NCBI GenBank assembly: GCA_020057555.1
Contig: JAGVFR010000028.1
Location: forward strand, 12,444-76,443
Reading direction: 5' to 3'
DNA length: 64,000 bases
From: a bacterium
GTDB taxonomy: Bacteria > Patescibacteriota > Patescibacteriia > UBA9934 > GWF2-40-263
Part shown: in pieces, positions 1 through 64,000 of the stretch
How positions within the stretch are numbered: position 1 is the first letter of the stretch
Layout of the letters: each line of letters begins with the position of its first letter
Position numbers and translations under genes: made by a program
The notes under the pieces: model-generated
Databases searched by the model: none
Told to the model about the DNA's origin: nothing
What the model saw: the letters and a program-made list of their open reading frames with translations, nothing else

Positions 1-622
1 CCACTGGAACGATGATCTCCTTGTGAACTTCATGACGAAGATCCTCGGTAGAAACATCGTCTGTATGCTGGGTTGCGATCGTGACGTGGACGACCTTTCC
101 GTCCTTCATCACGACCTGACTCTTGTTGTCTGGCCGAAGGAACGAGAGAGTGCCGGCTTTTCGAACATGGTCAAGGCGCATGACGAGCTGACGAGCCACG
201 TGGTAAGCGATCGGCATATAACCGTGATCGGGTGTGTCAACCGCGTATCCGACCATTGTGCCCTGATCGCCAGCGCCTCTGCGCTGAACGTTCGTGCCAA
301 GCGCGATGTCAGGCGACTGCTGAACCACGTCGACATGGACACCGCTGACCTCGTCGTCGTTGTAGCCGATCTCGCGGTGAACCCGCATTGCGAGCTCTGG
401 CAAATCGATCACACTTGCGGTCGTCATCTCACCGATGAGTGTGATGAACGTTTTGCCACCGGTCTCGATTGCGACACGGCTGTTCGGATCTCCTGCGAGC
501 GCGGCATCAAGCACAGCGTCGCTGATCTGGTCGCAGACTTTGTCCGGGTGTCCCGGCCCAACGGTCTCAACCGTGATGTTGCCCCCTCTTTGGGGGCAAA
601 TCATACACATGTCCGTTCCCAT
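1..622 (-). CDS. metK: S-adenosylmethionine synthetase, N-terminal ~207 codons. The gene runs off the window start. The supplied +strand ORF 23..868 is its antisense.
   Basis: The reverse-complement translation from an ATG at 622 reads MGTDMCMICPQRGGNITVETVGPGHPDKVCDQISDAVLDA...GAGDQGTMVGYA...LRPDNKSQV, which are canonical MetK motifs. A GGAGG ribosome-binding site lies 7 nt upstream. The segment is about 58% GC, well above the local average. Confidence 0.85.
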   Translation of the reverse strand, partial: MGTDMCMICPQRGGNITVETVGPGHPDKVCDQISDAVLDAALAGDPNSRVAIETGGKTFITLIGEMTTASVIDLPELAMRVHREIGYNDDEVSGVHVDVVQQSPDIALGTNVQRRGAGDQGTMVGYAVDTPDHGYMPIAYHVARQLVMRLDHVRKAGTLSFLRPDNKSQVVMKDGKVVHVTIATQHTDDVSTEDLRHEVHKEIIVPV

Positions 623-689
623 TCGTGCCTCCAAATTCGTGAACATTCTCACGACTTTGTCAGCTTATGGAATACACTGAAAAACGTCA

Positions 690-706
690 AGGGTTGTGCT
701 ATAATC
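690..706 (+). promoter_or_regulatory. Extended -10 promoter element (TGcTATAAT) upstream of hsp20
   Basis: ttgtgctataat sits immediately upstream of the hsp20 start. Confidence 0.4.
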
Positions 707-711
707 AGACT

Positions 712-1104
712 ATGGAATCAAAACAACAAACAAACTCTTTTCTTGATTCTCAATGGCTTTCAATTCCAGAAGGCCAACTTTCTGTTGATGTACATGAAAC
801 TCCGTCAGAGATTATCGTTCGTTCCGCTATTGCCGGAGTTCTATCAAAGGACCTTGAAATCGTTGTAAGTAATGACACACTTACAATTCGAGGAACACGG
901 CACAATGAATCAAAAACAAAAAAAGGCTCGCGCACTCATATTCAAGAATGTCATTGGGGTGCGTTTTCACGATCAATCATTCTTCCATCACATGTTGATC
1001 CAAATAAAACAAAAGCCACTCTTCAACGCGGTGTTTTAACGGTTGTTATGAAAAAAATTGAAATGGACAAACATGTTCCAGTGCTTGATCTCGAAGATGT
1101 ATGA
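712..1104 (+). CDS. Hsp20 / alpha-crystallin family small heat-shock protein
   Basis: Part of the 667..1104 ORF. The alpha-crystallin-like core reads SVDVHETPSEIIVRSAIAGV...TLTIRGTRH...GAFSRSIILPSHVDPNKTKATLQRGVLTVVMKK. The start at M(ESKQQ) was chosen because it follows the promoter. Confidence 0.7.
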   Translation: MESKQQTNSFLDSQWLSIPEGQLSVDVHETPSEIIVRSAIAGVLSKDLEIVVSNDTLTIRGTRHNESKTKKGSRTHIQECHWGAFSRSIILPSHVDPNKTKATLQRGVLTVVMKKIEMDKHVPVLDLEDV

Positions 1105-2918
1105 AAAAGACAATCTTGTTTGTTGGTCTGGGGTTGGCAGTCATGATTATTTTTGTGACTGCACTTTTTTTTGTTTGGTCGCTCCCATATAAAAATCATA
1201 TATCACCAAATGTTTGGATCGGCCCGATTGATGTTGGTGGACTTGATCCTGAAACAGCACGCGAAACAATTCAAACACAAATTGATTCACTTGTTGCAAA
1301 TGGAATTCCAGTACAGATCAATGGAATTAGCAAACCACTTGCTCTTGCCACACTTGTTTCATCTGATTTGAATGAGGAAGTAACTTTTGATTTGGATCGT
1401 GCAATGCAGAAAGCTCAAGCCGTTCCGCTTGTTTCATTGAGATTGTGGAATAAAAAAATAATTCCGCTTACAGTTTCTATTGCAAAAGAAAATTTGAAAA
1501 AAAATATTTCTGAATTATTTCCAAACGCAGAAATACCGGTTCAAGACGCGCGATTTTTAATTGTCCCAACTGCAGTGAATAATGAATGGTCAGTTCAAGT
1601 GATTGAAGATAGAGCAGGAAATGAACTGAACTGGAATCCATTCTTTCAAACACTCGAAACTCAACTCATGAATCTTGATGATGCAGAGATCATTCTAAAA
1701 GTTTTTGACAAAGCACCTTTTGTAACAAAACAAATAGCAGAGCAACAAATAGATCAAGTGAACGAGATCCTAAAAAATGACCGGATTCAAATCTCGTATT
1801 CTGACGTATGGAAACAACCGCGAATACTTGAGCTTACAAAGTGGAAACTTTCAAAAATGCTTGTTCCAACTCAAAGTGAAAAAGTTGGAATCGATGAAAC
1901 TCAACTAAATCTTTTCCTTGATGATTTTGCTAAAACATTTGAACGGCCAGCTCAAAACGCAAGATTTGTTTTTGAAAACGGACGTGTTATTGAATTTACT
2001 GAAAGCAAATCAGGAGTAAAAATTGATCGAGTTGTAATGTTCAATCTTCTTTCACAAGCAATTCAAGAACCAATCAATGATCCAATTCAACTTGCTGTTA
2101 TTGTTGAAGAACCACTTGTAAAAACAGGAGATGTGAATGATCTTGGTATTCAAGAAATTCTTGGTTTTGGAACTTCAAGTTATCGTGGCAGTCCAATGAA
2201 TCGCCGTAAGAACATTCAAAATGGAGTTCGGCTATTGAACGGACTTCTTATTGCGCCAGGACAAACTTTCTCTTTATTGGAAGCATTAAAACCATTTGAT
2301 ACAGAGAACGGATATCTCCCAGAGCTAGTAATCAAAGGAGACAAGATCACACCAGAACTCGGAGGAGGACTTTGCCAAATCGGAACAACAACATTTCGTG
2401 CGACAATGAACTCTGGTCTTGCGATTGTTGAACGTCAAAATCATTCACTTGTTGTTTCATATTACAATGATCCTGCAAATGGAAACCCTGGAACTGATGC
2501 AACTATCTATGAACCTGCTCCTGACTTCAAATTTTTGAATGACACTGGTAATTACATTCTTTTCCAAGCAGAAAATTTAACAGACACACAAGAATTACGT
2601 TTCACTTTTTGGGGTACTCCGGACGGACGCAAAGGTTCATACTCTGCGCCAAAAATTTTGCGATGGATTCCAGTTGCAGAACCTCAAAAAATTAAAACAA
2701 CAGATTTAAAACCTGGAGAAGAAAAATGTCAGGAATCGCATATCGGTGCTGATGCGTCGTTTGTTTACAAAATTGAAAATCCAGATGGAACAGTTGTCGA
2801 AATAACATTCACTTCTCACTATCGTCCTTTACCAAAAATATGTTTGATAGGAGTTGAGGAAAAAGAAACTGTAGCGGAAGGCTTTGGCCTTCCAGAAGCT
2901 GAAAGTATAACTCCATAA
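1101..2918 (+). CDS. VanW-family protein with an N-terminal transmembrane anchor
   Basis: 605 aa. It has an N-terminal hydrophobic helix and a VanW-like block GGGLCQIGTTTFRATMNSGLAIVERQNHS...YYNDP. Its start overlaps the hsp20 stop (ATGA). Confidence 0.6.
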   Translation: MKKTILFVGLGLAVMIIFVTALFFVWSLPYKNHISPNVWIGPIDVGGLDPETARETIQTQIDSLVANGIPVQINGISKPLALATLVSSDLNEEVTFDLDRAMQKAQAVPLVSLRLWNKKIIPLTVSIAKENLKKNISELFPNAEIPVQDARFLIVPTAVNNEWSVQVIEDRAGNELNWNPFFQTLETQLMNLDDAEIILKVFDKAPFVTKQIAEQQIDQVNEILKNDRIQISYSDVWKQPRILELTKWKLSKMLVPTQSEKVGIDETQLNLFLDDFAKTFERPAQNARFVFENGRVIEFTESKSGVKIDRVVMFNLLSQAIQEPINDPIQLAVIVEEPLVKTGDVNDLGIQEILGFGTSSYRGSPMNRRKNIQNGVRLLNGLLIAPGQTFSLLEALKPFDTENGYLPELVIKGDKITPELGGGLCQIGTTTFRATMNSGLAIVERQNHSLVVSYYNDPANGNPGTDATIYEPAPDFKFLNDTGNYILFQAENLTDTQELRFTFWGTPDGRKGSYSAPKILRWIPVAEPQKIKTTDLKPGEEKCQESHIGADASFVYKIENPDGTVVEITFTSHYRPLPKICLIGVEEKETVAEGFGLPEAESITP

Positions 2919-2984
2919 CTTTCAAATCTATCCACAGTGAACTCTTGCTTATGTTTTCTGAATGGACGTAAGATCGAGACAGGA

Positions 2985-3125
2985 AATAAAAAAACAGACA
3001 TCGATCTGCAGGCAAGAAATTTCATTTATGGGAAGGTCAAGTCCGGAGACCAGAACTTCCATAAATTGAAATCCCATGCTTGTCGTGCCTGCAGATCACT
3101 GCCTGTTTTGAAACTCCTTGAATTG
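2985..3125. repeat. ~130-nt imperfect palindrome with nested stems, in an intergenic region
   Basis: atctgcaggca at ~2998 and tgcctgcagat at ~3101 form a perfect 11-bp inverted repeat. Inside it, tttatgggaag and cttccataaa pair, and the arms align further with bulges. Confidence 0.6.
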
Positions 3126-3217
3126 AAGTCAACACCCTAGTCTATCAGGTCGCAAAAAAATTGTCAATGGCTGACACCAAATGAATGTTACACTGATTTG
3201 ACGGCCTTTGCAAGCAA

Positions 3218-3258
3218 AAAGACTTTTCCAAGAAAAGTCCTTTTATTTTTGTCAAAAC
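3218..3258. terminator. Bidirectional intrinsic terminator (GACTTTTC / GAAAAGTC stem flanked by A and T runs) downstream of clpP
   Basis: aaaaagacttttccaagaaaagtccttttattttt. Confidence 0.6.
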
Positions 3259-3292
3259 CGACAAAAATTACCTATTTATCCAGAGGTTGTCC

Positions 3293-3889
3293 CTAGCTTA
3301 TCACCTTATCAATCAAACCGTACTTAACCGCATCTTCTGGATCTAGGAAGTAATCGCGCTCTGTATCAGCCGCGACCTTCGTGATTTTCTGCCTTGTATG
3401 TTTTGAAAGAATTTGATTAATGCGATCCTTAATCTTCAAAATCCGTTCAGCATGAATCTTAATATCAGTTGCCTGACCTTGAACTCCACCAAGAACTTGG
3501 TGAATCATCACTTCAGAGTTTGGAAGCGCAAAGCGCTTCCCTTTTTCTCCTGCGGCAAGCAACACAGCCGCCATTGAAGCGGCTAGCCCAACACAAATAG
3601 TTGAAACATTTGGTTTGACATATTGCATCGCATCGTAGATTGCAAGCCCGGCAGTAACAGAACCACCAGGTGAATTTACATACAGTTTGATGTCTTTTGT
3701 TTTATCTTGGCTTTCTAAAAAAAGCATTTGCGCAATCACAAGGTTTGCAACCGTGTCGTCGATTTCTGTTCCAAGAAAAATTATTCTATCTTTGAGCAAA
3801 CGAGAATAGATATCATAAGCCCGCTCACCCATGTGGGTTTTTTCTATGACAGTTGGAATAAGAATTTGGTTTGTTGGGGAGAGTGACAT
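3293..3889 (-). CDS. clpP: ATP-dependent Clp protease proteolytic subunit
   Basis: 198 aa. Motifs seen: [40 protein letters not shown] and the catalytic region [31 protein letters not shown]. Confidence 0.9.
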
Positions 3890-3953
3890 AGTGAAAAAGT
3901 GAATGAGTGATTGATTTTATATTATTTTTTCCCTTTTCTACTTTGCTACTCTA

Positions 3954-4949
3954 CTACTTTCCTACTATCTTTTCAACCCTCCAACATCCATTCTCGCCAC
4001 ATAGCAACATCGCATTTTTTATTGTGTACCCAGCAGCCCTTTCATGACCGCCTCCACCCTTTTCTCTTGCAATCGCACTTACATCGCGTGTTGAAGAACG
4101 CATACTAACCTTAACACCTTGTTCTGAAGTTTCTCGCAAAACATAAATTGTTTCTGTGTCTGTCACAAGACTTAAAAAATTCGACAATCCTTCAATCTCT
4201 TCTTCACTGACTTGATTTTCCTTAATGTCTTTTCGAGTAAGACACGTGATTACAGAATCAAAGTCTGGGTGAAAATGAAGACGCTCAAGCGCCAGACCCC
4301 AAACACGCAATGCCGCAACAGAGCGATTCTTAAATAACATACGAATAGCGTCTTGAATTCGTGCACCTGATAAAATAAGTTTGGAAGCAATATCGAGCGC
4401 GCGATTATTTGTCGCGGAGTTTGTAAACGCTGTAGTGTCAAAACAAAGTCCTGCAAACAAACAAGTCGCGGCGTCTTTGCTAATTGGTAAATGATGACTT
4501 TCAAAAAATCCGTAAACAACTTCGGCAGTTGCTGAAGCATCAACAATCACTTGATTGATGTCACCGTATAAAGAATTTGTTTTGTGATGATCGATATTGA
4601 TAATTCTCGGGTTCCCAGGAATAAGTGCGACAAGACGTTTAATAAACTCCGAATCAGAACAGTCAAACGAAACAACAAGATCAATAGTTGGATCAGAAAA
4701 AATCTCGATATTTTGAGTACAACGATTTATAAATGGAAGTGAGCTATAAACTTCAGGAACTGTGGTTGCAACATACACAAACGGTTGCTGTTTCCCATGA
4801 GTTTGCATAAAATCAACCATTGCAAGAGATGATCCTAGGCTGTCGCCATCAACACGTTCATCAGAAATAAACACAGGATTGTGTGCGTGCATCAAAGCCT
4901 CGTGGATTTGTTTATGTTTATAAGATTCCATAAGTGGGATAGTGTACAA
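3954..4949 (-). CDS. nrnA: DHH-family phosphoesterase (NrnA-like oligoribonuclease / pAp phosphatase)
   Basis: Motifs DERVDGDSLGS, IDHHKTN and a C-terminal DHHA1 GGGGHERAAG. Confidence 0.7.
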   Translation of the reverse strand: MYTIPLMESYKHKQIHEALMHAHNPVFISDERVDGDSLGSSLAMVDFMQTHGKQQPFVYVATTVPEVYSSLPFINRCTQNIEIFSDPTIDLVVSFDCSDSEFIKRLVALIPGNPRIINIDHHKTNSLYGDINQVIVDASATAEVVYGFFESHHLPISKDAATCLFAGLCFDTTAFTNSATNNRALDIASKLILSGARIQDAIRMLFKNRSVAALRVWGLALERLHFHPDFDSVITCLTRKDIKENQVSEEEIEGLSNFLSLVTDTETIYVLRETSEQGVKVSMRSSTRDVSAIAREKGGGGHERAAGYTIKNAMLLCGENGCWRVEKIVGK

Positions 4950-4995
4950 AACAAAGCAAAAATGGTCAATCGTGATATACTATCGTCTAGTTTCT

Positions 4996-7233
4996 ATGCA
5001 TCTCGAACGTCTTGAAATTCAAGGATTCAAAACCTTTGCCAAGAAGACAATTTTAACATTTCTTCCTCCAAAAGAAGGCCATTTTCCTGTTACAGCAATT
5101 GTTGGTCCAAATGGTTCAGGAAAATCAAACAGCGCTGACGCGATTCGTTGGGTTTTGGGAGAACAAAGTTTGAAACTTTTGCGCGGTAAACAATCAGACG
5201 ATGTAATTTTTTCTGGCGCAGAGGGAAAAGCTCGTGCTGGTTTTGCAGAGGTCACACTTCAACTCAACAATGAGGACAAATCAATGCCGATTGAATATGA
5301 AAATGTTGTAATCACACGTCGCCTATATCGCGATGGAACTTCAGAATATCTTCTCAACGAAAGTCATGCAAGACTTATTGATATTCAACTTCTTCTTGCG
5401 CAAGCAAATGTCGGTCAACGATCCTATTCAGTTATCGGGCAAGGAATGGTGGATCATATTTTGGTTTCAACACCGGAAGAACGTAAACAATTTTTTGATG
5501 ACGCAACTGGTGTAAAACAATTTCAGATCAAACGTCATGAAGCAATGTTGAAACTCAAGCACACTCTTGAAAATCTTACTGACGCTGAAATGGTTCTTCA
5601 AGAAATTGAACCACGTTTGCGTTCACTAAAGCGCCAAGCATCTCGTCTTGAAAAACGGGAAGAAGTCGAGACCCAACTTCACGCGCTTGAACAAACTTAC
5701 TATGGAAATCTTTGGTGGCAGATTGTGGATGATATGAACGAGCGCAAGCTCACATTTTCTGAAGTCAATAAAAAAATCAAAACAATAGAAAAAGAATTGG
5801 ACGATCTTGAGAAAAAAATGGTCGTTATTGAAAGATCTGAAACAACAGATGAGGGGCTTCGTGAGCTTCAAAAAAAATACCGCGAAATACAACATAAACG
5901 GGAACAGGCTCGTCACACACAATTTGAAACTGAAAAAGAAATTGAACTTGCAAAAATAAAAGTGCAGTCAAATTGGGCACCACTTCCGCTCATAAAAATC
6001 ATCGAAGGAATCGAGGAAATTAAAAAGAAGCTCACTCTCATGTCATCCCGAGCAAAGTCGAGGGATCTCAATAATTTTGATGAAGTTTTCAAAATTGCTG
6101 ATGAGGCTTTTATATTTTCAAACAAACTGGTTTCACAATTGCAAAGACCAAATGCAACTGACATGAAACCAGATCCAAAGCTTGTTGCAAAACTATCACT
6201 TCTAAAACAAGAAGAGGAGAAATTGAATAAAGAGCTTGTTCGAATTGAAAAAGAAATCGATTCACATGCACAAAAAGAAAAAGAAGCACGAACAGAACTT
6301 ATTGAAACACAACGATCTTTGCGCGCAAAACAACAAGATCTACATCTGCTTGAACAGGAGCGAAACCAATCTGAAATTGAACTCGCTCGTTTGGAAGAAC
6401 GACAGCAAGGTTTGATTCGCGAGATGGACGAGTTTATGAAAGAGAGAGCAGTGAATCTAAGAACAAATCTCCCCCCTACCAGAGGGGGGATAAAGGGGGG
6501 AGGGAGCGAGGAAACTTACCCTGAAATTCAGCGACTTCGTTATAAACTCGAATTGATCGGTGGAATCGATCCTGAAGTCATGAAAGAATATACAGAGATT
6601 CAGGAACGCTTTGATTTTCTAAATACGCACGTGACTGATCTTCGACAAGCAATGCGTTCAACAGAAAAAATCATCAAAGAACTGGACGAAAAAATCGAAC
6701 AACAATCCAAAAAATTATTTGGAGAGATTAACAAAAAATTCCAGCACTATTTCAAAATACTTTTTGGCGGAGGATCATGCGCACTTGTGAAAGTCAGCCA
6801 ATCTGTCATCCCAGAAGTGGAATTATCCAATGAGCCTGTCGAAGGGGTAATGAGTCAGATAAACCAGTCCGAAGGTGTTGATATTCAAGCAACTCCGCCT
6901 GGAAAACGTTTGAAGGCATTGAATCTCTTGTCTGGTGGAGAACGTGCACTTACTTCGATCGCGCTTCTTTCCGCAATCATGGATGTAAACCCTTCCCCGT
7001 TTGTTGTTTTGGATGAAGTTGATGCCGCGCTTGATGAAGCAAACACAATTCGATTTGCCGCAATCTTGGATGAGCTTTCACAAAAAAGTCAGTTCATAAT
7101 CATCACACATAATCGCGCGACAATGGAAAAAGCTGATGTACTGTATGGAGTAACAATGGGCGATGACGGAATTTCAAATTTGCTAAGTGTTCATTTGGAA
7201 GATATTGCAAAAAATGGTTCTGCGAGGAGATGA
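4996..7233 (+). CDS. smc: Chromosome segregation protein SMC, short form (~745 aa from the M at 4996; the ORF begins at 4942)
   Basis: N-terminal Walker A LERLEIQGFKTF...IVGPNGSGKSN. C-terminal signature LSGGERALTSIALLSAIMDVNPSPFVVLDEVDAALDE...IIITHN. The middle is coiled-coil-like with many E/K/R residues. Confidence 0.85.
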   Translation: MHLERLEIQGFKTFAKKTILTFLPPKEGHFPVTAIVGPNGSGKSNSADAIRWVLGEQSLKLLRGKQSDDVIFSGAEGKARAGFAEVTLQLNNEDKSMPIEYENVVITRRLYRDGTSEYLLNESHARLIDIQLLLAQANVGQRSYSVIGQGMVDHILVSTPEERKQFFDDATGVKQFQIKRHEAMLKLKHTLENLTDAEMVLQEIEPRLRSLKRQASRLEKREEVETQLHALEQTYYGNLWWQIVDDMNERKLTFSEVNKKIKTIEKELDDLEKKMVVIERSETTDEGLRELQKKYREIQHKREQARHTQFETEKEIELAKIKVQSNWAPLPLIKIIEGIEEIKKKLTLMSSRAKSRDLNNFDEVFKIADEAFIFSNKLVSQLQRPNATDMKPDPKLVAKLSLLKQEEEKLNKELVRIEKEIDSHAQKEKEARTELIETQRSLRAKQQDLHLLEQERNQSEIELARLEERQQGLIREMDEFMKERAVNLRTNLPPTRGGIKGGGSEETYPEIQRLRYKLELIGGIDPEVMKEYTEIQERFDFLNTHVTDLRQAMRSTEKIIKELDEKIEQQSKKLFGEINKKFQHYFKILFGGGSCALVKVSQSVIPEVELSNEPVEGVMSQINQSEGVDIQATPPGKRLKALNLLSGGERALTSIALLSAIMDVNPSPFVVLDEVDAALDEANTIRFAAILDELSQKSQFIIITHNRATMEKADVLYGVTMGDDGISNLLSVHLEDIAKNGSARR

Positions 7234-7257
7234 ATAATTACAACTCTTCAACTGCAG

Positions 7258-7307
7258 TAAATTATTGCCTGAACCTGTCGAAGGCCATAATTTACTTCTG
7301 TTCAGGT
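7258..7307 (+). repeat. Family-1 intergenic hairpin element (AATTATTGCCTGARCCTGTCGAAGGCC...YTCAGG)
   Basis: aattattgcctgaacctgtcgaaggccataatttacttctgttcagg. The stem CCTGAAC/GTTCAGG covaries with CCTGAGC/GCTCAGG in the copy at 44598. Confidence 0.6.
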
Positions 7308-7938
7308 ATAAACAAAACAACCGTTCTCGATGAGACGGTTGTTTGGTTTCCTGAATATTCAAACTGTGGTTTGACTATTCGGGGTACGGGGCGAGGACAG
7401 ATAATCCTCGCCCAAGAGCTTTGTGGTCGTTCACCTCCACGACCTTTAGGAGAGTTCTTTGTTTCGCAGATTTCTCTGCGCGGACGAAACTCACAACGCC
7501 CGTGACTTCTTTGGAACGCCTTCACTCCTTAAGTAGATAACAAAAGGCGTTTCCTTTCAGGCTTCAGAAGTCTTTTGCCTGCCATGCTTTGGTTGCGAGC
7601 CTGACGACGTCCTGGCCAGAAGCCAGGGAGCTGTTTCGAATGGGATCGCTACTTAGTAGGTTTGCACCTACTTCTGACTCCCCATCAAAACAACCACGCA
7701 TAGTACGCCGACCATTCTGTCTTGTATCCACGCACGGGCGAATGATTTGCCAACGGCCCCGTACGCTTCCCCTATCTCATCAGCCTGTTCCTTTCTCGAC
7801 GCATTTCGTTGTTTCCAACATTTTCCGTTGCTGGATCCAACAACCATGCTCCCCCAGCACATACTGGAGAAGCCCCCAGACACCAGATAGCACCAAAGCT
7901 TCAGAGAACCACCAGATGCGACTTCATCGCACCTTCGT
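7305..7938 (-). ncRNA. Candidate large structured ncRNA (unclassified), about 630 nt. It is GC-rich and has no ORF.
   Basis: A minus-strand promoter has TTGACA at 7974-7969, a 17-nt spacer and TAATCT at 7951-7946. An intrinsic terminator hairpin AACAACCGU...ACGGUUGUU at 7343-7316 is followed by a U-tract. Between them is ~50% GC sequence in a ~39% GC genome with many perfect local hairpins. Only short ORFs rich in Trp/Cys/Arg occur, on both strands, so they look spurious. I found no match to conserved cores of RNase P RNA, tmRNA or SRP RNA. Confidence 0.45.
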
Positions 7939-7994
7939 GGGAAGTAGATTATCATATTTTGACGTTTTTGTCAAGAGCCTACCATGAATACTTG

Positions 7995-8013
7995 GCTCAA
8001 TTTAGCTAAAAAC
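7995..8013 (+). repeat. 18-nt motif GCTCAAWTTAGCTAAAAA, copy 1, upstream of the rpsP promoter. Copy 2 is at 41969 upstream of rpoB.
   Basis: ggctcaatttagctaaaaa here versus tgctcaaattagctaaaaa at 41969, a 17/18 match. A third TTAGCTAAAAA lies at 42079. Confidence 0.5.
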
Positions 8014-8026
8014 AAAAAAGGGTTGT

Positions 8027-8056
8027 CACTTGACAGAAGAAATCAAATCACATACA
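8027..8056 (+). promoter_or_regulatory. Putative sigma70 promoter for rpsP (TTGACA, 17-nt spacer, TACACT)
   Basis: cttgacagaagaaatcaaatcacatacact. An 8-bp hairpin CCACGGCT/AGCCGTGG lies just before the start codon. Confidence 0.35.
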
Positions 8057-8120
8057 CTCTCCTCACATTCACTTTTCAAATACTATACAACCACGGCTAA
8101 AGCCGTGGGCTACAAACACT

Positions 8121-8519
8121 ATGATCTCAATCCGTCTCACACGCGTTGGTAAAACACGAGCGCCAATATATCGCATAGTTGTTCAACCAAAACATCGCGA
8201 TCCATGGTCTCCTGCAATTGAAATTCTCGGCCACTACAATCCACGAAAAGAACCAAAAGAAGTCGTGATCAAAAACGATCGCGTTAAATACTGGCTCTCA
8301 CAAGGAGCGGAAGCAACAGACACTGTTTGGAACATGCTTGTTGATGAGAAAATTGTTGAAGGAAAAAAACGATCAACAACACACATCAGTAATACCCATG
8401 CTGAAAGACTTGAAACAAAAGCAAGCGAAGCTAAAGCCGAATCTGAAAAACAAGAGGCTACAAAAAAAGAAGTTGAAACACCAAAAGAAGAGCCTCCAAA
8501 AGAAGAACCCGCGAACTAA
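8121..8519 (+). CDS. rpsP: 30S ribosomal protein S16 with a charged C-terminal extension
   Basis: MISIRLTRVGKTRAPIYRIVVQ...ILGHYNP. Confidence 0.85.
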   Translation: MISIRLTRVGKTRAPIYRIVVQPKHRDPWSPAIEILGHYNPRKEPKEVVIKNDRVKYWLSQGAEATDTVWNMLVDEKIVEGKKRSTTHISNTHAERLETKASEAKAESEKQEATKKEVETPKEEPPKEEPAN

Positions 8520-9196
8520 CGCGGGTTTTTCTTTTTCCACTCTTCAATTTTTTTGTGATCGCCAGAGAGAAGCACACTTGGCACTTTCCACTTTTTATAA
8601 ATTTCGGGTTTTGTATATTGAGGATATTCAAGCAAACCTTCCTCATCATGCGATTCACTTTCAAGAGATTCTTTTGAACCCAAAACTCCTGGCACCATAC
8701 GCGCGATTGCATCTATCATTATAAGTGCTGGAAGTTCTCCACCTGTCAAAACATAATTTCCAATCGAAAACGATTCATCAACAATGTGTTCTTCCACTCG
8801 ATTGTCGACACCTTCATACCGCCCGCACAAAAAAATCAACTGATCATATTTTGAGAGTCGCCGCGCGTCTTTTTGCGTAAATAAATTCCCGCTCGCCGAT
8901 GTTAATATCACTCGTGTCTTCATTCCTTTCAGACCTTTCCGACCTTTCAGACTTTTCACCGCCTTATCAAACGGCTCAACTTTCATCAGCATTCCAGCAC
9001 CACCACCGTACGGAGTGTCATCAACTTTGTGATGTTTGTCAGTCGTCCAATCGCGCAAATTGTGTGCAAAAATTTTTATCAAACCCTTCTTTTGCGCCCG
9101 ACCCAAAATCGAAGCATCCGAATACGGTACAATCATTTCTGGAAAAATCGTTATTATATCAAACTGACGCTTATGAAATTTTCGCATATTATTCAA
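8516..9196 (-). CDS. trmD: tRNA (guanine37-N1)-methyltransferase
   Basis: RFDIITIFPEM..., ...LFLCGRYEGVDNRVEEHIVDESFSIGNYVLTGGELPALIMIDAIARMVPGVLG. Confidence 0.85.
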   Translation of the reverse strand: MNNMRKFHKRQFDIITIFPEMIVPYSDASILGRAQKKGLIKIFAHNLRDWTTDKHHKVDDTPYGGGAGMLMKVEPFDKAVKSLKGRKGLKGMKTRVILTSASGNLFTQKDARRLSKYDQLIFLCGRYEGVDNRVEEHIVDESFSIGNYVLTGGELPALIMIDAIARMVPGVLGSKESLESESHDEEGLLEYPQYTKPEIYKKWKVPSVLLSGDHKKIEEWKKKNPR

Positions 9197-9243
9197 ATTA
9201 AAAACCGACCATGTACTAGCATAGCCGGTTTTTCTTTTTTTAT

Positions 9244-9615
9244 CTATATTCCTAGATCGTCTACTGACGAATCTCGATCACTGCCTGCGCTTGCGCCACC
9301 TACAAAACCGCCTGCGCTTGCGTTACCTGCAAAGTCGGTACGTGGTCGTGGACCACGAGAACCTTCTGGTTCAAAAATCTTCAAATTGACGCGCGCGTTT
9401 TCCTTTGCGCCAACGATCTTGAGCAGTGTGCGAACTGCGCGGGCTGTTTGTCCTTGCCGACCGATGACATAACCCATATCCTCCGCATGAATGTGAAGGG
9501 TGATGAGCACACCACGTTCGTCAACGATACGCTCTGTGCGGACGTCATCCGGATGGTTGACGATAGCGCGCACAATGTACTCAACGAACTCTTGATCGAA
9601 CAATTTATCTGCCAT
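9244..9615 (-). CDS. KH-domain RNA-binding protein (YlqC / UPF0109-like)
   Basis: The fold is KH-like, ...GVLITLHIHAEDMGYVIGRQGQTARAVRTLL..., with an RGG-like glycine-rich tail. It sits beside trmD, as in rpsP-KH-rimM-trmD operons. Confidence 0.6.
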   Translation of the reverse strand: MADKLFDQEFVEYIVRAIVNHPDDVRTERIVDERGVLITLHIHAEDMGYVIGRQGQTARAVRTLLKIVGAKENARVNLKIFEPEGSRGPRPRTDFAGNASAGGFVGGASAGSDRDSSVDDLGI

Positions 9616-9654
9616 ATCAGTTGCAACAAATGTTTCTTAGCCGTTTTCCTGCCA

Positions 9655-9707
9655 TCTGTTTGCCTGTCGACCGATCCCCCGAAGTTTCAGCGAAGGGGGA
9701 CAGACGG
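9655..9707 (+). repeat. Family-1 intergenic hairpin element, long variant
   Basis: ttgcctgtcgaccgatcccccgaagtttcagcgaagggggacagacgg. It shares TTGCCTG, TCGA and CCGAAGYTTCAGCG with the copy at 14661. Confidence 0.5.
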
Positions 9708-9790
9708 ACGGTTTGGAATGCTTAAAGCATATTGAATTTTGGGCAAATTGTCAATCCTCAAGATTTCCCCAATTTACAGTATCTTCGGCC

Positions 9791-9820
9791 TTGACAGGTT
9801 TCTGTCTCTTTTATAAAATG
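9791..9820 (+). promoter_or_regulatory. Putative rRNA promoter (TTGACA, 17-nt spacer, TAAAAT), about 225 nt upstream of the mature 16S 5' end
   Basis: cttgacaggtttctgtctcttttataaaatg. Confidence 0.45.
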
Positions 9821-11502
9821 CCACCGCTACTAGTTCAAGCACCCAAATCATCCAAACACTCTCCCGAGGGAGGCCTCGTGAGAGTTTTCATTACGCTTGA
9901 AGTTAGACGTCCATTACAATTGAATAACATCACATAATATGAACTTCTCTGTTGTGTGATTGTAATGTTTGTTCACGCAAAGAAGCCTTCTCAGTGGCCC
10001 TTTGCAATGACAGAATCCTTTGCTCCTTCTGGAGCATTGGATCTTTACTGAGAGTTTGATCCTGGCTCAGGACGAACGCTGGCGGCAGGTCTAAGGCATG
10101 CAAGTCGAACGGTTTGTTGTTGCCCGCAAGGGTGATGGCGAATAGTGGCAAACGGGAGCGTAACACATTGGTAACCTACCCCGAGCTCGTGAATAATTCA
10201 CCGAAAGGTGGACTAATACACGATATTGATGAGGGGACGCAAGTCATTCTCATTGAAAGCTTCGGCGGCACGGGAGGGGCCTATGCATTATCAGCTAGTT
10301 GGTGAGGTAATGGCTCACCAAGGCTATGACGATTACCGGGCGCGAGAGCGTGGCCCGGCTCACTGGGACTGAGACACGGCCCAGACACCTACGGGTGGCT
10401 GCAGTCAAGAATATTCCTCAATGCACGAAAGTGTGAAGGAGCTATGCCGCGTGCCAGACGAAGGCCTTCGGGTCGTAAATGGCTTTTATAAGGGACGAAC
10501 AAATGACGGTACCTTATGAATAAGGGGCTGCTAATCACGTGCCAGCAGCAGCGGTAATACGTGAGCCCCAAGCGTTGTCCGGATTTATTGGGCGTAAAGA
10601 GTCTGTAGGCTGTTCGATGTGTCATTCGTCAAATCTTCAGGCTCAACCTGGAGGCTGCGAGTGAGACTATCGGACTCGAGAACGGGAGAGGTGCATGGAA
10701 TTGCCGGTGTAGCGGTAAAATGCGTTAATATCGGCAAGAACACCAAAGGCGAAGGCAGTGCACTGGAACGTTTCTGACGCTGAGAGACGAAAGCGTGGGT
10801 AGCGAATGGGATTAGATACCCCAGTAGTCCACGCCGTAAACTATGAATGCTAGGTTTCGGGAGTATCGACCCTCTCGGAGCCGTTCAACCAAGTTAACAC
10901 GTTAAGCATTCCGCCTGGGAAGTACGATCGCAAGATTAAAACTCAAAGGAATAGACGGGGACCCGCACAAGCGGTGGAGCGTGCGGTTTAATTCGATGGT
11001 AAGCGAGGAACCTTACCTGGGCTTGAAAGACAGCTGCAATCCTGATGAAAGTCGGGACGCCTTCGAGGGTGCTGTCTAGGTGCTGCATGGTTGTCGTCAG
11101 CTCGTGGTGTGAACTGTTCCCTTAAGTGGGGTAACGAGCGCAACCCTTATCCCGCGTTATAAGTGTCACGGGAGACTGCCCTCGCAAGAGGGAGGAAGGT
11201 GAGGATGACGTCAAATCAGCATGGCCCTTATGTCCAGGGCGACACGCGCGCTACAATGGCCGGTACAATGGGCAGCCAAATCGTAAGATGGAGCTAATCC
11301 CACAAAGCCGGTCCCAGTTCAGATTGAGGTCTGCAACTCGACCTCATGAAGCCGGAATCGCTAGTAACGGCCGATCAGCCACGCGGCCGTGAATACGTTC
11401 TCGGGTCTTGTACTCACCGCCCGTCACGTCAAGAGAGTTGGCAACACCCGAACGTCGCCGTAGGGCGACGGAAGGTGGGGCTGATGATAAGGACGAAGTC
11501 GT

Positions 11503-12325
11503 AGAGTGAATCTCATTTGTTGCGACTCTCGACAGTAATGTCGATGTTAAAATCTGACTATATCGGTGAAGCCCTATTCCCTCTCTCGGGAAGGGTAATA
11601 CCGAGGGAAGCTTTTATACGATTATGGCAAACAGAAAAGAGTATCACCTAATGCGTCAGTCGGTGCATCTCACCGATTATCAACGTTCGATGCTTATCGG
11701 AACACTTCTTGGAGATGGAAGTCTCGTTGAGACAACATCAAAAAAGAACCTCCGATTAAAAATCGAGTATTGCGATGCTCAACGTGATTATGTCTTCTGG
11801 AAATATGAATGCCTTAAATCGTTTGTCTTAACTCCTCCGAAGTTCCAAATCAGGAACCGCTCGTGGATGTTCAAGACCATTAGTCATCCAGAATTCACGA
11901 TGCTCGGCGATCTCTTCTATGAGAAACGTCGAAAAATCGTACCAGTGGAAATTATGATCCTTCTCAAGGATCCGCTTTCCCTGGCAGTGTGGTTCATGGA
12001 CGATGGATCGAAAAATAGAAATGATGGGTTGATTCTAAATACGCAATGTTTCACTAATAATGAAACAAAGCGATTGAAGAACTGCCTTTCAACTAATTTT
12101 GGCATCGACCATGTTTCACTCCAAAAAGATAAATCTGGGTGGCGCTTGTATGTTCAATCGGCATCGTCCGGTCATATGACACAAGTCATGAAGCCTTACG
12201 TCCTGCCGTGTCTAACATACAAATTGATAAGCCCTGTAGAGACTACACGTCGGCCCCGTCGCCTAATTTCGTAGGCAGGCGGGTGAAGATATAGTCCATG
12301 CCCGGAGTAATCCGTGGAATCACAG
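11503..12325 (+). mobile_element. Group I-like intron at 16S position ~1506 carrying a LAGLIDADG homing endonuclease
   Basis: The 5' exon ends in U and the intron ends in G. A candidate internal guide sequence GCGAC at ~11522 pairs with the exon end GUCGU. An 823-nt insertion splits otherwise conserved 16S sequence, and the ORF fills most of it. Confidence 0.7.
11624..12274 (+). CDS. LAGLIDADG homing endonuclease (two motifs) within the 16S intron
   Basis: LIGTLLGDGSL and LAVWFMDDGSK. Confidence 0.85.
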   Translation: MANRKEYHLMRQSVHLTDYQRSMLIGTLLGDGSLVETTSKKNLRLKIEYCDAQRDYVFWKYECLKSFVLTPPKFQIRNRSWMFKTISHPEFTMLGDLFYEKRRKIVPVEIMILLKDPLSLAVWFMDDGSKNRNDGLILNTQCFTNNETKRLKNCLSTNFGIDHVSLQKDKSGWRLYVQSASSGHMTQVMKPYVLPCLTYKLISPVETTRRPRRLIS

Positions 12326-12526
12326 AACAAGGCACCCGTAGCGGAAGCTGTGGGTGGATCACCTCCTTTTTAGGGATATTTTCTTCTGAAGCTTTATGCG
12401 GATGAGGAACATGATCCCAGGTCGAGATCAATCTATCAGGTTGGTCGGACTCGGCCCTCGGGCCGAGAAAATATTCGGACAAACATTGCAATCATAGAGT
12501 AGAGAAGGATTGAAATTCATCCTGAA

Positions 12527-12566
12527 TTAAAAATACACCCTGAGCTAGTCGAAGGGTGTATTTGTT
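12527..12566. terminator. Bidirectional intrinsic terminator after 16S and after tRNA-Phe. No 23S follows.
   Basis: aaaaatacaccctgagctagtcgaagggtgtatttgtttt. The stem is ACACCCT/AGGGTGT with T runs on both strands. Confidence 0.6.
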
Positions 12567-12574
12567 TTATTATG

Positions 12575-12649
<75 letters not shown>

Positions 12650-12655
12650 AAATAT

Positions 12656-12684
12656 ATTGCCTGAGCCTGTCGAAGGCTGCAGGG
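12656..12684 (+). repeat. Family-1 intergenic element, short form
   Basis: attgcctgagcctgtcgaaggctgcaggg. Confidence 0.5.
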
Positions 12685-12706
12685 CTATTTCGATCTAAAA
12701 TTTTAG

Positions 12707-13150
12707 CTACCTCGGCGTTGTGTTCTCTTCTGAATCCTCAACGTGTACTGAACGCAGTAACACAAGCGCGATAAGACCAAGTACAGTCGCAACTGTTGCA
12801 AGCGCAAACATTCCCATTCCAACCGTAATCCCGATTCCAGCAACAAGCCACAAACTTGCAGCTGTTGTCAGACCTTGAACATGGCCGCGTGATTGAATGA
12901 TCATTCCAGCTCCGATAAATCCAATTCCTGGCAACACGCTCGAGATGATTCTTGAAATATCTGTCGCTGATGTCGCGCCTTCTTGTCGAACAATTTCTAA
13001 AGAGACGATCGTTATAAGCGCTGTTCCAAGCCCAACCAACATATTCGTCCTCATACCTGACGGTTTGTGGCGATACTCGCGTTCATATCCAATCGCGCCA
13101 GCTAGAATAATAGCGACAATAAGACGAACGATCATGTCTGAAAATGGCAT
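12707..13150 (-). CDS. MgtC/SapB family membrane protein
   Basis: MPFSDMIVRLIVAIILAGAIGYEREYRHKPSGMRTNMLVGLG... Confidence 0.75.
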   Translation of the reverse strand: MPFSDMIVRLIVAIILAGAIGYEREYRHKPSGMRTNMLVGLGTALITIVSLEIVRQEGATSATDISRIISSVLPGIGFIGAGMIIQSRGHVQGLTTAASLWLVAGIGITVGMGMFALATVATVLGLIALVLLRSVHVEDSEENTTPR

Positions 13151-13280
13151 AGTTTTGTGTAAATAAGGAGCGGAAAAAGTATACCAATGCCAGCAAAAAA
13201 TGAAAAGCCCTGAACCACGTTTGGTTCAGGGCGAAAATCTATGCGTGGAAACACGCAACAAAACTGTTGATTTGTAAGGA

Positions 13281-14525
13281 TTACGGCATAAATTCCTCTT
13301 GGGGGATCAAAATAATCAAATCACGTTTACGAATGGAAAAAAATATAAGCGCAATCACGCAAAGTCCAATCGAAACTAAAAAAACAAATTCAAGATTGAT
13401 TTTCGCGATCCATCCGGCAAAAAATAAAATAGGGATATCAAGTATGGCCTTAAAAACATTCAGATTTGAAAGAGTCGTCGCACGACTTCGAGAGTTGATG
13501 CGACTGTTCATCGTGCTAGCGAATACGGGTTCGCGAACAGTTTCCAAAACGATCGTTGTTAATATAAAAACAAAAAGGAGCCATGAGATATCTGTTAAAA
13601 AAACACCGACAAGACTCACGATCATTAAAGCGATACTCCAAAAAAGAGCGCGTGTTGTGCCAAGGATCTTTTCAATTCGGCCGATTTGTTGATGACCAAT
13701 AAAACAAATTCCATGCATTATAAAATAAAAAACACCAAGCCAAAAAATACTTACGCCGTGTTCATAAAGAAATGGCTGATAAGCTCGCCAAACAAGAAAG
13801 CTCGCAATGAATATCAAAAGCTTGTTCATCGAGGCACGAAAAAGAAATGGCTCGTGTAAGATCGTCTCAAAGCTTTCTCGAAAAATTCCTTTTTCATATT
13901 CCGTGACATTCTTAGTGTGCTTTGGTTCAGTTAAAAAGAAAAAGACAAGTAACCCAGCAATGACTGCAAAAATATTTACCCAAATGAGAATACTAAATTG
14001 AAACTCTGTAAGATCTTTGGCAATCCAAGCACCAAGAATTGGAACAATGATATTAAAAAAATGCTGTGCTGAATGAAGACGTCCGTTGTGCTTTGTCATT
14101 TCTTTGTCTTCCCCAAGCTCCTTTAGGGAATCATAAAGAAACGCTTCTTCTGTTCCAGAGAAACAAGAAAAAGAAGCTGACATGATAACAAAGACAATTA
14201 CGAAAGCTGGAAAGCTTGTCGCGAACAATGTTGCGACCCAAGAAAGCGCAAGTAAAAATGCTCCAAGAATCAGTGTTCGCTTTCTACCAAATCTATCCGC
14301 AAGATAGCCAGTTGGAACTTCAAAAAGAAGAGTGGAGAGCGACCAAACAATACTCAAATAAAAAATTTCATTGATCTCGACACCGCGGTGTAAATAAAAA
14401 AGAGTAACTATTGCATTAAGAATGTTTAATCTAACAAACGCTTTTCCCCAAAAAAGAAGATTCTGATTTCTTTTAAGATGTTCTGTTCGATACATATGTT
14501 CAATCATACTAATACGATCCGTCAA
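13281..14525 (-). CDS. Major facilitator superfamily (MFS) transporter
   Basis: 414 aa with 12 predicted TM helices. MFS motif A GYLADRFGRKRT. Confidence 0.75.
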   Translation of the reverse strand: MTDRISMIEHMYRTEHLKRNQNLLFWGKAFVRLNILNAIVTLFYLHRGVEINEIFYLSIVWSLSTLLFEVPTGYLADRFGRKRTLILGAFLLALSWVATLFATSFPAFVIVFVIMSASFSCFSGTEEAFLYDSLKELGEDKEMTKHNGRLHSAQHFFNIIVPILGAWIAKDLTEFQFSILIWVNIFAVIAGLLVFFFLTEPKHTKNVTEYEKGIFRESFETILHEPFLFRASMNKLLIFIASFLVWRAYQPFLYEHGVSIFWLGVFYFIMHGICFIGHQQIGRIEKILGTTRALFWSIALMIVSLVGVFLTDISWLLFVFILTTIVLETVREPVFASTMNSRINSRSRATTLSNLNVFKAILDIPILFFAGWIAKINLEFVFLVSIGLCVIALIFFSIRKRDLIILIPQEEFMP

Positions 14526-14552
14526 AAATAAAAAACCGCCTTATACGACGGT

Positions 14553-14629
14553 TGGTGGGCGTGGATGGACTCGAACCATCGACCTCAACATTATCAGTGT
14601 TGCGCTCTAACCACCTGAGCTACACGCCC
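14553..14629 (-). tRNA. tRNA-Ile (GAT), CCA encoded
   Basis: GGGCGTGTAGCTCAGGTGGTTAGAGCGCAACACTGATAATGTTGAGGTCGATGGTTCGAGTCCATCCACGCCCACCA. Confidence 0.9.
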
Positions 14630-14660
14630 GAATGAGTGAAATGGCCAAAATTTGACGAAT

Positions 14661-14721
14661 TACTGCCTTCGACCCGCCTGCGCTGAAGCTTCGGACGGGC
14701 AGGCTGGCTCAGGCAATAACG
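14661..14721 (-). repeat. Family-1 intergenic element, long variant with an internal hairpin
   Basis: The reverse complement is cgttattgcctgagccagcctgcccgtccgaagcttcagcgcaggcgggtcgaaggcagta. Confidence 0.5.
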
Positions 14722-14840
14722 AAGAATGCGACAGCAATATAACAAAACAATGAAAAACTGACAAGAGAGATTCTTCCGTGTGTGGAGATTCAAAAATTAT
14801 AAAACCGCCCTTGTCTAAGAGCGGTTTTTATATTGAAAGA

Positions 14841-15359
14841 TTATCGGCTAGCGATGATTTCATCTGTATCTTCGCTCTCGCACGCGCGAATGCGAATCAC
14901 TCCATTGGTTTCACGTTCAAGTGTGTATCCAGTTCCCTCTTCTCCATTCGCGCTCCCATCATCCCATGTCACACTTCCAGCCGGACCAACTGGAACATCT
15001 TCCAAATACTGATCCACCAATCCTGACAAATCAGCACAAGTTGTATCACCTGTCACTGCAGTATCGCAGGCCGCGTTATTATCATCACATCCAGCCGCCA
15101 TTGAACCGTCAACTATCATATACACACTTCCTGCTGTTGTGCCTGAAACAGCCGCAAGATGTGAACCATTATTATCAACTTGATATAACAATATCGAAGA
15201 TAGAATCTCCTGCACATCGTTTTGACGTACCGCATCGCGGGCTTGTTTGAAACGCGTTGCAGGATCAAGCGAGACGAATACGACAGCCACCAAGATGCCG
15301 ATGATCGCTATAACAACTAGCAATTCAATAAGAGTAAAACCTTTTTCATTATTTCTCAT
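14841..15359 (-). CDS. Type IV (major) pilin with a prepilin signal
   Basis: MRNNEKG|FTLIELLVVIAIIGILVAVV, a class III signal with Glu at +5. Confidence 0.85.
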   Translation of the reverse strand: MRNNEKGFTLIELLVVIAIIGILVAVVFVSLDPATRFKQARDAVRQNDVQEILSSILLYQVDNNGSHLAAVSGTTAGSVYMIVDGSMAAGCDDNNAACDTAVTGDTTCADLSGLVDQYLEDVPVGPAGSVTWDDGSANGEEGTGYTLERETNGVIRIRACESEDTDEIIASR

Positions 15360-15362
15360 ATC

Positions 15363-16373
15363 CTATTTTAGTTTTTTATTATTCAAAAAATTATGTTGAT
15401 AAGTATATTTCCACGGAACTGCTGATCTTAAAGCCGCTCCTATTGCCGGCCCAAATGTTTGTATTTTTTTATCATCAAGACCTTTTATTGAAAAAGCGTC
15501 TCCGAGTTTAAACACCGATGAATCTTTCCCAATGATCTTATTGATCTCACTAACAGCTTGTTTGTCCAGTAAATCTAAACCAGAGATATACACAGATGTG
15601 ATTGCCTGCTCATGATTGTTAAAGTATACCAGAATTTCCTTTATTGTTTCAATAATGCTTGTTTCAATTCCCTTTATTGGAAGTTTCCGATTAACAGTTT
15701 TGACTCCAAGTTGTTTGAATGAATTTGAACGCGAATACACATTTGAACCTTTCAATGTATAAACAGTTACAGAAATCCAAGTATGCCCAACATCAACAAG
15801 AGCAATTAGATCAGTAGGTTTTGTCGGTAAATGCTCCTTGGTACGATACTTGTTAATAAATCGCAAAATTGCCTTGCTATTTGTCTCTGTTGCAATAACT
15901 TTGAATGGTGTGACACTTACTATTTCTCGAAATCCATCTGCCACATCTGAATCAACCGCATATACTGTTGTTCTCACACCTTCTGCTTCTTGGGACCCTT
16001 GAGAAATTGCCGTTTCTGCGTGTGAAAATAAAATCGGAATCTCACGTTGCGCAATGCTTAACGACTTTTCTTTTAATTTTTCTCCTTTCAACTCCTTGCC
16101 AGCAATAAAGCTATGAAAAAAAACGCGTGATTCCGGCAACAAAATTGTTGCGCGAAGCGGAGCATCTTTAAGAGATGCTGAATTAAACTCCTTCTGAAAT
16201 AAACTTTGAACTTCTTTAAGTTTCTCGACTTTTTCATCAACAATAAGTCCGTCCGGTATTTCTATTTCAATAAGTTCTTTCACAACCCCAAATATCGATA
16301 CGCGTGCGAGACGTATATGATGTTCTGAAATATCTATTCCGACTCCTGTTATTAGTTTGCTAAAAAATCGCAT
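15363..16373 (-). CDS. pilM: Type IV pilus assembly protein PilM (actin-like ATPase fold)
   Basis: N-terminal GVGIDISEHHIRLARV. C-terminal FGPAIGAALRS. Confidence 0.65.
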   Translation of the reverse strand: MRFFSKLITGVGIDISEHHIRLARVSIFGVVKELIEIEIPDGLIVDEKVEKLKEVQSLFQKEFNSASLKDAPLRATILLPESRVFFHSFIAGKELKGEKLKEKSLSIAQREIPILFSHAETAISQGSQEAEGVRTTVYAVDSDVADGFREIVSVTPFKVIATETNSKAILRFINKYRTKEHLPTKPTDLIALVDVGHTWISVTVYTLKGSNVYSRSNSFKQLGVKTVNRKLPIKGIETSIIETIKEILVYFNNHEQAITSVYISGLDLLDKQAVSEINKIIGKDSSVFKLGDAFSIKGLDDKKIQTFGPAIGAALRSAVPWKYTYQHNFLNNKKLK

Positions 16374-16374
16374 A

Positions 16375-16803
16375 TCAATTTACTTCTGCCCAATCTGTTA
16401 TATCAATCGATGTCCCAGTAACAGTAACCCCAACCTGAACTGATCTTGTGTAATCATCGCGCACAGCTTCGACATCAATCACGCAATTTCCACATGGAAC
16501 ACCTGTAATAATAATTGAACATTGCGCTGATCCAATTGTTAAACTTCCGCCACTGTAATTTGAATCGCGACTTAAACGAACCAACGCCTCTTCCGCGCAA
16601 CTTTCGGCTGAAAGCAAAGCGTCATTGCTTGCTTGCGCAGAATATCCAATATCCAGATTATCAGTTCCTATCATCGCTGTCGTGCTTATTACAATCAAAG
16701 CCATCGCAAGTACAATAATCATAACTGTGATTGCGGCCGCGCCGCGCTTGTCATCAATCCAATGGAATTCTGATGGCTGTTTGAAAATTTTCAGCATAAT
16801 CAA
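16375..16803 (-). CDS. Single-TM membrane protein in the pilus operon (PilN/PilO-like or pseudopilin-like; unassigned)
   Basis: One N-terminal TM segment AAAITVMIIVLAMALIVISTTAM. Position in the operon. Confidence 0.4.
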   Translation of the reverse strand: MIMLKIFKQPSEFHWIDDKRGAAAITVMIIVLAMALIVISTTAMIGTDNLDIGYSAQASNDALLSAESCAEEALVRLSRDSNYSGGSLTIGSAQCSIIITGVPCGNCVIDVEAVRDDYTRSVQVGVTVTGTSIDITDWAEVN

Positions 16804-17272
16804 AAAGGTCTGAATCTGAAGGATTGATAGAAGTAACAGTAAACTTCACCTGTATAATACCAATGTCTTCAACTGTTGTCAGATTTGAAAAAACTAAATT
16901 TGTTATCTTCACATCGTTTGAGCTCACAAGTACATTTCCTCCGTCTGCTTCGTTAATCTGAAACTGTCCATCATCTGAAGTAAGAGAAAAGACCGTCGGA
17001 TCAACACCAACGTCCACCATATTCAATGAAAGAACGCCCGGGTCCACACCAAATGTCGAACCACCAACATTAATTCCTTCCGCATGTCTTGCCGCGTCAT
17101 TTAATCTGTCTTGTATTAACCGCGCGTTTGCGAGCACTTCTGAAACAGCGGAAATTTTTGATCTGCTCGTAATTAAATTCATCATAAACGAAACCATGGT
17201 GACCATAATGACACCGACGATGGTAATGTAAACCACAAGTTCAACTAATGTGACACCGCGTTGATCTTTCAT
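16754..17272 (-). CDS. Minor pilin / pseudopilin. The start is probably the internal MKDQRGVTLVELVV rather than the ORF start at 17359.
   Basis: Prepilin-like N-terminus GVTLVELVVYITIVGVIMV. Confidence 0.6.
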   Translation of the reverse strand: MKDQRGVTLVELVVYITIVGVIMVTMVSFMMNLITSRSKISAVSEVLANARLIQDRLNDAARHAEGINVGGSTFGVDPGVLSLNMVDVGVDPTVFSLTSDDGQFQINEADGGNVLVSSNDVKITNLVFSNLTTVEDIGIIQVKFTVTSINPSDSDLFDYAENFQTAIRIPLD

Positions 17273-17274
17273 GT

Positions 17275-20106
17275 TTATTGTGTGTATTGAAGCGTAACAT
17301 CTTCCAAAACAGGAGTTGATAAACCCGAACCTATTAAGTACGCTTTCCACTGAATCCACTGCGTGCCGCTTGCGCCAGGATCAACAGAGATTGGAAAATT
17401 CGAAGTTGAGTAAGTGGTGTTTGAAGTCCCATCTGATCCAACCCATTTTGCGGTGGCAAGATTCGCTTCAGAGTTTGCTGTGCGAATTCTAAAAAACACA
17501 TCTCCTGTTCCGGTTTCACTCCAGCTAATTATACTCCACATTGTACCAACAGCACCTGACTCAAAAGCCTGAGACGTCATTGTTCCTTCGCGAGAGTATT
17601 GCGATGGCGGAGACCCTTCTCCAATAATCTGTAACTCCATTGTGTCGTTATCTGTTGCCAAAAACGCGTTAGTACCATTGAAATAGACTCCGTTGGCATT
17701 GGCATTAAGATCAAAAACCACGTCCTCGATTGGACTTGACGGAGTAGAAATATCCCAACGTTGAAATTCATTATTAGCTTTACCGCTGGCCATGTAGACG
17801 TAATTTGAATTATCCATATAAACCCCAGAAACTGTTCCACCGACTTCTCCTTCGCCAAATAAGGATGGAGATATTGGTGTTGTGATATCCAATACCGCCA
17901 ATTCACCAGAAGAAGCGCTATTTGCGCGACCGATTGTCAATACAGAACCTGACAACGCAACAGTGTTGGCATTTGTATTTGTTGATAGATTATAATTTGC
18001 GGCCTCACTTGGTGTCGCTGGCGTTGCAACATCAAACACAACAAGCTCTTTGCTATTGTCGCTTGTCGCGCCATACACATAATTTCCTGAAACTGTTAAA
18101 TCGTTAACATCATCTGAAAACTGAAGCTCTCCAATTTTCACAGGAGAAGCCGGTGTTGAAATATCAATAATTGCGAACTCTTCTTTGGTTCCTTGTATAC
18201 GACCAATGTAAGCATAATTTCCGCTAATCGCTACTGTGGTAGCGTCTTGCGTTCCATTCAAACTTAAACTCCCTATACGCGCCGGAGAAGTTGGATTGCT
18301 AACGTCAACTACATCAAGCTCGCGCGAATTATTAGCTGTGGCAAGATAAGCGATTGATCCTGAAACAACTATGTCGTTTACATCAGAACCAACATCAAAT
18401 GAACCAAGATATGTCGGACTTGATGGAATTGTAACATCATAAATCCAAAGCTCGTTAAGCGATGCGTTGTTCTGCGTCACAAGATACGCGTAATTTCCGC
18501 TTACATATATCTCGTTCGCATTATGAGCCCCACTTTTATCAACAGACGCGATCAATGTTGGAGTCGTCCATCCTCCTGATTGAACCCGCACTATCATAAG
18601 GTCGTTTGAATTTGACGCACTGCCAACAAAAACCGAACCGCCATATACCGCAACTGATTCTGCAATATCGGTTCCGGTTATATTCATTACAATTTCCTTG
18701 CTGAAACTAGACAAATTTATCACCATGATTTCTTCAGAACCATTGTTGGTGGCTAGAAACGCGTATTCTTGGTTAGTATCTATGTCTATTCCAAATATTG
18801 ACGCACCCAATTCCAACGAATTAGTAACGGACATAGCAGTTGGGTCTGAAATATCAACCAGCGCAAAATCGTAACTTGTTCCATCGTCTCTGGCAACAAA
18901 TAGATTATCGTCAACCAAATATAATTCTCCTGCGTTATCTGTTCCGTCCATATCAAGCGTGCCGACCTGCGAACCATCTAAAATCAGAAAGGAGAAAACC
19001 TCTTGCGTATTATTGTCTGATGTTGCAAAAATATGTGTCGCGCTAGCCACCATGTCGTTAAACGACGCGCTCACATTTGTAGAAAGCAAAAAATTTGGAC
19101 TTGAAGGGATTGTTATGTCGTACATCACAAGTTCATCATTCAAAGAAGAATCTCTCCCTATAACCAATATGTCGCTGAAAATGGCAACAGTATTCGTGTT
19201 TGTAACCCCAGGCAGATCAATCGTTGACACTAAAGCCATTGTTGAAAGATTAATGATACTCACCTCTGCTGAACTGTCATTTGTCGCAATGTAAGCATAA
19301 CCATCTGACACAACGAAATCGTTCGCGTTTTGAATATCATATCCAGCGATGAATGTTGGAGTGTTCCCAGACACATCTGAAGTATCATACGCGACAAAAT
19401 CGTCCCCTGCTGTGTTGTTGGCGAGGAGATATAAGATGTCATTTATATCATCAAGATATGATGTTTCCCAATTTCCGCTTCCCGGCAAATCAATTGAATG
19501 CTGTACATATGTGTTATCCCAATCTCTGTCATGCGCGCGTAACTGTACTTCGCCATTGTCAGATGTTGTAATTGTTGTGCTGTTCTCAACACCTGAAGTA
19601 AAATTAGCTGTTAGTGTTTGTATCCAAGACAAATTATCCCAGTTTGTCACATAAAAAACATCGTCAATGTTTTGAATTTTGCCGGAAAGAGTTTCCCATG
19701 TGACATTCACGGTAATTTTTTTTGTGTTTGCGTCAAAAACTCCTAATGCAAAAATATCCCCAATAAGTGAACCTAAACGGGTCACATCTTCAACTGTTAT
19801 TGTGCGCGTATAAATAGAATCAATTGTCTCTGAAGTTCCGCTAAACGCATAATACCCTGACCCAGTGCTTAGCCCATGCGTTCCGTTTATTATCTCTGAC
19901 CAATCCTGATCGCGAATAGACCTCACTGCTTCAATACCTTCTTTAATATATCCTGACGCAACAACATATTCAGTTCCTTGTTTTGATGCGCGTAATGATG
20001 TTACAACTGATCCAATCAAACCTGTTCCAAGAACGCCAAATAAAAAAGTGACGATAAGCACTTCCAAAAGAAGAGTCCCTGATTTTGATTTCAATATGGA
20101 ACGCAT
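17275..20106 (-). CDS. Giant (943 aa) prepilin-like protein with LVIVD-type beta-propeller repeats. Candidate pilus tip adhesin.
   Basis: N-terminus SKSG|TLLLEVLIVTFLFGVLG is prepilin-like. Repeats occur more than 8 times: SGNYAYL/I..NN..EL.V.D.S.P..P. The C-terminal domain is different. Confidence 0.7.
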   Translation of the reverse strand: MRSILKSKSGTLLLEVLIVTFLFGVLGTGLIGSVVTSLRASKQGTEYVVASGYIKEGIEAVRSIRDQDWSEIINGTHGLSTGSGYYAFSGTSETIDSIYTRTITVEDVTRLGSLIGDIFALGVFDANTKKITVNVTWETLSGKIQNIDDVFYVTNWDNLSWIQTLTANFTSGVENSTTITTSDNGEVQLRAHDRDWDNTYVQHSIDLPGSGNWETSYLDDINDILYLLANNTAGDDFVAYDTSDVSGNTPTFIAGYDIQNANDFVVSDGYAYIATNDSSAEVSIINLSTMALVSTIDLPGVTNTNTVAIFSDILVIGRDSSLNDELVMYDITIPSSPNFLLSTNVSASFNDMVASATHIFATSDNNTQEVFSFLILDGSQVGTLDMDGTDNAGELYLVDDNLFVARDDGTSYDFALVDISDPTAMSVTNSLELGASIFGIDIDTNQEYAFLATNNGSEEIMVINLSSFSKEIVMNITGTDIAESVAVYGGSVFVGSASNSNDLMIVRVQSGGWTTPTLIASVDKSGAHNANEIYVSGNYAYLVTQNNASLNELWIYDVTIPSSPTYLGSFDVGSDVNDIVVSGSIAYLATANNSRELDVVDVSNPTSPARIGSLSLNGTQDATTVAISGNYAYIGRIQGTKEEFAIIDISTPASPVKIGELQFSDDVNDLTVSGNYVYGATSDNSKELVVFDVATPATPSEAANYNLSTNTNANTVALSGSVLTIGRANSASSGELAVLDITTPISPSLFGEGEVGGTVSGVYMDNSNYVYMASGKANNEFQRWDISTPSSPIEDVVFDLNANANGVYFNGTNAFLATDNDTMELQIIGEGSPPSQYSREGTMTSQAFESGAVGTMWSIISWSETGTGDVFFRIRTANSEANLATAKWVGSDGTSNTTYSTSNFPISVDPGASGTQWIQWKAYLIGSGLSTPVLEDVTLQYTQ

Positions 20107-20110
20107 ATTT

Positions 20111-20548
20111 TTACTGTTCCACTAAACCGACTGCATTCACTGACAACACTCGAGTTTGCCCTGTTGTGCTATGTGTGAGTGTGATCGTGCCTGTGTTGCT
20201 TGTCGCTCCTGTTCGAAATTGAAAGACAACATCGCTTAGTCCGCTCAAGACAACTGCTGAAGGAAGTTCATGAACCTCATCATACGAGATATCACGACTT
20301 GCGTAATCAGTCCCGGCAAAAAGAGTAGCTTGTGTTGATGTAAAATGCGCTCCCCATACACTGTTGGCATGTTGACTGACTGTTCGCGCTTGTGCCTTGC
20401 GAAGCATCATCTCAATAACATCTGCTTCAACTTTAATCTGGCTTGAAGGAAGCGCGCTTCGAGATAGTGTGCCAACAATCGCAAAGAGAATTACAAAAAT
20501 TGAAATAACTATAAGAAGTTCAATAATCGTAAAACCTTTCTGACTCAT
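20111..20548 (-). CDS. Minor pilin with a prepilin signal
   Basis: MSQKG|FTIIELLIVISIFVILFAIV. Confidence 0.8.
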   Translation of the reverse strand: MSQKGFTIIELLIVISIFVILFAIVGTLSRSALPSSQIKVEADVIEMMLRKAQARTVSQHANSVWGAHFTSTQATLFAGTDYASRDISYDEVHELPSAVVLSGLSDVVFQFRTGATSNTGTITLTHSTTGQTRVLSVNAVGLVEQ

Positions 20549-20550
20549 AA

Positions 20551-21630
20551 CTACAAATTAAGCCCTTCTGTGACAGAATAAATCGGAGTAAATATCGCCA
20601 AAGCGACAAACCCAACACAAAGTCCGATCAAAATAAGAAGTAGCGGTTCAATAACAGTAGATAAACTCTTGGCTTTGATAGCAACTTTTTGCTCATAAAA
20701 CCTTGATAAATAAGCAAGTGTCTCGCCAATACTTCCTGAACTCTCACCAATTGCAATCATACGCTGAACCATTTTTGGATATAGCTTTGGATACGAGGAA
20801 ATAATATCAGCAAAACTTTCTCCTGATTCGATCTTGTTTCGCATATCACGAACCGACATACGATAAACATAATTTGGAAGAACATTTCCGCCAATCTCAA
20901 GCGCTTCTTGAATCGGAACTCCGCTTTGAAGCATTGTTGAAAGCATGCGCGTAAAACGCGCTCGGTTAATATCGTGCACAAAGCTGTTGATAACCGGAAT
21001 CTTCAAAACCACGCGATGAACAATAGGATCCATAAATCTCTGTCTTACCAAAACAACAAACGCCAACGCTAAAATAAGAATCGCTGGCGATAGAATATAG
21101 CCATTCTTTTGAAATTTATCCGCAAGCCACATTACAACGCGTGTTGTAAGTGGCAACTCAACATCAAGAGAGCTAAAAATTCCCGCCATTTGCGGAAGCA
21201 CGAACGTTGCCATTGCAAGCCCAAGAATCAATGTCGCGCTTATAATTATTCCTGGATACAGCATTGCTCCTTGCACGTTTCTACGAACCTCCAAATCTTT
21301 TTCCATTTGTTCAGATAAATGCGTCAAATTTTCTGAAAGAGTTCCTGTGCTCTCACCTATTTTGACGGAACTTACAAAAATCGGACCAAAAACTCCAACT
21401 TCTTTTTCCATTGCGCTACCGAGCAACTCTCCTGATTGAACATCTTCATTCACACGACGCAAAATGCTTTTCACTCGTCCGCCGAATTGCTCAACCAGCG
21501 TATCTAGAGCTTCAGGAACAGTAACCCCGGCCTTAATCATGACAGCTAAATTCTGTGTCATTGTCACAATATCAACCGTTGAAACAGGCAAGATATTTAT
21601 TTCACGTTTGTACCAAGGTTTTTTTAACAT
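20551..21630 (-). CDS. pilC: Type IV pilus platform protein PilC (GspF family)
   Basis: 359 aa polytopic protein with two GspF-like repeats. Confidence 0.8.
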   Translation of the reverse strand: MLKKPWYKREINILPVSTVDIVTMTQNLAVMIKAGVTVPEALDTLVEQFGGRVKSILRRVNEDVQSGELLGSAMEKEVGVFGPIFVSSVKIGESTGTLSENLTHLSEQMEKDLEVRRNVQGAMLYPGIIISATLILGLAMATFVLPQMAGIFSSLDVELPLTTRVVMWLADKFQKNGYILSPAILILALAFVVLVRQRFMDPIVHRVVLKIPVINSFVHDINRARFTRMLSTMLQSGVPIQEALEIGGNVLPNYVYRMSVRDMRNKIESGESFADIISSYPKLYPKMVQRMIAIGESSGSIGETLAYLSRFYEQKVAIKAKSLSTVIEPLLLILIGLCVGFVALAIFTPIYSVTEGLNL

Positions 21631-21632
21631 AT

Positions 21633-23333
21633 CTATTCTTTTGTAACTCTTAGCACTTCTTCAAGAGTAGTCTGGCCAATAAGCACTTTCCGCAAACCAT
21701 CATAAAGCATTGATGTCATTCCATTTTCCAAAGCGATCGAGTGGATCTCATCAGCATTTTTCTTTTCCATTATCGCCTCTCGAATCTTGTCGTCCACAAC
21801 CAACACCTCAAATATCCCGATACGTCCGTAAAATCCAGTACCGTGGCATACGGCACACCCCTTGCCATGAAAAGTCAGAAGAGATTTTAAAGTTTTTTCT
21901 TTGCCAACAAGCTCATCAAAATACTGTTTAACATGAGGCACTCGTAAAATTAATTGTTCTTGAAGTTTATCCATCGCGCGCGATTGAATACAACTCATGC
22001 AAATTTTTCGAACAAGACGCTGGGCAATGACTATATTTATCGTTGAAGCAAGTAAGAAATCCTCAACACCCATATCAGTCAAACGCACAAAAGCCGTTGC
22101 AGAGTCATTAGTGTGAAGAGTTGAAAGCACTAAATGGCCTGTCATGGCCGCATTCACCGCGATGCTGGCTGTTTCTTTGTCTCTGATCTCTCCAACCATA
22201 ATAATATCCGGGTCTTGTCGAACGATGGACCGCAAACCTTTTGCAAACGTGAGGCCTGTTTTCTCATTCACCTGAATTTGATTTACTCCTTCGATATCAA
22301 ACTCAACAGGATCCTCAATGGTTGTAATGTTCACCTCGCGCTGATTTAGGATACGCAACACAGCATAGAGTGTTGTGGTTTTCCCAGACCCTGTTGGACC
22401 TGTAACCAAAATAGACCCCCATGGCTTGTGTATTACGTCTGATACTTTGTTATAATCCTGCGCGCTAAAACCCAAATCTGATATCGCGTACGCGTGAGAC
22501 TGATCTGACAACAATCGCATCACAGCTTTTTCAGCGTGCGTTGTAGGTAAAATAGATATACGAATCTCCACATCATCTCCCCAAGGGGTTTTATAGACGA
22601 TCTTGCCGTCTTGCGCCGTTCGATGCTCATCAATCGCAAGTCGAGCTAAAACTTTAAGACGTGTCATAATATTTTCATGCAGACTCACAGGCAACTCGGC
22701 AATATCATGCAAAATCCCATCTTGGCGATAGCGCACTATCGTATACTTATCTTCCGGCTCGATATGAATGTCCGAAGCTCCCCCTTGATATGCGTAATCA
22801 ATTATCTTGCTCACAAGCTCGATTGTGCGTGTGTCAGCTCCAATGTCTCCAGATGCCGAACGATCAACGATCATCTTGAAAGCTTCTTTTGGATCTGTTT
22901 GAAAAAGGTGCATGTGCGAACGCAAATCTTTTGGCGTTGCATAGGAAAACTTAACTTGTTTTCGCAAATACTTTTCAAGAGTTGTGCGTTCAAGCACGTC
23001 ATCAGGTGACGAAGTGGCGACAATAATGTCTTCTTCAGTTTGTTTTATCGGAAGAAGTTCGTGTGTACGGGCAAAAGATTCAGGAATAAGAAGCGCTGTT
23101 TTGAAATCAATATCTTTCTGACGGAGATTTACAAACGGAATATCGTACCAAGCCGCTATAAGTTGCCCGACTTCTTCGTCTCTTAGCACTCCACTTGCAA
23201 CCAATACTCCGTCAATTCCTATTTCGTTCGCTTCTTTTGTTTGCGCGGCTTTATTAAATAAATCTTCTTTCACACCACCTGAAGCCACAAGAGCTTTATA
23301 TAATTGATCTTGATTCATCGACATAGTATTCAT
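21633..23333 (-). CDS. pilB: Type IV pilus assembly ATPase PilB (GspE family)
   Basis: Walker A GPTGSGKTTTLYA. A tetracysteine motif CMSC...CAVCHGTG. Confidence 0.9.
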   Translation of the reverse strand: MNTMSMNQDQLYKALVASGGVKEDLFNKAAQTKEANEIGIDGVLVASGVLRDEEVGQLIAAWYDIPFVNLRQKDIDFKTALLIPESFARTHELLPIKQTEEDIIVATSSPDDVLERTTLEKYLRKQVKFSYATPKDLRSHMHLFQTDPKEAFKMIVDRSASGDIGADTRTIELVSKIIDYAYQGGASDIHIEPEDKYTIVRYRQDGILHDIAELPVSLHENIMTRLKVLARLAIDEHRTAQDGKIVYKTPWGDDVEIRISILPTTHAEKAVMRLLSDQSHAYAISDLGFSAQDYNKVSDVIHKPWGSILVTGPTGSGKTTTLYAVLRILNQREVNITTIEDPVEFDIEGVNQIQVNEKTGLTFAKGLRSIVRQDPDIIMVGEIRDKETASIAVNAAMTGHLVLSTLHTNDSATAFVRLTDMGVEDFLLASTINIVIAQRLVRKICMSCIQSRAMDKLQEQLILRVPHVKQYFDELVGKEKTLKSLLTFHGKGCAVCHGTGFYGRIGIFEVLVVDDKIREAIMEKKNADEIHSIALENGMTSMLYDGLRKVLIGQTTLEEVLRVTKE

Positions 23334-23376
23334 AGTATACCAAAAAACAGCCTATTGTGGACTGTTTTAATAATTT

Positions 23377-23751
23377 CTAGAACTGTGACTTAATTTTCTC
23401 AACAACAACCGATATTGGCGTGTCAGATTTGATTAAATATTCTTTGGCTCCAGACGCTTTAATTTTATTCACATCTTCTTGCTGGCCAAGGTTACTTAAC
23501 ACAATAACCGGAACCGCTATTTTCTTTTTTCCCATTTCTTCCAAAACATCAAAGCCACTCATTAGGGGCATGAGAAGATCAAGCAGTACCAAATCCACTT
23601 GGTGTTTTTTTAGCGCTTCCAAACCTTCGACTCCATTTGTTGTGGTTAATACCTTAAATCCGGATTCTTCAAGGTTTGTTTTGAGGATTTCCAACAAAGC
23701 CTTTTCGTCTTCCACAATAAGGATTGTTCTTTTTTGGTCTTGTGTCCCCAT
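23377..23751 (-). CDS. Stand-alone response-regulator receiver domain (CheY/PilH-like)
   Basis: ILIVEDE...DLVLLDLLMP... Confidence 0.8.
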   Translation of the reverse strand: MGTQDQKRTILIVEDEKALLEILKTNLEESGFKVLTTTNGVEGLEALKKHQVDLVLLDLLMPLMSGFDVLEEMGKKKIAVPVIVLSNLGQQEDVNKIKASGAKEYLIKSDTPISVVVEKIKSQF

Positions 23752-23762
23752 ATTTTATAAAT

Positions 23763-25289
23763 TTATGTGTTTTGTTTAAACATGCCATCAGTCCTCAAAG
23801 GTAATATAACATGAAAAGTGGTTCCTTTGCCAACTTGCGAAGTAAAACCTATTGTTCCGCCTATTTTTTGAACAATGGATTTTACGATATAAAGCCCCAA
23901 CCCTGTCCCCTGTGTGTCCATTCTCTGGGCATTGTCAGCCCTAAACAATTTGGTGAAAATCTTGTCTTTTTGATCTTCTGGAATGCCTAATCCTGTATCT
24001 GAAACTGAAATTCGAACACTGGCGTCTTCTTTTTTTATTAACAATTCAATGTTACCTCCGTCAGGTGTGTATTTAATGGCGTTTGATAATAAATTTTGAA
24101 AAATGATTCCTGTTAGTTTTTTGTCAAGATGCATTGGCGGGATTGTGTCATCACCTGAAAAAACAAAAGAATGTTTATTCTTTGAAAACTCCGGTTCAAA
24201 CTCTTTTATAACATCACGAGCGAGTTGCATGAGATCAATAACTTCTGGTTGAATTGTAAAAGTTCCCATTTCCAATCTCGAAACATTCAACAGGGATCCG
24301 ACAAGCTCGGACATACGTTTTGAGCTTTCGTAAATTCTCTCGACAAATTGTTTTTGTTGCGGACTAAACTCGGAAGCTCTTCTGTTTGATAGCAGTGTCT
24401 CCGTATACCAGTTGATTGCGGATAATGGAGTTCTAAGTTGATGTGAAGCTAAAGACACAAACTCCGTTTTTGCTTTATCAATCTCTTTTTCTTTTGTAAC
24501 ATCGCGCACAACAGCAATGGCTCCGGTCACTTCGTTTTGAAATATGATCGGTGAAACAGTTATTGATACAGGAAAAATGGACTTATCCTTTCGTTCGTAA
24601 TAACTGACAAAAGAAGATGTCGTTCCTTCGCTTAGTGTGTGAGCCAAAGGACGTTCAGCGGACGGAATTACAGCGCCATTATCGTCCACCATTTTAATTA
24701 CATCAACCAATTTCTTACCGATTACTTCTTCCGACCTCCAACCAAGCATATCCGCCAATACTTTATTGAAAAGAACAACATCCCCTTCTTTATCTGTCGC
24801 AAGAACCCCGTCTCCAATGCTGTTTAGCATTGCTTCGTCTTTTACTTGTTCGCGCTTCAATTCGTTTTCCCTATCTTGTATGTCCTGTTGTAAATTCACA
24901 TTGGACGCTTGAAGCTTCTTTGCAAAACGATCCACAACAGAGCCAAGACGACCAATCACACCGCTCAATGCCACGTTCGAACGCGCTGTAAAGTCTCCAT
25001 GTGAAAGACGTTCTAAAACGTACACTATTTTATTTATTGACTTACTCGAGATGCGTATGAAAAGAAAAAATAGAACTAACAATAAAAATAAAATCAACCA
25101 CTGAGTTTGTGTGAAAAAAACTACCCGTAATGTTCTCCATGTATCGTGAAAGAACCTTAAGATCGTGTCTGCGTCTGAAACAAAAACCATTGATACAATT
25201 AGCAAGCCGACCAGTAGAGCGATAGAAGGAAGTAACCAATTGGGTAACCGTTTCATAATTTTTTTAGAAAGGAGTTGCTGAAATAACAC
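23763..25289 (-). CDS. Sensor histidine kinase (TM region, HAMP, PAS, HisKA, HATPase)
   Basis: SHQLRTPLSAI with the H-box. GLGLYIV with the G2 box. Confidence 0.85.
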   Translation of the reverse strand: MLFQQLLSKKIMKRLPNWLLPSIALLVGLLIVSMVFVSDADTILRFFHDTWRTLRVVFFTQTQWLILFLLLVLFFLFIRISSKSINKIVYVLERLSHGDFTARSNVALSGVIGRLGSVVDRFAKKLQASNVNLQQDIQDRENELKREQVKDEAMLNSIGDGVLATDKEGDVVLFNKVLADMLGWRSEEVIGKKLVDVIKMVDDNGAVIPSAERPLAHTLSEGTTSSFVSYYERKDKSIFPVSITVSPIIFQNEVTGAIAVVRDVTKEKEIDKAKTEFVSLASHQLRTPLSAINWYTETLLSNRRASEFSPQQKQFVERIYESSKRMSELVGSLLNVSRLEMGTFTIQPEVIDLMQLARDVIKEFEPEFSKNKHSFVFSGDDTIPPMHLDKKLTGIIFQNLLSNAIKYTPDGGNIELLIKKEDASVRISVSDTGLGIPEDQKDKIFTKLFRADNAQRMDTQGTGLGLYIVKSIVQKIGGTIGFTSQVGKGTTFHVILPLRTDGMFKQNT

Positions 25290-26175
25290 TTGTTCCAGAG
25301 CAAAGTCCGCTTACAACATCCGGCATAACAATGTTCCAATATAGCGACTTTGAAAGTCCAACATCGTCGTCTGTGCCAACACTTAAACCTGTGTTTATCG
25401 GAGAAGATGTAAGCGCGTTTGATAACACGTCTCCAGCGCCAACATCAGACAGACTCCATTGAATATCTTCTAATGGAATACTTCCGTTAACACTGCACGT
25501 CATACTCGAGCCAGACACCTCAACGGACACTATGTCGTTTCCTTGCTGGAGAAGAGTAAATTCAACATTATTCTGCGGAGTTGTCGCTTGCGCTCTAGTC
25601 AGAGTTCCAAAATCTAATGTCTGTGGAATTAAAAGCGCGAGAATTGTATTGATCTCGGTTTCTTTTATTGTTGAATCAACACTTTGCGCGTCGTCTTTGG
25701 CAACAACCTCTGCATTCCAAACTTCTGATTCGTGCGTTCCGCCAGTCATTGTTGAGTCCGCAATATAACTCAACTCTATAAGACAAGAATAATTGAGCAC
25801 AGTGCCTGAATTTGGAGTTACACTGCAATAAACACGATAACAGTCATTTGGATCAGGTGTGCAATTCGCGCCAATATTAGAGCGGTAGAATTGTAATTCA
25901 ATGGTATTTATGTCCCCGTCTTCATAACTTGTCCCGACTCCATCCTCATCAAACACTCTTCCGTTTACATAAATGTTTTTTGTCGCGCCAACAGCAGGTG
26001 TAATAGGATTTGAGACAGAATAAAAATCTGAATAATTAAAAGCGTAATTATTTACAAAAACATCCTGCACAGCTGGCGGATGGTTTACTTGCGCGCGAAC
26101 AACAGCGAAAAAAAACATTACGGTAAAAATTACCGAAATCGCAACAAAAAATTGTTTAATAAAATGTTTGTTCAT
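25264..26175 (-). CDS. Secreted protein of unknown function, paralogue A (signal peptide, Cys-rich core). The start is likely the internal MNKHFIK.
   Basis: Paralogous to 26524..27501. Conserved blocks TSY.DGD.N.I...F.RS....NCT.D.NDCY...C..T...T...Y.C.L.L...ADST..GG and LIP.T...GTLTRAQ.TT..NN.E.T..Q.GND...VEVSG..M.C. Confidence 0.6.
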   Translation of the reverse strand: MNKHFIKQFFVAISVIFTVMFFFAVVRAQVNHPPAVQDVFVNNYAFNYSDFYSVSNPITPAVGATKNIYVNGRVFDEDGVGTSYEDGDINTIELQFYRSNIGANCTPDPNDCYRVYCSVTPNSGTVLNYSCLIELSYIADSTMTGGTHESEVWNAEVVAKDDAQSVDSTIKETEINTILALLIPQTLDFGTLTRAQATTPQNNVEFTLLQQGNDIVSVEVSGSSMTCSVNGSIPLEDIQWSLSDVGAGDVLSNALTSSPINTGLSVGTDDDVGLSKSLYWNIVMPDVVSGLCSGTSVISATPF

Positions 26176-26255
26176 GTAGATTGCTTTTATTTTACCACAC
26201 TCGCTGAAAATCAAAACCCACCGAGGAAATTTCGGTGGGTTTTAGTTTTTTCTAA

Positions 26256-26501
26256 TTACTCTTTTACTGTTACAGAAGTCTTAACATCTTGATTTGCGAC
26301 TGACACAGATGTTTTAACTCCTTTTGATTCTCCTGATTTCACCACATCCTGACCTGAGCCAGGGTTCACTTTTGCTGATGATGCTTGTTGGGTCGAAGCT
26401 CCTTCAGTAACCACTTTTGGCGCGTTAAGGATTGAAATGACCAGCAACGCGGCCAATAATGCCACGACGACCCCCAGAATTGGCAAAGATTTTGAATTCA
26501 T
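26256..26501 (-). CDS. Small N-terminally anchored or secreted protein
   Basis: 81 aa with a signal/anchor SLPILGVVVALLAALLVISIL. Confidence 0.4.
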   Translation of the reverse strand: MNSKSLPILGVVVALLAALLVISILNAPKVVTEGASTQQASSAKVNPGSGQDVVKSGESKGVKTSVSVANQDVKTSVTVKE

Positions 26502-26523
26502 ACAATTACGTAGGGGTAATTTA

Positions 26524-27501
26524 TTAACTTGCGATTGCTGTTATTGTGTTTGTGCCTGAACATGTTCCTGTTACTGCGGCTGGCATGCCGATATTCCAAT
26601 ATAGAATCTTTGTAAGTGGGGTAGCATCAATTGTTCTGTAACCGATAGCAAAATTCGTATCAACTGCTGATGCAGTTAAATCAGTTCCACTACTATACAC
26701 AACATCGGTCAACGACCACTCTTGAGAAGCAATAGGAACCGTACCAAGAACAGTACAAGGCATGGTTGTTCCTGAAACTTCAACATCAGCTACATCATTG
26801 CCATTTTGTGTGATTGTCATTTCTTGATTATTCGCAGTGGTAGTTTCTTGAGCTCGTGTAAGTGTTCCATAATTAATTGTCCCAGGAATGACAAGTGAAA
26901 GCAGTGTTCCAACTTCCGCTGTATTTACAGTCGCGTTAACATTATTTGCCGTTGAATCATCGATTGCTTGCACAGAAGCTACCCATGTTTTTGTAGAGTC
27001 CGGCCCGCCTGCTGAAGTGGAATCTGCGTATGCTGCAAGGTTGAGTGTACAGTCATAATAAATCTGTGTTGCTGTATTGCCGGTGAGTGTGCAAGCAGTT
27101 GCTTTATAACAATCATTATTATCTACTGTGCAGTTTCTGCCACCACTGACATCAGAGCGAAAGAATGTCACGTTTATATCGTTCAAATCTCCGTTCGCAT
27201 AACTCGTATCAACGCCGTTTTGGTCTGTAACGGCTCCGTTGATATGGATCTCTTTTGTTGCACCAGGAACAAGTGTAATCGCGGTCGTTCCATCATTGTA
27301 CTCTGCTGTGCGACCGTTTGCCGCATTAGTGATGTATACGGAGTCCACAACAGGTGTCACGTTTGTGACGCCTGCTGATGTTGAAACGCTATCTGCTTGC
27401 GACCTAACACTAACAAGAGCCACGAGAACAAAGAGTCCAATAAGGACTAAAGCTCCTCCAAGAATCCATTGAAGGGCTGCTGAATTTTTTGTTTCAGTCA
27501 T
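26524..27501 (-). CDS. Secreted protein of unknown function, paralogue B
   Basis: See the evidence for 25264..26175. Confidence 0.6.
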   Translation of the reverse strand: MTETKNSAALQWILGGALVLIGLFVLVALVSVRSQADSVSTSAGVTNVTPVVDSVYITNAANGRTAEYNDGTTAITLVPGATKEIHINGAVTDQNGVDTSYANGDLNDINVTFFRSDVSGGRNCTVDNNDCYKATACTLTGNTATQIYYDCTLNLAAYADSTSAGGPDSTKTWVASVQAIDDSTANNVNATVNTAEVGTLLSLVIPGTINYGTLTRAQETTTANNQEMTITQNGNDVADVEVSGTTMPCTVLGTVPIASQEWSLTDVVYSSGTDLTASAVDTNFAIGYRTIDATPLTKILYWNIGMPAAVTGTCSGTNTITAIAS

Positions 27502-27579
27502 ATTATTTTTATGAAGACATTAATTTGTCTTCATTTAAGAAAATTTCTTAAAAGAATTATAGCATTTTAAGCTCGCTTC

Positions 27580-28968
27580 TCAAAAAAGTTTATCCACAGT
27601 CCCAGAATCTACAGATGGAGTTTGAGGAGAAAGAGGAGGAAGTGGTTCGTGTGGCGGTTCAGGCGAAGGTGGTGGTGGTGGTGGTGGTGGTGGTGGTGGA
27701 AGAATTACTTTTTTCTTTCGCTTGTTTCTATATAGTATAACACCAGCAAATAGCAAAACTACTAGAATACCTAAACCGATAAACGAATTTGCGAACGATC
27801 CGGCTTTTCCAAAAATTGACCCACCGATTCCTGAACCGGAAACTTCAAATGAAACTTTTTGCGCATCAGTTCGTCTTTTCCCATATTCAATATACGCTTC
27901 AATAGTATACATTCCTTTGTTTGAGCCGGGATCATATATTTCAGAAAAGACCATCTCATCGCCTCTTCCTACCACATAGCTCTTGCCTCGTAATATATCA
28001 ACCACTTCATCCCCTCGATAAACAGAAGCTACAAATACCGCGTCAACATCAACTTCACCTGTATTTTGAAACACAACATCCACTTTTACCTTTTCACCGA
28101 GATTGTAACTTGGTTTATTTACGCTCACGCCTGAAATTTCCCCTTCTTGCGCAAGAGTACCTTCTGTATAAACAATGAGCGGACTTACTGCTTGCAGTGT
28201 TCCAACTTCTGCCCCGTTTGAATAAAAGACAGCTTGCACTTTATATGACCCTTCAATAAGCTTGGGTTCAAGCATGATAGGAAATTGTTGATACGGCTTT
28301 CCAGCTATAACTGGCTCAATCCCGGAACTTGGAACCTCAACACTTTCAATAAATTTTTCATCTTCGGTATTTATAAAATCAAAACGAATTTTTTCAATTC
28401 GCCAATCAACATTTCCAGTATTGCTGACTTGATATGTTGCTTGAACTACTCTTCCAACTTCTGTTTGATCAACGGAAAACGCTTCGAGTTTATAAGCGAG
28501 ATTTTCCACGCCTCCAACAGTAACCAAAATCTGCGCCGTAACTCCGGTAACGACCATGTTGCCTGTTTTAACATCTTCACCCAAAGCTTCTTCATTTATT
28601 TTCAAAAACCGCAAACGCACTTCATAATTTCCATTTGGTGCGTCCCCTGGATTTATATCAAATTCATACTGAACAGAATTCTGCCCGCTTAACATCACAA
28701 TATCTTCCTCACCGCTTATAATAAAAGCCGCGTTTTCTCCTGCTGGAACAACATGTATCTTGACGTTACCTATGTCTTCCGGCGCACGATAAAGTCCCAC
28801 TGTTCTTGATTGTGTTGTATTTCTCAAAATTGAAGGAATCTCAACGGTCGGAGGCGACAATCCAAGCGCCAAAGCCGGATGAACGAAAAAAAAGAATCCT
28901 CCAATTATCAACAATAACGAGAGGAAACCTCCGCGCAACATACTCAAAGATAAAATTGATGTTTGCAT
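27580..28968 (-). CDS. Cell-surface protein with three tandem ~120-aa Ig-like repeats, a C-terminal TM anchor and a cytoplasmic poly-Pro tail
   Basis: Signal peptide. Repeats begin with L/I-S-P-P. ...GILVVLLFAGVILY is followed by KKKVILPPPPPPPPPPPPSPEPP. Confidence 0.6.
   Translation of the reverse strand: MQTSILSLSMLRGGFLSLLLIIGGFFFFVHPALALGLSPPTVEIPSILRNTTQSRTVGLYRAPEDIGNVKIHVVPAGENAAFIISGEEDIVMLSGQNSVQYEFDINPGDAPNGNYEVRLRFLKINEEALGEDVKTGNMVVTGVTAQILVTVGGVENLAYKLEAFSVDQTEVGRVVQATYQVSNTGNVDWRIEKIRFDFINTEDEKFIESVEVPSSGIEPVIAGKPYQQFPIMLEPKLIEGSYKVQAVFYSNGAEVGTLQAVSPLIVYTEGTLAQEGEISGVSVNKPSYNLGEKVKVDVVFQNTGEVDVDAVFVASVYRGDEVVDILRGKSYVVGRGDEMVFSEIYDPGSNKGMYTIEAYIEYGKRRTDAQKVSFEVSGSGIGGSIFGKAGSFANSFIGLGILVVLLFAGVILYRNKRKKKVILPPPPPPPPPPPSPEPPHEPLPPLSPQTPSVDSGTVDKLF
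27653..27686. repeat. (GGT)11 / (CCA)11 trinucleotide microsatellite encoding poly-proline
   Basis: ggtggtggtggtggtggtggtggtggtggtgga. Confidence 0.9.
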
Positions 28969-28974
28969 AAATCT

Positions 28975-29319
28975 TTATCTGAATGAAACAAAAACTATGA
29001 GCAGTGTGATTATTAAAAACAAACCAGACACATATAACATTGTTTTAAGTTTATCAACATTTTTGGAATATGCAAAATAAGAATGTTGATATGACGAATT
29101 TGGATCTCGAGAATAAATCTTTTCAAAACTTTTTGCCTTGTCGCTAAATGCCATTAAAGGCACATGCTTTGCATCGTCCGATGTTATGAAAGCATGAAGA
29201 ATTGTTGAAGCTAAAAAACCGATTGAGAATCCCCAAAATAATTGATAAGCGGCAATCAAACGAAATAGATCAATAAGATCTGTCATGATTGCCTGAAGTC
29301 CAAAGAAAAAATTATCCAT
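28975..29319 (-). CDS. Small integral membrane protein (2-3 TM)
   Basis: Hydrophobic segments at both ends. No recognisable motifs. Confidence 0.4.
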   Translation of the reverse strand: MDNFFFGLQAIMTDLIDLFRLIAAYQLFWGFSIGFLASTILHAFITSDDAKHVPLMAFSDKAKSFEKIYSRDPNSSYQHSYFAYSKNVDKLKTMLYVSGLFLIITLLIVFVSFR

Positions 29320-29369
29320 ACCTCTATTTTATGTTATTATATCAGAAATCACAAAGCAATTGTATACAC

Positions 29370-29882
29370 ATGTTCCTATTCTACATTAAACAGACATTCA
29401 AGATCGTTATCGCGTTCGTGTTGATTTTATTATTTGTCAGAGCTTTTATTGCTGAACCAGGACGCGTTAACGGCCGTTCAATGGAACTCACTTTTCTTGA
29501 CGAAGATTTTTTTGTTGTAAATAAATTTACGCTTTTGTTTCGCGAACCGCGTAGAGGAGACGTAGTTCAATTCATTGATCAAAAAGAGAAAAAAGTCGTT
29601 ATCAAACGCGTGATCGGGCTTCCTGGAGACAAACTCTCCATTAAAGACGGGAGGGTATTTTTACTTCAACAAAATATAGGATGGGTCGAGCTTCAGGAAA
29701 GCTATCTAGCTCCTGGAATAAAAACTTATTCAGAAACACAACAAGACACAATTTATCTTCCAGTTCCTGAACATTCATATTTTCTAATGGGAGATAATAG
29801 ACCAATGAGCGGGGACTCGCGTGTTTACGGTTCTGTTCATAGATCCGCTATTTACGGGCTTGTTATTCGACCGAATTTTTGA
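29370..29882 (+). CDS. lepB: Type I signal peptidase (LepB family)
   Basis: The catalytic Ser is in NGRSME. The Lys is in VIKRVIGLPGD. C-terminal box GDNRPMSGDSRVYG. It is oriented opposite to the flanking secreted-protein genes. Confidence 0.8.
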   Translation: MFLFYIKQTFKIVIAFVLILLFVRAFIAEPGRVNGRSMELTFLDEDFFVVNKFTLLFREPRRGDVVQFIDQKEKKVVIKRVIGLPGDKLSIKDGRVFLLQQNIGWVELQESYLAPGIKTYSETQQDTIYLPVPEHSYFLMGDNRPMSGDSRVYGSVHRSAIYGLVIRPNF

Positions 29883-31513
29883 GGCCAGTAGAGTGTGTCG
29901 TCAGAGTTAAACTCCGCTAGGTCTGCGATCGATCCATTCCTAGCATCAACAAGGGAAATTTTTTCGCGATCATCAGACAGCACACGTCGCTGAATATATA
30001 TTCCATCTTCCAAAGGATAAAACAAAGAACCGAACTGAACAAAAAACCAGCTCTTCTCCAAACGCACAAAACCAAACTTACCGGAAAATGGTTTTGTATC
30101 AAACAGCGGTTTTATCTCGGTATATTCGCTTAAATTCAGCTCAACATCTTGCGTTTTGGAAAATTTTTTCGTCCACACATCAAACACATACGCGCTGTTT
30201 GTTGTATTTACCAAAAAGAGTTGGGTTCCGTTATCCATTGGCGACACTGAAATTATTTTTTCATTCAAAATCTTATCAATAAAAATGCAATCCAATTTTG
30301 GAAAAATCTCCACTTCGTTTACGCACCAAAACGTAGTATTGTCGCTATTTCGAGTCCCTGAAAATAGAGCGTATTTCCCATAAGTATTTGTCGTAATTGA
30401 TGTTATATTCCAATCCAATTCAGAAGCGTCATAACCCTGTATTGAATTCCAATCAAAACGGAATATGTTATTAGAGTATTCTTGCTTAGCTGTGTCATCT
30501 TTTGGTATTGCGTATAATAAATTTTTTTGCGGTAAGAAAAAGTCCCATTGACCAATAATTTCTTGTTCTTCAGATATTGCTGAATTTATTATAGTACTGG
30601 TTTTATTTTGATTTGTAACAATAAAAATTGGATCCTCAATCGATATTTTTTGCGTTGTATCAACACTTACAAGCTTTGATATTATTTTTGATCGAAATAT
30701 CTGTTTGATTTGGTTACCAAAAGAACTTATCCATCTAGCTCTAAAACTTTTTTCAAAGTTGTGTTCTCCAATAGTCGCTTTAACAGCGCTTATGGTCGCC
30801 ATATCAAGCGAACCTACATCAACAAAAGTGTCTTGAACCTGCTTAGGAGAAATGGGACCTTGAAAAACAGAAACCAGACTGCTTTTTTGCCCTGTTTTTT
30901 GTGTAATATCCACTTCAAATGGAATTGATTTGAGTAATGCTTCAGAGTCGTTACGAATTGCCAATATAATTTGGCGTTTATCTTGATCTAATGAAAGCCC
31001 TTCAATAAAAACGGAATCGCCGTATTCTTTATCTGTATATTCAGTAGACTGATCAATATCGGAAGAATCCAAAAGATGTAAAATAATTTTTACTTGAGCG
31101 CCGATAAGCACTTTATTACCTGACCCAAATGACGTGCTTGTCGTACTAGTAAAATCAATAGCAGTTTCAAATTTATCCTCTGTGTCCAGAACGTTTGAAT
31201 CAATCGTGAATTTGAAAACGACGTTTCCTTCCCCAAGAGGAAGACGAACGCGCGTTCCATCAACAAACGAAAAAGCTTTGGAATTTCCATCTTTCTTTTT
31301 GACAGTGATCCATTCATCTTGTTTTGGATTCGCGCGGAGTATATTTATCTCAATTTCCGCTTTCTCACCGCGAACGACTTCTTGCTCGATAACAGAAGGA
31401 GATACTCCAAAATAACTTGCATACGCCGCATTTGGTAATAGAAACGCGAACACAAAAATGCTTAAACCTAACGCTGACGTAAAATTACGCAAAGATATAA
31501 ATTTCGGGATCAT
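29852..31513 (-). CDS. Secreted protein of unknown function (553 aa)
   Basis: Signal peptide, then YFGVSPSVIEQEVVRGEKAEIEINILRAN, an N-terminal module shared with the neighbours. Confidence 0.55.
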   Translation of the reverse strand: MIPKFISLRNFTSALGLSIFVFAFLLPNAAYASYFGVSPSVIEQEVVRGEKAEIEINILRANPKQDEWITVKKKDGNSKAFSFVDGTRVRLPLGEGNVVFKFTIDSNVLDTEDKFETAIDFTSTTSTSFGSGNKVLIGAQVKIILHLLDSSDIDQSTEYTDKEYGDSVFIEGLSLDQDKRQIILAIRNDSEALLKSIPFEVDITQKTGQKSSLVSVFQGPISPKQVQDTFVDVGSLDMATISAVKATIGEHNFEKSFRARWISSFGNQIKQIFRSKIISKLVSVDTTQKISIEDPIFIVTNQNKTSTIINSAISEEQEIIGQWDFFLPQKNLLYAIPKDDTAKQEYSNNIFRFDWNSIQGYDASELDWNITSITTNTYGKYALFSGTRNSDNTTFWCVNEVEIFPKLDCIFIDKILNEKIISVSPMDNGTQLFLVNTTNSAYVFDVWTKKFSKTQDVELNLSEYTEIKPLFDTKPFSGKFGFVRLEKSWFFVQFGSLFYPLEDGIYIQRRVLSDDREKISLVDARNGSIADLAEFNSDDTLYWPQKFGRITSP

Positions 31514-32910
31514 AAACTGAAAATTTGTAAGAATTGTTTGATGAATTTTGGAAGAGGATATTTTGGCACAACGTGAACGACAATAGTTTTTTGAACTATA
31601 TTACCAGCAAGGTCAGTCGCGTCAACAAGAAAAGAAAAAGTTCCAAATTTCAAACTTGGAATCTCTATTTTTGATTTGTTAAGTTTTTGAGGTCCGGAAG
31701 TTACTGTGTATTCTCCAACTCCGGAAAGTTGATCAGACACGTCAATCAACAAATTATGATTGGAAAATGAAAACCAAGATTGTTTTTTTGTTTCAAGATT
31801 GGCTTGAATGTTCGGAGGTTTGGTGTCTATTACAAGGCGTTGCGTTATAATTTCTCCAATTCCTTCCGCGGTTTCTCGCGCGATATGTAAAAAGTATATC
31901 CCGTCATCAAGCGAAAATGTAGCTTGCGGAGAACGTGTTTCTAAAACAAGATCGTCAAGCGATGCGTCCTGTTTTGTGTTGAGAACATACTTATAAATAG
32001 AGGCAGACTTAAGGCCTGGTATTTCAAATGTAAGAACAATGTCAGACGAAGCAAAATAAGTATTATCTTTCAAAAGCATTGAAACAGGGCTGATTAAAGA
32101 ATCGAGGGTTTGTAAACCAGGATCTGTTGATGTTTCCGAAGGTTGTTCTATCTTGCCATGTTCTTTGGAGATTTCGTTTGTATCTTGAGTCTTATCGTTA
32201 ATCATTTTTTCATCTGATGTTGATTTTGTATTCAGCAAATCTTCATTATCGGTCGTTGTAGAGACAGGAGATTCTTCAGGTGTGCCAGAATCTGGTTGAG
32301 AAATTTCTTGTGTCGTTGTTTGCTGTTCTGAATTTTGCGAGTTATCTGTCGTTGTATCTTCTTGAGTCGTTGTTTCTTCTTGACTGGAATCATTGGATGT
32401 TCCTGAAGAGCCACCAGATGAAGATCCTCCTGAACTTACAGTACCAACAGATGAAATAACTCCGGTAGAAAACACAGTCACAGCCGTAGCTCCTGTGATG
32501 ACCGAATTGCCAATTGTTCCTGAATCACCAGAAGCTGGAATCAAAAAATCAACAAATATTTCAAACGGCCCTTCAGAAGCAAAATCCGGAACTACATTAA
32601 AACTGTACCAAACCTTATCAGTTCCACTCGTTATAATCAGTTGCGGCGAACCCTGAAAATAAGCTTGTCCGCTTTTGCGCGCCGAAACATTGATTGTCAG
32701 ATCTCCGGTATTATCGTTTGCGCTTCGTATAATCCAAAGTCCAACAGTTTGCATACTGCCAACAGGAATTGTCCCAAGATCAAATTGAGGCGGTGAAATG
32801 CCAATTGCACGCGTATCGTTGACGCGAAAGAAAAAAAATACTATTGCGGTAGCACAAAATAAAATTACAAAAAAAGACAGACGGAGTGAATTTTTAAGAC
32901 TATCTTCCAT
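31510..32910 (-). CDS. Secreted protein with a Ser/Thr-rich linker (466 aa)
   Basis: Signal peptide, then AIGISPPQFDLGTIPVGSMQTVGLWIIRSAN, then a low-complexity linker SSGGSSSGGSSGTSNDSSQEETTTQEDTTTDN. Confidence 0.55.
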   Translation of the reverse strand: MEDSLKNSLRLSFFVILFCATAIVFFFFRVNDTRAIGISPPQFDLGTIPVGSMQTVGLWIIRSANDNTGDLTINVSARKSGQAYFQGSPQLIITSGTDKVWYSFNVVPDFASEGPFEIFVDFLIPASGDSGTIGNSVITGATAVTVFSTGVISSVGTVSSGGSSSGGSSGTSNDSSQEETTTQEDTTTDNSQNSEQQTTTQEISQPDSGTPEESPVSTTTDNEDLLNTKSTSDEKMINDKTQDTNEISKEHGKIEQPSETSTDPGLQTLDSLISPVSMLLKDNTYFASSDIVLTFEIPGLKSASIYKYVLNTKQDASLDDLVLETRSPQATFSLDDGIYFLHIARETAEGIGEIITQRLVIDTKPPNIQANLETKKQSWFSFSNHNLLIDVSDQLSGVGEYTVTSGPQKLNKSKIEIPSLKFGTFSFLVDATDLAGNIVQKTIVVHVVPKYPLPKFIKQFLQIFSL

Positions 32911-33002
32911 ATCAGATTCTTATGATATTCTAACAAATTTTTCGGATATATTAAACTGACTCTTGTGCCGTTCCTGCTATTTTGTTATAGTCGTGCCGAT
33001 GT

Positions 33003-33078
33003 CGGGACGTAGCTCAGTAGGTAGAGCGCCTGGTTTGGGACCAGGAGGCCGCAGGTTCGAGCCCTGTCGTCCCGACCA
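33003..33078 (+). tRNA. tRNA-Pro (TGG), CCA encoded
   Basis: CGGGACGTAGCTCAGTAGGTAGAGCGCCTGGTTTGGGACCAGGAGGCCGCAGGTTCGAGCCCTGTCGTCCCGACCA. Confidence 0.85.
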
Positions 33079-33163
33079 ACTGCTGATAGATTCAGATGTG
33101 ACAGGACGGCTGCGTCGCTCGAGAGAGACAAACTTTGTTTATCTCTCCGCTCGCTATCCTCGC

Positions 33164-33189
33164 CGTTCGAGCCCTGTCGTCCCGACCAA
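33164..33189 (+). repeat. Perfect 25-nt direct repeat of the tRNA-Pro 3' end (T-arm plus acceptor), about 110 nt downstream of the gene. att-site-like duplication.
   Basis: gttcgagccctgtcgtcccgaccaa occurs at 33054-33078 and again at 33164-33188. The 85-nt spacer contains an imperfect palindrome gagagagacaaactttgtttatctctc. Confidence 0.8.
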
Positions 33190-33208
33190 TTCAACAAAAA
33201 ATGCAATC

Positions 33209-33282
33209 GCGGGTATCGTATAATGGTAATACTCCAGTTTTCCAAACTGGCACCAGGGGTTCGATTCCCCTTACCCGCTCCA
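33209..33282 (+). tRNA. tRNA-Gly (TCC), CCA encoded
   Basis: GCGGGTATCGTATAATGGTAATACTCCAGTTTTCCAAACTGGCACCAGGGGTTCGATTCCCCTTACCCGCTCCA. Confidence 0.85.
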
Positions 33283-33320
33283 ACACAAAAGCGGCAGTTC
33301 ATCTGCCGCTTTTGTGTTTG
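33283..33320 (+). terminator. Intrinsic terminator after tRNA-Gly
   Basis: aaaagcggcagttcatctgccgcttttgtgttt. Confidence 0.7.
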
Positions 33321-33428
33321 CAAACAATGACCTCCTACCAGCACTAAAATGCAGGGTTTCCTGAAAAATTAAAAAGGAGCGATTGAGTTTAATCGCTCCA
33401 AAGAAGAACGTGCAGTGTCTGCCCTGCT

Positions 33429-33803
33429 TCAGCAGTGCAACACTGTTCGCGGACCATGGATGAAGGCAAAAGCCCGAGGACCTCTTGGTAGTTGGTCAAC
33501 CTCGGTTCCTTCTTCAGTATGAATGAAGGCAAACGTCGCCTGTTTGAACAGTATGGAGATGTCCGAATCCAACACCGCTCCCGGCATCGGCTGTGTTGTC
33601 TCGTTCTCGCCCATGAAGAGCGCGATGTTGCTGAAGATCAGGCTGATGTCACAGTCAGCTGTATCCCGAACTTGTACGCCGATTTCACTTCCTTGCGCTT
33701 CCGCCAACGACTGAGGTCCGGTGGTGTCTGCCTTCTGCGGTCTAGCGATCGCCGTTCCGCAGACAAGCAACACTACCGCAAGGATCCCAAGAATCTTTTT
33801 CAT
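33429..33803 (-). CDS. Small secreted protein (~124 aa), GC-rich gene. The start is the internal MKKILGILAVVLLV of the 184-aa ORF.
   Basis: Signal peptide. AAGGA ribosome-binding site. Its own terminator GGAGCGATTaaactcAATCGCTCC plus a T run at ~33380-33410. About 52% GC. Confidence 0.5.
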   Translation of the reverse strand: MKKILGILAVVLLVCGTAIARPQKADTTGPQSLAEAQGSEIGVQVRDTADCDISLIFSNIALFMGENETTQPMPGAVLDSDISILFKQATFAFIHTEEGTEVDQLPRGPRAFAFIHGPRTVLHC

Positions 33804-33976
33804 GGTTTTTCCTTCGGTTGTTGTTGTACTTGTAACAAGAAAGCCCGCTCTCTTTTTGCCATCATCCAAAAACATCCAGTCTCCGCCTCCTTTCTGACTG
33901 TGTCTTTGGATAACAACCGAGACAGCTCTTGATCCCCGAACTTCAGAAACCAAGAGCTGGCACGGTGAATATAATC

Positions 33977-34459
33977 TTACCACTTTTTGTTTGCCATTGT
34001 TATAGCGGCCGCGAGCGCGTCTGCCGCGTCGTCTGGTTTTGGAGGTTTTGGTAAATGCAGAATTTCTTTTACCATTTTTTGCATTCCAGCTTTTGTCGCG
34101 GCACCGTTTCCTGTCATAGCTTTTTTAATTTGCGCTGGAGTAAATTCAAACACAGGAGTTCCTGATTGAGCGGCCATTAGCATTGCAACTCCGCGCGCTT
34201 CAGCAACACACATTGCAGTTGACGAACTTTTCCCAAAAAATAATTTCTCAATCGCAACAGCATGCGGTTTGTGATGCGCGAACAAGTCGCCCAAATCATT
34301 CGCCAAACTTAACAAACGATTTTCAAACGCGTCACCGCTTGTTGTAACCATAACTCCATAATCAACAAGTTCGACTGCTCCTGCATTTACGAAAATAACT
34401 CCAAATCCCATTCGGCCGTATCCCGGATCAAGACCCATCAAAATGTAACCTTGTTCCAT
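33977..34459 (-). CDS. ruvC: Holliday junction resolvase RuvC
   Basis: ILMGLDPGYGRMGFGVI...AVAIEKLFF...DAADALAAAI. Confidence 0.85.
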   Translation of the reverse strand: MEQGYILMGLDPGYGRMGFGVIFVNAGAVELVDYGVMVTTSGDAFENRLLSLANDLGDLFAHHKPHAVAIEKLFFGKSSSTAMCVAEARGVAMLMAAQSGTPVFEFTPAQIKKAMTGNGAATKAGMQKMVKEILHLPKPPKPDDAADALAAAITMANKKW

Positions 34460-34515
34460 AGTAAAGAGATGTTATCAAAAAACCGTTGCCCTTTCAAGAC
34501 AACGGTTTTCTTTTT

Positions 34516-37500
34516 TTATTCTTCAACTAATTCTTTCTTCTCATCCTCTCCAATCACTTTGTTCTCTGAAAAAGCTTTTTCAATTTCTCCCACAATCTCC
34601 CTTGTTGGTATTGTAATTTCAAGCTCTTCAGGAAGATTAATTTCACCGATCATTTCTTTCTGCATTCCTTCATATCCTGTTCCTGCTGGAATAAGTCGTC
34701 CGATAATAACGTTTTCTTTCAAACCTTCCAAACGATCAACCTTTCCAGTTACAGCCGCACTAATAAGAACCTTTGCTGTTTCTTGGAAGGATGCCGAAGA
34801 CAACCACGAGTCAGTTGAAAGCGAGATTTTTGTGATTCCAAGAAACAATTCTTCTGAAGTTGCTTCTTTTCCTTTTCCAACATCGTCGTTTGCATCGAGG
34901 AATGTTGCTTTTTCAATTATCTCACCTGGAAGAAGATCCGTGTCTCCCGGATCAAGCACACGCACACGAGAAAACATTTGATGAATGATAATCTCAATGT
35001 GTTTGTTGTTTAATTTCTGACCTTGGCTCGCGTAAATGAACTGAATTTCTTTTGACAGATATTTTTGAACCGCGGCTTGTCCTTTGTGTTTGAACAAAAC
35101 TTGCAAGTCCAAATTTCCATCAGTCAATGGATCGCCTGACTGAACTTCATCGCCATCTTTAACATAAAGAGTGTATCCAGGTGGGATGATGTATTCGCGA
35201 ATTTTTTCAACTTCACTTATAACATTCACAACTCCTGCTTTTCCAATTTTCACAACCCCGTCAACTTTTGACTCAATAACTCCGGAAGATTTTTCTGCCA
35301 AAGATTGTCCTTTAATAACCGACTCTCCATCTTTAACCAAAATCTTTGATGCTTTTCCGACAATGTGTGGTTCTTCTTCAATTGAAGTGTATGCAACCTT
35401 AACTGCCTTTTGTCCCGGACGAATATCAACGATTTGCTTTCCGGTTCCAGCTTGAACAATTTCGCGCTGAGCAATTTCAACGCTAACTTTTCCTGAAACT
35501 TCAGACATGATCGCTTTTTGTTTTGGATTGCGAGCTTCAAACAATTCTTCAACGCGTGGCAAACCTTGCGTGATATCTTTTCCTGCAACACCTCCAGTGT
35601 GGAAAGTACGCATTGTAAGCTGTGTTCCAGGTTCTCCAATTGATTGTGCGGCCATGATTCCTACGGCAGTTCCCATGCGAACGAGTTTGTTGAAAGCAAG
35701 ATCATATCCATAACACTTTCTACAAACACCTCGACGCAAGCGACATGTTGTAACACTTCGAACATGAGCTTCGGTTAGATTTTCACCAGCGGCTTCAAGT
35801 TCACGAATGTGTTCTTCTGTAATTATCTCGCCAGCTTTGACTATAATTTTTCTACCACCAGGTTTTTTAACATCAGATAACGCAGAGCGTCCAAGAATGC
35901 GAACAATAAGTGGTTCTCCGATTTCATCTGATTCCTCTTTTGTAAGATGAACTCCTTGATCGTCTCCGCAATCTTCTTCTCGTACGATTACGTCTTGCGC
36001 AACATCAACCAAACGTCGAGTAAGATACCCAGCGTTTGCTGTACGCAAAGCTGTGTCTGTCAAACCTTTTCGAACACCGTGAGAAGAAATAAAGAATTCA
36101 AGAACATCGTATCCATCTTTGAAGGAAGATTTAACTGGGAGTTCAATAATTTCTCCGGCTGGGTTTGCAACAAGTCCTTTCATACCGACCATCTGCGTCA
36201 TCTGACCCCAAGTTCCACGAGCTCCGGATTCAATCATTGTGTAAGCTGAACTGTCTTTTGATAAAGATTTTTTCGATTCATCCGCGATGCGATCTTTAAT
36301 CTCACTCCAAATTTTGATGATAGATGAATGACGCTCGGAAGCAGTGAGAAGACCTTGCTCAAAAAATTCTTCAGTTTCTCGCAAACGGCTTTCTCCTTCC
36401 GCGATCAGTGCTGGCTTGTTTGCAATTGTTGGAAGAGCTGACATTCCCCATGAGTAACCAGATTGAGTTGAATACTCAAACCCGAGTTCTTTCAAACGAT
36501 CAAGAAATTGCGCTGTAAGTTCAGAACCATTAAGTTCAAGATAGTATTTAACGATATTTGAAAGCTCTTTTTTGCCAAGTGTCTGGTTCATGAATGGAAC
36601 TTCGTGTGGAAATTGTGAATTCACAATAACACGCCCAGGACTTGTAATAAGAGTCTCTCCGTTTTTCAATCGAACAACACACCAATCTCTCCATTTAAGA
36701 TGACCAATGCGAACAGCATAGAGCGCGTCAGTTTCATCTGAAAAAATTGGCAAGCCAGTTTTTTCTTTTGGCATTGGTGTTAATTCCATTGTGAGATAGA
36801 AAATTCCCCAAGCAATATCTTTTCCAGGAGTCACAACTGGCCCGCCGTGCGCTGGCTTAAGCAAGTTTTTGGATGAAAGCATGATCTCGCGAGCTTCGGC
36901 ACGCGCTTCTTGAGTGAGTGGAACATGAACAGCCATTTGGTCGCCGTCAAAGTCCGCGTTGTACGCGTCACAAACAAGTGGGTGAATTTGAATGGCTTTT
37001 CCTTCAATAAGCGTTGGACGAAATGCCTGAATACCAAGACGGTGAAGAGTTGGAGCGCGGTTCAAAAGAACAAATGCGTCTTTGATTATCTCTTCCAAAA
37101 TATCCCAAGTCTCTGGTCTGTCTGACTCGATAAAACGATTAGCGCTTCGAATGTTATGAACGTATTCACGCTCAATCAGTTTTGAAATAATAAACGGCTT
37201 GAAAAGTTCAAGCGCCATTTTCTTTGGAAGACCGCATTGATCAAGTTTAAGATGAGGGCCAACAACAATAACGCTTCGTCCAGAATAATCAATACGTTTT
37301 CCAAGAAGGTTCTGGCGGAAACGACCTTGCTTCCCTTTCAACTGGTCAGCAAGAGATTTTAGTTGGCGCTTTTTTCCTGTTGCCGCAATAACAGTTTTGC
37401 TGTGACGTGCGCTATTGTCGATAAGTGCATCAACAGCTTCTTGCAACATGCGTTTTTCATTTCGAGAAATAACTTCTGGCGCGTTCAATTCATACAAACG

Positions 37501-38541
37501 TTTGAGACGATTGTTGCGGTTGATAACACGGCGATAAAGATCGTTCAAATCAGAAGTTGCAAATCTGCCGCCATCAAGAGGAACCATTGGGCGAAGATCT
37601 GGTGGAATGATTGGAACAACTTCCAAAACCATCCATCCTGGTTTGATATTGTTTATGAAAAGCGATTTTAGTAATTTGAGACGTCTTAGCAAACGATCGC
37701 GTTTTGTTTTTGTCGCATCTTCAAGTTCCTCTTCGAGCTTTTTCATTGTTTCCTCAACATTCACGCGTCTTAACATTTCCTGAACAGCTCCAGCGCCAAT
37801 TCCTGCTTCAAAAATATGACCGTACTTGAGCGACCAATCATGATATGTTTGTTCAGAAATAATAGACAAAACTTTCATGTCTTCAAGATCATTCATCACT
37901 TGTTCATAATCCAAAGTCAGTTCCTCTGTTTTCTGATCGCGAATTTCTTCCAAACGATGCATTTCTTGTTTAATTTTCTTTTCATCAGTTCCAAACTTTT
38001 CTTCAAGACGTCCAACATCGCGCTTAAATTCACCTTCAATCATTTTCTCTTTGCTCTTTTTTTCTTGTTTAACTTGTTCAATAGTTTGTTCTTTTGCTTC
38101 TTCATTTATATTGGTGATAATGAAGCTTGCAAAGTAAATAACTTTTTCCAAATTCTGAATTGACATGTCAAGCACTGTTCCGATTTTGGAAGGTACTCCG
38201 CGCAAAAACCAAATATGCGTAATTGGACATGCGAGCTCGACATGACCCATACGTTCGCGTCGAACAATCGAGTGTGTTACTTCAACTCCACACTTATCAC
38301 AAACAATTCCTTTGTAACGGATTTTTTTATACTTACCGCAATAACACTCCCAATCTTTTGATGGTCCAAAAATCTCTTCAGCAAACAAACCGCTTTTTTC
38401 AGGTTTCTGTGTGCGGTAGTTGATTGTTTCCGGTTTTAATACTTCTCCGAATGACCAGGAACGCATAACTTCAGGTGAAGCCAAGCGTAGGCGAATGGAG
38501 TCAAAGTCTGTTGATTTGAGCGAGTCTTGTTTTTTGAACAT
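34516..38541 (-). CDS. rpoC: DNA-directed RNA polymerase subunit beta'
   Basis: 1341 aa. Zn finger [23 protein letters not shown]. Active site [14 protein letters not shown]. Confidence 0.95.
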
Positions 38542-38543
38542 AT

Positions 38544-41500
38544 TTATTTTGACTTCTTCTCTCCTGGCAGGTCGACCTTTTTGCCATCTTTCAAAAGCTC
38601 AACATCCAGACACAGACCCTTAAGCTCTCGAACAAGCACATTAAATGATTCTGGGATATTCACTTTTCTTATTTGCTCACCTTTGATAATTGCTTCGTAT
38701 GCTTTTGATCGGCCGGGAACATCATCTGATTTGATTGTAAGAATTTCTTGAAGAGTGTGCGCGGCGCCGTATGCTTCCAAAGCCCACACTTCCATTTCTC
38801 CGAAACGCTGTCCTCCGAATTGCGCTTTTCCACCGAGCGGTTGCTGTGTGATAAGCGAGTAAGGACCGATCGAGCGTTGATGCATTTTGTCTTCAACCAT
38901 GTGAGAAAGTTTGAGAATGTACATGTATCCGATTGTCACAGGGTTTTCGAATTTTTCACCATTTCTTCCGTCATAAAGATCAACCTGACCTGTTGTTGCC
39001 ATTCCGGCTTTTTCCAATTCTTCATGAATCTGCGCTTCTGTTACTCCATCTAGAACATGAGTTGTAACGTTGTATCCAAGCGCGTTTGCGGCAAGACCCA
39101 AATGGACCTCGAGAATTTGTCCGAGGTTCATACGTGAAACAACTCCAAGCGGAGTGAGGATAACATCAAGCGGAGTTCCGTCTGCTAAAAACGGCAAGTC
39201 AGCCATTGGAACAACTCTTGAAATAACACCTTTGTTTCCGTGACGTCCCGCGACCTTATCACCAACTTGAATTTTTCGAAGGTCAGCAATTGTAACTTGG
39301 ATTGATTTGATAACTCCTGGTGAAAGTTTGTCTCCAGCTTCTCGAGAGAAAATCGTTACATCAACAACTTTTCCGTGTTCACCATGTTCAAGATATAAAG
39401 AAGAATCACGAACATCGCGCGCTTTTTCTCCAAAGATCGCTCGAAGCAATTTTTCTTCTGCTGAAAGTTCTGTTTCACCTTTTGGAGTAATTTTTCCAAC
39501 CAAGATATCACCTGACTTTACTTCAGCTCCAATACGAATTATTCCTTCAGCATCAAGGTGTTTCAATTTTTCTTCTGAAACGTTTGGAATGTCAGACGTA
39601 ACAACTTCTGGACCAAGTTTTGTGTCGCGAACATCAATTGTGTAGTTTTCAATGTGGACTGAAGTAAATCTGTCATCATGAACAAGCCGTTCAGAAATAA
39701 TAACAGCGTCTTCAAAGTTATATCCGTCCCATGCCATAAATCCGACCAAACAATTTTGTCCAAGCGCGAGTTCTCCGTGATCAACCGCTGACGAGTCAGC
39801 AACAACGTCACCCTTTTTGATTTTCTGTCCTTTATCTACAACTGGTCGTTGATTGATTGCTGTTGAATTGTTAGAACGCAAAAACTTTTTCAACTCGTAA
39901 TCAAACACATTGTCGTGCTTGTCTGTAATTTGAATTCGACTTGAGTCAACTTGTGAAATTTCTCCTTCTTGTTCTGCGACAACAACGTGGCCTGAATCTT
40001 TTGCCGAACGTTTTTCAACACCGGTTCCAATAATTGGCGCATCAGGTTTAATAGTTGGAACAGCTTGACGTTGCATGTTTGTTCCCATGAGCGCGCGAGT
40101 CGCGTCATCGTGTTCCAAAAACGGAATAAGCGCGGTTCCAATTGAAACGATCTGCTTTGAAGAAACGTCCATGTAATCAATTTCTGATTGTGAGACGATT
40201 TTTGGTTCCCCATATTTTCTTCCGCCAATAAATTCATCAATAAAATATCCATTTTCATCAATTGGAATTGTTGCCGGAACTGTAACTGATCGTTCTTCTT
40301 TGAATGCATTGATAAATTCAACCTCGTCAGTCGCTCTGGCGATTTTTTTTCCATTTTTTTCTTCTTTTACAACTTTTCGATATGGAGTTTCAATAAACCC
40401 ATAATCGTTGATAATTGCATATGATGCGAGGTGGCCGATAAGTCCGATGTTAGGTCCTTCCGGAGTTGCGATTGGACAAATACGACCATAGTGAGTTGGG
40501 TGAACATCGCGAACTTCAAAGCCCGCGCGCTCACGCGAAAGACCACCAGGCCCCATAGCTGAAAGTCGACGTTTGTGTTCGAGCTCCGCAAGTGGGTTTG
40601 TTTGATCCATGAATTGTGAAAGCTGTGAACTCATGAAAAATTCTCGCACAGCTCCAATAACAGGGCGAGCATTGATGAGCTTTCCTGGAGTAAGAGCTCC
40701 GATATCTTGAGTTGACATTCGATCTTTAATAATGCGTTCCATTCGAGCAAGACCAACACGGAAACGACCCTGAATGAGTTCACCAACAGCTCGCACGCGA
40801 CGATTTCCCAAATGATCTACATCATCAGGATCACCTTGTGTGATATTTAAATTGATAATCTCTCGAACAATTTTTACTAAATCTTCTTTTCTGATAATTC
40901 GTTTCTTTTCATCTGCAACTTCTTCTGGCGAAACATCATCATTGAAGCGCAAATTAAATTTGTATCGTCCGACTTTTCCCAAATCGTATCGATCAAAATT
41001 GAAAAACATTGAGTGAATAAGACCTTTGGCATTATCAGCTGTTGCGCGATCTCCAGGTCGAATACGCTTGTACACTTCAATCAAACCATCATCTTCATTT
41101 TTTGAAATGTCTTTGTTCAGCGTTGCTTCAATGTAGTGATTGATTGGATGAGTATCAATGTCTTTAAAGAAAGACATAATCTCTTCGTCAGTTGAAATAC
41201 CAAACGCGCGCATAAGAGCTGTAACAGGGACTTTGCGCTTGCGATCGATTTTTACCCAGATCACGTTTTTTGGATCTGTTTCAAATTCAAGCCATGCTCC
41301 GCGGTTTGGAATAATCTTTGCTCCATAATATCTGCGTCCTCGATAAACTTCCGCGGTAAAAAATGCTCCAGCGCTTCGTACAAGTTGTGACACGACAACA
41401 CGCTCAACACCGTTAATCACAAATGTTCCGCGTGGAGTCATGATTGGAAGATCACCCAAATAAATTTCCTGTTCTTTGACGTCTTTTGTGCGCAAATTCA

Positions 41501-41810
41501 CAAGGCGAGTTTTAACTCGAAGTGGCGCTTCAAACGTCACGTTTTTCATGCGTGATGTTTTTTCATCAAACTTTGGCTCATCCAAATAATAATCATCAAA
41601 ATAAAGCTCGAGATCGCGACCAATAAAGTCGTGAATAGGTGTGACTTCAGAAAAAAGCTCTTTGATTCCCTCATCAAAAAACCAACGATAAGAACGACGT
41701 TGAACCTCAATCAAGTCAGGAAGCTCAAGAGCATCCGTGGCTGTATTGAAGACTTTTCGCTCTCGTGTTTTAACAGGGGTGCGGCGATATATAGGCATAA
41801 TAGAAAACAA
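38544..41810 (-). CDS. rpoB: DNA-directed RNA polymerase subunit beta
   Basis: 1088 aa. Conserved blocks such as [26 protein letters not shown] and [21 protein letters not shown]. Confidence 0.95.
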
Positions 41811-42337
41811 AAAGAAAACCTTTGATTTAGAGGTCTTCCTTATTTATTTTGTTTGTGGGTTGAGAAAGCCATCAAAGAGTGGGTGAGTTCTTTAGATGGA
41901 AACTACCTTCTGTGCACCTGGTTGACCGTTCAGCCACAAACGAGGTGAAATATTTTGTCAAACTTTGCTCAAATTAGCTAAAAATGACGAAATGCAACGA
42001 GATAGTAACATGCGCTGGTACGAACGTCAAGTGCCATATGTGAACTTTCAGTGGATTGTCAAGAGTTAGGATTTTTTAGCTAAAAAAAGCAAAAAGACCG
42101 TTGTCAGGTCCTTTGTAAACTTGGGTTTATCCACAGCCTCCTTTTCACAAGGCTGCGAAGTGAAGCCACGAAAGAGTTACCGAGTCAAAACATCTGAGCA
42201 TGAGGAGAGAGATTTTGCCGCATTCCGTTAGGAACACAGCGATGCTCGCGGTTTTCATTCGGAAATATCGTACCCCACATCGCAGCCTTGCAAAAACAAG
42301 GCGTAATAACACTTAATATTATAGTGTTAATTTGGAA

Positions 42338-42385
42338 AAAATCAAGTAAAAGGACCAAAAGGACGAAGAAGACCAAAATGACCAA
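42338..42385 (+). repeat. Five tandem imperfect purine-rich 9-mers in the long rpoB leader region
   Basis: aaaaggacc aaaaggacg aagaagacc aaaatgacc aagaaggaa. Confidence 0.5.
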
Positions 42386-42496
42386 GAAGGAAACCCCATT
42401 TTTACTCAATTTTCTATCTACAATCTTCGATATCACGAAATATGATTGTGGAGAGAAGAAAAAGTGGGTCCAAGTGAATGGGTGGACCCTGCCCAG

Positions 42497-43639
42497 TTAC
42501 TGCACTATTGCTTCGAAACCATGTGTAATCTCGACAAGCTCCCCTGCGACAAGATCATCGTCCCAAGGAACTTCGACTGCCTTTACGAGGCCGAGTTCGT
42601 TCAAGCCAATCAGTTGCGCTTGAATTTTCCCTTGAACTTCACAAATAAACGTAAAGAGAGGAGTTTTGATCGGAATGTAGTCGCATTTGAGTCTGCTTGG
42701 GTCTATGAAACCTCGCTCAAACGACCCGATGAGCGGAACTTCAGAACAGCGCTTGCGATCAACGGCGTATGGGTAGTAGACCCAACAGCCATCGACCTTT
42801 TTCATATAAGCAACTTGTCCAGCTCCCATGAGCTTTTCTGGCTTGCCATCGATCTCGCCTGTCGTAGCGTGGCGATCGTCTGGAAGTTCGAGTAATGGTC
42901 CGGCTCCGAATTGATCGCCGTCTCTGTAAACGATTCGCGCCTTTGGCGGATCGACCGGTTCTGACGAAGAGATTCGTCGAATAGGCTCCGGAAAAATCGT
43001 AGGTCTTTTTCCTTTGAGACGAACGACCTCGATCTTCCTGTCAGACCCAGTCAGTGAAATGTGCCCGCCGACTTCTCTCGGAGGTCCGTCCTTATGAAGA
43101 CGGTATCTGCACTGCGGGACAGTTACAGAACCGAGAAGTGGATCTGGAACGATCGTGACTGTCATGTAGACGGTCAACAGCAGACGATCGAGCTCGCTCC
43201 AATCTGATCCAATGAGCACGACAAGTTCTGATCGCGAACGACGCTTCGCATCGAGATTAACAGCTTCTCCCACGCACTCACAGATCTCATCGACAGCAAG
43301 TTCGACTGCAGTCGGTGATTTTTGCGCACGCGCTCGAATGAGTGCTTTCTTTGCGCGACCGATCGCACTAGCGAACCTCGCACGATCAGCACGTCTTTGT
43401 CGCGCCATTTCCGCGTTGAGCTCTGCGCCGACAGTATCACCGATCGTGCTGTGCGCTGTCTGCGGCGGTGGTCTCTCTCCTACCTCTTGCCTATTCCCTA
43501 TTCCCTCTTGCCTCTTGCCAACTTCCGGCCTTGTACCAGGAACGAAGTTTGAAGCACCAAGCGCCACAGAAATTTGCGTTGTTCGAACCTTGATCGGCGC
43601 CGCGACTTGCGGCTTTGGCGTTGTCCGAATCTTCTCCAT
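42497..43639 (-). CDS. Hypothetical protein (380 aa) on a GC-rich island. The N-terminus is Arg-rich and disordered; the C-terminal domain is globular.
   Basis: Long ORF at ~55% GC. Ribosome-binding site GAAGGGGGAG is followed by ATG. I could not recognise a family. Confidence 0.55.
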   Translation of the reverse strand: MEKIRTTPKPQVAAPIKVRTTQISVALGASNFVPGTRPEVGKRQEGIGNRQEVGERPPPQTAHSTIGDTVGAELNAEMARQRRADRARFASAIGRAKKALIRARAQKSPTAVELAVDEICECVGEAVNLDAKRRSRSELVVLIGSDWSELDRLLLTVYMTVTIVPDPLLGSVTVPQCRYRLHKDGPPREVGGHISLTGSDRKIEVVRLKGKRPTIFPEPIRRISSSEPVDPPKARIVYRDGDQFGAGPLLELPDDRHATTGEIDGKPEKLMGAGQVAYMKKVDGCWVYYPYAVDRKRCSEVPLIGSFERGFIDPSRLKCDYIPIKTPLFTFICEVQGKIQAQLIGLNELGLVKAVEVPWDDDLVAGELVEITHGFEAIVQ

Positions 43640-43884
43640 TTTTCTCCCCCTTCATCCTCGATTATCTCATCAAGGAATTTGTTACGCCAATGTTTACTCT
43701 TCTACAATAAAACCGCTCAGGGAGGTCGAGAATGTCACATAGTGATCTAGGCATGGCCGTAGATGTGTGTAACGTGACGAATCAACACGGTGCAAAAAAA
43801 GTTTTCACCTTGTCTGCATCGGAGATCGCGCCAGGGTGGGTTCTCGTCCTCCATAAGCGGTTTTAAAAGTTCACATTGAAAACA

Positions 43885-43935
43885 AAATCCCATGTTTGGA
43901 GAGATATAGCGAACATATCACCAAACACGGGATTT
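43885..43935. other. 14/15-bp stem-loop in the island intergenic region
   Basis: aaatcccatgtttgg...ccaaacacgggattt. Confidence 0.5.
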
Positions 43936-44037
43936 CCTTAATTTTTCGCGACTCTCTCCAGAAACGCGAAAACGTAAATTGTGATTTTTTTAGAGCCAGC
44001 CCCGACAGAGTGTCGGGGCTGCTCAGGTTGAGTGTTA

Positions 44038-44448
44038 CTATACCGGATTGCCAGGGCACGTCATGTCGAAACGGAACCAGTTTCCAGCCGGCGACTGCAC
44101 TCGCTGTCCTCCGCACGAACCAGCGAAGAAAGAGCTAGTAAACGAGGTGTGGGCGAAGTAGATCTGGTCGCCTACGACGTCGCCGTCCTTGTCGTGCTGG
44201 ATCTCTGCCAGAATCTCACCGGTCTGCGCATCGTAGAAACGCTCCAATCCGGCGACATAGTGCGCTCCATCGCGCTCGACGACACAAGTACCATCGACGG
44301 TCTGGTGACCGATCATGTAGTCGCCAAGGTTTCGAACCATGAGCTCCGTTCCATTGGGACACGGGTGATCCACATCCTCCGGGAGTTTGGCCGCGCACGC
44401 GGATACGAACAGCGATACGACGAGCACCATCACGAGTAAGTAACGCAT
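44038..44448 (-). CDS. Putative lipoprotein (~136 aa), GC-rich
   Basis: Start MRYLLVMVLVVSLFVSAC (lipobox-like SAC), with AAGGAGG 7 nt upstream. It contains six or more Cys residues. Confidence 0.6.
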   Translation of the reverse strand: MRYLLVMVLVVSLFVSACAAKLPEDVDHPCPNGTELMVRNLGDYMIGHQTVDGTCVVERDGAHYVAGLERFYDAQTGEILAEIQHDKDGDVVGDQIYFAHTSFTSSFFAGSCGGQRVQSPAGNWFRFDMTCPGNPV

Positions 44449-44597
44449 TGTCTCCTCCTTGGCTTTCACGCCTGATTGTAGATTTCTGCCCACACTTGCG
44501 GACAGTGTTCAATCCATATAAATGAACTGAACACTATCAGCATATTTATTGTGTCATTCTGAGGGAGTAATTCATTCGTGATCCTTCACGGAATTTA

Positions 44598-44665
44598 CCC
44601 TGAGCGGAGGCAATCATGGCCTTCGACAGGCTCAGGCAATAATTGCCGAAGTCGAAGGGTTCAGG
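44598..44665 (-). repeat. Family-1 intergenic element plus an adjacent partial GTCGAAGG hairpin
   Basis: The reverse complement is aattattgcctgagcctgtcgaaggccatgattgcctccgctcaggg. The stem is CCTGAGC/GCTCAGG. Confidence 0.6.
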
Positions 44666-44702
44666 ATGACAAGAAGGAAGAAAGTTGCTCTGGACGACAA
44701 CT

Positions 44703-44781
44703 GTTTGAACGGTTGTGCTGTGTCGAAGGGAACAGCGGCGATAGTCCGATGGCCCGGAGACATAGCACAACCGTTCAAACT
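44703..44781 (+). ncRNA. Family-2 structured RNA motif, copy A. A conserved 42-nt core lies inside a long hairpin with a covarying closing stem.
   Basis: gtttgaacggttgtgctgtGTCGAAGGGAACAGCGGCGATAGTCCGATGGCCCGGAGACATagcacaaccgttcaaac. Confidence 0.5.
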
Positions 44782-44823
44782 ATGATGAAATAATTTAACG
44801 AACAAAGATATCACAAAATGCCG

Positions 44824-44852
44824 ATTTTGTCAAGAACGCTTCTGTGCTAAAA
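44824..44852 (+). promoter_or_regulatory. Putative ftsK promoter (TTGTCA, spacer, TGcTAAAAT)
   Basis: ttgtcaagaacgcttctgtgctaaaatg. Confidence 0.4.
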
Positions 44853-44859
44853 TGTCTCC

Positions 44860-47184
44860 ATGTCACGCAGACGCAAACGTACGTATAAACGAGCCGAAGA
44901 AGAGAGCAAGGGCTCCATCCTGGGAATTGAGCTCAATCAAGAAACAAAACGCGGCATTATTGTCGTGTTGCTTTTTGCAGTTGCGGCGCTAATGTTCCTG
45001 TCGTTTTTCCAAATTGCAGGAAGTCTTGGAACAATTATAAATTCTGGTCTTTCTCAATTTTTTGGCTTTGACCGCTTTCTTGTCCCACTTGTTTTAATTA
45101 TGATAGGAGCAACACTTGCATATCCGGAGCGTGGAACTTTTTCAACTTGGAATTTACTTGGGTTGTTTTTCTTTTTCTTGTCATTCAATTCAATACTAAA
45201 TCTTTTACTTGTTAATAAGCCTGAACCGTTCACACAAAATCTTTCTTCTGCTGGTGGATATCTTGGTCAATTCTTGGGTTTACTTTTGCCAACTTTCGTT
45301 GGTTATTGGGGAGCGATCGTAATTGCGATTGCTCTACTTTTTATTTCAATAATGCTTGCCTTTAACACGTCGCTTCATAAGCTTGGCCCAGCGCAAACTC
45401 ATTTGTCAGGTTGGATTGGGAGAATGTTTAGTAGAAAAATCGGAGAGGTTGCAGAAGTTGAAGAGGCAGAATATGACGAAAAGGTTGGAGAAGTTGAAGA
45501 CGAAGAAGAAGTCGAAGAAGAAAATCACGAATTTCATGCAAAACCTGTTGAAGTAACAAAACAACTTGAAACTCTCCTTGCTACAAAACAACGACGTCAA
45601 ATTAACATTCCACTTACTTTGCTTGATCGTTCAACATCAAAAGCTCAATCAGGTGACATTGAACGCAACAAAGAAATTATTGAAAAGACATTTCATGAAT
45701 TTGGAATCGACGTCGAAATGGGAAACATTTCTGTTGGCCCAACAGTCACGCAATATACACTTCGTCCAGCGCAAGGAATCAAGCTCGCACGAATTGTGAG
45801 TTTGCAAAATGACCTTGCGCTTGCTCTTGCCGCGCACCCAATCCGTATGGAAGCTCCAATTCCTGGAAAATCCCTGGTTGGTATTGAAGTTCCAAATACA
45901 AAAGTTGCGACAGTTACGCTACGAGATGTTATTGAATCAAAACCATATCGTGAATGGAAAGGGGCTCTTGCAATTCCACTTGGAAAAGACGTGTCTGGCG
46001 GAACTTGCATGATCTCACTTGATAAAATGCCTCATCTCCTTGTTGCCGGAGCAACTGGTTCTGGAAAAAGTGTATGTCTAAATGCAATTATTTTATCACT
46101 CATTTATCAATACGGTCCTGATGATTTGAAATTCATCTTGGTTGATCCAAAACGTGTTGAACTAACAGCGTATGCTGGAATTCCACACTTACTTGTTCCT
46201 CCAATTGTTGGAGTTGATGACACAGTAAACGCGCTTAAATGGACTGTGAGAGAAATGGAACGACGTTTAGACATGCTATCAAAACATGGAGCGCGAAACA
46301 TTGATGATTACAATGCTAAGGTCGAAGAACGCATGCCAAAAATTGTAATTTTGATTGATGAACTCGCAGATCTTATGTCAGCAAGTGGGCGAGAAGTTGA
46401 AGCAACGATTGTCCGTATTGCTCAAATGGCGCGCGCTGTTGGAATTCATCTTGTACTTGCAACTCAACGTCCGAGTGTTGATGTTATAACGGGGCTTATT
46501 AAGGCCAACATCCCTGGACGTATTGCCTTCGCAGTTGCCTCTCAAACCGATTCACGCACAATTCTCGATCAATCTGGTGCAGAAAAACTTCTTGGTCGTG
46601 GTGACATGCTTTTCACATGCGCAGAAATATCAAAACCAAAACGAATTCAGGGCGCGTTTGTTTCTTCTGATGAAGTTGAGCGAATTGTTTCGTTCCTTCG
46701 TAAAAAAGGAGAACCTGATTACAATTTGGCAATCACTGAAATCACAAAAGCCGGAACAGTTTTTGATAATCCGGAAGATAGCGATCCAATGCTTGAGGAA
46801 TGTGTCCGAGTTGTTCTACAGTCCGGGAAAGCTTCGACGTCTTTACTGCAACGACGACTTCGCATTGGATATTCACGGGCCGCTAGAATAATGGATCTAC
46901 TTGAACAAGGCGGAGTTATTGGTCCACCTGATGGTTCAAGACCGCGCGAAGTGTTGATTGATGAATGGCCACCTGGAGGAAATATAAAAGAGGGAATGCC
47001 AATTGCGCAAGATGATTATGAAGAGGCTTGGGGAAAAGAAACTAGAGAAGCTGAAGAGGCAGAAGAAGTTGTAGCGGTAGGCTTTGGCATTCCAGAAGCT
47101 GAAGAAGCTGCAGAAGATCAAGAAGTGGAAAAAGATGAGAAGGAAAACTGGGAAGATAAGATCGATGACGAATGGATAAAATAA
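44860..47184 (+). CDS. ftsK: DNA translocase FtsK/SpoIIIE
   Basis: 774 aa. N-terminal TM helices, Walker A GATGSGKS, a C-terminal gamma-like domain and an acidic tail. Confidence 0.9.
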   Translation: MSRRRKRTYKRAEEESKGSILGIELNQETKRGIIVVLLFAVAALMFLSFFQIAGSLGTIINSGLSQFFGFDRFLVPLVLIMIGATLAYPERGTFSTWNLLGLFFFFLSFNSILNLLLVNKPEPFTQNLSSAGGYLGQFLGLLLPTFVGYWGAIVIAIALLFISIMLAFNTSLHKLGPAQTHLSGWIGRMFSRKIGEVAEVEEAEYDEKVGEVEDEEEVEEENHEFHAKPVEVTKQLETLLATKQRRQINIPLTLLDRSTSKAQSGDIERNKEIIEKTFHEFGIDVEMGNISVGPTVTQYTLRPAQGIKLARIVSLQNDLALALAAHPIRMEAPIPGKSLVGIEVPNTKVATVTLRDVIESKPYREWKGALAIPLGKDVSGGTCMISLDKMPHLLVAGATGSGKSVCLNAIILSLIYQYGPDDLKFILVDPKRVELTAYAGIPHLLVPPIVGVDDTVNALKWTVREMERRLDMLSKHGARNIDDYNAKVEERMPKIVILIDELADLMSASGREVEATIVRIAQMARAVGIHLVLATQRPSVDVITGLIKANIPGRIAFAVASQTDSRTILDQSGAEKLLGRGDMLFTCAEISKPKRIQGAFVSSDEVERIVSFLRKKGEPDYNLAITEITKAGTVFDNPEDSDPMLEECVRVVLQSGKASTSLLQRRLRIGYSRAARIMDLLEQGGVIGPPDGSRPREVLIDEWPPGGNIKEGMPIAQDDYEEAWGKETREAEEAEEVVAVGFGIPEAEEAAEDQEVEKDEKENWEDKIDDEWIK

Positions 47185-47191
47185 AATTACT

Positions 47192-47893
47192 GTGCCTTTC
47201 ACAATCCGACAATTCAACCACCAAGAACTTCTTTGCGATAAACTCAAAACACTTCGCAAAGAGGCAAATTTTACGCTTTCACAAATGGCGGAAAAAACAA
47301 AAATCCGAAAACAATTTTTGAAACGACTTGAAGCTGGTCAATATGATAAATTGCCAGATCCCATCTACACACGAAATTTCTTAAAAGTATATTTACGAAT
47401 TCTCAATACTGAAGATTCCTACTTCTTGGATTTGTTTGAACAGGAACGTGGAACATGCGACTTCATCAAGCAAGCATGTCTGCCACGTCAACGCGCACAC
47501 AGTCTTCGATTCTTAGTTGCAAGTCGGTTTATAAAGATCGGATTATTTAGTTTTGTAGCTTTAAGTGTTGTCTTTTATTTTGGAATCCAAATCCGCACAA
47601 TAATCATGCCGCCAGAACTTTCAATTTTTGAACCACAAGACGGAATAACAACTCAAGACGCAACAATTTCTGTTTCTGGTCAAGCAGAAGATGGTGCTGG
47701 AGTTAAAATAAACGGAAATGAAGTTCTTATGACAAAAGACGGAACGTTTGAATTTGAAATAGCTCTTGAACGCGGAATCAATATTATCAAGATCGAAAGT
47801 ATGAAGCGTTATTCAAAGCCAGCAGTTGAATATAGACGTGTAGTTCTAAACCAAGATCGGTCCGTGTCTCTTATTCCACTTGTGGATAAATAA
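47192..47893 (+). CDS. rodZ: RodZ-like protein (N-terminal HTH, one TM, C-terminal domain)
   Basis: HTH LRKEANFTLSQMAEKTKIRKQFLKRLEAGQYDKLPDPIYTRNFLKVY followed by a TM segment IGLFSFVALSVVFYFGI. Confidence 0.6.
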   Translation: MPFTIRQFNHQELLCDKLKTLRKEANFTLSQMAEKTKIRKQFLKRLEAGQYDKLPDPIYTRNFLKVYLRILNTEDSYFLDLFEQERGTCDFIKQACLPRQRAHSLRFLVASRFIKIGLFSFVALSVVFYFGIQIRTIIMPPELSIFEPQDGITTQDATISVSGQAEDGAGVKINGNEVLMTKDGTFEFEIALERGINIIKIESMKRYSKPAVEYRRVVLNQDRSVSLIPLVDK

Positions 47894-48016
47894 CAAAATC
47901 TTGAACAATGTCAAAAAAAGATAACACGAAACCTCCGCTCACTTGAGCGGTTGTTTTGTATTTGTGTTTAAAAAACCAAACAAAACCCTTGATTTTATTG
48001 GAGAAAGTAGTAAAGT

Positions 48017-48106
48017 AGCATAGTAGAAAAGTAGCAAAGGAATTCTAAAAATCTTCCATTTTACAACCATCTGCCACTCTGTTACTGTCTACTCTACTAC
48101 TACTTT
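48017..48106. promoter_or_regulatory. AAAGTAG / CTACT repeat motifs upstream of recA in both orientations. The same motif lies upstream of clpP (3936-3972) and efp (49768-49792).
   Basis: aaagtagtaaagtagcatagtagaaaagtagcaaagg ... ctgtctactctactactactttt. Confidence 0.5.
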
Positions 48107-48109
48107 TAT

Positions 48110-49135
48110 ATGGCCAAACAAATTTCAAAAGACGTTGAAACAGACGCTAAATCACGCGCGGCATTTGATGCAATCTCGCAAATCAAACAAAGATTTGGAG
48201 AAGGATCAATCATGCGCCTAGGTGAGGCAAAAACCATGCAAGTTGATGCTATAACAACAGGATGTTTATCGCTTGACCTTGCGCTTGGTGTTATGGGAGT
48301 TCCACGCGGACGAATTATCGAAATTTACGGACCTGAATCATCTGGAAAAACAACGCTAGCTCAACACATTGTCGCTGAAGTTCAAAAAACTGGCGGGCTT
48401 GCGGCGTATGTTGATGCAGAACATGCGCTTGACCCAGAGTACGCACAAAAAATTGGCGTGAACATTGACGAACTTTTTATATCCCAACCAGATAATGGAG
48501 AACAAGCTCTTGAGATTGTTGAAACACTTGTTCGTTCAAACGCAGTTGATGTGGTTGTAATTGACTCTGTCGCGGCGCTTACACCAAAAGCAGAAATCGA
48601 AGGTGAAATGGGCGACTCGCACATGGGACTTCAAGCACGCTTGATGAGCCAAGCGCTTCGTAAGCTTGCCGCAATTGTTAGTAAATCAAAAACAACTGTT
48701 ATTTTCATTAACCAAATCAGAATGAAGATTGGAGTCGTGTTTGGAAATCCAGAAACAACCCCCGGTGGAAACGCACTCAAATTTTATTCTTCTATACGAA
48801 TAGAGATTCGACGTAGCGCGCAAATAAAACAAGCGGAGGCAATTATCGGAAATAGAACAAAAGTTAAAATTGTAAAAAACAAGGTCGCTCCGCCTTTCCG
48901 CACATGCGAATTCGACATTATGTACAACGAAGGTATTTCAATTTCCGGCGACCTTATAGATGTTGGAACCCAAATGGAAGTTATCAAAAAAAGTGGAAAC
49001 AACTACTATTTCAATGAAGAAAAACTTGGTCTTGGCAGAGAAAACGCGAAACTTACTCTTCGACAAAGTCCTGAACTGATGAAAAATATCCGCGAAGAAA
49101 TTTTGAAAGTTCTTGCATTAGTACCGGAAGTGTGA
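48110..49135 (+). CDS. recA: Recombinase RecA
   Basis: [18 protein letters not shown] and the full conserved core. Confidence 0.95.
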
Positions 49136-49157
49136 AAAAGCCGTTAGCCTCTAGCCT

Positions 49158-49182
49158 TTAGCATTAAAAATGCTTTTTTCCT
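49158..49182 (+). terminator. recA intrinsic terminator
   Basis: agcattaaaaatgcttttttcc. Confidence 0.65.
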
Positions 49183-49201
49183 AACGGCTAACAGCTAATG
49201 G

Positions 49202-49765
49202 CTAGTTAACTCGTTCTGTATATTCTCCAGTATCTGTGTTTATCAATACATGATCGCCTTGTGTGATAAACGATGGAACTCTCACTTTCAAACCATTATC
49301 AAGTTCTGCTTCTTTCAGCACGTTTCCTGATGCTGTATCACCTTTTACAGCAGGTTCAGTATATACCACAAAATATTCAACTTTTTGTGGAAGAGTGACG
49401 CTAAGCGCTTGTCCTTCGTGCATAACTACATTGGCTTCTAAACCTTCTTTCAAATAAGGAATACTATCTTCCATATCTGCTTTTGCTATCGAAACTTGCT
49501 CGTACGTCGTGTTGTCCATGAATGTATATAAATTTCCATCATTATAGAGATACTGCATTTTTTTGTATTGAACATCCTCAAATGTAAGAGACTCGGCAGA
49601 TTTAAAGTTTGTCTCCTGAACCTTTCCGGTTTTAATGTTCTTCATTTTTGTTCTAACAAAAGAACTCCCCTTTCCTGGGCTCACTCTTTGAAAATATGTG
49701 ACCAACCATAGTTCACCATTTATATTAACAACTGTGCCTTTTTTGATATCGTTTGGGGAGGACAT
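49202..49765 (-). CDS. efp: Elongation factor P
   Basis: The VSPGKGSSFVRTKMKN loop carries the modifiable Lys. Confidence 0.9.
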   Translation of the reverse strand: MSSPNDIKKGTVVNINGELWLVTYFQRVSPGKGSSFVRTKMKNIKTGKVQETNFKSAESLTFEDVQYKKMQYLYNDGNLYTFMDNTTYEQVSIAKADMEDSIPYLKEGLEANVVMHEGQALSVTLPQKVEYFVVYTEPAVKGDTASGNVLKEAELDNGLKVRVPSFITQGDHVLINTDTGEYTERVN

Positions 49766-49795
49766 AAGTGAAAGTAGAAAAGTAGTAGAGGAAAT

Positions 49796-50770
49796 TTAGA
49801 ATAATGACGATGCAGGAAACAAGATAACGTCTTCTATTTTCGTTTGGCCGGTTAAAATCATGTGTAAACGATCAATGCCAAGCGCGTTTCCAAACGTCGG
49901 AGTTCGCACGGATGGTAGCAGAGACAATAATTCTTCGTCAATGGGATGAATTGTTTTGCCAGCTTGCTTCCTTTCTTGTGCTTCTTCTTCGAAACGTTTG
50001 CGTTGTTCATTTTCGTCTGTTAATTCTGTAAATCCGTTACACAATTCAAGACCATTCATATACAACTCAAAACGCTCGCCATATTTTCCGTCTGAAGTTA
50101 ACCGAGAAAGAGAGGCTTGATATTTTGGATAGTCGTATACGAAAACATTTCCAGAAAGATTCGGCTCAATTTTTGTCAAAAACAAACGATAGAATAAATC
50201 GCTTTCTGTATCATTTGATGTTGTGTGAATTCCGTGACTAGCACAAGCGTCAAAAAGCATTTTGCAATCAGCGTTGTCTAAATCAATTTTAATGTATTGT
50301 AAAAATAAATCTCTCATTCGTTTTTTTTCAAATTTTGTATTTCGGATTTCTTCGTATTTCGGATTTCTAATTTCGAATTTAACTAGCTCAATCAACTCTT
50401 CCGTCTCCTCCATACAAACCTGATAATCAGCTCCTTGTTGATACCATTCGAGCATACTAAATTCTGGATTGTGATTTCCACCAAACGTTTCATCATTTCG
50501 AAAAACTTTTGTAATAGTAAAAATTTTCTCCAAACCATGTCCTAAAAGTTTTTTCATTGAATACTCTGGGCTGGTGATAAGTGCTGCGCGATGTTCAATT
50601 CCATTTGATTCTCGAACGATTGTTTCAAATGGCGAAAGATTGGGTTCCATTCCAGGTGACTGTACAAGAATCGGTGTTTCAACTTCCAAATATCCTCGCG
50701 AATTAAAAAACGACCGAATGGAGTCATTCATCATTTGTCGTTCATGAATGATGTTTCCAATCGGCCGCAT
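49796..50770 (-). CDS. epmA: EF-P beta-lysine ligase EpmA (truncated class II LysRS paralogue)
   Basis: 324 aa. Class II aaRS core. Sits beside efp. Confidence 0.75.
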   Translation of the reverse strand: MRPIGNIIHERQMMNDSIRSFFNSRGYLEVETPILVQSPGMEPNLSPFETIVRESNGIEHRAALITSPEYSMKKLLGHGLEKIFTITKVFRNDETFGGNHNPEFSMLEWYQQGADYQVCMEETEELIELVKFEIRNPKYEEIRNTKFEKKRMRDLFLQYIKIDLDNADCKMLFDACASHGIHTTSNDTESDLFYRLFLTKIEPNLSGNVFVYDYPKYQASLSRLTSDGKYGERFELYMNGLELCNGFTELTDENEQRKRFEEEAQERKQAGKTIHPIDEELLSLLPSVRTPTFGNALGIDRLHMILTGQTKIEDVILFPASSLF

Positions 50771-50773
50771 TTT

Positions 50774-51013
50774 TTATCTTTGAGTGAATGGGATAAGCGC
50801 CATTACACGAGCGCGCTTGATCGCGTTTGAAAGCTCGCGTTGATGTTTCATGCACACGCCAGAACGCTTTCGCGCGACAATCTTTGCAAATGAAGAAAGA
50901 TATCTACGCAAATTTTTTACATCTTTGTAATCAATATGAACATTGTTATTTGCGCAAAAATAACACTGTTTTTTCTTTTTTTGTTGTTGTTGTGGTTTGT
51001 TGTTGTTCATCAT
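50774..51013 (-). CDS. rpsR: 30S ribosomal protein S18
   Basis: CYFCANNNVHIDYKDVKNLRRYLSSFAKIVARKRSGVCMKHQRELSNAIKRARVMALIPF. Confidence 0.9.
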   Translation of the reverse strand: MMNNNKPQQQQKKKKQCYFCANNNVHIDYKDVKNLRRYLSSFAKIVARKRSGVCMKHQRELSNAIKRARVMALIPFTQR

Positions 51014-51021
51014 AAAAATTT

Positions 51022-51489
51022 CTAAAAAGGAATATCTTCAACGCGAATCTCATCATCTCTATTTACTGGAGCATCATCTTGCACAGTTTTTGGTTCTGGT
51101 GGAACAAAAGCACTGCCTGATTTGCTCTGGAAAACAGGCGCGCCAGAAGCAGGAGCTCCTGCGCGATCAAGCATGATTATATTTTCTGCGACAATTTCCG
51201 TACGATATCGTTTAATACCATCCTGTCCTTCCCAATCTCTTGTTTGAAGTCTGCCTTCAACATAGACTTTTCTACCTTTTGCCAAATACTGTCCACAAAT
51301 TTCTGCTAAACGTGCCCAAGCAACAACGTTGTGAAATTCTGTTGCTTCTTGTTTATTTCCTGCGGCATCATTCCACTGGCGATTTGTTGCAACACCAAGT
51401 GTGCAAACTTTCTGACCTGATGGAGTTTGTTTAACTTCAGGATCACGAGTCAGATTACCAAGAAGAGTCGCGCGGTTAAGTGAAAACAT
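51022..51489 (-). CDS. ssb: Single-stranded DNA-binding protein
   Basis: NRATLLGNLTRDPE...GRLQTRDWEGQDG...DIPF. Confidence 0.9.
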   Translation of the reverse strand: MFSLNRATLLGNLTRDPEVKQTPSGQKVCTLGVATNRQWNDAAGNKQEATEFHNVVAWARLAEICGQYLAKGRKVYVEGRLQTRDWEGQDGIKRYRTEIVAENIIMLDRAGAPASGAPVFQSKSGSAFVPPEPKTVQDDAPVNRDDEIRVEDIPF

Positions 51490-51490
51490 A

Positions 51491-52027
51491 TTAAATATTT
51501 TCAGTTACGTCAGCTTTTAAAATTTCGTCCAACTTTTTGTCGAGTTCTTCCATACTCATTTTGGATTCAACCGAAGGAGCTTGAGATAAAACTGGTTGAG
51601 CGATCTCCGCGGCTTTTTCAATTCTTCGACGAACAGGACGTGCTCCAGTTGCCGCACCTTGTGGTGTGAAATGTTCTTTACGCGCCTCTTCTGAAAGAGG
51701 AGCAACGTAAGAGGACAACTCAAACTTGCTCGTCTCTGCATACGATGGTCGCATTGTTATTGAATGGCGCAAAATTTCATCCGTGAGAGTGAGCTTACGA
51801 ATGAGTTGCTCGATTGCTGAACTTTCAGCGTCGAAATAAACAAGGATGTACGTTCCGTGATTCTGTTTTTTGATCGTATACGCAAGATGTATCTTTCCGA
51901 GATTTTCGGTTTTCACGATCGTACCGCCAACAGTCTCAACTTCCGCAACAATCTGTGCCTGAATCTTTTCGATTTCAGCTTCAGTGTATTGGCTTGAGAC
52001 TATAAACAAAAGTTCGTATTTGTTCAT
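51491..52027 (-). CDS. rpsF: 30S ribosomal protein S6 with a C-terminal extension
   Basis: MNKYELLFIVSSQYTEAEIEKIQAQIVAEVETVGGTI... Confidence 0.85.
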   Translation of the reverse strand: MNKYELLFIVSSQYTEAEIEKIQAQIVAEVETVGGTIVKTENLGKIHLAYTIKKQNHGTYILVYFDAESSAIEQLIRKLTLTDEILRHSITMRPSYAETSKFELSSYVAPLSEEARKEHFTPQGAATGARPVRRRIEKAAEIAQPVLSQAPSVESKMSMEELDKKLDEILKADVTENI

Positions 52028-52137
52028 ATGATCTGGTTTGGGTTTTTTCCAAACAGTCCGAATTGGACTATGGGCAGAAAAGAATTAAGTGTCGTTATCC
52101 TAGAGAATTCTGGTAAAAAGGTCAAGGGCGGGGCATA

Positions 52138-53283
52138 ATGTGTGATATGACTTTTTTCATTCTCGGTTCACATCCAGATATATCTATCGCGGAAATCAAA
52201 GCAATCGTTGGAGAACGACCTGTGTTTGGTACATCCAAAAACGTTTTACTACTTGAGGATGTAGATGAAAACTTGGGTGAACTGCAAGAACGACTAGCTG
52301 GAACAATCAAAATCGGACGAATCATTGGCGAGATGGATATTTGGAACACAACCGAAGTGTCCGCACTCATCGCAAGTGTTGTTTCAGAAGCCGCTGGAAA
52401 AAACAAAATCGAATTTGGTTTGAGTGATTATGGAATTAAGCAAGATCTCTCGACAATCGGAAAAGAAATAAAGAAACAAGTGAAACAAACCGGCCGGCCT
52501 GTTCGATATGTTTCAAGTCGTGAACCACAGCTCTCTTCAGTAATCGTAAAAGAAAATCATTTGCTGGAATCTGGAGGTGAATTTGTGTTTTTGGTAAGCG
52601 CTGAAAAAATTCTCATCGGACAAACAGAAACTGTACAAGATTACAAAGCATGGTCAAAACGAGATTATGGTCGTCCAGAACGAGATGCAAAATCAGGAAT
52701 GCTCCCACCAAAACTAGCGCGCATGATGATAAATCTTTCCGGAATTGATCCAAAAAAAGTGACTTTGCTTGATCCGTTTGTTGGATCAGGGACGATTCTA
52801 ATGGAAGCGGCTCTACTTGGATGTAAAAAATTGATTGGCTCGGACATTTCAGAAAAAGCAATTCATGATTCAAAAAGAAACTGGAATTGGCTTGTTCAAA
52901 ATTTCGAACTGCCTGATACTTCAATTTCCTTACACATAAGTCCAGCGCAAAAAATAGATGAACTCGTAAAAGAAGAAGTAAATGTTGTAGTGACAGAAAC
53001 GTTTCTCGGCAAACCAAAAACAAAACCACTTTCAGAAACAGGATTCAATCAAACAAAAAAAGAACTAATGGAAATTTACGAACCATCTTTTTTAACGATC
53101 AAAAAACTTCTCAAAAAAGGTGGTGTGATGGTCATTGCAGTTCCAGCATTCAAAGTTGGAAACGAATATAAGCGACTCAATCTGGAATCTTTTTTCAAAA
53201 AAATCGGCTTCACTGTTTCTCAAACATTTCTCTATCACCGCGAAAACCAAATCGTAGCGCGAGAAATTTTTGTGCTCACTTAA
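52138..53283 (+). CDS. Putative THUMP-like RNA methyltransferase of the DPF-GSGT class. N2-guanine (Trm11/RlmL-like) is the likeliest specificity.
   Basis: Motif I LLDPFVGSGTILMEAALLG. An N-terminal THUMP-like region. Confidence 0.55.
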   Translation: MCDMTFFILGSHPDISIAEIKAIVGERPVFGTSKNVLLLEDVDENLGELQERLAGTIKIGRIIGEMDIWNTTEVSALIASVVSEAAGKNKIEFGLSDYGIKQDLSTIGKEIKKQVKQTGRPVRYVSSREPQLSSVIVKENHLLESGGEFVFLVSAEKILIGQTETVQDYKAWSKRDYGRPERDAKSGMLPPKLARMMINLSGIDPKKVTLLDPFVGSGTILMEAALLGCKKLIGSDISEKAIHDSKRNWNWLVQNFELPDTSISLHISPAQKIDELVKEEVNVVVTETFLGKPKTKPLSETGFNQTKKELMEIYEPSFLTIKKLLKKGGVMVIAVPAFKVGNEYKRLNLESFFKKIGFTVSQTFLYHRENQIVAREIFVLT

Positions 53284-54652
53284 AATCTTCGACTCTCCTG
53301 ATAAGTTCGTAAGCTTCGTTAATGTCTTGCATTTTTCTCTCCGATTCTGGTTTTTTATTTCTATCTGGATGATATTTTGCAACTAACTGACGATGTGCCT
53401 CTTTTATTTTTTCCTTTGACGCGCCTCTTTCAACTCCGATCAAATTCCATGCCCAATCAACTCTAGTTCTATCAACTTCAAAACGGTCGTCATCTTCTTC
53501 AACTGTTTCACCAGAGATAACTCGGTATATTTTTTTCAAAAGTTTTTCTAATTTTCCGATCATTTGACTGTAATCGATTCCAAGTTTTCTTTCTTTCATG
53601 TCTGACAATTGTCGACTAACTCGCTCAATTATTTCTACATCAATCTTTTCTCCATCTTTAACTCTTTGAAACAAATCTCTCAATTCCGCTTCAAACGCAA
53701 ACAACTCACGCGGTGCTTCGCTTTTTTCTTTTAGATATTCAACATATTCAAAAAGTGATTTTGCTCTTTCTTCACAGGATTTTCTAATTGATTCATTTAA
53801 CATCCTGCTGGCGATTTCTTTAAACGAATGTGCTTTTGCCAACATTAAATCAAACTTCAGGCGATTTCGTTTTTCTGAATTTTCATTTCCAAAAGTTCGT
53901 ACAGTTTCATTTGGTCTAGCAAAGCTATCATAATCTTCTCTGCTAAACATCTCTTTTTGTAACTCTTCCTCGATTCTTTCAAAAGTGAAAAGTGTTAGTT
54001 CACTCCGATAGCGTTCAAGTTTTTCATGAAGTCGGTCAAGTTCACTCAAAAAATCAATTTGCTCTTTTTCAGAAATCTTGAAATGCCCTAAAACCGAACG
54101 AGCTTGTACAAAATAAGAAATTACTTCGTCAGAATCCAGTTTTCGCCCATATGATTTTTCAAGCGGTGAATTTAAAAAACCAAAAAGATTTATTCTTGAT
54201 TCTATGAATGGAACGTATTGCTTGTAAACCTTTTGTTCGACTCTCAAAATTCTTGCGTCTAATTTTTTTCTTAACTCTGAATCTTTCACTGTCCTACGGA
54301 AATCTACTTGCAAATACGCAAGACGATTCCAAATATTTTCTGGATCAATTGCGTTAAATTTTCTTTCATCGCCGTCAAAATCAAAGATGCTTGGACCTGC
54401 AAGTTCAAGTTCAATTTCAGTAAGTTCATCAATCGCATGAGATTCCATGCTTTGCTCTTCCGCAAGATCTTTCTTTGTTGGAGAAAAATCCTCTGAATCA
54501 GGATCAAGATGTCTTTCTAATTCATACCTTGGGACTTTTGGCATATTGATTTGAAAATTTTCGATAATAACCATCGTTTTGTGCCGTAGAGACAGACGGG
54601 CCGACTTTTTCTTGGCCTTATACATAGAATAGAGGCAGAAAAAGCGTCCCAT
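53276..54652 (-). CDS. Protein with a C-terminal J domain preceded by a large helical region
   Basis: A C-terminal HPD J domain IKEAHRQLVAKYHPDRNKKPESERKMQDINEAYELI. The true start may be internal. Confidence 0.6.
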   Translation of the reverse strand: MGRFFCLYSMYKAKKKSARLSLRHKTMVIIENFQINMPKVPRYELERHLDPDSEDFSPTKKDLAEEQSMESHAIDELTEIELELAGPSIFDFDGDERKFNAIDPENIWNRLAYLQVDFRRTVKDSELRKKLDARILRVEQKVYKQYVPFIESRINLFGFLNSPLEKSYGRKLDSDEVISYFVQARSVLGHFKISEKEQIDFLSELDRLHEKLERYRSELTLFTFERIEEELQKEMFSREDYDSFARPNETVRTFGNENSEKRNRLKFDLMLAKAHSFKEIASRMLNESIRKSCEERAKSLFEYVEYLKEKSEAPRELFAFEAELRDLFQRVKDGEKIDVEIIERVSRQLSDMKERKLGIDYSQMIGKLEKLLKKIYRVISGETVEEDDDRFEVDRTRVDWAWNLIGVERGASKEKIKEAHRQLVAKYHPDRNKKPESERKMQDINEAYELIRRVEDFK

Positions 54653-54725
54653 AACTGTCTCTTGTGTATCTTATGTAGTTAACTGATTAGCTTGAGGCTG
54701 AAGAGGAAGGTTTTTAAGATTGTAA

Positions 54726-54800
54726 GGAGCAGTTTGCATCATGTCGCAGGGAACAACGGCGAGGAGTCCGTTGGCCCGGAGACATGGTGCAAACTGCTCC
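54726..54800 (+). ncRNA. Family-2 structured RNA motif, copy B
   Basis: ggagcagtttgcatcatGTCGCAGGGAACAACGGCGAGGAGTCCGTTGGCCCGGAGACATggtgcaaactgctcc. Confidence 0.5.
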
Positions 54801-54871
54801 GACACTTGTCTTCCTAAACGACTTCGGCGGCGGTCAAGAACAGAGGAACCGAACGATCTGTCAATTCATGT

Positions 54872-55927
54872 TCAAACTCCAACTCTGAAATGACATGTAT
54901 CTCCATCTTGCATCACATAATCTTTTCCTTCAACTCGTAACTTCCCTGCTTCACGCGCTCCAGCTTCGCCTAAATCAACAAAATCTTTCCAAAAAATTAC
55001 TTCAGCACGGATAAATGCTTTTTCAAAATCAGTGTGAATTGTTCCAGCGGCTTGCGGCGCTTTTGTACCGCGCGTAATTGTCCATGCTCGCGATTCTTTT
55101 TCGCCTGATGTAAAAAAAGTGATCAGATTCAAAAGCTCGTAACATTTTGTGATAAGACGATCAAGACCGGATTGCTCAAGTCCAAGTTCTTTTAAAAAAA
55201 CGGCTTGCTCATTTTCTGGCATTTCAACAATTTCGGATTCGAGTTTTATTGAGAGAGAAATGGAAGAAAGGGAGGCAATGGAAGAAAGGGTTGAATTTTC
55301 TGAAACATTCATCACGTACAAAATCGGTTTGAGAGTGAGCAAATTCAAAGACTTGGCAATTTTCAATTCATCCTCGTTTAAAACGACTGTGTTTGCCATT
55401 TTGCCTTGAGAAAGAACTTCAAAAATACGAGCGATAACGGATTCCTCCAGTTCAAGCTCTTTTGTTTTGCCAGATTTCATTTTTCCACGAACAGTATCTA
55501 GACGTTTTTCTGTTGCAGTCAAATCCGCCATTGCAAGTTCTGTTTCGATTGTCTCGATATCACGCTTAGGATCAACAGAACCTTCCACATGATGAACGTT
55601 AGAGTCTTCAAAAGCTCGAACAACGTGCACGATCATGTCCACTTCGCGGATGTTTGTTAAAAATTTATTGCCTAGTCCTTCTCCTTTATGAGCACCCTTT
55701 ACCAAACCTGCGATGTCAACAAATTCAATCGCGGTTGGAATTGTTTTTTGTGATATACTCACTCCTGTAAGTTCGTGAAGCCGAAAGTCAGGAACTTCAA
55801 CAACACCGATATTTGGTTCAATTGTGCAAAACGGAAAATTTGAACAATCGACTTGCTTTTTTGTGAGCGTCTTAAACAAAGTTGATTTCCCGACGTTTGG
55901 AAGTCCAACAATTCCTACTTGTAGCAT
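54872..55927 (-). CDS. ychF: Ribosome-binding ATPase YchF (Obg family)
   Basis: [14 protein letters not shown], a C-terminal TGS domain. Confidence 0.85.
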
Positions 55928-56119
55928 ACGAGCCGAGTATACCTAGTGAGTAGAATCTTGTGAAGAGAAAAACAATATGTTATCCTCGTGCCAGCATGTC
56001 GCTGACACGACACTCGACAAACCTCAAAAAGCATCCTGTAGGATAAATCTATCAGTTAAAAACTGGGACAAATCCCGCACAACAACGGCATATCGCCGTC
56101 AGGTGCGAAGGAGGTTTCA

Positions 56120-56266
56120 ATGTTCGAGCATGTCGTGTCCCACGAAGCTGGCCCTGGTGGAGCTCGCGCACCTGAATGGCCTGATCCGATCTTTCTCCCA
56201 GGGGTCTTCAATGTTTCCCGCAAACCCATTGGGCGCCGAAGGCGTAAGGTTCGGCTCTGGCACTAG
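56120..56266 (+). CDS. Small ORF (48 aa, Arg-rich C-terminus) with a strong ribosome-binding site and its own terminator. Hypothetical.
   Basis: AAGGAGG, 6 nt, then ATG. It encodes MFEHVVSHEAGPGGARAPEWPDPIFLPGVFNVSRKPIGRRRRKVRLWH. The terminator GACTCGAGAtcttCTCGAGTC plus T7 lies at 56307-56336. Confidence 0.35.
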   Translation: MFEHVVSHEAGPGGARAPEWPDPIFLPGVFNVSRKPIGRRRRKVRLWH

Positions 56267-56344
56267 ATGTCACTCCACAACTCAACACGATAAGCGTCAT
56301 GCCACTGACTCGAGATCTTCTCGAGTCACTTTTTTTACGATTGA

Positions 56345-56372
56345 AAACAAAAAAACACGGGGTGAACCGTGT
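56345..56372 (-). terminator. Intrinsic terminator for the minus-strand lipoprotein gene
   Basis: aaaaaaacacggggtgaaccgtgt on the plus strand; the U-run is on the minus strand. Confidence 0.55.
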
Positions 56373-56389
56373 CAGTTACTATGTGTGAC

Positions 56390-57394
56390 TTAGGATATTA
56401 CGCCTAGTGCTCCTCCTGTAAAGAGCGGAGTATCTTCATTCGAAGTTTTTTCCGTGGAATCCTTCGCCGGAACCGCCTTTGCAGGGGGTGAATGAACAGG
56501 AATCGGTATGATCGCCGGCGATGCTTCACCTCCACCTCCAGCTCCGCCAAAGTTGGAGATGATGATCGTGTTGTGGCCGTTTGTGTTGGCCGTTGACACG
56601 ATCTCTTGAAGAGCTTGCATGTTATAAACACGCCAGCGAGATCCGGACTGATCTTCATTCAAGAAATCCGTTAGAGTCCTGATCGCATCAACACGCTTGT
56701 CAGCGGCTTGCTTTGCTGAAAGCGCGTTAACGACAGTCTCATCTGGCTTCATGTTTGATACGACGGCGTTCACAAGCCGCAGTGGAACATTCTTCTGCGT
56801 AAGAATCTGCGACACGGCTCTCTCAACCTTTCGGATGAAACCGTCTTCGCTGGCATCGGCAAACGCTTTGAACGCTGAATCGAAATCTGTGTACTGTGTA
56901 CAAAGCTGTCGGATTAGTCCACGAACCTGCAATCGCGCTTGTTCGTCGTAGACTGAAGTCAAACTCACTCGAAGCACGCGTGGTTCGCCTTGCACCAGCT
57001 CTGGATTCCCGAGAAGAAACACTCGTTCTAGTTCAGCTTTGCCTGCTGGCTTTTCGTAGTCAGGAAGCGCGAGAAGCAGTCGCACGTCAAGCGTCATTGG
57101 CGCACCATTGGAAGTAAGACAGCGATGATCTTCCTTGTCTTCCATCCCAGTAGCGCCCAAAAACTGTTCCTTGACTTCGATACCGCTACGTTGGATGAGA
57201 ACGAGCCGACTGCCAAAACCAGTCATATTCTCGTCACCTATATCTACCATGCCCGGCGTGTAGATTTTCTTCTCGTATCCCGTTGGCGTGAGTATCATGC
57301 CAATGTCATTTGGAGGAACGTTCACGTACTTACGACACGAAGTCACGGAAAGAACAAAGATGAAAAGAACGAACACGAAGATGAACTTACGCAT
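56390..57394 (-). CDS. Lipoprotein, possibly SPFH/band-7-like. GC-rich gene with a Gly-rich C-terminal region.
   Basis: Signal plus Cys (FVLSVTSC). About 52% GC. The family assignment is tentative. Confidence 0.45.
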   Translation of the reverse strand: MRKFIFVFVLFIFVLSVTSCRKYVNVPPNDIGMILTPTGYEKKIYTPGMVDIGDENMTGFGSRLVLIQRSGIEVKEQFLGATGMEDKEDHRCLTSNGAPMTLDVRLLLALPDYEKPAGKAELERVFLLGNPELVQGEPRVLRVSLTSVYDEQARLQVRGLIRQLCTQYTDFDSAFKAFADASEDGFIRKVERAVSQILTQKNVPLRLVNAVVSNMKPDETVVNALSAKQAADKRVDAIRTLTDFLNEDQSGSRWRVYNMQALQEIVSTANTNGHNTIIISNFGGAGGGGEASPAIIPIPVHSPPAKAVPAKDSTEKTSNEDTPLFTGGALGVIS

Positions 57395-57397
57395 TGA

Positions 57398-57715
57398 TTA
57401 CTCCTTTATCGTTTCCATCTGTTCGTACACCCCTGACTTGTCAACGTCCGACCGTGGCATGCGATTAGACGATGCAAACATCGACATTTCGCAAACAAGA
57501 CCGACCAGAGAAAGAACAACGATGATGATCATGGTGATAGCAGACCACTTTCGCGCGGTCTCTTTCTCGGAATCGTTCAGAATATGTGTGACCTTGAGAA
57601 ATAGACGGAAGACGATCAAGACGAAGATAGAGATGATTATCAGGAATACGACTCCGGTAATCTCTCCTTGAAAGGCTCGAAAGAACCCTTCCCAATGGAA
57701 CCCCTGTTCTGACAT
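57398..57715 (-). CDS. Small membrane protein (2 TM), NfeD-like partner candidate. The start is likely the internal MSEQGFHWEG.
   Basis: The hydrophobic segments VVFLIIISIFVLIVF and ITMIIIVVLSLVGLV sit immediately upstream of the lipoprotein gene. Confidence 0.4.
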   Translation of the reverse strand: MSEQGFHWEGFFRAFQGEITGVVFLIIISIFVLIVFRLFLKVTHILNDSEKETARKWSAITMIIIVVLSLVGLVCEMSMFASSNRMPRSDVDKSGVYEQMETIKE

Positions 57716-57807
57716 GAAACTTTTCCTCCCATTTCCACATCGGCCGTCTATCAGCCGAGAAAGGATAATAAAACAAAAGACACTTCTTGTCAATATTAAA
57801 GTGTTTA

Positions 57808-58386
57808 TTATGCCGATATCTCAAGAATTGATTCTAAAGCGCTTGAAAGCTCAACGATTCCATTGCTTCCTGAAAAATGTCCTTTTGCCTGTTCGATGAT
57901 GATTTTTGATCCAAGCTTATTTATAAAATCCTCCTGATTATCAAGAGGAACGTAAGGATCATCATCAGAAAAAATCGCGACACTTTTTTTCAAATGGTTT
58001 TCAACTTTTTCAAGATCAAGTGGAGCGTTCAACCATTCATCAACAACACTTCGTGTAATTTCATCATTTTCGATATTTGTAAGTCTTTTGAAAAAACCAG
58101 CAACAAAAACCGCGCCACCTACTTTTACATCTTCAGATAGTAATTCAAGATACCGCGCGATTGTCTGACATCCCATACTGTGACCGACAAAATATGTTTG
58201 TTCATCTGCGATTCCAACGGCTTCTTTCAAGACTGGCACACAGTTATTAATTCTCGGTTCTTCTGATTTTGGAAGTTGTGGTACAGAAACAAAGAAACCT
58301 CGACTCTCTAATTCTTTTTTGAGCCAAGGAAACCATCCTCCTTCTGGATTTCCATCCCAACCGTGAACAATAAAAATTCTTTTCAT
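57808..58386 (-). CDS. Alpha/beta hydrolase (YdeN/RBBP9-like serine esterase)
   Basis: IFIVHGWDGNPEGGWFPWL...YFVGHSMGC. Confidence 0.7.
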   Translation of the reverse strand: MKRIFIVHGWDGNPEGGWFPWLKKELESRGFFVSVPQLPKSEEPRINNCVPVLKEAVGIADEQTYFVGHSMGCQTIARYLELLSEDVKVGGAVFVAGFFKRLTNIENDEITRSVVDEWLNAPLDLEKVENHLKKSVAIFSDDDPYVPLDNQEDFINKLGSKIIIEQAKGHFSGSNGIVELSSALESILEISA

Positions 58387-58401
58387 ATTTCAAATTCGGA
58401 A

Positions 58402-58477
58402 TGGTGGACCGTGTGGGGATCGAACCCGCGACCTCTTCCATGCCATGGAAGCGCTCTACCAGCTGAGCTAACGGCCC
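58402..58477 (-). tRNA. tRNA-Ala (GGC) with G3:U70. There is one A-C mismatch in the T stem.
   Basis: GGGCCGTTAGCTCAGCTGGTAGAGCGCTTCCATGGCATGGAAGAGGTCGCGGGTTCGATCCCCACACGGTCCACCA. Confidence 0.7.
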
Positions 58478-58485
58478 GTGTGCTT

Positions 58486-60762
58486 TTATTCAATCACTTC
58501 TGGCAGAGCTGATGATAGTTTTCCCTTGAGGAGTCTGTCAAGACGAGATTTCGCAATCACGTTGTCAGGATTCAATTCTATAACTTTTTGCACTTGTTCA
58601 ATTGCCGCATCCACATTCCCTTCTTTCTCAAAAATAGTAGCAAGAAACCATCGCGCATTGCTAAACGACGGAACAAGCGAAACAGCATAACTTAATGCGT
58701 TTTTTGCTCGCGCTAAATCACCTTCGCTATTTCTTCGCATGTACAACTGACCCAACTGAAACGCAACACCAACATCTTTCATGTTATATTTCGCAACGCT
58801 TTCCATTTTACCAATTGCGTCACTTAGTCTTCCCTGCTGTTCATACAATAGCGCAAGTTGGTAATGAGCCGGCGCGTAATTTGCTTTAAGTTCGATCACT
58901 TTTTGAAATGTTTTTTCAGCCAAAATACTAGGATCGTCAACACCTGTCACAACAGTTTTCTTTTTGACTATTGCTAAATAAGTAATTCCAAGTTCATTCA
59001 AAACCGCAGGATTTAAAGGTTCAAGCTTAATTGCTTTTTGATACGACTCAATAGAAAACTTTGCGGCATCTGGAACAAGATCAATGAGTTCTCTGTAAAC
59101 CAAACCGCGCTCAAGCCAATTTAATGTATTGCGTGGAGAAAGTTCTGTTGCGCGAACAGACGCGTTCACAGACGAAGCAATCAAAGACTGTAGATATTGG
59201 CGATCTTCAAGTGTAAGTTCTGTTTTTGAATCCATTGTCGTTAGCTTTTCATTCGCGCGTAAAAGAAGGGCTTGAGAAAGTGTCCGATAAAACCGATCAT
59301 CAAAACGATTAAGCGTAGCGGCTGTATCAAGAAAAGCAACAATCTGCGTAAGTTGCACATCTTTTCGATCAGAACGCACAGCTTTTGCAAATGCGATTTC
59401 TGCAATATAACGCTGGGTTGTAAAAAATATTCCAACCAAAAACGCGAGAGTTCCAATAGCAAGAATAATTAAAGATACTATTCTAACCCATGACTTGCCT
59501 TTACTCTCTATCATTGTTTTTGGAAAAATCCGAGATGCAATCAAACCGGAAAAAAGGAAAAGAAGCCAAACTAGTGTGAGGTTGAATGGGTACAAATCAG
59601 CAATGACGATCAAAGTCATCCATGGAATCAACACAACAAAAATTTGCATGCTCTCTTCTCGTGAATTACTTTTCATCCAGACAACAACACTCCAAACACC
59701 AAGCGCAAATAGGAAAATGAAAAACAAATTCAAACCAAGATAACCAATTGTTGGAAGAAGAGTTAGAAAATAAGACGATGCTCTATCAAAACGTGTATTG
59801 TAAAACTCTGTTTGATTTATTTCTGGACCATGAAATGTTGCAAAGTCAAAAGCATATGTTCCGGGTCCTGAACCAAAAAGTGGAGAAAAGTTATCGAATG
59901 TTTTTTGCGCAACGGCTGTACTGGTCGCAGAGTTTGGAGCAAGTTCAGCTGGAATTGAAATAGACAACGGCGACTGTAAAAAGAACCAAAATGGTAAAGC
60001 AAGAATAACTAGCACGATTGGTAAAATAGATCGAAAACTATTTGTAAGATCACGAATGCGAGGAAGAATAAAAATAAATAGAATAACGTGGCCAAGCACA
60101 ATCACAAACCACAGCAACCAGTAATCAACTAATAGAAGATAAACAAATGTGATGATCGGTAGACAAACTAGGGCGATGCGTTCAATAACACTGGCAAGTT
60201 TTCTGTGCATCCATTCTTTTGTGTGAAACAACCAAAACGCGCTTGCAAACACACTCATCACAATCAGATAGATTCCCGCAGAATTGATAGTGCCTATTGT
60301 ATTAAAAGAGTTGTTTTGTGTGAACAAACTAATTACAGAAAAAAGACCTGTAAGAACAGCGGATAACAAAAGTAAAAAGTGAATTGTGCGATGTTTGTCA
60401 GACAAAACGTTTATAACAAGATAAAACAAAACAACAAATCCAAATGTCGTGAGCACGCTGGTGTATTCTTGTGAGGAAGTCCCGACCAAGGAAAGAAATG
60501 GCGAGCTTGAATAAAATGCTGAAACAACAACCGCAATAAGATACAACAATGGCAAAACATTGATCCACCCACGACGAAAAGTAAAACGTTTTTGTGCCAT
60601 CATTCCAGCAATCCAAGTAAGCGCGGCCGCAAAAGTAATCACTAAAAAGAATGTTTGTTTGTTCAATTCAAGAAAATCAATCGTAAATGGAAGGAAAAAA
60701 AGCGGAACAAAAAAAATGTTTATATACAAAAGCCAACGGGTCACAGAAAAAAGTCGGTTCAT
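58486..60762 (-). CDS. Polytopic membrane protein (O-antigen ligase / Wzy-like) fused to C-terminal TPR repeats
   Basis: 758 aa. More than 10 TM helices, then TPR-like repeats (...AHYQLALLYEQQGRLSDAIGK...). Confidence 0.6.
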   Translation of the reverse strand: MNRLFSVTRWLLYINIFFVPLFFLPFTIDFLELNKQTFFLVITFAAALTWIAGMMAQKRFTFRRGWINVLPLLYLIAVVVSAFYSSSPFLSLVGTSSQEYTSVLTTFGFVVLFYLVINVLSDKHRTIHFLLLLSAVLTGLFSVISLFTQNNSFNTIGTINSAGIYLIVMSVFASAFWLFHTKEWMHRKLASVIERIALVCLPIITFVYLLLVDYWLLWFVIVLGHVILFIFILPRIRDLTNSFRSILPIVLVILALPFWFFLQSPLSISIPAELAPNSATSTAVAQKTFDNFSPLFGSGPGTYAFDFATFHGPEINQTEFYNTRFDRASSYFLTLLPTIGYLGLNLFFIFLFALGVWSVVVWMKSNSREESMQIFVVLIPWMTLIVIADLYPFNLTLVWLLFLFSGLIASRIFPKTMIESKGKSWVRIVSLIILAIGTLAFLVGIFFTTQRYIAEIAFAKAVRSDRKDVQLTQIVAFLDTAATLNRFDDRFYRTLSQALLLRANEKLTTMDSKTELTLEDRQYLQSLIASSVNASVRATELSPRNTLNWLERGLVYRELIDLVPDAAKFSIESYQKAIKLEPLNPAVLNELGITYLAIVKKKTVVTGVDDPSILAEKTFQKVIELKANYAPAHYQLALLYEQQGRLSDAIGKMESVAKYNMKDVGVAFQLGQLYMRRNSEGDLARAKNALSYAVSLVPSFSNARWFLATIFEKEGNVDAAIEQVQKVIELNPDNVIAKSRLDRLLKGKLSSALPEVIE

Positions 60763-60799
60763 AGCACAAAAATTATATCATTTTACTGCTAACGCAAAA

Positions 60800-60836
60800 A
60801 GGACGAGTGTGGGGTGCTCGTCCTTTTCGCTTTTCA
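60800..60836. terminator. Bidirectional intrinsic terminator
   Basis: aaaaggacgagtgtggggtgctcgtccttttcgctttt. Confidence 0.6.
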
Positions 60837-60896
60837 ATTGTAGGCGTTGTCGAAAGAACGTTTCGTCAACGCAGGGCGACGGCTTATGAACTAAAA

Positions 60897-63800
60897 CTAT
60901 TCGCTACCCTGTGTAGACGATGGATTTTCGATTAGCATCTCTGTTGGTACCTCGGCTTGTTCGCCGCCTTCAACTTCGACTGCTTGATCGATAATGGTTG
61001 TGTCCGGACTCACCGGAGATGCTGGTTCTGCGGATTCAACTGGTTCTTGAATCGAGTCATTGCGAGGAGCCGAGTCATCCGGCGACGAAGCAATCTCTTC
61101 GTCTGCGGAGTCTACTTCACCCTCGATTGCACTCGGGTTCGCAGTGACGGAAACAGGTTCATACCCTTTTCGATAAGCTGTCACCATCCAATCAAACTCA
61201 ATATCAGTCGCTTCGCCACCAAATTGCTTCACAACAAAGTGATTGTTGTCTTTTTCAGAAACATACAGTGAAACCGGACTGCTTGGTGTTACAAGAACAC
61301 GTATCGGTGCTTCAGCTGAAGTCACATCATTAAATTCAGATGAGATACTTTCAAATCGCACTTCAATAGTTCCGCCTGAAAGTTTTGATGTTCCAAAAAG
61401 TGTGATAACAGCTTCTGGTGAAGTGATCGCGATTGTTTCAACTTTTTCATCAGTGTATGAACGAATAACGGTTTTCAAAAGTGCTTCGGTTTTGATCGTT
61501 CCGTCTTGTAAAATCTCCCAAATATCACCAATGCCTGCTAAGCGACCAATACTTAAAATCTCATGACCTGCCATGAAAATATTTCCTGTCATTTCAAGCG
61601 AAGAAAAATTCATGTTTGTATTCATTGCGAATCCTGAAGCTTGATTGTTTATCCCTGGAGTACTTGATGTTTTATTTCCGTTCCAATATCCGACATTTAC
61701 ATAACTCAAGATCGAGCCTTCACCAGATACAAAAGGTTCAAGCGCGTAACCAACAACAACTCCAGATTCTGTTGCCTTCATCGCGTGTCCTGATTTTGAA
61801 GATGTTGTAAGTGGATCACCAACTTTGATCTCACCATTTTCTGTTGTTACAAAAGTTGGAACCCGACCAGAAAGAGCGATCGGATATGATCCTGCTAAAT
61901 TTTCTCCAGCTAAAAATCCCGGGCGCGTAGAAACAATTCCAACAATTCCTGGTTCTTCAATTTCAACTGAACGACGAACTTTTTCTCCTTCACCTGAAAA
62001 TACAACAACTTCTCCTGGCGCAAGAATTTCATTTGAAGGGAACATTTCAGCAAAGTCATACGAACCGGTTGACCAGCCTTTCGCGTTTGTTCGCATGAAA
62101 TCTCCGCCAGCGCCTTCAGAACCATCGTAGTAAATATATTTTTCAGTTTGCGCAACACCGCGATCAGATGGATACAATCGTCCACTTATCACCATGTCTC
62201 CAGCGATTTGCATTGTGCCTTTGTCAGTGATGTACGCTACTTCTGTGTCTGTTGTATTTCGAACTGACAAACGATAATTGTTTTGATCTGTAACGCTTGC
62301 TTTGAGCATCATTTCAACAGCTTGCGCTTCATTCCCATCCCATGCAGATCCGCGAAGTGCAAAGCCGTATGAATCAAATGTTGGTTGTGATTCGCTCGCG
62401 GTTCCAAGTGGCGCCATTACTGCTTTGTCAGTCACAACAGTTGAACTTCCATCGCTTCCGATAACGTTTCCTAAATACCATCCGTTATTCACTTGAACCA
62501 TCACTTGTCCGCTTTCGCCGTTAAAATCAGCAAGTGCCATTCCAATCACACGCCCAACTTCAGTTGCTTTCATTGCAAAACCAGCAGTTGATGAAGTCGT
62601 CAAATAATCGCCAACTTTAATCGAACCGTTTTCGTTTGTGACATTAACTGGAACACGACCAACAAGCGCGACTGGCATTGGATTGTCAGAATCACTAATG
62701 TTATATCCGGCAGAAGTAAAGTCTCCGTAGTTGTCTGAAACAATACCAGCAACTGGACCTTGATATGGAGTTGAAGATTTTACGAGCTGAACGATTGTCT
62801 GTCCGTCTTCTGTTACAACTGTTTGTAAGCCTGGCACAACAATATCGCCGTATGAAATTCCTGATGCAACAGGATATTGTTCCGCGTAGTCAGCGGCTGG
62901 AGCACCATTGCAATCTTGAAGCTCATACGCAGTTCCTGCAACAGGCGGAGTCGCTCCGACAAGTGATGAACAAACAGCTGTTGTACTTGCTGTAGTGCCA
63001 AGTCCTACTTTAACAAGAGTATCTACAATTAACCCATAGTCCCAATTTGAACCTTGCACATATATACCGTTTTGAGCTCCACCTAGATTACTATCTGCAT
63101 CATCAACATGAATACCGACTAGACCATTTGCACCATCAGGAGTAAGTCCTGTGAAATCAAGATCAACGCCCGTCATTCTTCCTAATTGAGTTGTAGCAGA
63201 ATCGAAATCGGCATTGATAAGATCACCGTTCACCCATTCTGTTTCAAGATCAAAGTCTAAATACGTGCCTATTGCTGCTGGATAAATTGTTAATTTACCT
63301 CCAGTTGACATTGTCCAATCATCTCCGCCATTCAAAGCTAATGTAGTTGCCGCGTTTGTATTTCCAATACTAATCGTATCTCCTGATGTTCCGTTTGTTG
63401 CAATACCAATCGCGTTAGCTAAATCAGTTGTAACACCACCAATATCAATTGTCAGAGAATTGCTTGCGGCGTCTAGAAAATCAAAAGTTGCGCTACTGGA
63501 AAGTAAACTTCCTCCATCAATCCGTAAATTGCCATCTGCTTCAAGATCAGATTCAACGTATAGATCCCCGGCTCCTGTTGCGAGTGTTGGTGTTGCCGGT
63601 GTTGAATCAGTCGCGACATGCACTTGTGAACCTGAAAAATATCCTGCGAAATTATTGGTCCCGCCGCTTGCTTCAGCATAAATTCCAAATCGGCTTGTTC
63701 CATCTGCTGTGTTTGCAAATCTTCCTCCATAACCATTTACAATATCTCCTGAACCACTTGTTATTGATCCATCAACACCAATTGCATTTGTGATGGTTCC

Positions 63801-64000
63801 TCCTGCTGTGTTGGATCCTGATCTTCCTAAAATTCCAGCGGAAGTTCCTATTGTAAGACCGCTTGAGGAATGATTTGCAACACCGCTTACACCATAAATC
63901 GCATTCGCGACCGAACCGGAACTACGAGTATATGTCGCAACTGCTTCAGCACCATATAATGTATGAGTAAACGCGCCAGGATTAGCATCAGAAGTCACTG
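60897..64000 (-). CDS. Giant Gly/Thr/Ser-rich surface protein (more than 1033 aa). The N-terminus lies beyond the window end. It has two internally duplicated ~250-aa domains and an acidic C-terminal tail.
   Basis: Duplicated blocks GDPLTTSSKSGHAMKATESGVVVGYALEPF and GDYLTTSSTAGFAMKATEVGRVIGMALADF. Long G/T/S/N-rich beta-like repeats. Confidence 0.6.
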   Translation of the reverse strand, partial: VTSDANPGAFTHTLYGAEAVATYTRSSGSVANAIYGVSGVANHSSSGLTIGTSAGILGRSGSNTAGGTITNAIGVDGSITSGSGDIVNGYGGRFANTADGTSRFGIYAEASGGTNNFAGYFSGSQVHVATDSTPATPTLATGAGDLYVESDLEADGNLRIDGGSLLSSSATFDFLDAASNSLTIDIGGVTTDLANAIGIATNGTSGDTISIGNTNAATTLALNGGDDWTMSTGGKLTIYPAAIGTYLDFDLETEWVNGDLINADFDSATTQLGRMTGVDLDFTGLTPDGANGLVGIHVDDADSNLGGAQNGIYVQGSNWDYGLIVDTLVKVGLGTTASTTAVCSSLVGATPPVAGTAYELQDCNGAPAADYAEQYPVASGISYGDIVVPGLQTVVTEDGQTIVQLVKSSTPYQGPVAGIVSDNYGDFTSAGYNISDSDNPMPVALVGRVPVNVTNENGSIKVGDYLTTSSTAGFAMKATEVGRVIGMALADFNGESGQVMVQVNNGWYLGNVIGSDGSSTVVTDKAVMAPLGTASESQPTFDSYGFALRGSAWDGNEAQAVEMMLKASVTDQNNYRLSVRNTTDTEVAYITDKGTMQIAGDMVISGRLYPSDRGVAQTEKYIYYDGSEGAGGDFMRTNAKGWSTGSYDFAEMFPSNEILAPGEVVVFSGEGEKVRRSVEIEEPGIVGIVSTRPGFLAGENLAGSYPIALSGRVPTFVTTENGEIKVGDPLTTSSKSGHAMKATESGVVVGYALEPFVSGEGSILSYVNVGYWNGNKTSSTPGINNQASGFAMNTNMNFSSLEMTGNIFMAGHEILSIGRLAGIGDIWEILQDGTIKTEALLKTVIRSYTDEKVETIAITSPEAVITLFGTSKLSGGTIEVRFESISSEFNDVTSAEAPIRVLVTPSSPVSLYVSEKDNNHFVVKQFGGEATDIEFDWMVTAYRKGYEPVSVTANPSAIEGEVDSADEEIASSPDDSAPRNDSIQEPVESAEPASPVSPDTTIIDQAVEVEGGEQAEVPTEMLIENPSSTQGSE

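Follow-up and report, generated by a model that had tools for sequence, protein, structure and literature searches.

Tandem 8-bp AAAGTAG arrays in the regulatory DNA of clpP, recA and efp in a patescibacterial genome

The intergenic regions upstream of clpP, recA and efp in a patescibacterial contig carry iterations of the word AAAGTAG, which raises the question of what kind of element these repeats represent. The original prediction saw in them a candidate operator of a heat-shock or SOS-like regulon or, alternatively, an UP-type promoter element. Here, we analyzed the 64-kb stretch of DNA that contains the three sites (the window), together with related genomes and metagenomic contigs. To our knowledge, almost nothing is known about the control of transcription in the Patescibacteria (CPR), which have very few recognizable regulators.

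The window belongs to an uncultured bacterium of the groundwater type. Its RecA protein is at most 75% identical to those of species representatives, the best of which are Patescibacteria MAGs, and the neighboring RodZ-like and NrnA-like proteins are nearest to proteins from “Candidatus Uhrbacteria” MAGs. The 16S rRNA gene holds an intron-like insertion that encodes a LAGLIDADG protein, and its 3' end is the canonical anti-Shine-Dalgarno (anti-SD) sequence GATCACCTCCTT at 12357. An altered anti-SD that pairs with AAAGUAG was considered and rejected, since the 3' end of the 16S rRNA is canonical and the gene contains no AAAGTAG-like stretch.

Repeat arrays with an 8-bp period

All motif sequences that had been quoted for the regions before clpP and recA and for the epmA-efp spacer are present in the window. 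They form arrays with a period of 8 bp (AAAGTAG plus one base) at the clpP promoter, at the recA promoter and in the spacer before efp. This strict periodicity had been overlooked. The unit consensus is A-(A/T/G)-A-G-T-A-G-N, and each array contains three to four full units and a terminal variant unit that always reads A(A/G)AGG(G/A). The GTAG core is typical of most units, GTGA is found at 3882-3913, and GTGG was seen only in one relative, L329.

As a bare word, AAAGTAG is not enriched in the window (11 occurrences, 7.1 expected). The clustering of the units into arrays is highly non-random. All eight exact copies of AGTAGNNNAGTAG in the window are located at array sites, and the shuffle expectation for this sequence is 0.97 even with one mismatch permitted. 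Three or more copies of AGTAG within 16 nt occur at only four places in the window. An exhaustive search of the window for any 5-mer repeated three times exactly at an 8-bp period returned only AGTGA (3882), CTACT (3938) and AGTAG (48006), with a shuffle mean of 0.07 for exact arrays of this kind, and the period-8 arrays identified by TRF are located at 3881-3914, 3933-3966 and 48004-48039. The AGTAG clusters, the AGTAGNNNAGTAG matches and the periodic 5-mer search all bear out the claim that the motif is absent elsewhere in the window, and chance, which would yield about 0.07 to 1 such matches, does not account for it. The AAAGTAG arrays are a real, shared cis element in the regulatory DNA of clpP, recA and efp.

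Arrays on promoters and at start codons

The clpP gene (3293-3889, minus strand; NCBIfam) has a promoter at 3948-3976 on the same strand, as identified by a consensus scan and by conservation in relatives, with the -35 element TTGAAA (3976-3971), a 17-nt spacer and the -10 element TAGAGT (3953-3948). The distal array at this locus (3929-3968, minus strand) contains 4.5 units of 8 bp (4.2 copies at period 8 in TRF, also found in the periodic 5-mer search) and reads ATAGTAGG AAAGTAGT AGAGTAGC AAAGTAGA AAAGGGAA on the minus strand. The spacer, the -10 element and positions about +1 to +20 consist wholly of array sequence, and the stop codon TAG of nrnA (3956-3954) is one of the TAGs in the array. 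A proximal array in inverted orientation (3882-3913, plus strand; TRF, period 8, and periodic 5-mer search) contains AGTGA four times, in the units AGTGACAT AGTGAAAA AGTGAATG AGTGATTG, which are antisense to clpP. The clpP start codon (3889-3887) sits in the first of these units. Neither this array across the ATG nor the overlap of arrays with -10 hexamers had been noticed before.

A TTGAAA element followed by a -10 element at a distance of 16-17 nt is kept upstream of clpP in five relatives, namely L206, L329, L207, L330 and L331, of which the NrnA proteins are 92%, 74%, 70%, 65% and 65% identical to that of the window, respectively. The -10 element reads TAAAGT in L206 and L207, TAAGGT in L329 and TAAAAT in L330 and L331. 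The array unit differs between lineages, being AGTAG in the window and in L206, AGTGG (AAAGTGG) in L329, degenerate in L207 and absent in L330, and the array differs in length by one unit between the window and L206. The 5' UTR becomes stepwise longer, from a leaderless-like state in L330, in which the clpP mRNA is predicted to be nearly leaderless, to about 58 nt in the window. The spacer between the -35 and -10 elements remains constant at 17 nt (16 nt in L207) while its sequence turns unit-like, and this conversion without a change in length fits selection for the sites better than simple slippage.

The recA gene (48110-49135, plus strand; NCBIfam) is located downstream of the RodZ-like HTH gene, which is followed by a hairpin and T-run like those of intrinsic terminators (47935-47960, plus strand; hairpin 47935-47950), and recA therefore needs a downstream promoter of its own. 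A five-genome alignment places this promoter at 47989-48016 on the plus strand, with the -35 element TTGATT (47989-47994), a 16-nt spacer and the -10 element TAAAGT (48011-48016). The -35 element is invariant in the five genomes, and the -10 elements read TAAAGT, TAAAGT, TAAGAT, TAAAAT and TAGAAT. The distal array predicted upstream of recA exists, but its position at 48017-48053 was about 13 nt off; it covers 48004-48043 on the plus strand (4.5 copies at period 8 in TRF, also found in the periodic 5-mer search). Its units AAAGTAGT AAAGTAGC ATAGTAGA AAAGTAGC AAAGGAAT are conserved in the relatives L258 and L082. The proximal inverted array (48075-48107, minus strand) consists of the core AAAGTAGTAGTAGAGTAG (48107-48089) followed by the degenerate units ACAGTAAC and AGAGTGGC, and it stops 2 nt short of the ATG (48110).

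The distal arrays at clpP and recA are set in one and the same register, GAAAGTAG-T-A(A/G)AGTAG-C-A(A/T)AGTAG-A-AAAG, in which the -10 element is included. The hexamer TA(A/G)AGT arises at the sole unit junction in which the spacer base N is a T. Both arrays cover roughly -30 to +20 of the predicted promoter, and at both genes the second, inverted array abuts the ATG and is more degenerate than the distal one. The -35/-10 pairs are kept in five to six relatives, some of which lack arrays altogether.

The recA region (47961-48109) is 96% identical to that of L258 and 91% identical to that of L082, as compared to 77% and 70% at 4-fold sites (P about 1e-10). The array alone is 92% identical to both L258 (P = 0.018) and L082 (P = 0.002), and the N spacer positions change more often than the core positions (Fisher P = 0.024). 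Purifying selection acts on the recA regulatory region.

The third array, identified from the AGTAG clusters and the AGTAGNNNAGTAG matches, is located at 49771-49794 on the plus strand, in the spacer between epmA (49796-50770, minus strand; NCBIfam) and efp (49202-49765, minus strand; NCBIfam). Its units AAAGTAGA AAAGTAGT AGAGGAAA are antisense to both genes. The array begins 5 nt from the efp ATG (49765-49763), and the epmA stop codon is found at 49796-49798. It is the only array at efp and belongs to the inverted type that abuts the start codon. It is not conserved in L082, L083 and L084; the site in L082 and L083 bears a different repeat, AAAGGACC/AGAGGTCT, and the spacer in L084 is 12 nt.

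Another unit family in the window, AAAAGGACC in 4.8 copies (42348-42391, plus strand; TRF), reads GGTCCTTTT on the transcribed strand and is located directly upstream of the -35 element in the promoter TTGATT (42345-42340)-N16-TATAAT (42323-42318). Neither L258 nor L082 has this array at the corresponding position, and it is restricted to the window genome. In the rpoB-rpoC spacer of L083, there is a hairpin built from AGGTTTT/AAAACCT arrays.

Relatives and metagenomic contigs

The arrays are kept in the closest relatives, L206, L082 (GCA_016188475.1) and L258, the last of which is about 90% identical in nucleotide sequence. Relatives with a marker identity of 84% or less retain the same promoters at recA and clpP but have no AGTAG arrays. 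None was found in the roughly 57 kb examined from L083 (84%) and L084 (67%), both measured on the RodZ-like marker, and from L330 (65%, NrnA-like marker). The upstream motif of recA was not found in any of 80 genome loci from distant relatives at 59-75% RecA identity. Short-period arrays thus arise and give way to others quickly in this clade, and the AAAGTAG arrays are a genuine cis element of this lineage that is built into promoters.

A search of metagenomes for three units followed by AAAG gave at least 120 matches. Among the matches listed, the majority are pure 8-bp tandem repeats with no relation to the arrays of the window, in organisms with a GC content of 29-68%, and about ten low-GC contigs contain imperfect arrays that resemble those of the window. 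In L327, from Hainich groundwater, a pilin gene of a type IV secretion system (T4SS) is preceded by an array, whose module is identical to the clpP module at 35 of 36 positions, and then by an inverted array at the ATG. A 35-nt module is nearly identical between clpP in the window and unrelated loci in L327, L252 and L216. L252 contains two modules, a palindrome with arms of 38 nt and 7-bp GTAG arrays that abut cupredoxin genes. The array in L216 adjoins a dsbA-like gene. Other arrays are located between thyA and folA (L250), between ribE and ribH (L256) and between atpE and atpF (L234), the latter inverted and abutting atpF. Some of these sites sit between the cistrons of conserved operons. 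The layout of an array, an inverted array and an ATG recurs at recA, clpP, L327, L285 and L252.

The module that ends in A(A/G)AGG(G/A) occurs in either gene orientation with its polarity intact, as seen at efp in the window and at atpE-atpF in L234, which favors an entity at the DNA level rather than the RNA level. An origin as a mobile or phage promoter was rejected, as the 21-base module pattern had no match in viral contigs and the matches to a looser 20-mer were due to chance or to coding repeats. Likewise, a MITE insertion was rejected, as there is no clean indel relative to the relatives without arrays and the spacing between the -35 and -10 elements is preserved.

An operator reading and its alternatives

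We tentatively read the AAAGTAG+N arrays as operators that work at the level of DNA and are recognized by a protein that binds repeats cooperatively, although we rate the chances of this as somewhat below even. The three to five tandem 8-bp direct repeats that overlie sigma-70-type core promoters would act as cis elements at the DNA level, to which an oligomeric protein would bind cooperatively, each subunit or dimer contacting one unit. The bound protein would keep RNA polymerase off the promoter, so that the array would serve as a repressor operator, and the sites would be part of a lineage-specific, genome-wide set in which stress genes are not the sole members. The binding, the repression and the identity of the protein are what we infer. 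This reading is suggested by the restriction of the arrays in the window to these sites, by the same register on two unlinked promoters and by the unit-structured constraint, and the placement at clpP and recA, from the -35/-10 spacer to about +20, agrees with the operator part of the original prediction. The functionally incoherent set of target genes across contigs casts doubt on it, as do the fast turnover of the arrays, with another unit at the orthologous clpP site and another family at efp, and the 8-bp period, with which consecutive units point to different sides of the DNA helix. We know of this arrangement only for MetJ-like and omega-like binders, and not for MraZ.

A candidate regulator was not found in the window. 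The search for one, including the cognate HTH regulator proposed earlier, turned up only KhpA, a response regulator that consists of a receiver alone, and the RodZ-like protein of the XRE type. The RodZ-like protein and KhpA do not track the presence of arrays and were rejected, because their genes are also present in relatives without arrays. No mraZ or dcw genes were found in the window or in any other locus examined. A wider proposal, which we consider unlikely, is that the Uhrbacteria-like clade has an undescribed global regulator that recognizes AAAGT(A/G)(G/A) units in 8-bp register, in arrays over the -10 element and transcription start site (TSS) of many housekeeping promoters and in an inverted array at the start codon. 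This regulator might be a divergent MraZ, another protein of the SpoVT/AbrB type or one of the RHH type, and its relatives would recognize paralogous families such as AAAGGACC. Should the arrays be operators, they would provide a concrete DNA bait for a lineage-specific global regulator and would add to the few repressors that bind tandem units of 7-8 bp.

A literature search for the AAAGTAG array motif found no paper. In sequence, the closest precedent is the box array of MraZ, an oligomeric regulator of the dcw promoter with a SpoVT/AbrB fold. In Mycoplasma genitalium, the MraZ boxes consist of three AAAGTGT-N3 units plus AAAGTGG, the TSS is located inside box 1, and binding is cooperative with a strength that depends on the box copy number (PMC12957436). 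The arrays resemble these boxes in having three to four tandem direct repeats, an A-rich 5' flank, a predicted TSS within the array and similar units, AAAGTAG, AAAGTGA and AAAGTGG as compared to AAAGTGT/AAAGTGG. However, the period is 8 bp rather than 10 bp with 6-nt gaps between GTGK cores, most units have GTAG rather than the GTG(G/T) core, and the genes are clpP, recA and efp rather than mraZ/dcw, which sets the arrays apart from the MraZ boxes in period, core and targets.

Two other systems may be regarded as functional analogues. MetJ is a ribbon-helix-helix repressor that binds 8-bp metboxes cooperatively, with one dimer per unit. Like the arrays, its sites are tandem, imperfect 8-bp units in two to five copies over the promoters of unlinked operons, but the metbox AGACGTCT is palindromic and AAAGTAG is not, and MetJ controls a coherent methionine regulon in proteobacteria rather than clpP, recA and efp. 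The omega repressor of inc18 plasmids binds cooperatively, as an RHH protein, to seven to ten copies of non-palindromic 7-bp heptads in direct or inverted orientation on promoters. The arrays share the non-palindromic units in both orientations, but the omega heptads are contiguous, plasmid-borne and of another sequence, while the direct and inverted blocks here are 25-45 bp apart. Genome-reduced Mollicutes have tandem promoters, closely repeated -10-like boxes and simplified promoters (PMC5138195). The arrays recall these in their closely set -10-like boxes, but they contain a TAnnnT hexamer in only one or two units and reach well beyond the -10 element.

An assignment to a heat-shock or SOS regulon is very improbable, and so is a role as an UP element. 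The presence of the motif upstream of clpP and recA agrees with a stress operator over clpP, recA and efp, and no canonical box competes with it. The CtsR operator of clpP in Firmicutes (RGTCAAA-NAN-RGTCAAA) is likewise a direct heptad repeat on the clpP promoter, but of another sequence and with a 10-bp period; at 3 mismatches it has 17 matches in the window (14 expected), none of which is near 3890-3980. CIRCE (TTAGCACTC-N9-GAGTGCTAA) has 0 matches with up to 3 mismatches. The LexA box of the Gram-positive type, CGAAC-N4-GTTCG, is absent from 47894-48110, and its count in the window is at chance level. The lack of these known stress operators at the promoters also counts against a stress regulon, and no array is present at hsp20 (667-1104), ruvC (33977-34459), ssb or dnaJ (in L082), nor at the type IV pilus genes or metK (just left of hsp20) in the window. 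Furthermore, the arrays are not conserved at the orthologous recA, clpP and efp sites in slightly more distant relatives, and elsewhere they flank the unrelated pilin, thyA-folA, atpE-atpF, ribE-ribH, dsbA-like and cupredoxin genes. The UP-type alternative fails on position, as the arrays extend from about -30 to +20, downstream of the -35 element, and not at about -40 to -60, a position that in the window is taken by the separate AAAAGGACC array alone.

The main alternative, which we rate as somewhat less probable than the operator, is that the arrays are self-expanding, slippage-born intergenic repeats of 7-9 bp that have no dedicated regulator and were co-opted into promoters and leaders. 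Their seeds would be local words, such as TAAAGT-AG in the -10 region and the terminal Lys-stop AAG TAG of nrnA, the inverted arms would come from quasi-palindrome or template-switch copying, the arrays would persist by carrying the -10 element and lengthening a G-poor leader, and the likeness between loci would reflect similar seeds or ectopic conversion. A mutational origin is made plausible by the other short-period arrays with unrelated units in this clade, which include AAAGTAG, AAAGTGA and AAAAGGACC in the window, AAAGGACC at efp in L082 and L083 and AGGTTTT/AAAACCT in L083, of which AAAAGGACC is limited to the window genome. The one-unit difference at clpP and the stepwise growth of its 5' UTR also fit, as do the sequences TAAAGTAG and TAAAATAG of ancestral-like promoters and the AAG TAG or AAG TGA with which the nrnA genes terminate. 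Slippage is harder to reconcile with an identical 7-mer at four places in 64 kb, with the near-identity of the 35-nt module at clpP and unrelated loci, with a spacer that became unit sequence at constant length, and with conservation of the recA array above the neutral rate in a unit-structured manner. REP/BIME and Correia-type repeats are short, dispersed elements in either orientation, also as inverted pairs, that turn over fast and can supply promoter elements, and REPs have a GTAG head. The arrays resemble REP/BIME or MITE-like repeats in being multi-copy, intergenic, lineage-specific and present in either orientation and within operons. However, REP/BIME and Correia units are palindromic or have defined terminal inverted repeats, while single arrays here are direct repeats, the arms are tandem 8-bp arrays apparently grown in place on pre-existing promoters, and no RAYT or transposase linked to the arrays was found. 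If the arrays expand by themselves, they would indicate that promoters and 5' leaders are quickly remodeled in reduced genomes, and would call for caution in motif-based inference of regulons from MAGs. Under either the operator or the slippage reading, the arrays are no evidence for a heat-shock or SOS regulon.

At the RNA level, the purine-rich array in the 5' UTR may pair with its inverted, pyrimidine-rich counterpart at the start codon, forming a hairpin that gates translation, as a thermometer or protein switch, or stabilizes the mRNA. The entire recA region folds at -26.8 kcal/mol (z = -3.2), the L327 region has a z of -2.3, and the paired layout with an ATG recurs at five loci. However, the conserved -10 element lies within the distal array and would leave half of the 5' arm untranscribed, and folding of the transcripts from the predicted TSS, near 48023 for recA and 3941 for clpP, gave nothing out of the ordinary (z = -0.21 and -0.35, respectively), which favors a DNA-level element. 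The full clpP region has a weaker z of -1.6 and its paired units include A.C mismatches, the efp leader is without a partner and unstructured (z = 0.13), a substitution in L258 at 48032 breaks a predicted pair without compensation, and modules are also found in the opposite orientation. The hairpin is thus quite unlikely if transcription starts where the conserved -10 element predicts. RNA sites of the TRAP or HutP type, in which UAGs are spaced by 2-3 nt and 4 nt, respectively, were rejected, as the 5 nt between UAGs do not fit and half of the array is upstream of the predicted TSS.

It is improbable, to a greater degree than for the hairpin, that the copies abutting start codons, with CUACUUU or UCACUUU in the mRNA, are pyrimidine-rich leaders with little G that enhance translation of genes without an SD in the manner of S1-type enhancers, with the promoter-side arrays being a separate matter. 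The atpE leader of Escherichia coli is an S1-type translation enhancer that these copies may resemble. This reading leaves the purine-strand arrays at promoters, the strict 8-bp period and the retained module polarity of the inverted copies, including the AGAGG end, without an explanation. It agrees with the lack of an SD in most genes of the window despite the canonical anti-SD, with the unstructured efp leader and with similar tracts that abut the atpF and cupredoxin start codons in other contigs. The copies proximal to the start codons may contribute to SD-independent initiation, and, of the 57 genes in the window, recA, efp and clpP rank as the top three for leaders (-30 to -1) that are rich in A, C and T and poor in G.

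Stop codons and gene starts

The TAG trinucleotides of the AAAGTAG arrays next to clpP (3929-3968, minus strand) and recA (48004-48043, plus strand) are spaced 8 nt apart, so that in both arrays 24 nt suffice for a stop codon in each of the three frames. At the clpP array, the units code for the last residues of NrnA, the product of the gene upstream of clpP, and one of the TAGs is the nrnA stop codon itself (3956-3954). At the left end of the window, hsp20 (667-1104, plus strand) lies next to the 3' part of metK (1-646, minus strand), and hsp20 carries no AAAGTAG array. A mechanically called ORF at positions 23-868, in the same area, was rejected as spurious.

Most genes in the window lack a Shine-Dalgarno sequence, and at several of them a hexamer resembling TATAAT lies no more than about 10 nt from the ATG, as exemplified by the genes at 21633-23333, 54872-55927 and 58486-60762. 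The proximity of these hexamers to the ATG suggests that several mRNAs are leaderless or have very short leaders. The canonical anti-Shine-Dalgarno sequence is present in the 16S rRNA gene (10044-12370) at positions 12357-12368, located 3' of an insertion of about 830 nt near the 3' end of the gene (about 11500-12320), which codes for a LAGLIDADG_2 homing endonuclease (ORF 11624-12274). No 23S gene adjoins this 16S rRNA gene.

The rpoB upstream region and neighbouring spacers

A near-consensus promoter, TTGATT-N16-TATAAT (42345-42318, minus strand), is located upstream of rpoB and drives about 500 nt of non-coding sequence (promoter and non-coding stretch, 41811-42345). The 5' part of this stretch (GGCTGCGATGTGGGGTACGATATTTCCGAATGAAAACCGCGAG) is kept in the closest relatives with the recA array, L258 and L082, and in the more distant relatives L083 and L084. 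The stretch has no match to an Rfam family, and it may represent an unannotated RNA or a leader. Directly upstream of the -35 element is an array of 4.8 copies of (AAAAGGACC) at 42348-42391, which neither L258 nor L082 has at the corresponding position. In L082 and L083, units of this type take up the spacer between epmA and efp. L083 also has 70 nt between rpoB and rpoC (3218-3287), as compared to 2 nt in the window; this spacer consists of a hairpin of short repeats (AGGTTTT... / ...CCCAAAACCT), which extends right up to the start codon of rpoC.

The gene for the EF-P lysine aminoacylase, epmA, is located directly upstream of efp (49202-50770), and the two genes close an rpsF-ssb-rpsR cluster in this Patescibacterium. 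The recA and efp genes converge, and 3.4 copies of CTAACGG lie in the spacer that separates them (49181-49204).

Repeats in metagenome loci

In L252, a low-GC metagenome contig, GTAG-rich 7-bp units make up a nearly perfect palindrome (434-523; arms, about 38 nt each), which stops 4 nt short of the start codon of the ORF at 527-1810. A repeat family unrelated to the AAAGTAG arrays, (AGTAGGAA)n-AGTGGACATTAAGG, is present in L214, L262, L270 and L295 as well as in some 15 further metagenome loci, several of which come from the assemblies Ga0256407, Ga0310690 and JAEEG*. The family looks like transposon or MITE ends, and its copies frequently form inverted pairs on one contig.

Follow-up and report, generated by a model that had tools for sequence, protein, structure and literature searches.

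What is encoded in the interval between smc and rpsP of this Uhrbacteria genome, where a G+C-rich stretch of several hundred nucleotides holds only short open reading frames (ORFs)? A first, sequence-only reading of the window (the entire 64,000-nt stretch of DNA that was analysed, to which all coordinates refer) proposed a large structured non-coding RNA (ncRNA) of ~630 nt. Large structured bacterial RNAs without an assigned function are rare, with OLE, ROOL, GOLLD, and raiA as the main examples, and several of them have lately been shown to form unexpected architectures. Our analysis makes it very probable that the locus specifies a real, new, and selected structured RNA; it is best explained as the functional gene of an ncRNA of ~630 nt that belongs to no described family.

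The gene is read from the minus strand and is delimited by the following elements:

7308–7974, minus strand: RNA gene (window unit), between a conserved promoter and an intrinsic terminator, with a transcript of ~630 nt
7969..7974, minus strand: -35 hexamer TTGACA, read in the sequence
7946..7954, minus strand: extended -10 element TGaTAATCT (TAATCT 7951–7946, TG 7954–7953), 17-nt spacer after the -35 hexamer
7308..7344, minus strand: intrinsic terminator, 10-bp stem AAACAACCGU (7344–7335) / ACGGUUGUUU (7324–7315), 10-nt loop, then UGUUUAU
7235–7312, directly past the terminator: palindromic repeat of 78 nt

The promoter had been described as near-consensus. Its TTGACA, 17-nt spacing, and TAATCT are present, and as a sigma-70-type promoter it is conserved in relatives, but the -10 hexamer agrees with TATAAT at only three of six positions, which is why a consensus scan did not list it. 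TTGACA is invariant in the homologous promoters (loci L044, L106a, L106b, L001, L118, L002, and L126), and the aligned -10 hexamers of relatives read TATGAT, TATTCT, TATCGT, TATAGT, and TAGTAT, with an upstream TG in most. The arrangement TTGACA-17-TAnnnT(+TG) heads the homologous RNA in L044, L106a, L001, L106b, and L118; in L002 and L126 ORFs separate the RNA from an equivalent promoter type, which is found only ~1–2 kb upstream. Such conservation among relatives is better evidence for a promoter than its consensus score, and the position of the promoter suggests that transcription starts near 7938–7940.

The intrinsic terminator is likewise present, although its stem comprises 10 rather than 9 bp and, with four G-C pairs, is moderately G+C-rich at most and not GC-rich as first stated; its tail is UGUUUAU. 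It was missed by a terminator scan because the 10-nt loop is above the loop limit of that scan. In L044, L001, and L106b the terminator recurs after AUUCAGGAAACC; in L106, L118, and L117 it also stands downstream of ORFs. The repeat reported just past the terminator is real; this palindrome adjoins the terminator in L001 and L106 as well as in the window, where it recurs only as two short, partial copies.

The G+C content of the segment is 0.508 across 7309–7940 versus 0.416 for the whole window, and 200-nt windows in the region reach 0.48–0.54. All four perfect hairpins that had been named are present, and the folding z-score is -6.9 for the minus strand versus -4.3 for the plus strand. The flanking genes, smc (SMC_N) and rpsP (Ribosomal_S16), both lie on the plus strand. 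Every ORF in the RNA region is shorter than 135 aa, and a Pfam search of these ORFs, the longest included, returned no match. Their translations are ~55% identical to those of the L044 orthologue, with the frame switched, where the DNA is 91% identical, and indels of 28, 7, and 10 nt were seen in the orthologue comparison. On account of these frame-switching translations, the indels, and the lack of Pfam matches, we judged the RNA non-coding, in line with the suspicion that its ORFs are spurious.

Seven further Uhrbacteria-like genomes carry homologues in the same position between smc and rpsP, with RNA lengths of 630 to ~1150 nt. Comparison of 11 copies of a central module in eight genomes defined a conserved core:

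7572..7777, minus strand: conserved core module, ~205 nt, helices H1–H6 plus a pseudoknot (covariance model R1, 160.7 bits)
7731..7765, minus strand: H1 hairpin, CGUACGGG (7765–7758) / CCCGUGCG (7738–7731)
7605..7710, minus strand: H2, CGGCGU (7710–7705) / ACGUCG (7610–7605), closing a multi-helix junction
7582..7703, minus strand: pseudoknot, CUAUGC (7703–7698) / GCAUGG (7587–7582), crossing H2
7629..7695, minus strand: H3 (7695–7687 / 7637–7629) and H4 (7686–7681 / 7644–7639), enclosing H5, a variable hairpin (7670–7657), and a loop-E-like internal loop, GAGUCAGAAG / CUAAGUAGCGAU
7611..7627, minus strand: H6 hairpin, CCUGG (7627–7623) / CCAGG (7615–7611)

The helices covary strongly, the pseudoknot included. 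Across these copies the core is 93.7% paired, compared with 31–43% in slid controls; both partners have changed in 22 of the 37 pairs, and the observed values were reached by none of 500 shuffles. An alignment made from sequence without reference to structure gave a similar result, with 91.8% paired; over both alignments the shifted controls span 28–43%. Both-sided changes affect five of eight pairs in H1 (97.5% paired), five of six in H3, four of six in H4, and all five in H6 (95.9% paired), where for example CUCGG/CCGAG occurs in type-b copies. H2 is 96.8% paired; a C-G pair there is replaced by U-A in L002 and by G-C in a different copy. The pseudoknot, which was absent from the alignment model, is 98.3% paired in the 11 copies, with C-G swapped to G-C in L002 and five wobble changes. 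The invariant unpaired blocks of the core are GGAAG, AAUCAU, UGGAU, GAGAGUnnGGAAA / AGUAcGAAGCGA, GACGUCG, and AAGCAUGG; AAUCAU lies in the H1 loop beside an optional sub-hairpin. H5 is missing or very short in L044 and L126 but reaches ~80 nt in L106b, and L118 and L002 each carry the entire module as a tandem duplicate. Two further ideas concerning H1 were rejected: an H-type pseudoknot between its loop (AUCCG) and UGGAU on geometry, there being no linker to cross H1, and its identity as a group II domain V, for which an AGC triad is present but a bulge, a GNRA loop, and an Rfam match are lacking.

The core is flanked by a variable 5' region and a 3' domain:

7778..7940, minus strand: variable 5' region, with a start-proximal hairpin (7933–7915) and optional hairpins (7873–7848, 7844–7808)
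7350..7581, minus strand: 3' domain, ~230 nt, H7–H13, coordinates from the sequence
7581–7558, minus strand: H7, CAGGC (7581–7577) / GCCUG (7562–7558)
7554–7544 / 7522–7513, minus strand: H8, long hairpin
7502–7465, minus strand: H9/H10
7455–7426, minus strand: CUCC/GGAGG hairpin, ACUCUCC (7455–7449) / GUGGAGGUGAACGAC (7440–7426)
7413–7389, minus strand: H12, GGGCGAGGA (7413–7405) / UCCUCGCCC (7397–7389)
7384–7350, minus strand: H13 stem-loop, with AUUCAGG at its end

In the 5' region, 28 nt are missing from L044 and ~65 nt from L106a, and type-b copies differ; the pairing of the start-proximal hairpin is kept through G-C to A-U changes. In the RNAalifold consensus of the 3' domain, 23 of 57 pairs still pair through changes on both sides, and H7 and H8 refold in most homologues although the sequences differ. 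The motif CGUGGAGGUnAACGAC is kept in the window, L044, L106a, and L126, and CGUGGAGGUcAA is retained in L002. Candidate alternative pairings are predicted in this domain, in which CCUG could pair with either of two CAGG sites and CUCC with GGAGG. A long-range antiterminator pairing of the H3 5' strand GGUUGUUUU with the 5' arm of the terminator is unconserved in type b and was taken as coincidence.

Comparison with the closest orthologue, L044, suggests that the RNA is under selection. Identity of the RNA is 0.911, whereas four-fold degenerate sites of smc, trmD, and rpsP are 0.56–0.71 identical (88% in one short flanking gene), which indicates that the RNA evolves about three times more slowly than the synonymous sites of its neighbours. 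The helices are intact in five copies that have no downstream ORF, four of which keep their own promoter and terminator. Collectively, the minus-strand folding score, the covarying core, and the slow rate of change bear out the proposal of a large structured ncRNA of ~630 nt.

The RNA matched no known family. Searches of the window against Rfam 15 yielded no family at gathering score or E ≤ 0.1 and no match with E below 0.26; the homologous regions of L118 and L002 yielded no match with E below 0.4, and nothing relevant emerged when the window and homologous loci were searched at gathering score and at E ≤ 10. These results, together with ARAGORN, agree with the earlier failure to find the conserved cores of RNase P RNA, tmRNA, and SRP RNA. 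Specifically, RNase P RNA (RF00010/RF00011) had no window match at gathering score or E ≤ 10, and its P4, CR-I (GAGGAAAGUCC), and CR-V (ACAGAAnnCGGCUUA) motifs are unconserved across homologues; the window strings GAGAAAGGAAC and ACAGAAUGG loosely resemble RNase P blocks but are not kept in homologues. ARAGORN found no tmRNA in the window and Rfam no match to RF00023, and no match at E ≤ 10 was obtained for SRP RNA (RF00169/RF01854) in a test for domain IV. The families singled out for checking gave no match either: OLE (RF01071) was absent by covariance model from the window and homologues; ROOL and GOLLD (RF03087/RF01998) had no model match, and the locus is chromosomal, between smc and rpsP; HEARO/omega (RF02033) and raiA (RF03072) had no model match and no adjoining IscB or TnpB gene. 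No match was obtained for group I and II introns (RF00028, RF00029, RF02001, and relatives), and the unit is intergenic, transcribed from a promoter of its own and closed by its own terminator; intron-type ORFs (homing endonuclease, reverse transcriptase) were not found, the ORFs of relatives encoding membrane proteins. Glycine (RF00504), cobalamin (RF00174), T-box (RF00230), and M-box (RF00380) models did not match. A conserved, structured, sensor-type domain with covariation, the feature sought for a riboswitch or leader, is present in the form of the core module. In the literature searched, we found no report of a large structured RNA of this type from the Candidate Phyla Radiation (CPR).

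As far as could be searched, the family is confined to one clade of Uhrbacteria (Patescibacteria/CPR), which are ultra-small groundwater bacteria. The RNA occurs as one copy per ~20-kb locus, at the same site every time, and L106 carries two full copies (L106a and L106b), each with its own promoter. It is missing from the smc-rpsP site in some close relatives, and the rpsP-anchored loci L121–125, L132–134, and L256–268 are without it. A metagenome scan with an H1 motif returned 86 loci, among which nhmmer and the covariance model identified L044, L075, and L106 only as true homologues; the others were chance matches of ≤22 bits. Scanning of IMG/VR with a looser motif returned chance matches only, and BLAST against phage and plasmid collections returned no match.

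The smc-rpsP interval is a hypervariable island, extending in relatives from 50 nt to 6.6 kb with differing gene sets. It comprises units (the RNA and small envelope-protein ORFs) parted by an AUUCAGG stem-loop, and the window genome has the RNA unit only. Direct repeats of the H12–H13 element stand on either side of the ORFs, and no integrase, transposase, or reverse transcriptase was detected in or beside the island at the loci examined. The notion of a stand-alone transcription unit applies to the window, and ORF-less promoter-to-terminator units also occur in L044/L075, L001, and L106b; the L126 copy has no ORF after it either. It does not extend to L106a, L118, L002, and the reduced form L129, that is, four of nine copies, in which ORFs directly follow the RNA with no terminator between, giving it the position of a gene's 5' untranslated region. 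These ORFs encode small membrane proteins or lipoproteins. They lie after the RNA, not within it, and are unrelated to each other, an outcome that answers the concern that homologues might carry an intact ORF within the region and mark it as a pseudogene. A Pfam search of the neighbouring ORFs of relatives returned orphan membrane proteins with no match except DUF1439.

The ORF-linked copies differ in arrangement. In L118 a promoter of the same type precedes a ~1.1-kb RNA with two modules, a strong Shine-Dalgarno (SD) sequence, the ATG of a DUF1439 lipoprotein, a 71-aa membrane protein, and the same UUCAGGAAAC terminator element. In L002, AUUCAGG is followed by AAGGAGGU, 5 nt, and the GUG of a 73-aa membrane ORF; here the RNA sits between ORFs, some preceding it in the same operon, with UUCAGG stem-loops on both flanks, an arrangement more in keeping with a separable unit than with a 5' leader. 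In L106a an RNA 87% identical to that of the window is followed by a 138-aa membrane ORF. The window agrees with L106a up to the AUUCAGG before this ORF and then, from AUUCAGG on, with the L106 sequence after it. In sequence terms, the window copy is thus equivalent to L106a minus the ORF segment between two AUUCAGG repeats, and it could have arisen by a recent deletion of the ORF between direct repeats. The junctions of the window and L044 seem to differ, and part of the measured conservation may derive from an ORF-bearing ancestor. By SMC identity, L118, L002, and L129 represent three deeper lineages, all of which are ORF-linked, so that parsimony favours an ORF-linked ancestor. A role of the RNA as a specific leader of DUF1439 genes was rejected: only three DUF1439 homologues were found in the protein database, and those of L117 and L255 are without the core module even with filters off.

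Whether the RNA acts autonomously, and not merely in cis, is a close call that we put slightly below even. In its favour are the stand-alone units, the two L106 copies with their own promoters, the mutually unrelated ORFs, and the size of the RNA. Against it, the ORFs that follow without a terminator give the look of a cis-acting leader, the tandem core modules of L118 and L002 resemble those of tandem riboswitches, and the 3' CUCC...GGAGG anti-SD/SD-like hairpin and competing CCUG/CAGG pairings resemble an expression platform, all within eight genomes. Our leading but tentative reading is that the RNA may be the first representative of a new, Uhrbacteria-specific class of RNAs that are large, modular, and pseudoknotted, possibly an autonomous OLE-like scaffold for a ligand or protein, coupled to exchangeable small membrane-protein cassettes. 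By analogy with OLE, the RNA would act in its own right, its folded core providing a platform to which a protein or small ligand binds; the AUUCAGG stem-loops might mark the limits of units or be sites of processing at which, in relatives, the RNA is released from ORFs transcribed with it, and its role may be tied to the small membrane protein or lipoprotein genes beside it there. An ncRNA of 0.6–1.1 kb in a tiny CPR genome implies a real job, and a compact, covarying, pseudoknotted module is suited to structural and ligand-binding work. The narrow distribution and uncultured hosts limit the immediate reach of these findings.

The ORF-linked homologues, the tandem modules, and the relation between the window and L106a make a leader origin a serious rival to an OLE- or ROOL-like reading, even if we consider it rather unlikely. 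The RNA would then be an orphaned, very large riboswitch-like or protein-binding 5' leader of small envelope-protein genes, in which the core senses a signal and the 3' domain (CUCC/GGAGG, CCUG-CAGG, and terminator) sets read-through or translation; recombination between two AUUCAGG stem-loops would have excised the window ORF and fused the leader to the operon terminator, so that it has no gene left to control and would be either a relic or a transcript that has secondarily gained a use in trans. The L118 order of RNA, SD/ATG, lipoprotein, and terminator is that expected of a leader, as are the membrane ORF after L106a, the GUG ORF after AUUCAGG in L002, the agreement of the window with L106a on both sides of the missing ORF, and the ORF linkage of the deeper lineages. 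Yet five ORF-less copies keep their helices and four their promoter and terminator, and the ORF-less window and L044 copies are 91% identical versus ~70% at synonymous sites. Moreover, the downstream genes share no common family, the L002 RNA is preceded by ORFs of its own operon, two DUF1439 genes do without the module, and we know of no riboswitch or leader of 630 to ~1150 nt and such complexity. The question is directly testable, since the stand-alone and ORF-fused states both occur naturally, at times within one genome (L106).

Other explanations are far less probable. The conservation could reside in DNA if the UUCAGG stem-loops were recombination sites of a cassette or mobile-element scaffold, with exchangeable cassettes loosely like integron attC; the variable length and gene content of the interval, the H12–H13 repeats around ORFs, and the palindrome at three terminators would suit such a scaffold. 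We consider this improbable: integrases and other mobility genes are absent from the islands examined, the stem-loops by eye lack RYYYAAC/GTTRRRY cores, the RNA pairing of one strand is preserved, including G-U wobbles and the pseudoknot, with the stronger fold on that strand, and the RNA keeps one chromosomal site with no phage, plasmid, or IMG/VR match. A divergent housekeeping or catalytic RNA beyond the reach of Rfam models (RNase P RNA, tmRNA, SRP RNA, 6S RNA, or a group I or II intron) would resemble the unit in its size, enrichment in G+C, strong promoter, and fold with a pseudoknot, and CPR RNAs are often atypical. Its likelihood is very small given the Rfam and ARAGORN results, the unconserved P4/CR-I/CR-V motifs, a location outside any host gene with no intron-type ORFs, and absence from the site in close relatives; RNase P RNA is a single essential copy per genome, whereas two copies occur in L106 and tandem modules in L118 and L002. 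Least credible of all is a gene for a protein, or a pseudogene in decay, with an ORF masked by frameshifts or by an alternative code, for which one could cite a plus-strand frame with only four stops in 750 nt and the protein genes that relatives carry in the same interval. However, smc stops at TGA and reads normally with code 11, and an alternative code was rejected when reading UGA as sense gave no ORF covering the unit; descent from the island proteins of relatives was rejected when tblastn with them found no match in the window. Conservation tracks base pairing and not codons, with translations less conserved than the DNA.

Among known systems, OLE RNA (structure in PMC12286853) is likewise ~600 nt, ornate, G+C-rich relative to its host, and endowed with many conserved unpaired nucleotides; it may be located in an operon and transcribed together with protein genes, and it has a genomic tie to small membrane proteins. 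It differs in its extremophilic Firmicutes hosts, and the Uhrbacteria RNA has no sequence or structure match to it, no oapA/B/C-like partners, accompanying ORFs that vary by genome, and a core that can be duplicated. ROOL and GOLLD (PMC12286853) are similarly large and covariation-rich, and they too form G+C-rich islands free of ORFs that have a promoter and terminator of their own, but they are typically prophage-borne or tRNA-proximal and widely scattered, whereas the window RNA occupies one chromosomal site in one clade and has no match in phages, plasmids, or IMG/VR. Tandem riboswitches and large leaders share with it a pseudoknotted, multi-helix, sensor-like module that is at times tandem, a position upstream of genes without a terminator (here L118, L002, and L106a), and SD-like/anti-SD hairpins plus a terminator at the 3' end. 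The window RNA nonetheless exceeds every known riboswitch in length by a factor of three to five, no gene lies downstream of five copies, the genes downstream of the others belong to no common family, and context suggests no ligand. Although much larger than raiA, it has in common with raiA and HEARO/omega that these are structured RNAs beside variable genes, once taken for leaders or orphans.

We regard it as firmly supported that the minus-strand unit between smc and rpsP (window 7308-7974; hereafter the RNA) is a real structured-RNA gene that is under purifying selection and belongs to a family absent from Rfam. The unit and its flanking genes comprise the following features.

4942-7233 (+), smc (SMC_N, E = 1.5e-65)
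7344-7335 / 7324-7315 (-), terminator: 10-bp stem AAACAACCGU / ACGGUUGUUU, then UGUUUAU
7951-7946 (-), -10 element TAATCT, read from sequence
between TTGACA and TAATCT (-), 17-nt promoter spacer with TG-a at its end
7974-7969 (-), -35 element TTGACA, read from sequence
8121-8519 (+), rpsP (Ribosomal_S16)

Roughly 630 nt separate promoter from terminator. Both signals, the length of the unit and four hairpins had been named in the sequence-only reading, and all were recovered in the window sequence. A consensus scanner listed neither promoter nor terminator, because the -10 element matches TATAAT at 3/6 positions and the terminator has a loop of 10 nt. Since smc and rpsP both lie on the plus strand, the RNA unit would be transcribed against both; trmD and a KhpA-like KH-domain gene come after rpsP. 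The segment has a G+C content of 50.8% (window, 41.6%), its G-rich strand is the minus strand, and its folding z-score is -6.9 on the minus strand versus -4.3 on the plus strand.

A coding gene or pseudogene is a very improbable reading of the region. The ORFs that it contains (35-132 aa) lack any Pfam match, and no frame spans the unit when UGA is read as sense. Relative to the close relative L044, with which the RNA shares 91% DNA identity, hypothetical translations are only ~55% identical with jumps in frame, and the copies differ by indels of 28, 7, 10, and 1 nt; the short ORFs had already been judged probably spurious before any database search. Equally slight is the chance of a divergent known RNA. 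Rfam 15 hits in the window at the gathering score were limited to the 16S rRNA and five tRNAs, and permissive filters (E<=10) returned only noise at the terminator and promoter hairpins in 7150-8200 (best E 0.26, far under gathering scores). ARAGORN detected no tmRNA in the window, and Rfam was equally blank for the homologous regions of L001, L002, and L118 (Uhrbacteria-like loci), in agreement with the novelty first proposed. No paper connecting large structured RNAs to Patescibacteria came up in a literature search.

Scanning GTDB genomes with rpsP as the anchor yielded L001 (a Candidatus Uhrbacteria MAG) and L002, with 89% and 61% SMC identity to the window, respectively; nhmmer placed the RNA beside rpsP in both. 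The matches consist of near-identical blocks split by inserts of variable length, a pattern typical of structured RNA. Further homologs, L106 and L044/L075 (a close relative represented by two overlapping contigs), came from a metagenome scan with the motif of helix H1, the remaining 80-odd matches being rejected as chance, and contigs of twelve rpsP homologs supplied more syntenic loci. A covariance model (R1) built from seven hand-trimmed copies of the core gave the matches listed below.

Matches to the R1 core model
window, 7572-7777 (-): 160.7 bits
L044/L075, one copy: 155 bits
L106, two copies: 141 and 93 bits
L001, one copy: 125 bits
L118/L119, two tandem modules: 114 and 27 bits
L002, two tandem modules: 105 and 34.5 bits
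L126-128, one copy: 37 bits, E ~ 1e-8
L129/L130, reduced version: 27 bits

R1 had zero matches in other rpsP loci and in unrelated loci, and no similarity to the RNA was detected in phage records, plasmid records, or IMG/VR. Every copy occupies the smc-rpsP interval and is oriented against both genes. The RNA is known from only eight genomes, a count that reflects scans with one exact motif and one protein anchor.

The core module folds into the following elements.

7765-7758 / 7738-7731 (-), hairpin H1, AAUCAU in the loop
7710-7705 / 7610-7605 (-), H2, closing a junction with H3-H6
7703-7698 / 7587-7582 (-), pseudoknot CUAUGC / GCAUGG, crossing H2
7695-7687 / 7637-7629 (-), H3
7686-7681 / 7644-7639 (-), H4
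7670-7657 (-), H5, variable hairpin
7627-7623 / 7615-7611 (-), hairpin H6

When 11 copies are aligned under the guidance of the model, standard pairs fill 93.7% of pair cells; shifting the 3' partners by 1-3 columns lowers this to 31-43%. Both sides change in 22 of 37 pairs (counts ignore kinship), and none of 500 column shuffles matched the observed values on any of five measures. As the nested helices shaped this alignment, two additional checks carry weight. The pseudoknot, which is absent from R1, reaches 98.3% pairing, and in L002 one of its pairs is swapped from C-G to G-C. When sequences trimmed by hand with the structure in mind are aligned with plain MAFFT, pairing is 91.8% (slid controls, 28-43%), and 15 pairs change on both sides (again ignoring kinship). 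Compensation is evident in H2 (CGGCGU/ACGUCG to CGGUGU/ACAUCG in L002), H4 (GAUGG/CCAUU to GACGG/CCGUC), and H6 (CCUGG/CCAGG to CUCGG/CCGAG), and H3 of L002 is wholly different (GAGCUUG/CAAGCUC). Invariant unpaired blocks are interspersed among the helices: GGAAG, AAUCAU, UGGAU, GACGUCG, AAGCAUGG, and GAGAGUnnGGAAA opposite AGUAcGAAGCGA. The last two could, by resemblance only, form a loop-E/bulged-G-like motif.

Successive hairpins make up the 3' domain (7581-7350, -); in its RNAalifold consensus, 23 of 57 pairs are kept even though both sides change. Most homologs can refold H7 and H8 although their sequences differ. One hairpin, ACUCUCC...GUGGAGGUGAACGAC, displays a perfect Shine-Dalgarno-like GGAGGU and is kept in the window, L044, L126, and L106a (the first of two copies in L106); CGUGGAGGUcAA remains in L002. 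Two elements end the domain.

near the end of the 3' domain (-), H12, GGGCGAGGA/UCCUCGCCC
7350-7384 (-), H13, last stem-loop, AUUCAGG at its close

The 5' region (7940-7778) is variable, with 28 nt missing in L044 and ~65 nt in L106a. Identity of the RNA to L044 is 91.1% (584 aligned positions), versus 71% at four-fold degenerate sites of smc (n = 289), 70% for rpsP, 56% for trmD, and 88% for the KH gene (n = 49) in comparison with L044/L075. Relative to L001, the RNA is 77.5% identical and four-fold degenerate sites of smc and trmD are 64-69% identical. Neutral DNA is not expected to be alignable at 61% SMC identity, where the core module is still recovered (L002, E ~1e-27; L126, E ~1e-8).

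The smc-rpsP interval is hypervariable across the clade: it is 50-116 nt and otherwise empty in L121, L123, and L256, holds a methyltransferase in L264, and spans 0.9-6.6 kb with minus-strand small genes in L117, L118, L120, L126, and L129. ORFs come after the RNA without an intervening terminator in several relatives. In L118, a promoter (TTGACA-17-TATCGT, 8742-8714) precedes ~1.1 kb of two-module RNA, after which UUAGGAGGAGGUGUCUCAUG opens a 190-aa DUF1439 lipoprotein-like gene followed by a 71-aa protein with two TM segments; the unit ends in CCUGAGCG...UUUCAGGAAAC and a terminator identical to that of the window. L106a, 87% identical to the window RNA with AUUCAGG at its end, leads, with no terminator in between, to GGAGGGAAAAGAAAUG and a multi-TM ORF of 138 aa, past which are a second H12'-H13' element, AUUCAGGAAACC, a terminator, the palindromic repeat as in the window, and a second promoter with an ORF-less, L001-type copy (L106b). 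The two-module RNA of L002 lies ~2 kb downstream of a conserved promoter, behind two ORFs, and AUUCAGGUGAGG..AAGGAGGU-5 nt-GUG opens a 73-aa membrane ORF. Island ORFs show no mutual relatedness and no family match except DUF1439, and the module is absent beside the DUF1439 genes of L117 and L255.

Direct alignment shows the window and L106a to be nearly identical up to AUUCAGG, beyond which the window matches the L106 sequence past the ORF. Therefore, either the window copy is L106a minus a ~590-nt segment flanked by two AUUCAGG repeats or L106a is the window arrangement plus an insertion at that place. In L044, H13 belongs to the 'after-ORF' type, suggesting a junction other than that of the window. 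H13-like stem-loops ending in UUCAGG stand before and after ORFs and, in L002, on both sides of the RNA (L118 7650, 6664; L002 7845, 6934; L117 9207, 8465; L106 ~720, ~1290; window 7350-7384). CACCYGAG-hairpin-UUCAGG(Y)GAGG recurs directly 5' of ORFs, and CCYGAGCG-hairpin-UUCAGGAAAC with a terminator recurs 3' of them. These stem-loops look like putative boundaries of island units, serving as processing or recombination sites; that the conservation of the RNA itself is a matter of cassette or recombination sites is improbable.

A 78-nt nested palindromic repeat (CCUGAAC...GUUCAGG within GUAAAUUAU...AAUAAUUUAC, 7235-7312) is the 'family-1' element that the sequence-only reading had noted just past the terminator. 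It abuts the RNA terminator in the window, L001, and L106 and not in L044, and its arms hold CCUGAA/UUCAGG words found also in H7 and H13. Other copies occur in the window (partial; 44616-44644, 12655-12677), L001 (8408-8480, 15609-15683), and L106 (~1345-1400). In L002 (9859-9677, -) and L126 (7281-7137, -), a TTGACA-17-TAnnnT promoter heads a conserved 20-bp hairpin (AGCYGAUUAUUGGGUAU...) with a U run, ~70 nt past the promoter and not present in the window; this may be a short RNA or an attenuator with which the island operon begins.

Several observations concern the flanking genes. At ~710-770 aa (763 aa in the window), the SMC proteins of the clade are far shorter than the ~1,180 aa common in bacteria; their intact head domains suggest a shortened coiled coil. 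Hairpin ACCACGGCUAAAGCCGUGGG (8090-8120, +), directly 5' of the rpsP start codon and kept in L001, is a possible rpsP leader element (sole Rfam match sub-threshold: Acido-Lenti-1, 17.7 bits versus a gathering score of 37). Immediately 3' of rpsP, L001 (10552-10656) and L002 (10499-10600) have a SAM riboswitch (RF00162), which precedes a radical-SAM gene in L126 and L129; the window has neither, and trmD directly follows rpsP. The 16S rRNA gene of the window (10044-11521, 1478 nt) has no group I intron, and that of L001, the closest named relative, has one (13274-13524). Starting ~100 nt past the 16S rRNA 3' end, a 216-aa ORF (11624-12274, +) with LAGLIDADG homing-endonuclease motifs (LLGDGS, WFMDDGS) precedes a G+C-rich stretch (12100-12500) and tRNA-Phe (12575-12649, -), with no 23S rRNA adjacent; it may be an intron/homing-endonuclease remnant or a free-standing endonuclease gene.

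As to function, we give a little less than even credence to the RNA acting autonomously, in the manner of OLE. This reading draws on five copies that lack an ORF, of which four retain a promoter and a terminator, on the adjacent pair of copies in L106, each with a promoter, on the internal position of the L002 copy between boundary stem-loops, on the unrelatedness of downstream genes, and on a size far exceeding that of known leaders. ORF-less orthologs also keep their helices intact and evolve slowly. An orphaned cis-acting leader, which we consider possible but doubtful, would be consistent with the four ORF-linked copies, which include the three deepest lineages, with core modules in tandem, with the SD-like/anti-SD hairpin, and with CCUG-CAGG pairings that compete beside the terminator (H7 GCCUG versus H13 UUCAGG), and under the deletion scenario the window copy may have been orphaned recently.

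Model-based membership tests with Rfam all failed for the window and the homologous regions of L001, L002, and L118, and the RNA belongs to neither OLE nor the tandem riboswitches; class-level riboswitch criteria apply to it only in part. Like OLE, the RNA is about 600 nt long and ornate, is predicted to share transcripts with protein genes, and has genomic ties to membrane proteins. By analogy, it would work most like OLE or, alternatively, like a very large tandem riboswitch.

Follow-up and report, generated by a model that had tools for sequence, protein, structure and literature searches.

The window, by which we mean the whole 64,000-nt stretch of DNA analysed, carries a dispersed palindromic repeat whose flagged copy lies as a nested composite in the 3' spacer of smc (7244-7309, +), between the smc stop codon (7231-7233) and a conserved terminator (about 7317-7350). 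Repeat pairs, folds and alignment resolve this composite into an inner hairpin at 7257-7295, made up of GTAAATTATtGCC, the core TGAACCTGTCGAA (7270-7282) and GGCcATAATTTAC, with an RNA fold z of -2.6 and a DNA fold z of -4.0, enclosed by a degenerate, inverted outer unit (CTCTTCAAC...GTTCAGG). The fold reverses the hairpin as drawn in the first-pass annotation, in that the conserved motif forms the loop or core and the flanks form the stem, and the alignment identifies CCTGAAC/GTTCAGG, previously taken as the closing stem, as a remnant of the outer unit. The covariation reported for that stem between the copies at 7258 and 44598 is a single case, seen in two copies with 23 differences over 76 aligned positions, and carries little weight; both the proposed stem and its covariation arise because the units are nested and inverted. 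An intrinsic terminator was rejected for the flagged copy, whose stem is AT-rich and lacks a T-run and which is followed by the separate conserved terminator. Three relatives carry three different elements in the smc 3' spacer, with another element of the same superfamily in L236 and a RAYT gene with GTAG-REPs in L237/L238.

Two further copies, overlooked at first pass, lie in frame inside smc itself, with cores at 6831-6843 and 6049-6062. The unit at 6822-6851 (+; ..LSNEPVEGVM..) has the stem ATTATCC/GGGTAAT, and in L236 its counterpart gains 24 nt (a CCCGTC/GACGGG hairpin) in frame between TGAGCCTG and TCGAAGG. The unit at 6041-6069 (+; ..MSSRAKSRDL..) is TGTC-tagged and reads TGTC-ATCCC-GAGC-AAA-GTCGA-GGGAT-CTC; in L236, an 87%-identical relative with an SMC 91% identical, 72 nt replace its AAA, a net gain of 69 nt or 23 codons with the frame kept. 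This insert is 85% identical to window positions 44580-44674, is absent from L237/L238 and shows no visible target duplication. Despite the gains of 69 and 24 nt, the L236 frame stays open across 795 codons. Insertions that lack stop codons and have lengths divisible by three are thus retained within smc.

The repeat is real at the level of the whole window, where seven intact generalised cores were found against 0.92 expected, besides two split or nested copies, and where a flanking stem with 4 or more pairs accompanies five of the seven matches (0.07 expected). With up to 3 mismatches, a 27-mer matches at 7260-7286 (+), 12652-12678 (+) and 44618-44644 (-), with 0 matches expected by chance, and repeat pairs link 7260-7292 with 44612-44644 (33 nt, 94%) and 12655-12677 with 44619-44641 (23 nt, 100%). 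The sequence GTCGAAGG occurs nine times (1.6 expected), and the exact core is present in five copies in the 64-kb window compared with two in 890 kb of related loci. Among the copies listed at first pass, those at 7258, 12656, 14661 and 44598 hold, while that at 9655 proved a weak partial relative (fold z -1.4 on one strand and -0.95 on the other).

The third overlooked core (12541-12553) belongs to a unit earlier assigned to a separate family 2, at 12530-12570 (+) between the 3' ends of the 16S and tRNA-Phe genes, which runs AAATACACCC, core TGAGCTAGTCGAA, GGGTGTATTT and then a T-run (fold z -3.3 and -6.2). A and T runs on either side make its hairpin terminator-like in both directions, its place in L240 is taken by an ordinary terminator hairpin, and in L317 its loop holds 30 extra nt (a GC hairpin). 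It is the one window copy that combines a hairpin with a T-run, and its loop exceeds the 8 nt up to which the terminator scan accepts loops. The long variant suspected at 14661 was confirmed in the tRNA-Ile leader (14660-14719, -; fold z -2.3), 3' of a promoter-like site at 14764-14736, and its core is split by a 33-nt hairpin in the order TTATTGCC-TGAGCC-[33-nt GC hairpin with CCGAAGCTTCAGCG]-TCGAA-GGCAGTAA. The relatives L318 and L319, reached via the pilin gene, have lost synteny here and offer no empty site for the tRNA-Ile copy. The weak relative (9655-9705, +) lies in the 5' leader of a KH-domain gene between divergent promoters and consists of TTTGCCTGTCGA plus the hairpin CCCCC-GAAGTTTCAGCGAA-GGGGG. 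It shares with the long variant the internal block CCGAAGYTTCAGCGMAGG, exact at 9679-9696 (+) and 14677-14694 (-) as first noted, and is not conserved at the matching spacer of L240. The divergent spacer upstream of ftsK holds a three-level nest (44552-44671, -), delimited by repeat pairs and folds (z -3.8/-3.3), in which TGTCATCCTGAA...GTGAAGGATC and its inverted partner form the first level, an inverted unit CCCTTCGAC...GCTCAGGG at 44597-44659 the second, and a hairpin at 44610-44648 with arms GGCAATTATTGCC and GGCCATGATTGCC around the core TGAGCCTGTCGAA the third.

Structure and spread of the repeat unit

The conserved part of the repeat is the asymmetric core YGAGC-N2-4-GYCGAR, here in the form TGAGCCTGTCGAA, which is common to families 1 and 2 and bears out the earlier hint that the two are related. 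The unit is a hairpin of about 20 nt in which the core is flanked by a variable stem of 3-4 bp, longer in this genome. On the core strand the helix can extend through a Y-R pair, tandem G.A/A.G and a G-C pair, an extension with no equivalent on the complementary strand. Core positions 1 and 13 covary, with T-A at 196 (121 expected), C-G at 65 (40 expected) and C.A at 25 (75 expected), and the first stem pairs of 127 unselected flanks comprise 97 Watson-Crick (57 expected), 23 G.T and 2 A.C. The excess of G.T over A.C, which comes from this one stem position, indicates that the hairpin is selected on the core strand.

Units are found singly, as inverted doublets, or nested in one another's loops, and among relatives the loops gain or lose extra hairpins (indels of 24 and 30 nt), although these loop insertions could instead be deletions in the other lineage. 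An inverted partner lies within 150 nt downstream in 52 of 116 units (median gap 26) compared with 15 upstream; the composites of the window lie at 7244-7309 and 44597-44659. Several likenesses were considered and rejected. By-eye sequence comparison gave no fit to the K-turn, the hammerhead core, group II intron domain V, integron attC, Xer/dif or the Tn3 inverted repeat, and the commonest variant, TTCGACAAGCTCA, no longer forms the T-arm-like reverse-strand hairpin (CC-UUCGACA-GG). Mimicry of the 16S 5' end was discarded as well; CCGTTCGTCCTGAGCC, a GC-rich variant, is exactly complementary to 16S GGCTCAGGACGAACG, but the arm varies freely (TTATTGCC in the window) and the match is probably due to chance.

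The motif extends far beyond this genome. Genome stretches with the exact 21-mer number more than 114 and represent at least 10 phyla, and the 17-mer occurs in more than 120 IMG/VR contigs, with carriers in Chloroflexota, Patescibacteria, Proteobacteria, Bacteroidota, KSB1, Calditrichia, Actinomycetota, Verrucomicrobiota, Planctomycetota and Cyanobacteria. Among cultured phages only phiCbK-like Caulobacter phages carry it, and it is also present on plasmids or chromids of Sphingobium, Moraxella and Comamonas; in these phages, plasmids and chromids no annotation ever lies under the motif.

A small nuclease gene and an insertion beside tRNA-Phe

Inside the unit clusters, GIY-YIG ORFs (PF01541) were identified at 6 of 114 motif-selected loci, compared with none in 1.13 Mb and one in 0.89 Mb of control sequence. 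The encoded protein is a small, stand-alone domain of about 95 aa with at least 7,900 homologues. Peptides encoded by the core (..STSS.., PEPVEG, LRQAQ) appear in the C-terminal tails of 81 of the 120 best nuclease homologues and of 2 of 240 control proteins. All four homologues checked at the DNA level have units or a variant core within 300 nt, three of them having been picked for a missing peptide, the fourth being that of the cultured Cyclobacterium amurskyense (L348, CP012040.1, 4,876,884-4,880,270). Units thus cluster around the nuclease gene in both directions of sampling, a tight link for which the measurements come mostly from Bacteroidota, Chloroflexota, Sphingomonas and Kuenenia. 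Distant viral GIY-YIG homologues (38-45% identity) have no units, and the link is therefore specific to one subfamily. In two organisms the nuclease gene is inserted between hsdM and hsdS. The 64-kb window itself contains no GIY-YIG gene, and its copies are orphans. Literature searches, which covered the core on both strands, its encoded peptides and any pairing of GIY-YIG with repeats, turned up no relevant paper. Taken together, the gene neighbourhoods and translated tails suggest that the small GIY-YIG nuclease probably drives the repeat.

Evidence of movement comes from the tRNA-Phe/MgtC junction (12638-12716, +), where a 55-nt family-1 element (12650-12704, core 12662-12674) has recently been inserted and is bordered on both sides by a 12-nt target duplication, AGCTACCTCGGC, at 12638-12649 and 12705-12716. 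The duplicated 12 nt are the first 12 nt of tRNA-Phe, whose 5' sequence is GCCGAGGTAGCTCAG, and hold the MgtC stop codon. In L317 (MgtC 99% identical in amino acids and 89.5% in nucleotides) the same junction is an empty site with a single GCCGAGGTAGCT and an intact tRNA-Phe; the combination of clean empty site and duplication is known from this one insertion. Known GIY-YIG homing enzymes make 2-nt overhangs and are not known to leave a 12-nt duplication, which counts against the nuclease. The duplication may reflect selection, as only insertions that rebuild both the MgtC stop codon and the tRNA would survive. Relatives show two more insertions at tRNA 5' ends, and in L316 the MgtC/tRNA-Phe site that carries the element in the window is taken instead by a GIY-YIG gene of 78 aa, with a duplication of 9 nt. 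This nuclease, the sole one seen in the window's clade, is more divergent (51% identity) and has no canonical flanking units.

These observations give the suspected tie to tRNA genes a partial basis. The association with stable RNAs is present locally, with copies on both sides of tRNA-Phe and in the tRNA-Ile leader, and does not hold in general, the 21-mer lying no nearer than about 480 nt to a tRNA at any of 25 low-GC loci.

Competing explanations

The repeat, whose copies appear and vanish between close relatives, is mobile DNA and is neither an operator nor a promoter nor an sRNA. We put at roughly 70% the probability that the motif is an orphan copy of a short, non-autonomous mobile palindromic repeat propagated by the small GIY-YIG nuclease, and we infer a REP/RAYT-like system with a different class of enzyme. 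The stand-alone nuclease would recognise and propagate the repeats by cutting the unit hairpin or cruciform, or a unit-like target such as ..CGAGGTAGCTCAG in the 5' part of tRNA genes, and the break would be repaired by copying in a unit, a doublet or the nuclease gene. The window copies would be orphans left by such cut-and-copy events, and some may have been co-opted passively, as the terminator hairpin loop at 12530-12570 or as extra residues in the SMC linker.

More tentatively, and with the odds somewhat against it, the pair could be a pan-bacterial replicator, consisting of a hairpin of about 20 nt with an invariant tandem-G.A core and a stand-alone Slx1/YhbQ-like GIY-YIG nuclease of about 95 aa. 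This enzyme would cut the extruded hairpin or look-alikes at the start of the tRNA acceptor and D-arm, with repair copying units, doublets or the gene. The whole would amount to another system of the REP/RAYT type, one that arose independently with a different class of enzyme and passes horizontally between phyla. If so, its activity would give rise to nested palindromes, provide the seeds of terminator loops and lengthen essential proteins such as SMC by peptide segments.

The strongest rival, itself unlikely, holds that units are target sites rather than cargo. Here the nuclease gene could be a passenger, a free-standing homing gene entering existing arrays, with units spreading or persisting by other means (another enzyme, slippage or template switching). 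Nuclease genes do lie inside arrays and read through into them, tandem and partial unit duplications (GTCGAAGGGTCGAAGG and 21-nt tandem arrays) resemble slippage, and homing enzymes recognise uninterrupted targets, not their own DNA (PMC1564403). However, an identical 17-21-mer across phyla is left unexplained without a conserved reader, for which the conserved nuclease is the sole candidate found, and the majority of units are orphans far from any nuclease gene, as are REPs.

A functional cis RNA motif, whether a terminator, an mRNA 3' stabiliser or a selected protein-binding tandem-G.A hairpin, appears improbable. The folds are stable, the core strand tolerates G.T, most copies lie in transcribed spacers (smc 3' UTR, tRNA leaders) and the 12530-12570 hairpin with its T-run stands where L240 has an ordinary terminator. 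Against this, copies occur in frame inside smc, orthologous sites in close relatives are empty or otherwise occupied, the flagged copy has its own conserved terminator after it, and orientation to flanking genes is about random (13 same and 8 opposite on the 5' side), which also leaves a strand-specific sRNA unsupported. Rfam returned no family, either at gathering thresholds or at permissive E-values (E <= 1); the nearest likeness, RF02901 (AaHKsRNA41, an Aggregatibacter sRNA) on a related locus, scored 37.6 bits against a gathering score of 97.

Movement by known transposases, as REPs/REPINs of a RAYT (IS200-like Y1 transposase) or as MITEs of a DDE transposase, is very improbable, even though the earlier proposal of a REP/MITE-like element was sound in that short palindromes are dispersed in many copies. 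Inverted doublets and one-strand hairpin selection fit REPIN/Y1, and the clade has RAYT genes. In L150, a RAYT is surrounded by a REP mosaic that includes the units, and the true CGTC REP CGTCATTCCGGCATGGATTGCCGGAATCCA beside them looks different. Y1 transposition leaves no duplication; the 12-nt duplication would fit a staggered-cut DDE event, and the relative L318 has a true MITE with a 7-bp duplication, whose inverted-repeat ends are found around a unit doublet in L151, L167 and L171. Yet the window has neither an HUH motif nor a transposase domain in its ORFs, RAYT-like HUH motifs near units number 1 in 770 kb of unit-bearing loci and are not enriched, and the RAYTs in L237/L238 and L150 have GTAG REPs of their own on their flanks. 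No consistent GTAG/CGTC tag was found, as [CT]GTC adjoins the stem in 37 of 127 unselected copies, which composition alone predicts; a TGTC start is limited to the 6041 unit and the ends of 44552-44671, and the family-1 copies (7257, 12650, 44648) are untagged. Nor was an autonomous element bounded by the core found. Gene-sized elements between core halves showed no excess over control beyond about 60 nt, inspected paired units 350-3500 nt apart enclose ordinary genes save for the GIY-YIG loci and the L150 RAYT, and the 55-nt insert has simply AT-rich ends, with no terminal inverted repeats shared with an autonomous IS.

An operator or promoter element common to tRNA and rRNA loci, as first suggested, is barely credible. 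In its favour, three window copies adjoin tRNA genes and a weak one lies upstream of 16S. Against it, none of the 12 promoter-like sites overlaps an element, the sigma-70-like ones being at 14764-14736 (-) for tRNA-Ile and, in the 16S/KH spacer, at 9791-9819 (+) and 9754-9726 (-). Elements are absent or replaced in close relatives, including the empty L317 site beside an intact tRNA-Phe, none of 25 copies in other low-GC loci is within 400 nt of a tRNA, and copies also lie inside smc and upstream of ftsK.

To our knowledge, only the GTAG-REP/RAYT pair among small palindromic repeats has a known enzyme, and mobile repeats propagated by the GIY-YIG nuclease would offer a concrete, testable enzyme-repeat pair, with an identical core from Patescibacteria to Chloroflexota, Bacteroidota and Proteobacteria around a very abundant nuclease. 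If true, this would give a role to many proteins annotated as GIY-YIG nuclease family protein or putative endonuclease and would account for numerous falsely called small ORFs as well as for odd C-terminal tails (PEPVEG, STSSAT, LRQAQ). The smc copies show a route by which essential genes of tiny CPR genomes acquire linker residues, and the window copies should be annotated as mobile repeats, not as rRNA or tRNA regulatory sites.

Comparison with known systems

With free-standing GIY-YIG homing genes (phage T4 seg, I-TevI relatives) the system shares a small GIY-YIG gene acting as mobile DNA, and Slx1-type GIY-YIG enzymes cut branched or hairpin DNA. The unit-linked nuclease differs from homing, Slx1 and YhbQ-type enzymes in having no DNA-binding domain after the catalytic domain, where its tails are translated repeats. 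Its gene also lies amid short hairpin-repeat arrays, which we have not found described for homing genes. Compared by description, Rickettsia palindromic elements (RPEs) are likewise selfish palindromes in frame in essential protein genes and kept as peptide, while the units appear to differ from them in sequence and size. RPEs are confined to Rickettsia, and we know of no enzyme associated with them.

The system also resembles REP/REPIN-RAYT systems (REPtrons), in the short imperfect palindromes, the many dispersed and mostly orphan copies, the frequent inverted doublets and a small nuclease-type enzyme gene embedded among the repeats. In contrast to those systems, the gene encodes a GIY-YIG nuclease rather than an HUH/Y1 transposase, the units have no GTAG or CGTC tag and conserve a 13-nt core around which the stems vary, and one unit insertion carries a 12-nt target duplication. 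REP families are, as far as we know, lineage-specific, whereas the 17-21-mer is identical across many phyla. GTAG/CGTC REPs include occasional intragenic in-frame copies and nest in other palindromes, and the units resemble them in both respects (PMC3733652). The CGTC-tagged REP superfamily (Di Nocera et al. 2013), which includes Neisseria dRS3 and Rickettsia RPE-4/6, is described as having no dedicated transposase, head-to-head dimers and intragenic copies, all of which it has in common with the units, and conserved stems of 8-9 bp with loops of 4-5 nt (PMC3733652). The unit at 6041-6069 and the ends of 44552-44671 resemble it in their TGTC, AT-first stem and 3-nt tail; the units as a whole are set apart from it by a stem that varies, a 13-nt core that is conserved and family-1 copies that are untagged.

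Copies of the element and the architecture of its unit

The window (GC 41.6%) is housekeeping DNA from a Patescibacteria-type genome, and its MgtC and pilin proteins have their closest named homologues in Candidatus Uhrbacteria MAGs. The smc gene (4942-7233, +) and its conserved 3' terminator (about 7317-7350) are followed by S16, trmD, a KH-domain gene and the 16S gene, then by tRNA-Phe (12575-12649, -), MgtC (12707-13150, -), an MFS gene, tRNA-Ile (14553-14629, -) and a type IV pilus operon; no 23S gene follows the 16S in the window. The repeat reported by the first-pass annotation is real: a 27-mer of the motif gave three matches with at most 3 mismatches where none was expected, a repeat finder independently paired 7260-7292 with 44612-44644 (33 nt, 94%) and 12655-12677 with 44619-44641 (23 nt, 100%), and there are 9 occurrences of GTCGAAGG where 1.6 would be expected. 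In the long variant at 14660-14719 (-), both motif halves are retained on either side of a 33-nt inner hairpin, and the 9655 copy has in common with this variant the block CCGAAGYTTCAGCGMAGG (9679-9696) but is otherwise merely a weak relative. A generalised core, [CT]GA[GA]C-N1-4-G[CT]CGA[AG], matches the window 7 times (0.92 expected), in 5 cases with 4 or more pairs in the flanking stem (0.07 expected); the hits include two previously overlooked cores lying in frame within smc (6049-6062 and 6831-6843).

The hairpin anatomy had been drawn wrongly, since folding pairs the flanks and leaves the conserved motif as the apical part, as in the flagged hairpin at 7257-7295 (GTAAATTATtGCC TGAACCTGTCGAA GGCcATAATTTAC; RNA z -2.6, DNA z -4.0). 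The hairpin at 12530-12570 (ACACCC TGAGCTAGTCGAA GGGTGT) carries the identical core on a different stem, which bears out the suspected kinship of families 1 and 2. Segments 7244-7309 and 44597-44659, the latter in the spacer from which a GC-rich ORF and ftsK diverge, align over ~75 nt with an insert in the smc of a relative (L236), and all three are nested, with a reverse outer unit (CCCTTCGAC...GCTCAGGG) around a forward inner hairpin. The supposed closing stem CCTGARC/GYTCAGG is the core of the inner unit opposite that of the outer inverted unit, the two being complementary by construction, and its A/T versus G/C "covariation" amounts to one position between two copies with 23 differences in 76 aligned positions. 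The observation is thus real but mis-drawn.

Across 543 cores from all fetched DNA, counted with the search pattern itself left out, core positions 1 and 13 covary, with T-A (196 vs 121 expected) and C-G (65 vs 40) enriched and T.G (29 vs 64) and C.A (25 vs 75) depleted, which argues that the helix can continue from the stem into the core. Judging from the sequences, it can run from the stem through a Y-R pair and a putative tandem G.A/A.G (5'-YGAR-3' on both strands) to a G-C pair closing a 3-6-nt loop; the complementary strand would present pyrimidine-pyrimidine mismatches at the tandem-G.A positions. Just outside CC..GG, 97 of 127 unselected flanks form a Watson-Crick pair (57 expected), 23 a G.T and 2 an A.C, and past the second pair there is no complementarity; the general unit is therefore ~20 nt, and its hairpin is under selection on the core strand, in the form of single-stranded nucleic acid. 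Stems in the window's genome are longer than this general form.

Insertions among close relatives and the regulatory readings

Comparison with close relatives reveals that the element is mobile at several sites. In L317 (MgtC 99% identical in amino acids, 89.5% in nucleotides), the MgtC stop codon falls within the first bases of tRNA-Phe (..ACAACGCCGAGGTAGCTCAGTGG...), and the window has at this junction GCCGAGGTAGCT, a 55-nt element and a second GCCGAGGTAGCT, an insertion that duplicated 12 nt of its target and left both genes intact. The family-2 loop adjoining tRNA-Phe is 30 nt longer in L317; such loop size differences represent either insertions or deletions. The first smc site reads TCATCCCGAG-CAAA-GTCGAGGGAT in the window and likewise in L237 and L238 (there CGAA), and in L236 (87% nucleotide identity) AAA is replaced by 72 nt, 85% identical to window 44580-44674, with the frame open. 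At the second site, L236 carries an additional 24-nt GC hairpin within the 6831 unit, in frame between TGAGCCTG and TCGAAGG. In the SMC alignment, the segment from GGGSCALVKV to GVDIQATPPGK is a variable linker that resembles translated units in several relatives (SLGKLEMT, SLGMT). The spacer between the smc stop and the conserved terminator has three occupants across relatives: the window has a family-1 composite, L236 another element from that superfamily, and L237/L238 a gene for RAYT, the transposase of REP repeats, with GTAG-REPs. At the position of the family-2 hairpin, the relative L240 has an ordinary terminator hairpin. The exact core is scarce in related loci (2 copies in 890 kb), and hence its abundance here reflects local expansion in the window's lineage. 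The analysis as a whole establishes a repeat family with a core-strand-asymmetric hairpin, insertion/absence polymorphism, one 12-nt duplication and in-frame persistence in smc.

Other differences and features were recorded in the same regions. L236 has a ~140-nt element with 19-bp inverted-repeat ends CCGGTAGKACAACAATGAT (1190-1331) just upstream of the VanW-like gene, absent from the window at 1099, and further extra segments at window positions ~694 and ~3115. An 823-nt insertion (11504-12326), whose ORF (11624-12274) is a LAGLIDADG_2 endonuclease, interrupts the 16S gene (10044-12372) close to the 3' end, following ..AAGTCGTA; model positions 1440-1533 (the last ~95, with the GGATCACCTCCTTT end) resume within 12270-12369, and L240 has uninterrupted GTCGTAACAAGG at this site. 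Between the smc terminator and S16, 7350-8100 is devoid of a convincing ORF, ~82% conserved with L237/L238 and without an Rfam match at E <= 10; it is probably the "candidate large ncRNA" noted earlier.

Among the roles first suggested, only a REP/MITE-like element holds. A general association with stable RNAs fails, as 0 of 25 copies in other low-GC loci lie within 400 nt of a tRNA. The local tRNA link may have its cause in tRNA 5' ends being recurrent insertion points: the window's tRNA-Phe 5' end is one, and L316 has a GIY-YIG gene between CCGAGGTAG repeats at the same junction and a 167-nt palindromic insert between CTACACGCCC repeats at the tRNA-Ile 5' end. These tRNAs begin with a sequence (..CGAGGTAGCTCAG) that, by eye, appears similar to the reverse core TTCGAC-TA-GCTCAG. 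A promoter role is contradicted by promoter-like sites located elsewhere than the elements, the tRNA-Ile copy sitting in the leader downstream of such a site. A strand-specific role as a small RNA is at odds with an about random orientation relative to neighbouring ORFs; the elements have no Rfam match, and the sole sequence-specific resemblance, sub-threshold, is to RF02901, an Aggregatibacter sRNA whose consensus has an inverted GCUGAGCUUGCCGAAGC pair.

Distribution and association with a small GIY-YIG nuclease

The family extends far beyond this lineage. Among the matches listed, CCTGAGCCTGTCGAAGG occurs in >120 IMG/VR contigs and the 21-mer TTGCCTGARCCTGTCGAAGGC in >114 stretches of species-representative genomes, against our own estimate of ~0.5 by chance over 596 Gb. 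The genomes listed for the 21-mer include Chloroflexota (many), Uhrbacteria, Parcubacteria, Saccharibacteria, Sphingomonas, Gammaproteobacteria, Achromatium, Bacteroidales, Cyclobacterium, Flavobacteriaceae, KSB1, Calditrichia, Actinomycetota, Limisphaerales, Planctomycetaceae, Pseudanabaena and Chitinispirillales. Among cultured organisms, chromids of Sphingobium commonly carry the motif (4-20 listed places per replicon), which is also present in Moraxella and Comamonas, never with an annotated feature beneath. Units of the TTGCC type usually form the left half of an inverted doublet (52/116, median gap 26). The commonest GC-rich form, CCGTTCGTCCTGAGCC.. (e.g. L026 3984-4016, and many loci), exactly complements GGCTCAGGACGAACG, the universal segment at the 16S 5' end where the 27F primer binds; this match is probably coincidence, because the unit arm varies freely.

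In a motif scan of all fetched DNA, 6 of the 114 loci recovered through the 21-mer contained small GIY-YIG ORFs, namely L145 (Roseilinea), L155 (Cyclobacterium), L157 (Sphingomonas), L181 (Bacteroidales), L207 (Flavobacteriaceae) and L229 (Chloroflexota); control DNA yielded none in a set of 1.13 Mb and, in a set of 0.89 Mb, a single one from another subfamily. All six belong to PF01541 and are embedded within a unit cluster, several reading through into units (tails ..PLPEPVEG..), and five have in common a highly conserved ~95-aa domain with 57-77% identity across phyla. The L207 nuclease retrieved at least 7,921 proteins of 93-189 aa at E <= 1e-15, and core-encoded peptides occur in the tails of 81 of the best 120 of these, against 2 of 240 unrelated control proteins. 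DNA was fetched for four homologues, three picked for lacking tail peptides and one from cultured Cyclobacterium amurskyense, and all four are flanked by units or a variant core: 6 units upstream and 3 downstream of the gene in L342, 4 downstream in L345, the variant core CTGAGGCTCTCGAAGGC on both sides in L347 (Kuenenia), and at least 18 units in an array of period ~94 nt in L348. Distant viral homologues (38-45% identity) have no flanking units. The 64-kb window contains no GIY-YIG ORF; L316, of its clade, has a 78-aa GIY-YIG gene exactly where the window carries a unit element. The units and one GIY-YIG subfamily are in tight two-way association. In L345 (1501-1800) and L347 (1501-1842), two unrelated organisms, the small nuclease gene and units lie between hsdM and hsdS of a type I restriction-modification system. 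In a literature search of incomplete coverage, the core, its encoded peptides and the link between small GIY-YIG proteins and repeats were found in no paper; a prior description is possible.

Relation to known repeat systems

Several other repeats were noted in the window and in related or unit-bearing loci. A classical GTAG-type REP, GTAGCGG[AT]AGGCTTTGGC[CA]TTCC, lies at window 2871-2893 and 47071-47093, in the C-terminal coding ends of a VanW-like ORF (1101-2918) and ftsK (44860-47184); in L237 (4440-4520) and L238 (2330-2400), this REP flanks the RAYT gene (..FMPNHVHLLIE..) adjoining smc. A second hairpin family (44700-44781 and 54726-54800) has a conserved ~45-nt core (TGTCGMAGGGAACARCGGCGA..AGTCCG.TGGCCCGGAGACAT) inside differing but fully complementary 16-17-bp outer stems, and in Rfam gave nothing beyond miRNA-like hairpin matches; just upstream of its second copy, 54569-54723 matches two loci of an Uhrbacteria MAG (L126, L201) at 84-89%. 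Further inverted repeats are of 27 nt (42136-42162/42276-42302) in the 686-nt spacer upstream of rpoB (41811-42496) and of 25 nt (43708-43732/43841-43865) in the spacer 43700-43870; 42.5-44.5 kb is a GC-rich island (50-57% vs 41%). L318 (10560-10700) carries a ~125-nt MITE, bounded by the inverted repeats GACCCCTACAAAAGTCG/CGACTTTTGCAGAGGTC and showing a 7-bp duplication (CAACACC), that is absent from L319 (1590-1610), and similar ends enclose a unit doublet in the Uhrbacteria-type loci L151, L167 and L171. In Achromatium sp. WMS2 (L150 640-2200), a RAYT gene sits in a dense repeat mosaic of three or more kinds, with GTAG REPs, a CGTC REP (CGTCATTCCGGCATGGATTGCCGGAATCCA) and TGAGCC..TCGAA units.

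The GTAG and CGTC REP superfamilies form head-to-head dimers, have in-frame intragenic copies and nest in other palindromes, and the CGTC class has no transposase (PMC3733652, Di Nocera et al. 2013). The present family displays the same general biology, and some of its units are TGTC-tagged; unlike in those REPs, no tag is consistently present, and the family is defined by conservation of its core and not of its stem. In the mechanism we propose, the GIY-YIG nuclease would recognise or cut the unit, or unit-like DNA, and repair would then spread units, doublets and the nuclease gene, much in the way RAYT is believed to spread REPs; the units would be either cargo or targets of the nuclease. 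Overall, the element is a member of a repeat family spanning many phyla, with a GIY-YIG nuclease as its apparent partner, and owing to this apparent pairing, we regard repeat and nuclease together as a novel variation on the REP/RAYT type of system.

Follow-up and report, generated by a model that had tools for sequence, protein, structure and literature searches.

A folded, ORF-less insert beside tRNA-Pro in Candidatus Uhrbacteria and its homologs at unrelated sites

CPR bacteria (Patescibacteria) have tiny genomes, in which mobile DNA is believed to be scarce. The small repeat elements described in bacteria include the Rickettsia palindromic elements (RPEs) and the Correia/NEMIS, ERIC and RUP elements (reviewed in Delihas 2008, PMC2229807). 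RPEs lie in frame inside protein genes, and they occur also in the genes for tmRNA and RNase P RNA (PMC2229807). Here we describe an 85-nt insert beside a tRNA-Pro gene in a 64,000-nt stretch of DNA (hereafter the window), together with a dispersed family of similar sequences for which we favour RPEs as the closest known kind. Like RPEs, its members are ∼100 nt long (85 nt in the window, 78 nt in a pheS gene), lack an ORF and form a stable stem-loop, and they occupy intergenic positions, an in-frame position in a protein gene (pheS) and positions in or beside stable RNA genes. The RNA hosts are tmRNA and RNase P RNA genes for RPEs, and tRNA-Pro, tRNA-Ile and one tmRNA-adjacent site for the new family; no mobilising enzyme has been assigned to either. 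Unlike RPEs, the new family has Patescibacteria hosts, a low copy number in the DNA sampled, and a strong link to the tRNA T-loop accompanied by partial tRNA duplications. It differs from MITE-type elements, which have conserved terminal inverted repeats, in that two internal single strands are conserved while the helices and ends vary, and in lacking a TA or other regular target duplication. Literature searches for a comparable element in CPR genomes yielded reviews on small mobile repeats in general and no description of one; the family appears to be undescribed.

A repeat search of the window recovered the 25-mer GTTCGAGCCCTGTCGTCCCGACCAA, the 3' end of tRNA-Pro, in two exact copies spaced 110 nt apart (Table 1). 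An earlier note on this DNA had reported this perfect recurrence, and the 85 nt between the copies, correctly; its start coordinate of 33054 was off by one, and the second copy, which it placed immediately before tRNA-Gly, is near that gene but ends 19 nt 5' of it. Copy 1 covers the T-loop, the 3' strands of the T-stem and acceptor stem, the discriminator, the encoded CCA and one further nucleotide. When up to 3 mismatches were allowed, the 25-mer was found only at these two sites in the window and 0 of 100 shuffles gave a match; the chance expectation for a 25-nt repeat is about zero. Among the remaining tRNAs of the window, none is partly duplicated over 13 nt or more. The tRNA-Pro gene, the spacer and tRNA-Gly probably form one transcription unit. 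No promoter was called on the + strand of this unit, a TTATAKT box lying 12–13 nt 5' of tRNA-Pro being common to the window and its relatives, and the hairpin that follows tRNA-Gly was not flagged by a consensus terminator scan.

Table 1. Positions of features in the window (position 1 is the first nucleotide of the 64,000-nt stretch).
Feature	Position	Strand	Basis
tRNA-Pro(UGG), intact, encoded CCA	33003-33078	+	ARAGORN; Rfam tRNA model, 72 bits
Repeat copy 1 (tRNA-Pro from about position 53 to 76, and 1 nt beyond)	33055-33079	+	Repeat search
Inserted element, 85 nt: left arm with hairpin P0, then P1/J12/P2/J21	33080-33164	+	
P0 hairpin, CTGA-TAGAT-TCAG	33083-33095	+	MFE and centroid fold
Motif core	33102-33170	+	Covariance model R1, 76.3 bits, E 9e-21
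P1, ACGGC (5' strand) paired with GCCGT	33106-33110 with 33162-33166	+	MFE/centroid fold
J12 conserved strand, TGCGTCGCTCGA	33111-33122	+	Identical in L001
P2 hairpin, GAGAGAcAAAC-TTT-GTTTaTCTCTC (imperfect palindrome of the earlier note)	33123-33147	+	
J21 conserved strand, cgCTCGCTATCCTC	33148-33161	+	
Repeat copy 2, putative orphaned tRNA-Pro 3' stub at native distance to tRNA-Gly	33165-33189	+	Repeat search
Native tRNA-Pro/tRNA-Gly spacer	33190-33208	+	Alignment with relatives
tRNA-Gly(UCC), downstream member of presumed shared transcription unit	33209-33282	+	ARAGORN; Rfam
Perfect 16-bp hairpin, then TGTGTTT; likely terminator of the Pro-Gly unit	33282-33318	+	
RuvC gene	33977-34459	-	

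The window belongs to Candidatus Uhrbacteria (CPR); the best matches of its RuvC are from Candidatus Uhrbacteria and other Patescibacteria, and an exact look-up of this protein found no identical one on record. Related loci were collected via RuvC, and the distance from tRNA-Pro to tRNA-Gly was read in each. The spacer measures 130 nt in the window and in a second occupied locus, L001 (RuvC 89% identical to that of the window), while empty sites were found in L202 (94%, the closest relative found; 15 nt), L003 (89%; 14 nt), L005 (79%; 15 nt) and L010 (74%; 1 nt). An alignment of the site (A4) shows a clean indel, with the 85-nt element missing from L202, L003 and L005 and the core of L001 homologous to that of the window. 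The short Pro-Gly joins of the four relatives (1–15 nt) indicate that the window carries a 110-nt insertion, and copy 2 occupies the native position of the tRNA end, since its 3' flank aligns with the relatives' normal Pro-Gly spacer. L003, in which the tRNA-Pro sequence equals that of L001 and the promoter-proximal box upstream is near-identical, lacks an insert and therefore serves as the empty site for L001. One further locus, L008, with a Pro-Gly gap of 2.2 kb, held neither stub nor motif and was treated as unrelated. The comparison of empty with occupied sites, which the earlier note had proposed, thus found both states; conservation of the spacer in all relatives, which the note had named as refuting an element, does not hold. 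From the empty sites, the element has been gained or precisely lost on short time scales; a single old gain followed by losses can also account for its patchy occurrence among relatives.

The element has a variable hairpin, P0, followed by a helix, P1, which encloses the strand UGCGUCGCUCGA, the long variable hairpin P2 and the strand CUCGCUAUCCUC. Inspection of upstream flanks revealed a hairpin at the P0 position, 2–5 nt 5' of P1, in most family members, its sequence not being conserved. Between the window and L001 both 12-nt strands, TGCGTCGCTCGA and CTCGCTATCCTC, are shared exactly, P1 differs by two compensatory changes (TCGGT/ACCGA in L001 versus ACGGC/GCCGT), and P2, which also differs by compensatory changes, reads CAGTGatCAAAC/GTTTGcCACTG in L001 versus GAGAGAcAAAC/GTTTaTCTCTC. 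Across 14 copies, 7 of 7 pairs covary in P1 and 11 of 11 modelled pairs in P2 carry double changes, so that all 18 modelled pairs do so; pairing was retained in 87% of cells, compared with 58% in shuffles and 36–44% when the partners were slid. Both helices were recovered independently by RNAalifold. The invariance of J12 and J21 across the wider set of copies is by construction, as both were used as search anchors. Because G-U pairs (10) are not in excess of A-C mismatches (9), the helices reveal neither the folding strand nor whether RNA or DNA folds. The imperfect palindrome GAGAGAGACAAAC/GTTTATCTCTC (33121-33133 and 33137-33147), taken in the earlier note for a possible arm-type or core binding site, is present and forms a hairpin in both the MFE and the centroid structures. 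Its sequence is free to vary while the pairing is retained, however, which is the opposite of how a protein-binding repeat behaves.

To collect the family, metagenome contigs were scanned with both cores separated by a 15–45-nt gap, giving at least 120 matches. Most of the listed matches were chance occurrences in GC-rich coding DNA; in a subset the gap contained a hairpin, and a closing helix was present as well. Copies were first picked by eye for the hairpin, the family set was chosen from exact two-block pattern matches, and a covariance model (R1) was built from 14 copies. R1 scored 42–84 bits for 18 matches in 17 sources and at most 30 bits for all other listed pattern matches; the 17 sources, among the matches listed, are the window, L001 and 15 metagenome loci, one of which (L128) duplicates another (L081). 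The R1 match in the window is a single copy, ∼170 kb of other Uhrbacteria loci contained none, and the maximum per locus was two (L105). The copies are about 75–110 nt long, ORF-less and folded, and their host contigs range in GC content from 34% to 57%. Similarity between elements does not track the locus: outside the cores, L001 and L115 are 77% identical, and the window and L001, which share a site, only 48%. L130 and L138 have a left arm in common, which suggests subfamilies. Neither conserved terminal inverted repeats nor a regular target-site duplication was found among the copies, whose ends differ.

Several copies lie in tRNA genes (Table 1 for the window). In L001 the native tRNA-Pro is split: nt 1–54, which retain the promoter, are followed by a 27-nt sequence, a complete tRNA-Pro, the reverse complement of the 27-nt sequence, the motif and tRNA nt 56–77, this last fragment lying directly 5' of tRNA-Gly. 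The two junctions (GCAGGT|GTTGG and ACCGAC|CAAGT) share no common core. Retro-copying of the nested tRNA of L001 from its own locus was considered and rejected, as the inner trailer differs from that of the outer gene. In L115 and L137 (both Pro-CGG) the motif sits between the T-stem 5' strand plus T54 and the remaining T-loop and T-stem, and an intact tRNA-Pro is found just 5' of the broken copy; L137 has three tRNA-Pro genes within 4.2 kb and tRNA-Pro fragments of 27 nt and 12 nt. L105 carries its two motif copies beside tRNA-Ile, antisense to the tRNA and to the rRNA/tRNA operon, with fragments of the 5' and middle parts of tRNA-Ile. The tRNA stubs of L137 and L105 have decayed while the motif persists. 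The copies in tRNA genes interrupt the part of a broken gene that encodes the T-loop, and an intact copy always lies next to it; the T-loop-coding segment is thus preferred, or at the least tolerated. A further copy (L089) lies ∼160 nt from the 3' end of a tmRNA gene.

A different kind of site is occupied in L130, a member of the Parcubacteria (Kaiserbacteria/Paceibacteria), whose pheS contains the motif in antisense orientation, with the reading frame kept and no stop codon introduced. The resulting PheS insertion of 26 residues (78 nt), IAEDSERRASSLARSSDAGDMRQQTI, is missing from solved PheS structures and from six close homologs, including one that is 95% identical (P0121). A homolog that is 75% identical (P0124) has a related insertion at the identical codon, in which the motif has decayed to 16.7 bits. 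The empty site in pheS reads TTTTTCATC|AAGGAT, and the flanks share just ATC/TTATC (3–5 nt). This case shows the unit behaving as a discrete piece of inserted DNA.

Candidate mobilising genes were sought around the copies. A Pfam scan of 30 ORFs covered 11.6–54.6 kb of the window and found only core genes (rpoB, rpoC, ruvC, ftsK, recA, efp, ssb, rpsF, type IV pilus and signal peptidase), with no integrase, transposase or reverse transcriptase within about 20 kb of the insert. No recombinase was seen beside the other family copies in the neighbourhoods examined, no TnpA, RAYT or TnpB gene was seen near any copy, and the 85-nt insert itself has no ORF. At the gathering score, no Rfam 15 family overlaps the motif in the window, in L001, in L142 or in ten further loci; the looser scans gave no relevant motif match at E≤10 in the regions so scanned, the window spacer included, and none at E≤0.5 in the scan of ten loci. 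A match to SNORA67 in L142 (16.3 bits, E 1.1, gathering score 45) is sub-threshold and was taken as noise. Remnants of TnpB/IscB omega-RNAs or IS110 bridge-RNAs were rejected, there being no such adjacent ORF in the copies examined and no Rfam match.

We put at about even the chance that the insert is a small, non-autonomous, folded insertion element belonging to a previously unannotated Patescibacteria family. On this reading the second 25-mer is the original tRNA-Pro 3' end, stranded by a 110-nt insertion which comprises a replacement 25-nt tRNA 3' end and the 85-nt element. The comparisons show the insertion itself, the homologs in unrelated contexts, the covarying helices and the T-loop position in broken tRNA genes; the route of movement that follows is a proposal. 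The element would have moved in trans via a folded single-stranded intermediate, of DNA or RNA, and would probably be recognised by its structure and the two conserved strands. After a landing in the T-loop, only cells that rebuild the tRNA would survive, either by duplication of the 3' segment (the window) or of the whole gene (L001, L115, L137 and L105), and such rebuilding would explain the orphan stub. Alternatively, and plausibly, the locus may have started from an L001-like state: if its two 54-nt 5' copies recombined, the layout of the window would result exactly. Through the 25-nt direct repeats the element could be lost precisely, in keeping with its patchy distribution; a later deletion between them would plausibly restore the empty site. 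In the window, the element may be co-transcribed with tRNA-Pro and tRNA-Gly, and RNase P and 3' processing might then free it as a structured by-product of roughly 130 nt. The earlier note's suggestion of a miniature element mobilised in trans therefore points the right way, the insert being one of a dispersed family of small ORF-less elements, although its other option, an integrase scar, is not supported. Against a mobile element are the low copy number in the sampled DNA, unlike that of classical MITEs, REPs and RPEs, the lack of conserved terminal inverted repeats or consistent target-site duplication, and the failure to find a candidate mobilising enzyme.

If a folded single strand is indeed what moves, recognition of a hairpin with short conserved single strands would resemble that of IS200/IS605 ends, PATEs and REP/RAYT (HUH) systems. 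The IS200/IS605-PATE group would also be matched in the little or absent target duplication, in empty sites compatible with precise excision, and in an orientation that is independent of gene direction. Unlike those elements, the family has no definable 4–5-nt target, and it presents one composite structure rather than paired left and right end hairpins.

The element could instead be a structured RNA selected by the host, i.e. a cis-acting element or small RNA with a function (in processing, stability or regulation, for instance), inherited vertically in the tRNA operon and lost in some lineages, its 25-mer kept identical by gene conversion or by a need of the RNA for a tRNA-like 3' end. We regard this as unlikely. 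Conserved unpaired strands flanked by covarying helices are expected of a host-selected functional RNA, and they have been kept at one locus in two species (the window and L001) whose RuvC proteins are 11% apart and in which the rest of the spacer is unalignable. In both of these loci the stub carries all three lineage-specific substitutions of the neighbouring tRNA. Two copies have a 5' UTR-like position, 20 nt upstream of galU (L199) and in the gap from the stop codon of rpmH to the start codon of rnpA (L138), and in L081, L096 and L142 the motif forms the 3' part, or domain, of a conserved unit of roughly 165 nt that recurs in three different neighbourhoods. By our tally ∼12 of 16 copies are co-oriented with local transcription, a bias toward the sense strand that also counts against mobility, and one natural variant (L105b) has replaced C17-G58 by U-A inside what is drawn as a loop. 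RNAalifold also sets five invariant pairs inside this loop. On the other hand, the pheS copy is antisense to its mRNA and translated in frame, the L105 copies are antisense to their operon, and the G-U and A-C counts given above betray no strand preference. No common theme was found among the genes that neighbour the copies, the stubs in L137 and L105 decay while the motif stays, and the closest relative of the window, L202, does without the motif altogether.

Site-specific recombination, as proposed in the earlier note, would involve a ∼110-bp circle whose attP carries the last 25 nt of tRNA-Pro and which is integrated by a tyrosine or serine integrase encoded elsewhere; with the crossover in the T-loop, attL would be the rebuilt tRNA and attR the stub. 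The window by itself fits such an integration, or a Campbell-type one, of a unit already carrying a tRNA tail: as in tRNA-targeting integrative elements and CIMEs, an intact tRNA is followed by an insert and by an exact direct repeat of the tRNA 3' end that starts in the T-arm, at the T-stem/T-loop boundary. Clean empty sites in relatives and the absence of recombination genes of its own are further likenesses to CIMEs, and all tRNA-linked copies have their junctions in the T-loop. This segment is reportedly a known sublocation of integrase crossover. We nevertheless regard this explanation as unlikely. L001 and pheS do not fit it because their junctions share no core, the pheS flanks having at most 3–5 nt in common; a duplicated tRNA end is therefore not supported as a hallmark of the family, and tyrosine-integrase att sites are disfavoured as its general mechanism. 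Most intergenic copies have no flanking, tRNA-like repeat, an imperfect 16-nt repeat in L127 being the exception, whereas att-type repeats would be expected. Unlike a CIME, the insert measures 85 nt rather than kilobases, and the repeat that would serve as the core adjoins a covarying hairpin instead of a conserved binding site. The note was right that no integrase is present, at least by Pfam in 11.6–54.6 kb of the window, and none was found nearby or linked at the other copies. The tRNA-Pro 24-mer is absent from IMG/VR viral contigs, in which strict and degenerate patterns of the motif also had no real match, and a 110-bp circle would be a poor substrate for recombination. A decayed island or prophage (the note had suggested a decayed or internally deleted element) is not supported by the 85 nt themselves, which are almost entirely one conserved structured unit and not leftover element DNA.

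It is very improbable that nothing was inserted and that the second 25-mer is a chance repeat or the remnant of a decayed tandem tRNA-Pro pseudogene (an alternative raised by the earlier note): partial tRNA-Pro copies do exist in relatives (a 54-nt 5' fragment in L001, and 27 nt and 12 nt in L137), but the left part of the spacer resembles the 5' part of tRNA-Pro no better than shuffled sequence does (local alignment 12.0, shuffle mean 11.9, p = 0.59), neutral decay does not leave 25 of 25 positions matching next to a remainder that has decayed fully, chance predicts about zero such repeats, and homologs of the spacer core occur at sites remote from tRNA genes.

The small folded insertion element that we prefer would, by striking essential genes (tRNA-Pro, tRNA-Ile and pheS) with ORF-less inserts and leaving rebuilt copies behind, be a new source of genome change. 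It would also be a trap for the annotation of tRNAs and other genes, since stubs, tRNAs nested in one another and unusual insertions in proteins can mislead. An architecture in which freely covarying helices enclose conserved single strands is that of a functional RNA or of a folded-DNA recognition site, and the motif is a concrete candidate for a new ncRNA, a ribozyme or a transposition substrate, which the covariance model and the pairs of empty and occupied sites make directly testable.

Other known structures were compared with the motif as well. T-loop tRNA introns (archaeal, with a BHB motif, or group I introns in bacterial tRNA and tmRNA) are alike in their T-loop-coding location and in being structured inserted RNAs. 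They differ in their exons: the window has no 5' exon, that of L115 and L137 is degenerate, and after simple excision from L001 the T-loop would have 6 nt and be without T55. By eye, no BHB motif is evident, there was no group I match, and the pheS copy is antisense. K-turns, retrons, attC sites, DnaA boxes and relaxase nick sites did not fit the conserved positions. A role of J12 and J21 as target guides was likewise discarded: by eye, J12 complements the T-loop of the window (GCTCGA/TCGAGC) and not those of L001, L115 and L137.

A bolder version, to which we give a low probability, holds that the motif is a new class of structured nucleic-acid element, a tRNA-homing, ORF-less mobile RNA or DNA whose conserved strands and helices are catalytic or act as guides, and which targets the T-loop-coding DNA or RNA of tRNA genes. 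Each strike would then force the cell to rebuild the tRNA, and the orphan stubs, the nesting of tRNA copies and the inverted repeats by which acceptor stems are extended would be its traces. Repeats of this last kind, in which the leader and trailer pair at 11–14 of the first 14 flanking positions, were observed in 5 of 27 tRNAs, all of them in motif-bearing loci (L001 Pro, L115 Pro, L137 Pro-GGG, L137 Pro-CGG no. 3 and L105 Ile), while 0–9 flanking positions pair in the other 22, including those of the window itself. Repair of a break by template switching at the quasi-palindrome of the acceptor stem would account for them, and an RNA-processing helix would do so equally well.

The tRNA-Gly(UCC) gene of the window diverges strongly from the copies in related genomes in the D-loop, anticodon stem, variable region and T-arm. 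The comparison covered four relatives (L202, L003, L001 and L005), among which the gene is near-identical. Because the window copy differs so strongly from all of these, that of L202 (RuvC 94%) included, its sequence suggests that the paired tRNA-Pro and tRNA-Gly genes of the window (the Pro-Gly cassette) underwent replacement or recombination. The orientation of the cassette relative to ruvC is inverted between the window and L001, on the one hand, and L202 on the other.

Two further loci differ at the cassette. In L008, a 2.2-kb stretch with two opposite-strand ORFs lies between tRNA-Pro and tRNA-Gly; no tRNA stub (an orphaned 3' end) was seen by eye in this gap, the locus gave no match to the motif (the small folded insert found behind the window tRNA-Pro), and it is a distinct rearrangement of the cassette. 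The ARAGORN call in L009 retains the 5' acceptor strand, T-arm and 3' end of tRNA-Gly around a middle of ∼55 nt that is unrelated, and judged from its sequence could represent a tRNA that is interrupted or otherwise unusual (Table).

Features at the compared loci.
Locus	Feature	Position	Strand	Remark
L001	tRNA, leader/trailer inverted repeat	11904-12028
L115	tRNA, leader/trailer inverted repeat	5570-5674
L137	tRNA, leader/trailer inverted repeat	3956-4056
L137	tRNA, leader/trailer inverted repeat	1109-1210
L105	tRNA, leader/trailer inverted repeat	1883-1987
L137	three tRNA-Pro genes	1000-4251	-
L081	∼165-nt unit	10630-10780
L096	∼165-nt unit	7990-8165
L142	∼165-nt unit	160-330
L127	16-nt direct repeat	948-1134
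L206	GIY-YIG ORF	851-1111		86 aa; between pheS and pheT
L008	Pro-Gly gap	10590-12781
L009	'tRNA-Arg(GCG)', 90 nt	10538-10627	-	ARAGORN; position of relatives' tRNA-Gly
Window	tRNA-Gly(UCC)	33209-33282
Window	16S rRNA gene	10044-11521	+	bacterial, complete
Window	LAGLIDADG_2 endonuclease ORF	11624-12274	+

In motif-bearing loci, leader/trailer inverted repeats bracket the tRNA genes and lengthen the acceptor stem by 11–27 bp; such repeats occurred in none of 22 other tRNAs checked, and may derive from template-switching break repair or represent a processing helix. The metagenome locus L137 holds its tRNA-Pro genes within 4.2 kb: a duplicate of the last ∼110 mgtE codons plus tRNA-Pro(CGG) lies upstream of the full mgtE-tRNA-Pro pair, and the Pro(GGG) gene is preceded by a 27-nt tRNA-Pro 5' fragment.

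Elsewhere the motif ends a ∼165-nt unit (GGTATTAACCCCAGGGCAGAGCCCTGGACCCAACCGC...), conserved across three metagenome loci with unrelated neighbourhoods, whose small hairpins covary; the L096 copy carries an additional internal 44-nt segment, a repeat of GCCTGCGTCGC. The unit could be a longer ncRNA or an extended version of the element. Among non-tRNA copies, only L127 has a sizeable flanking repeat, an imperfect one (TGCGGAGAGG..GGGA, 88% identical, copies 171 nt apart) enclosing the element and a terminator-like hairpin.

The small GIY-YIG ORF of L206 belongs to a genome in which pheS has no 78-nt insertion, and is present neither in L130, which carries that in-frame motif insertion, nor in L207. 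Within the window, no 23S gene follows the 16S gene; ∼100 nt separate the latter from the LAGLIDADG_2 ORF, downstream of which tRNA-Phe and tRNA-Ile lie on the opposite strand.
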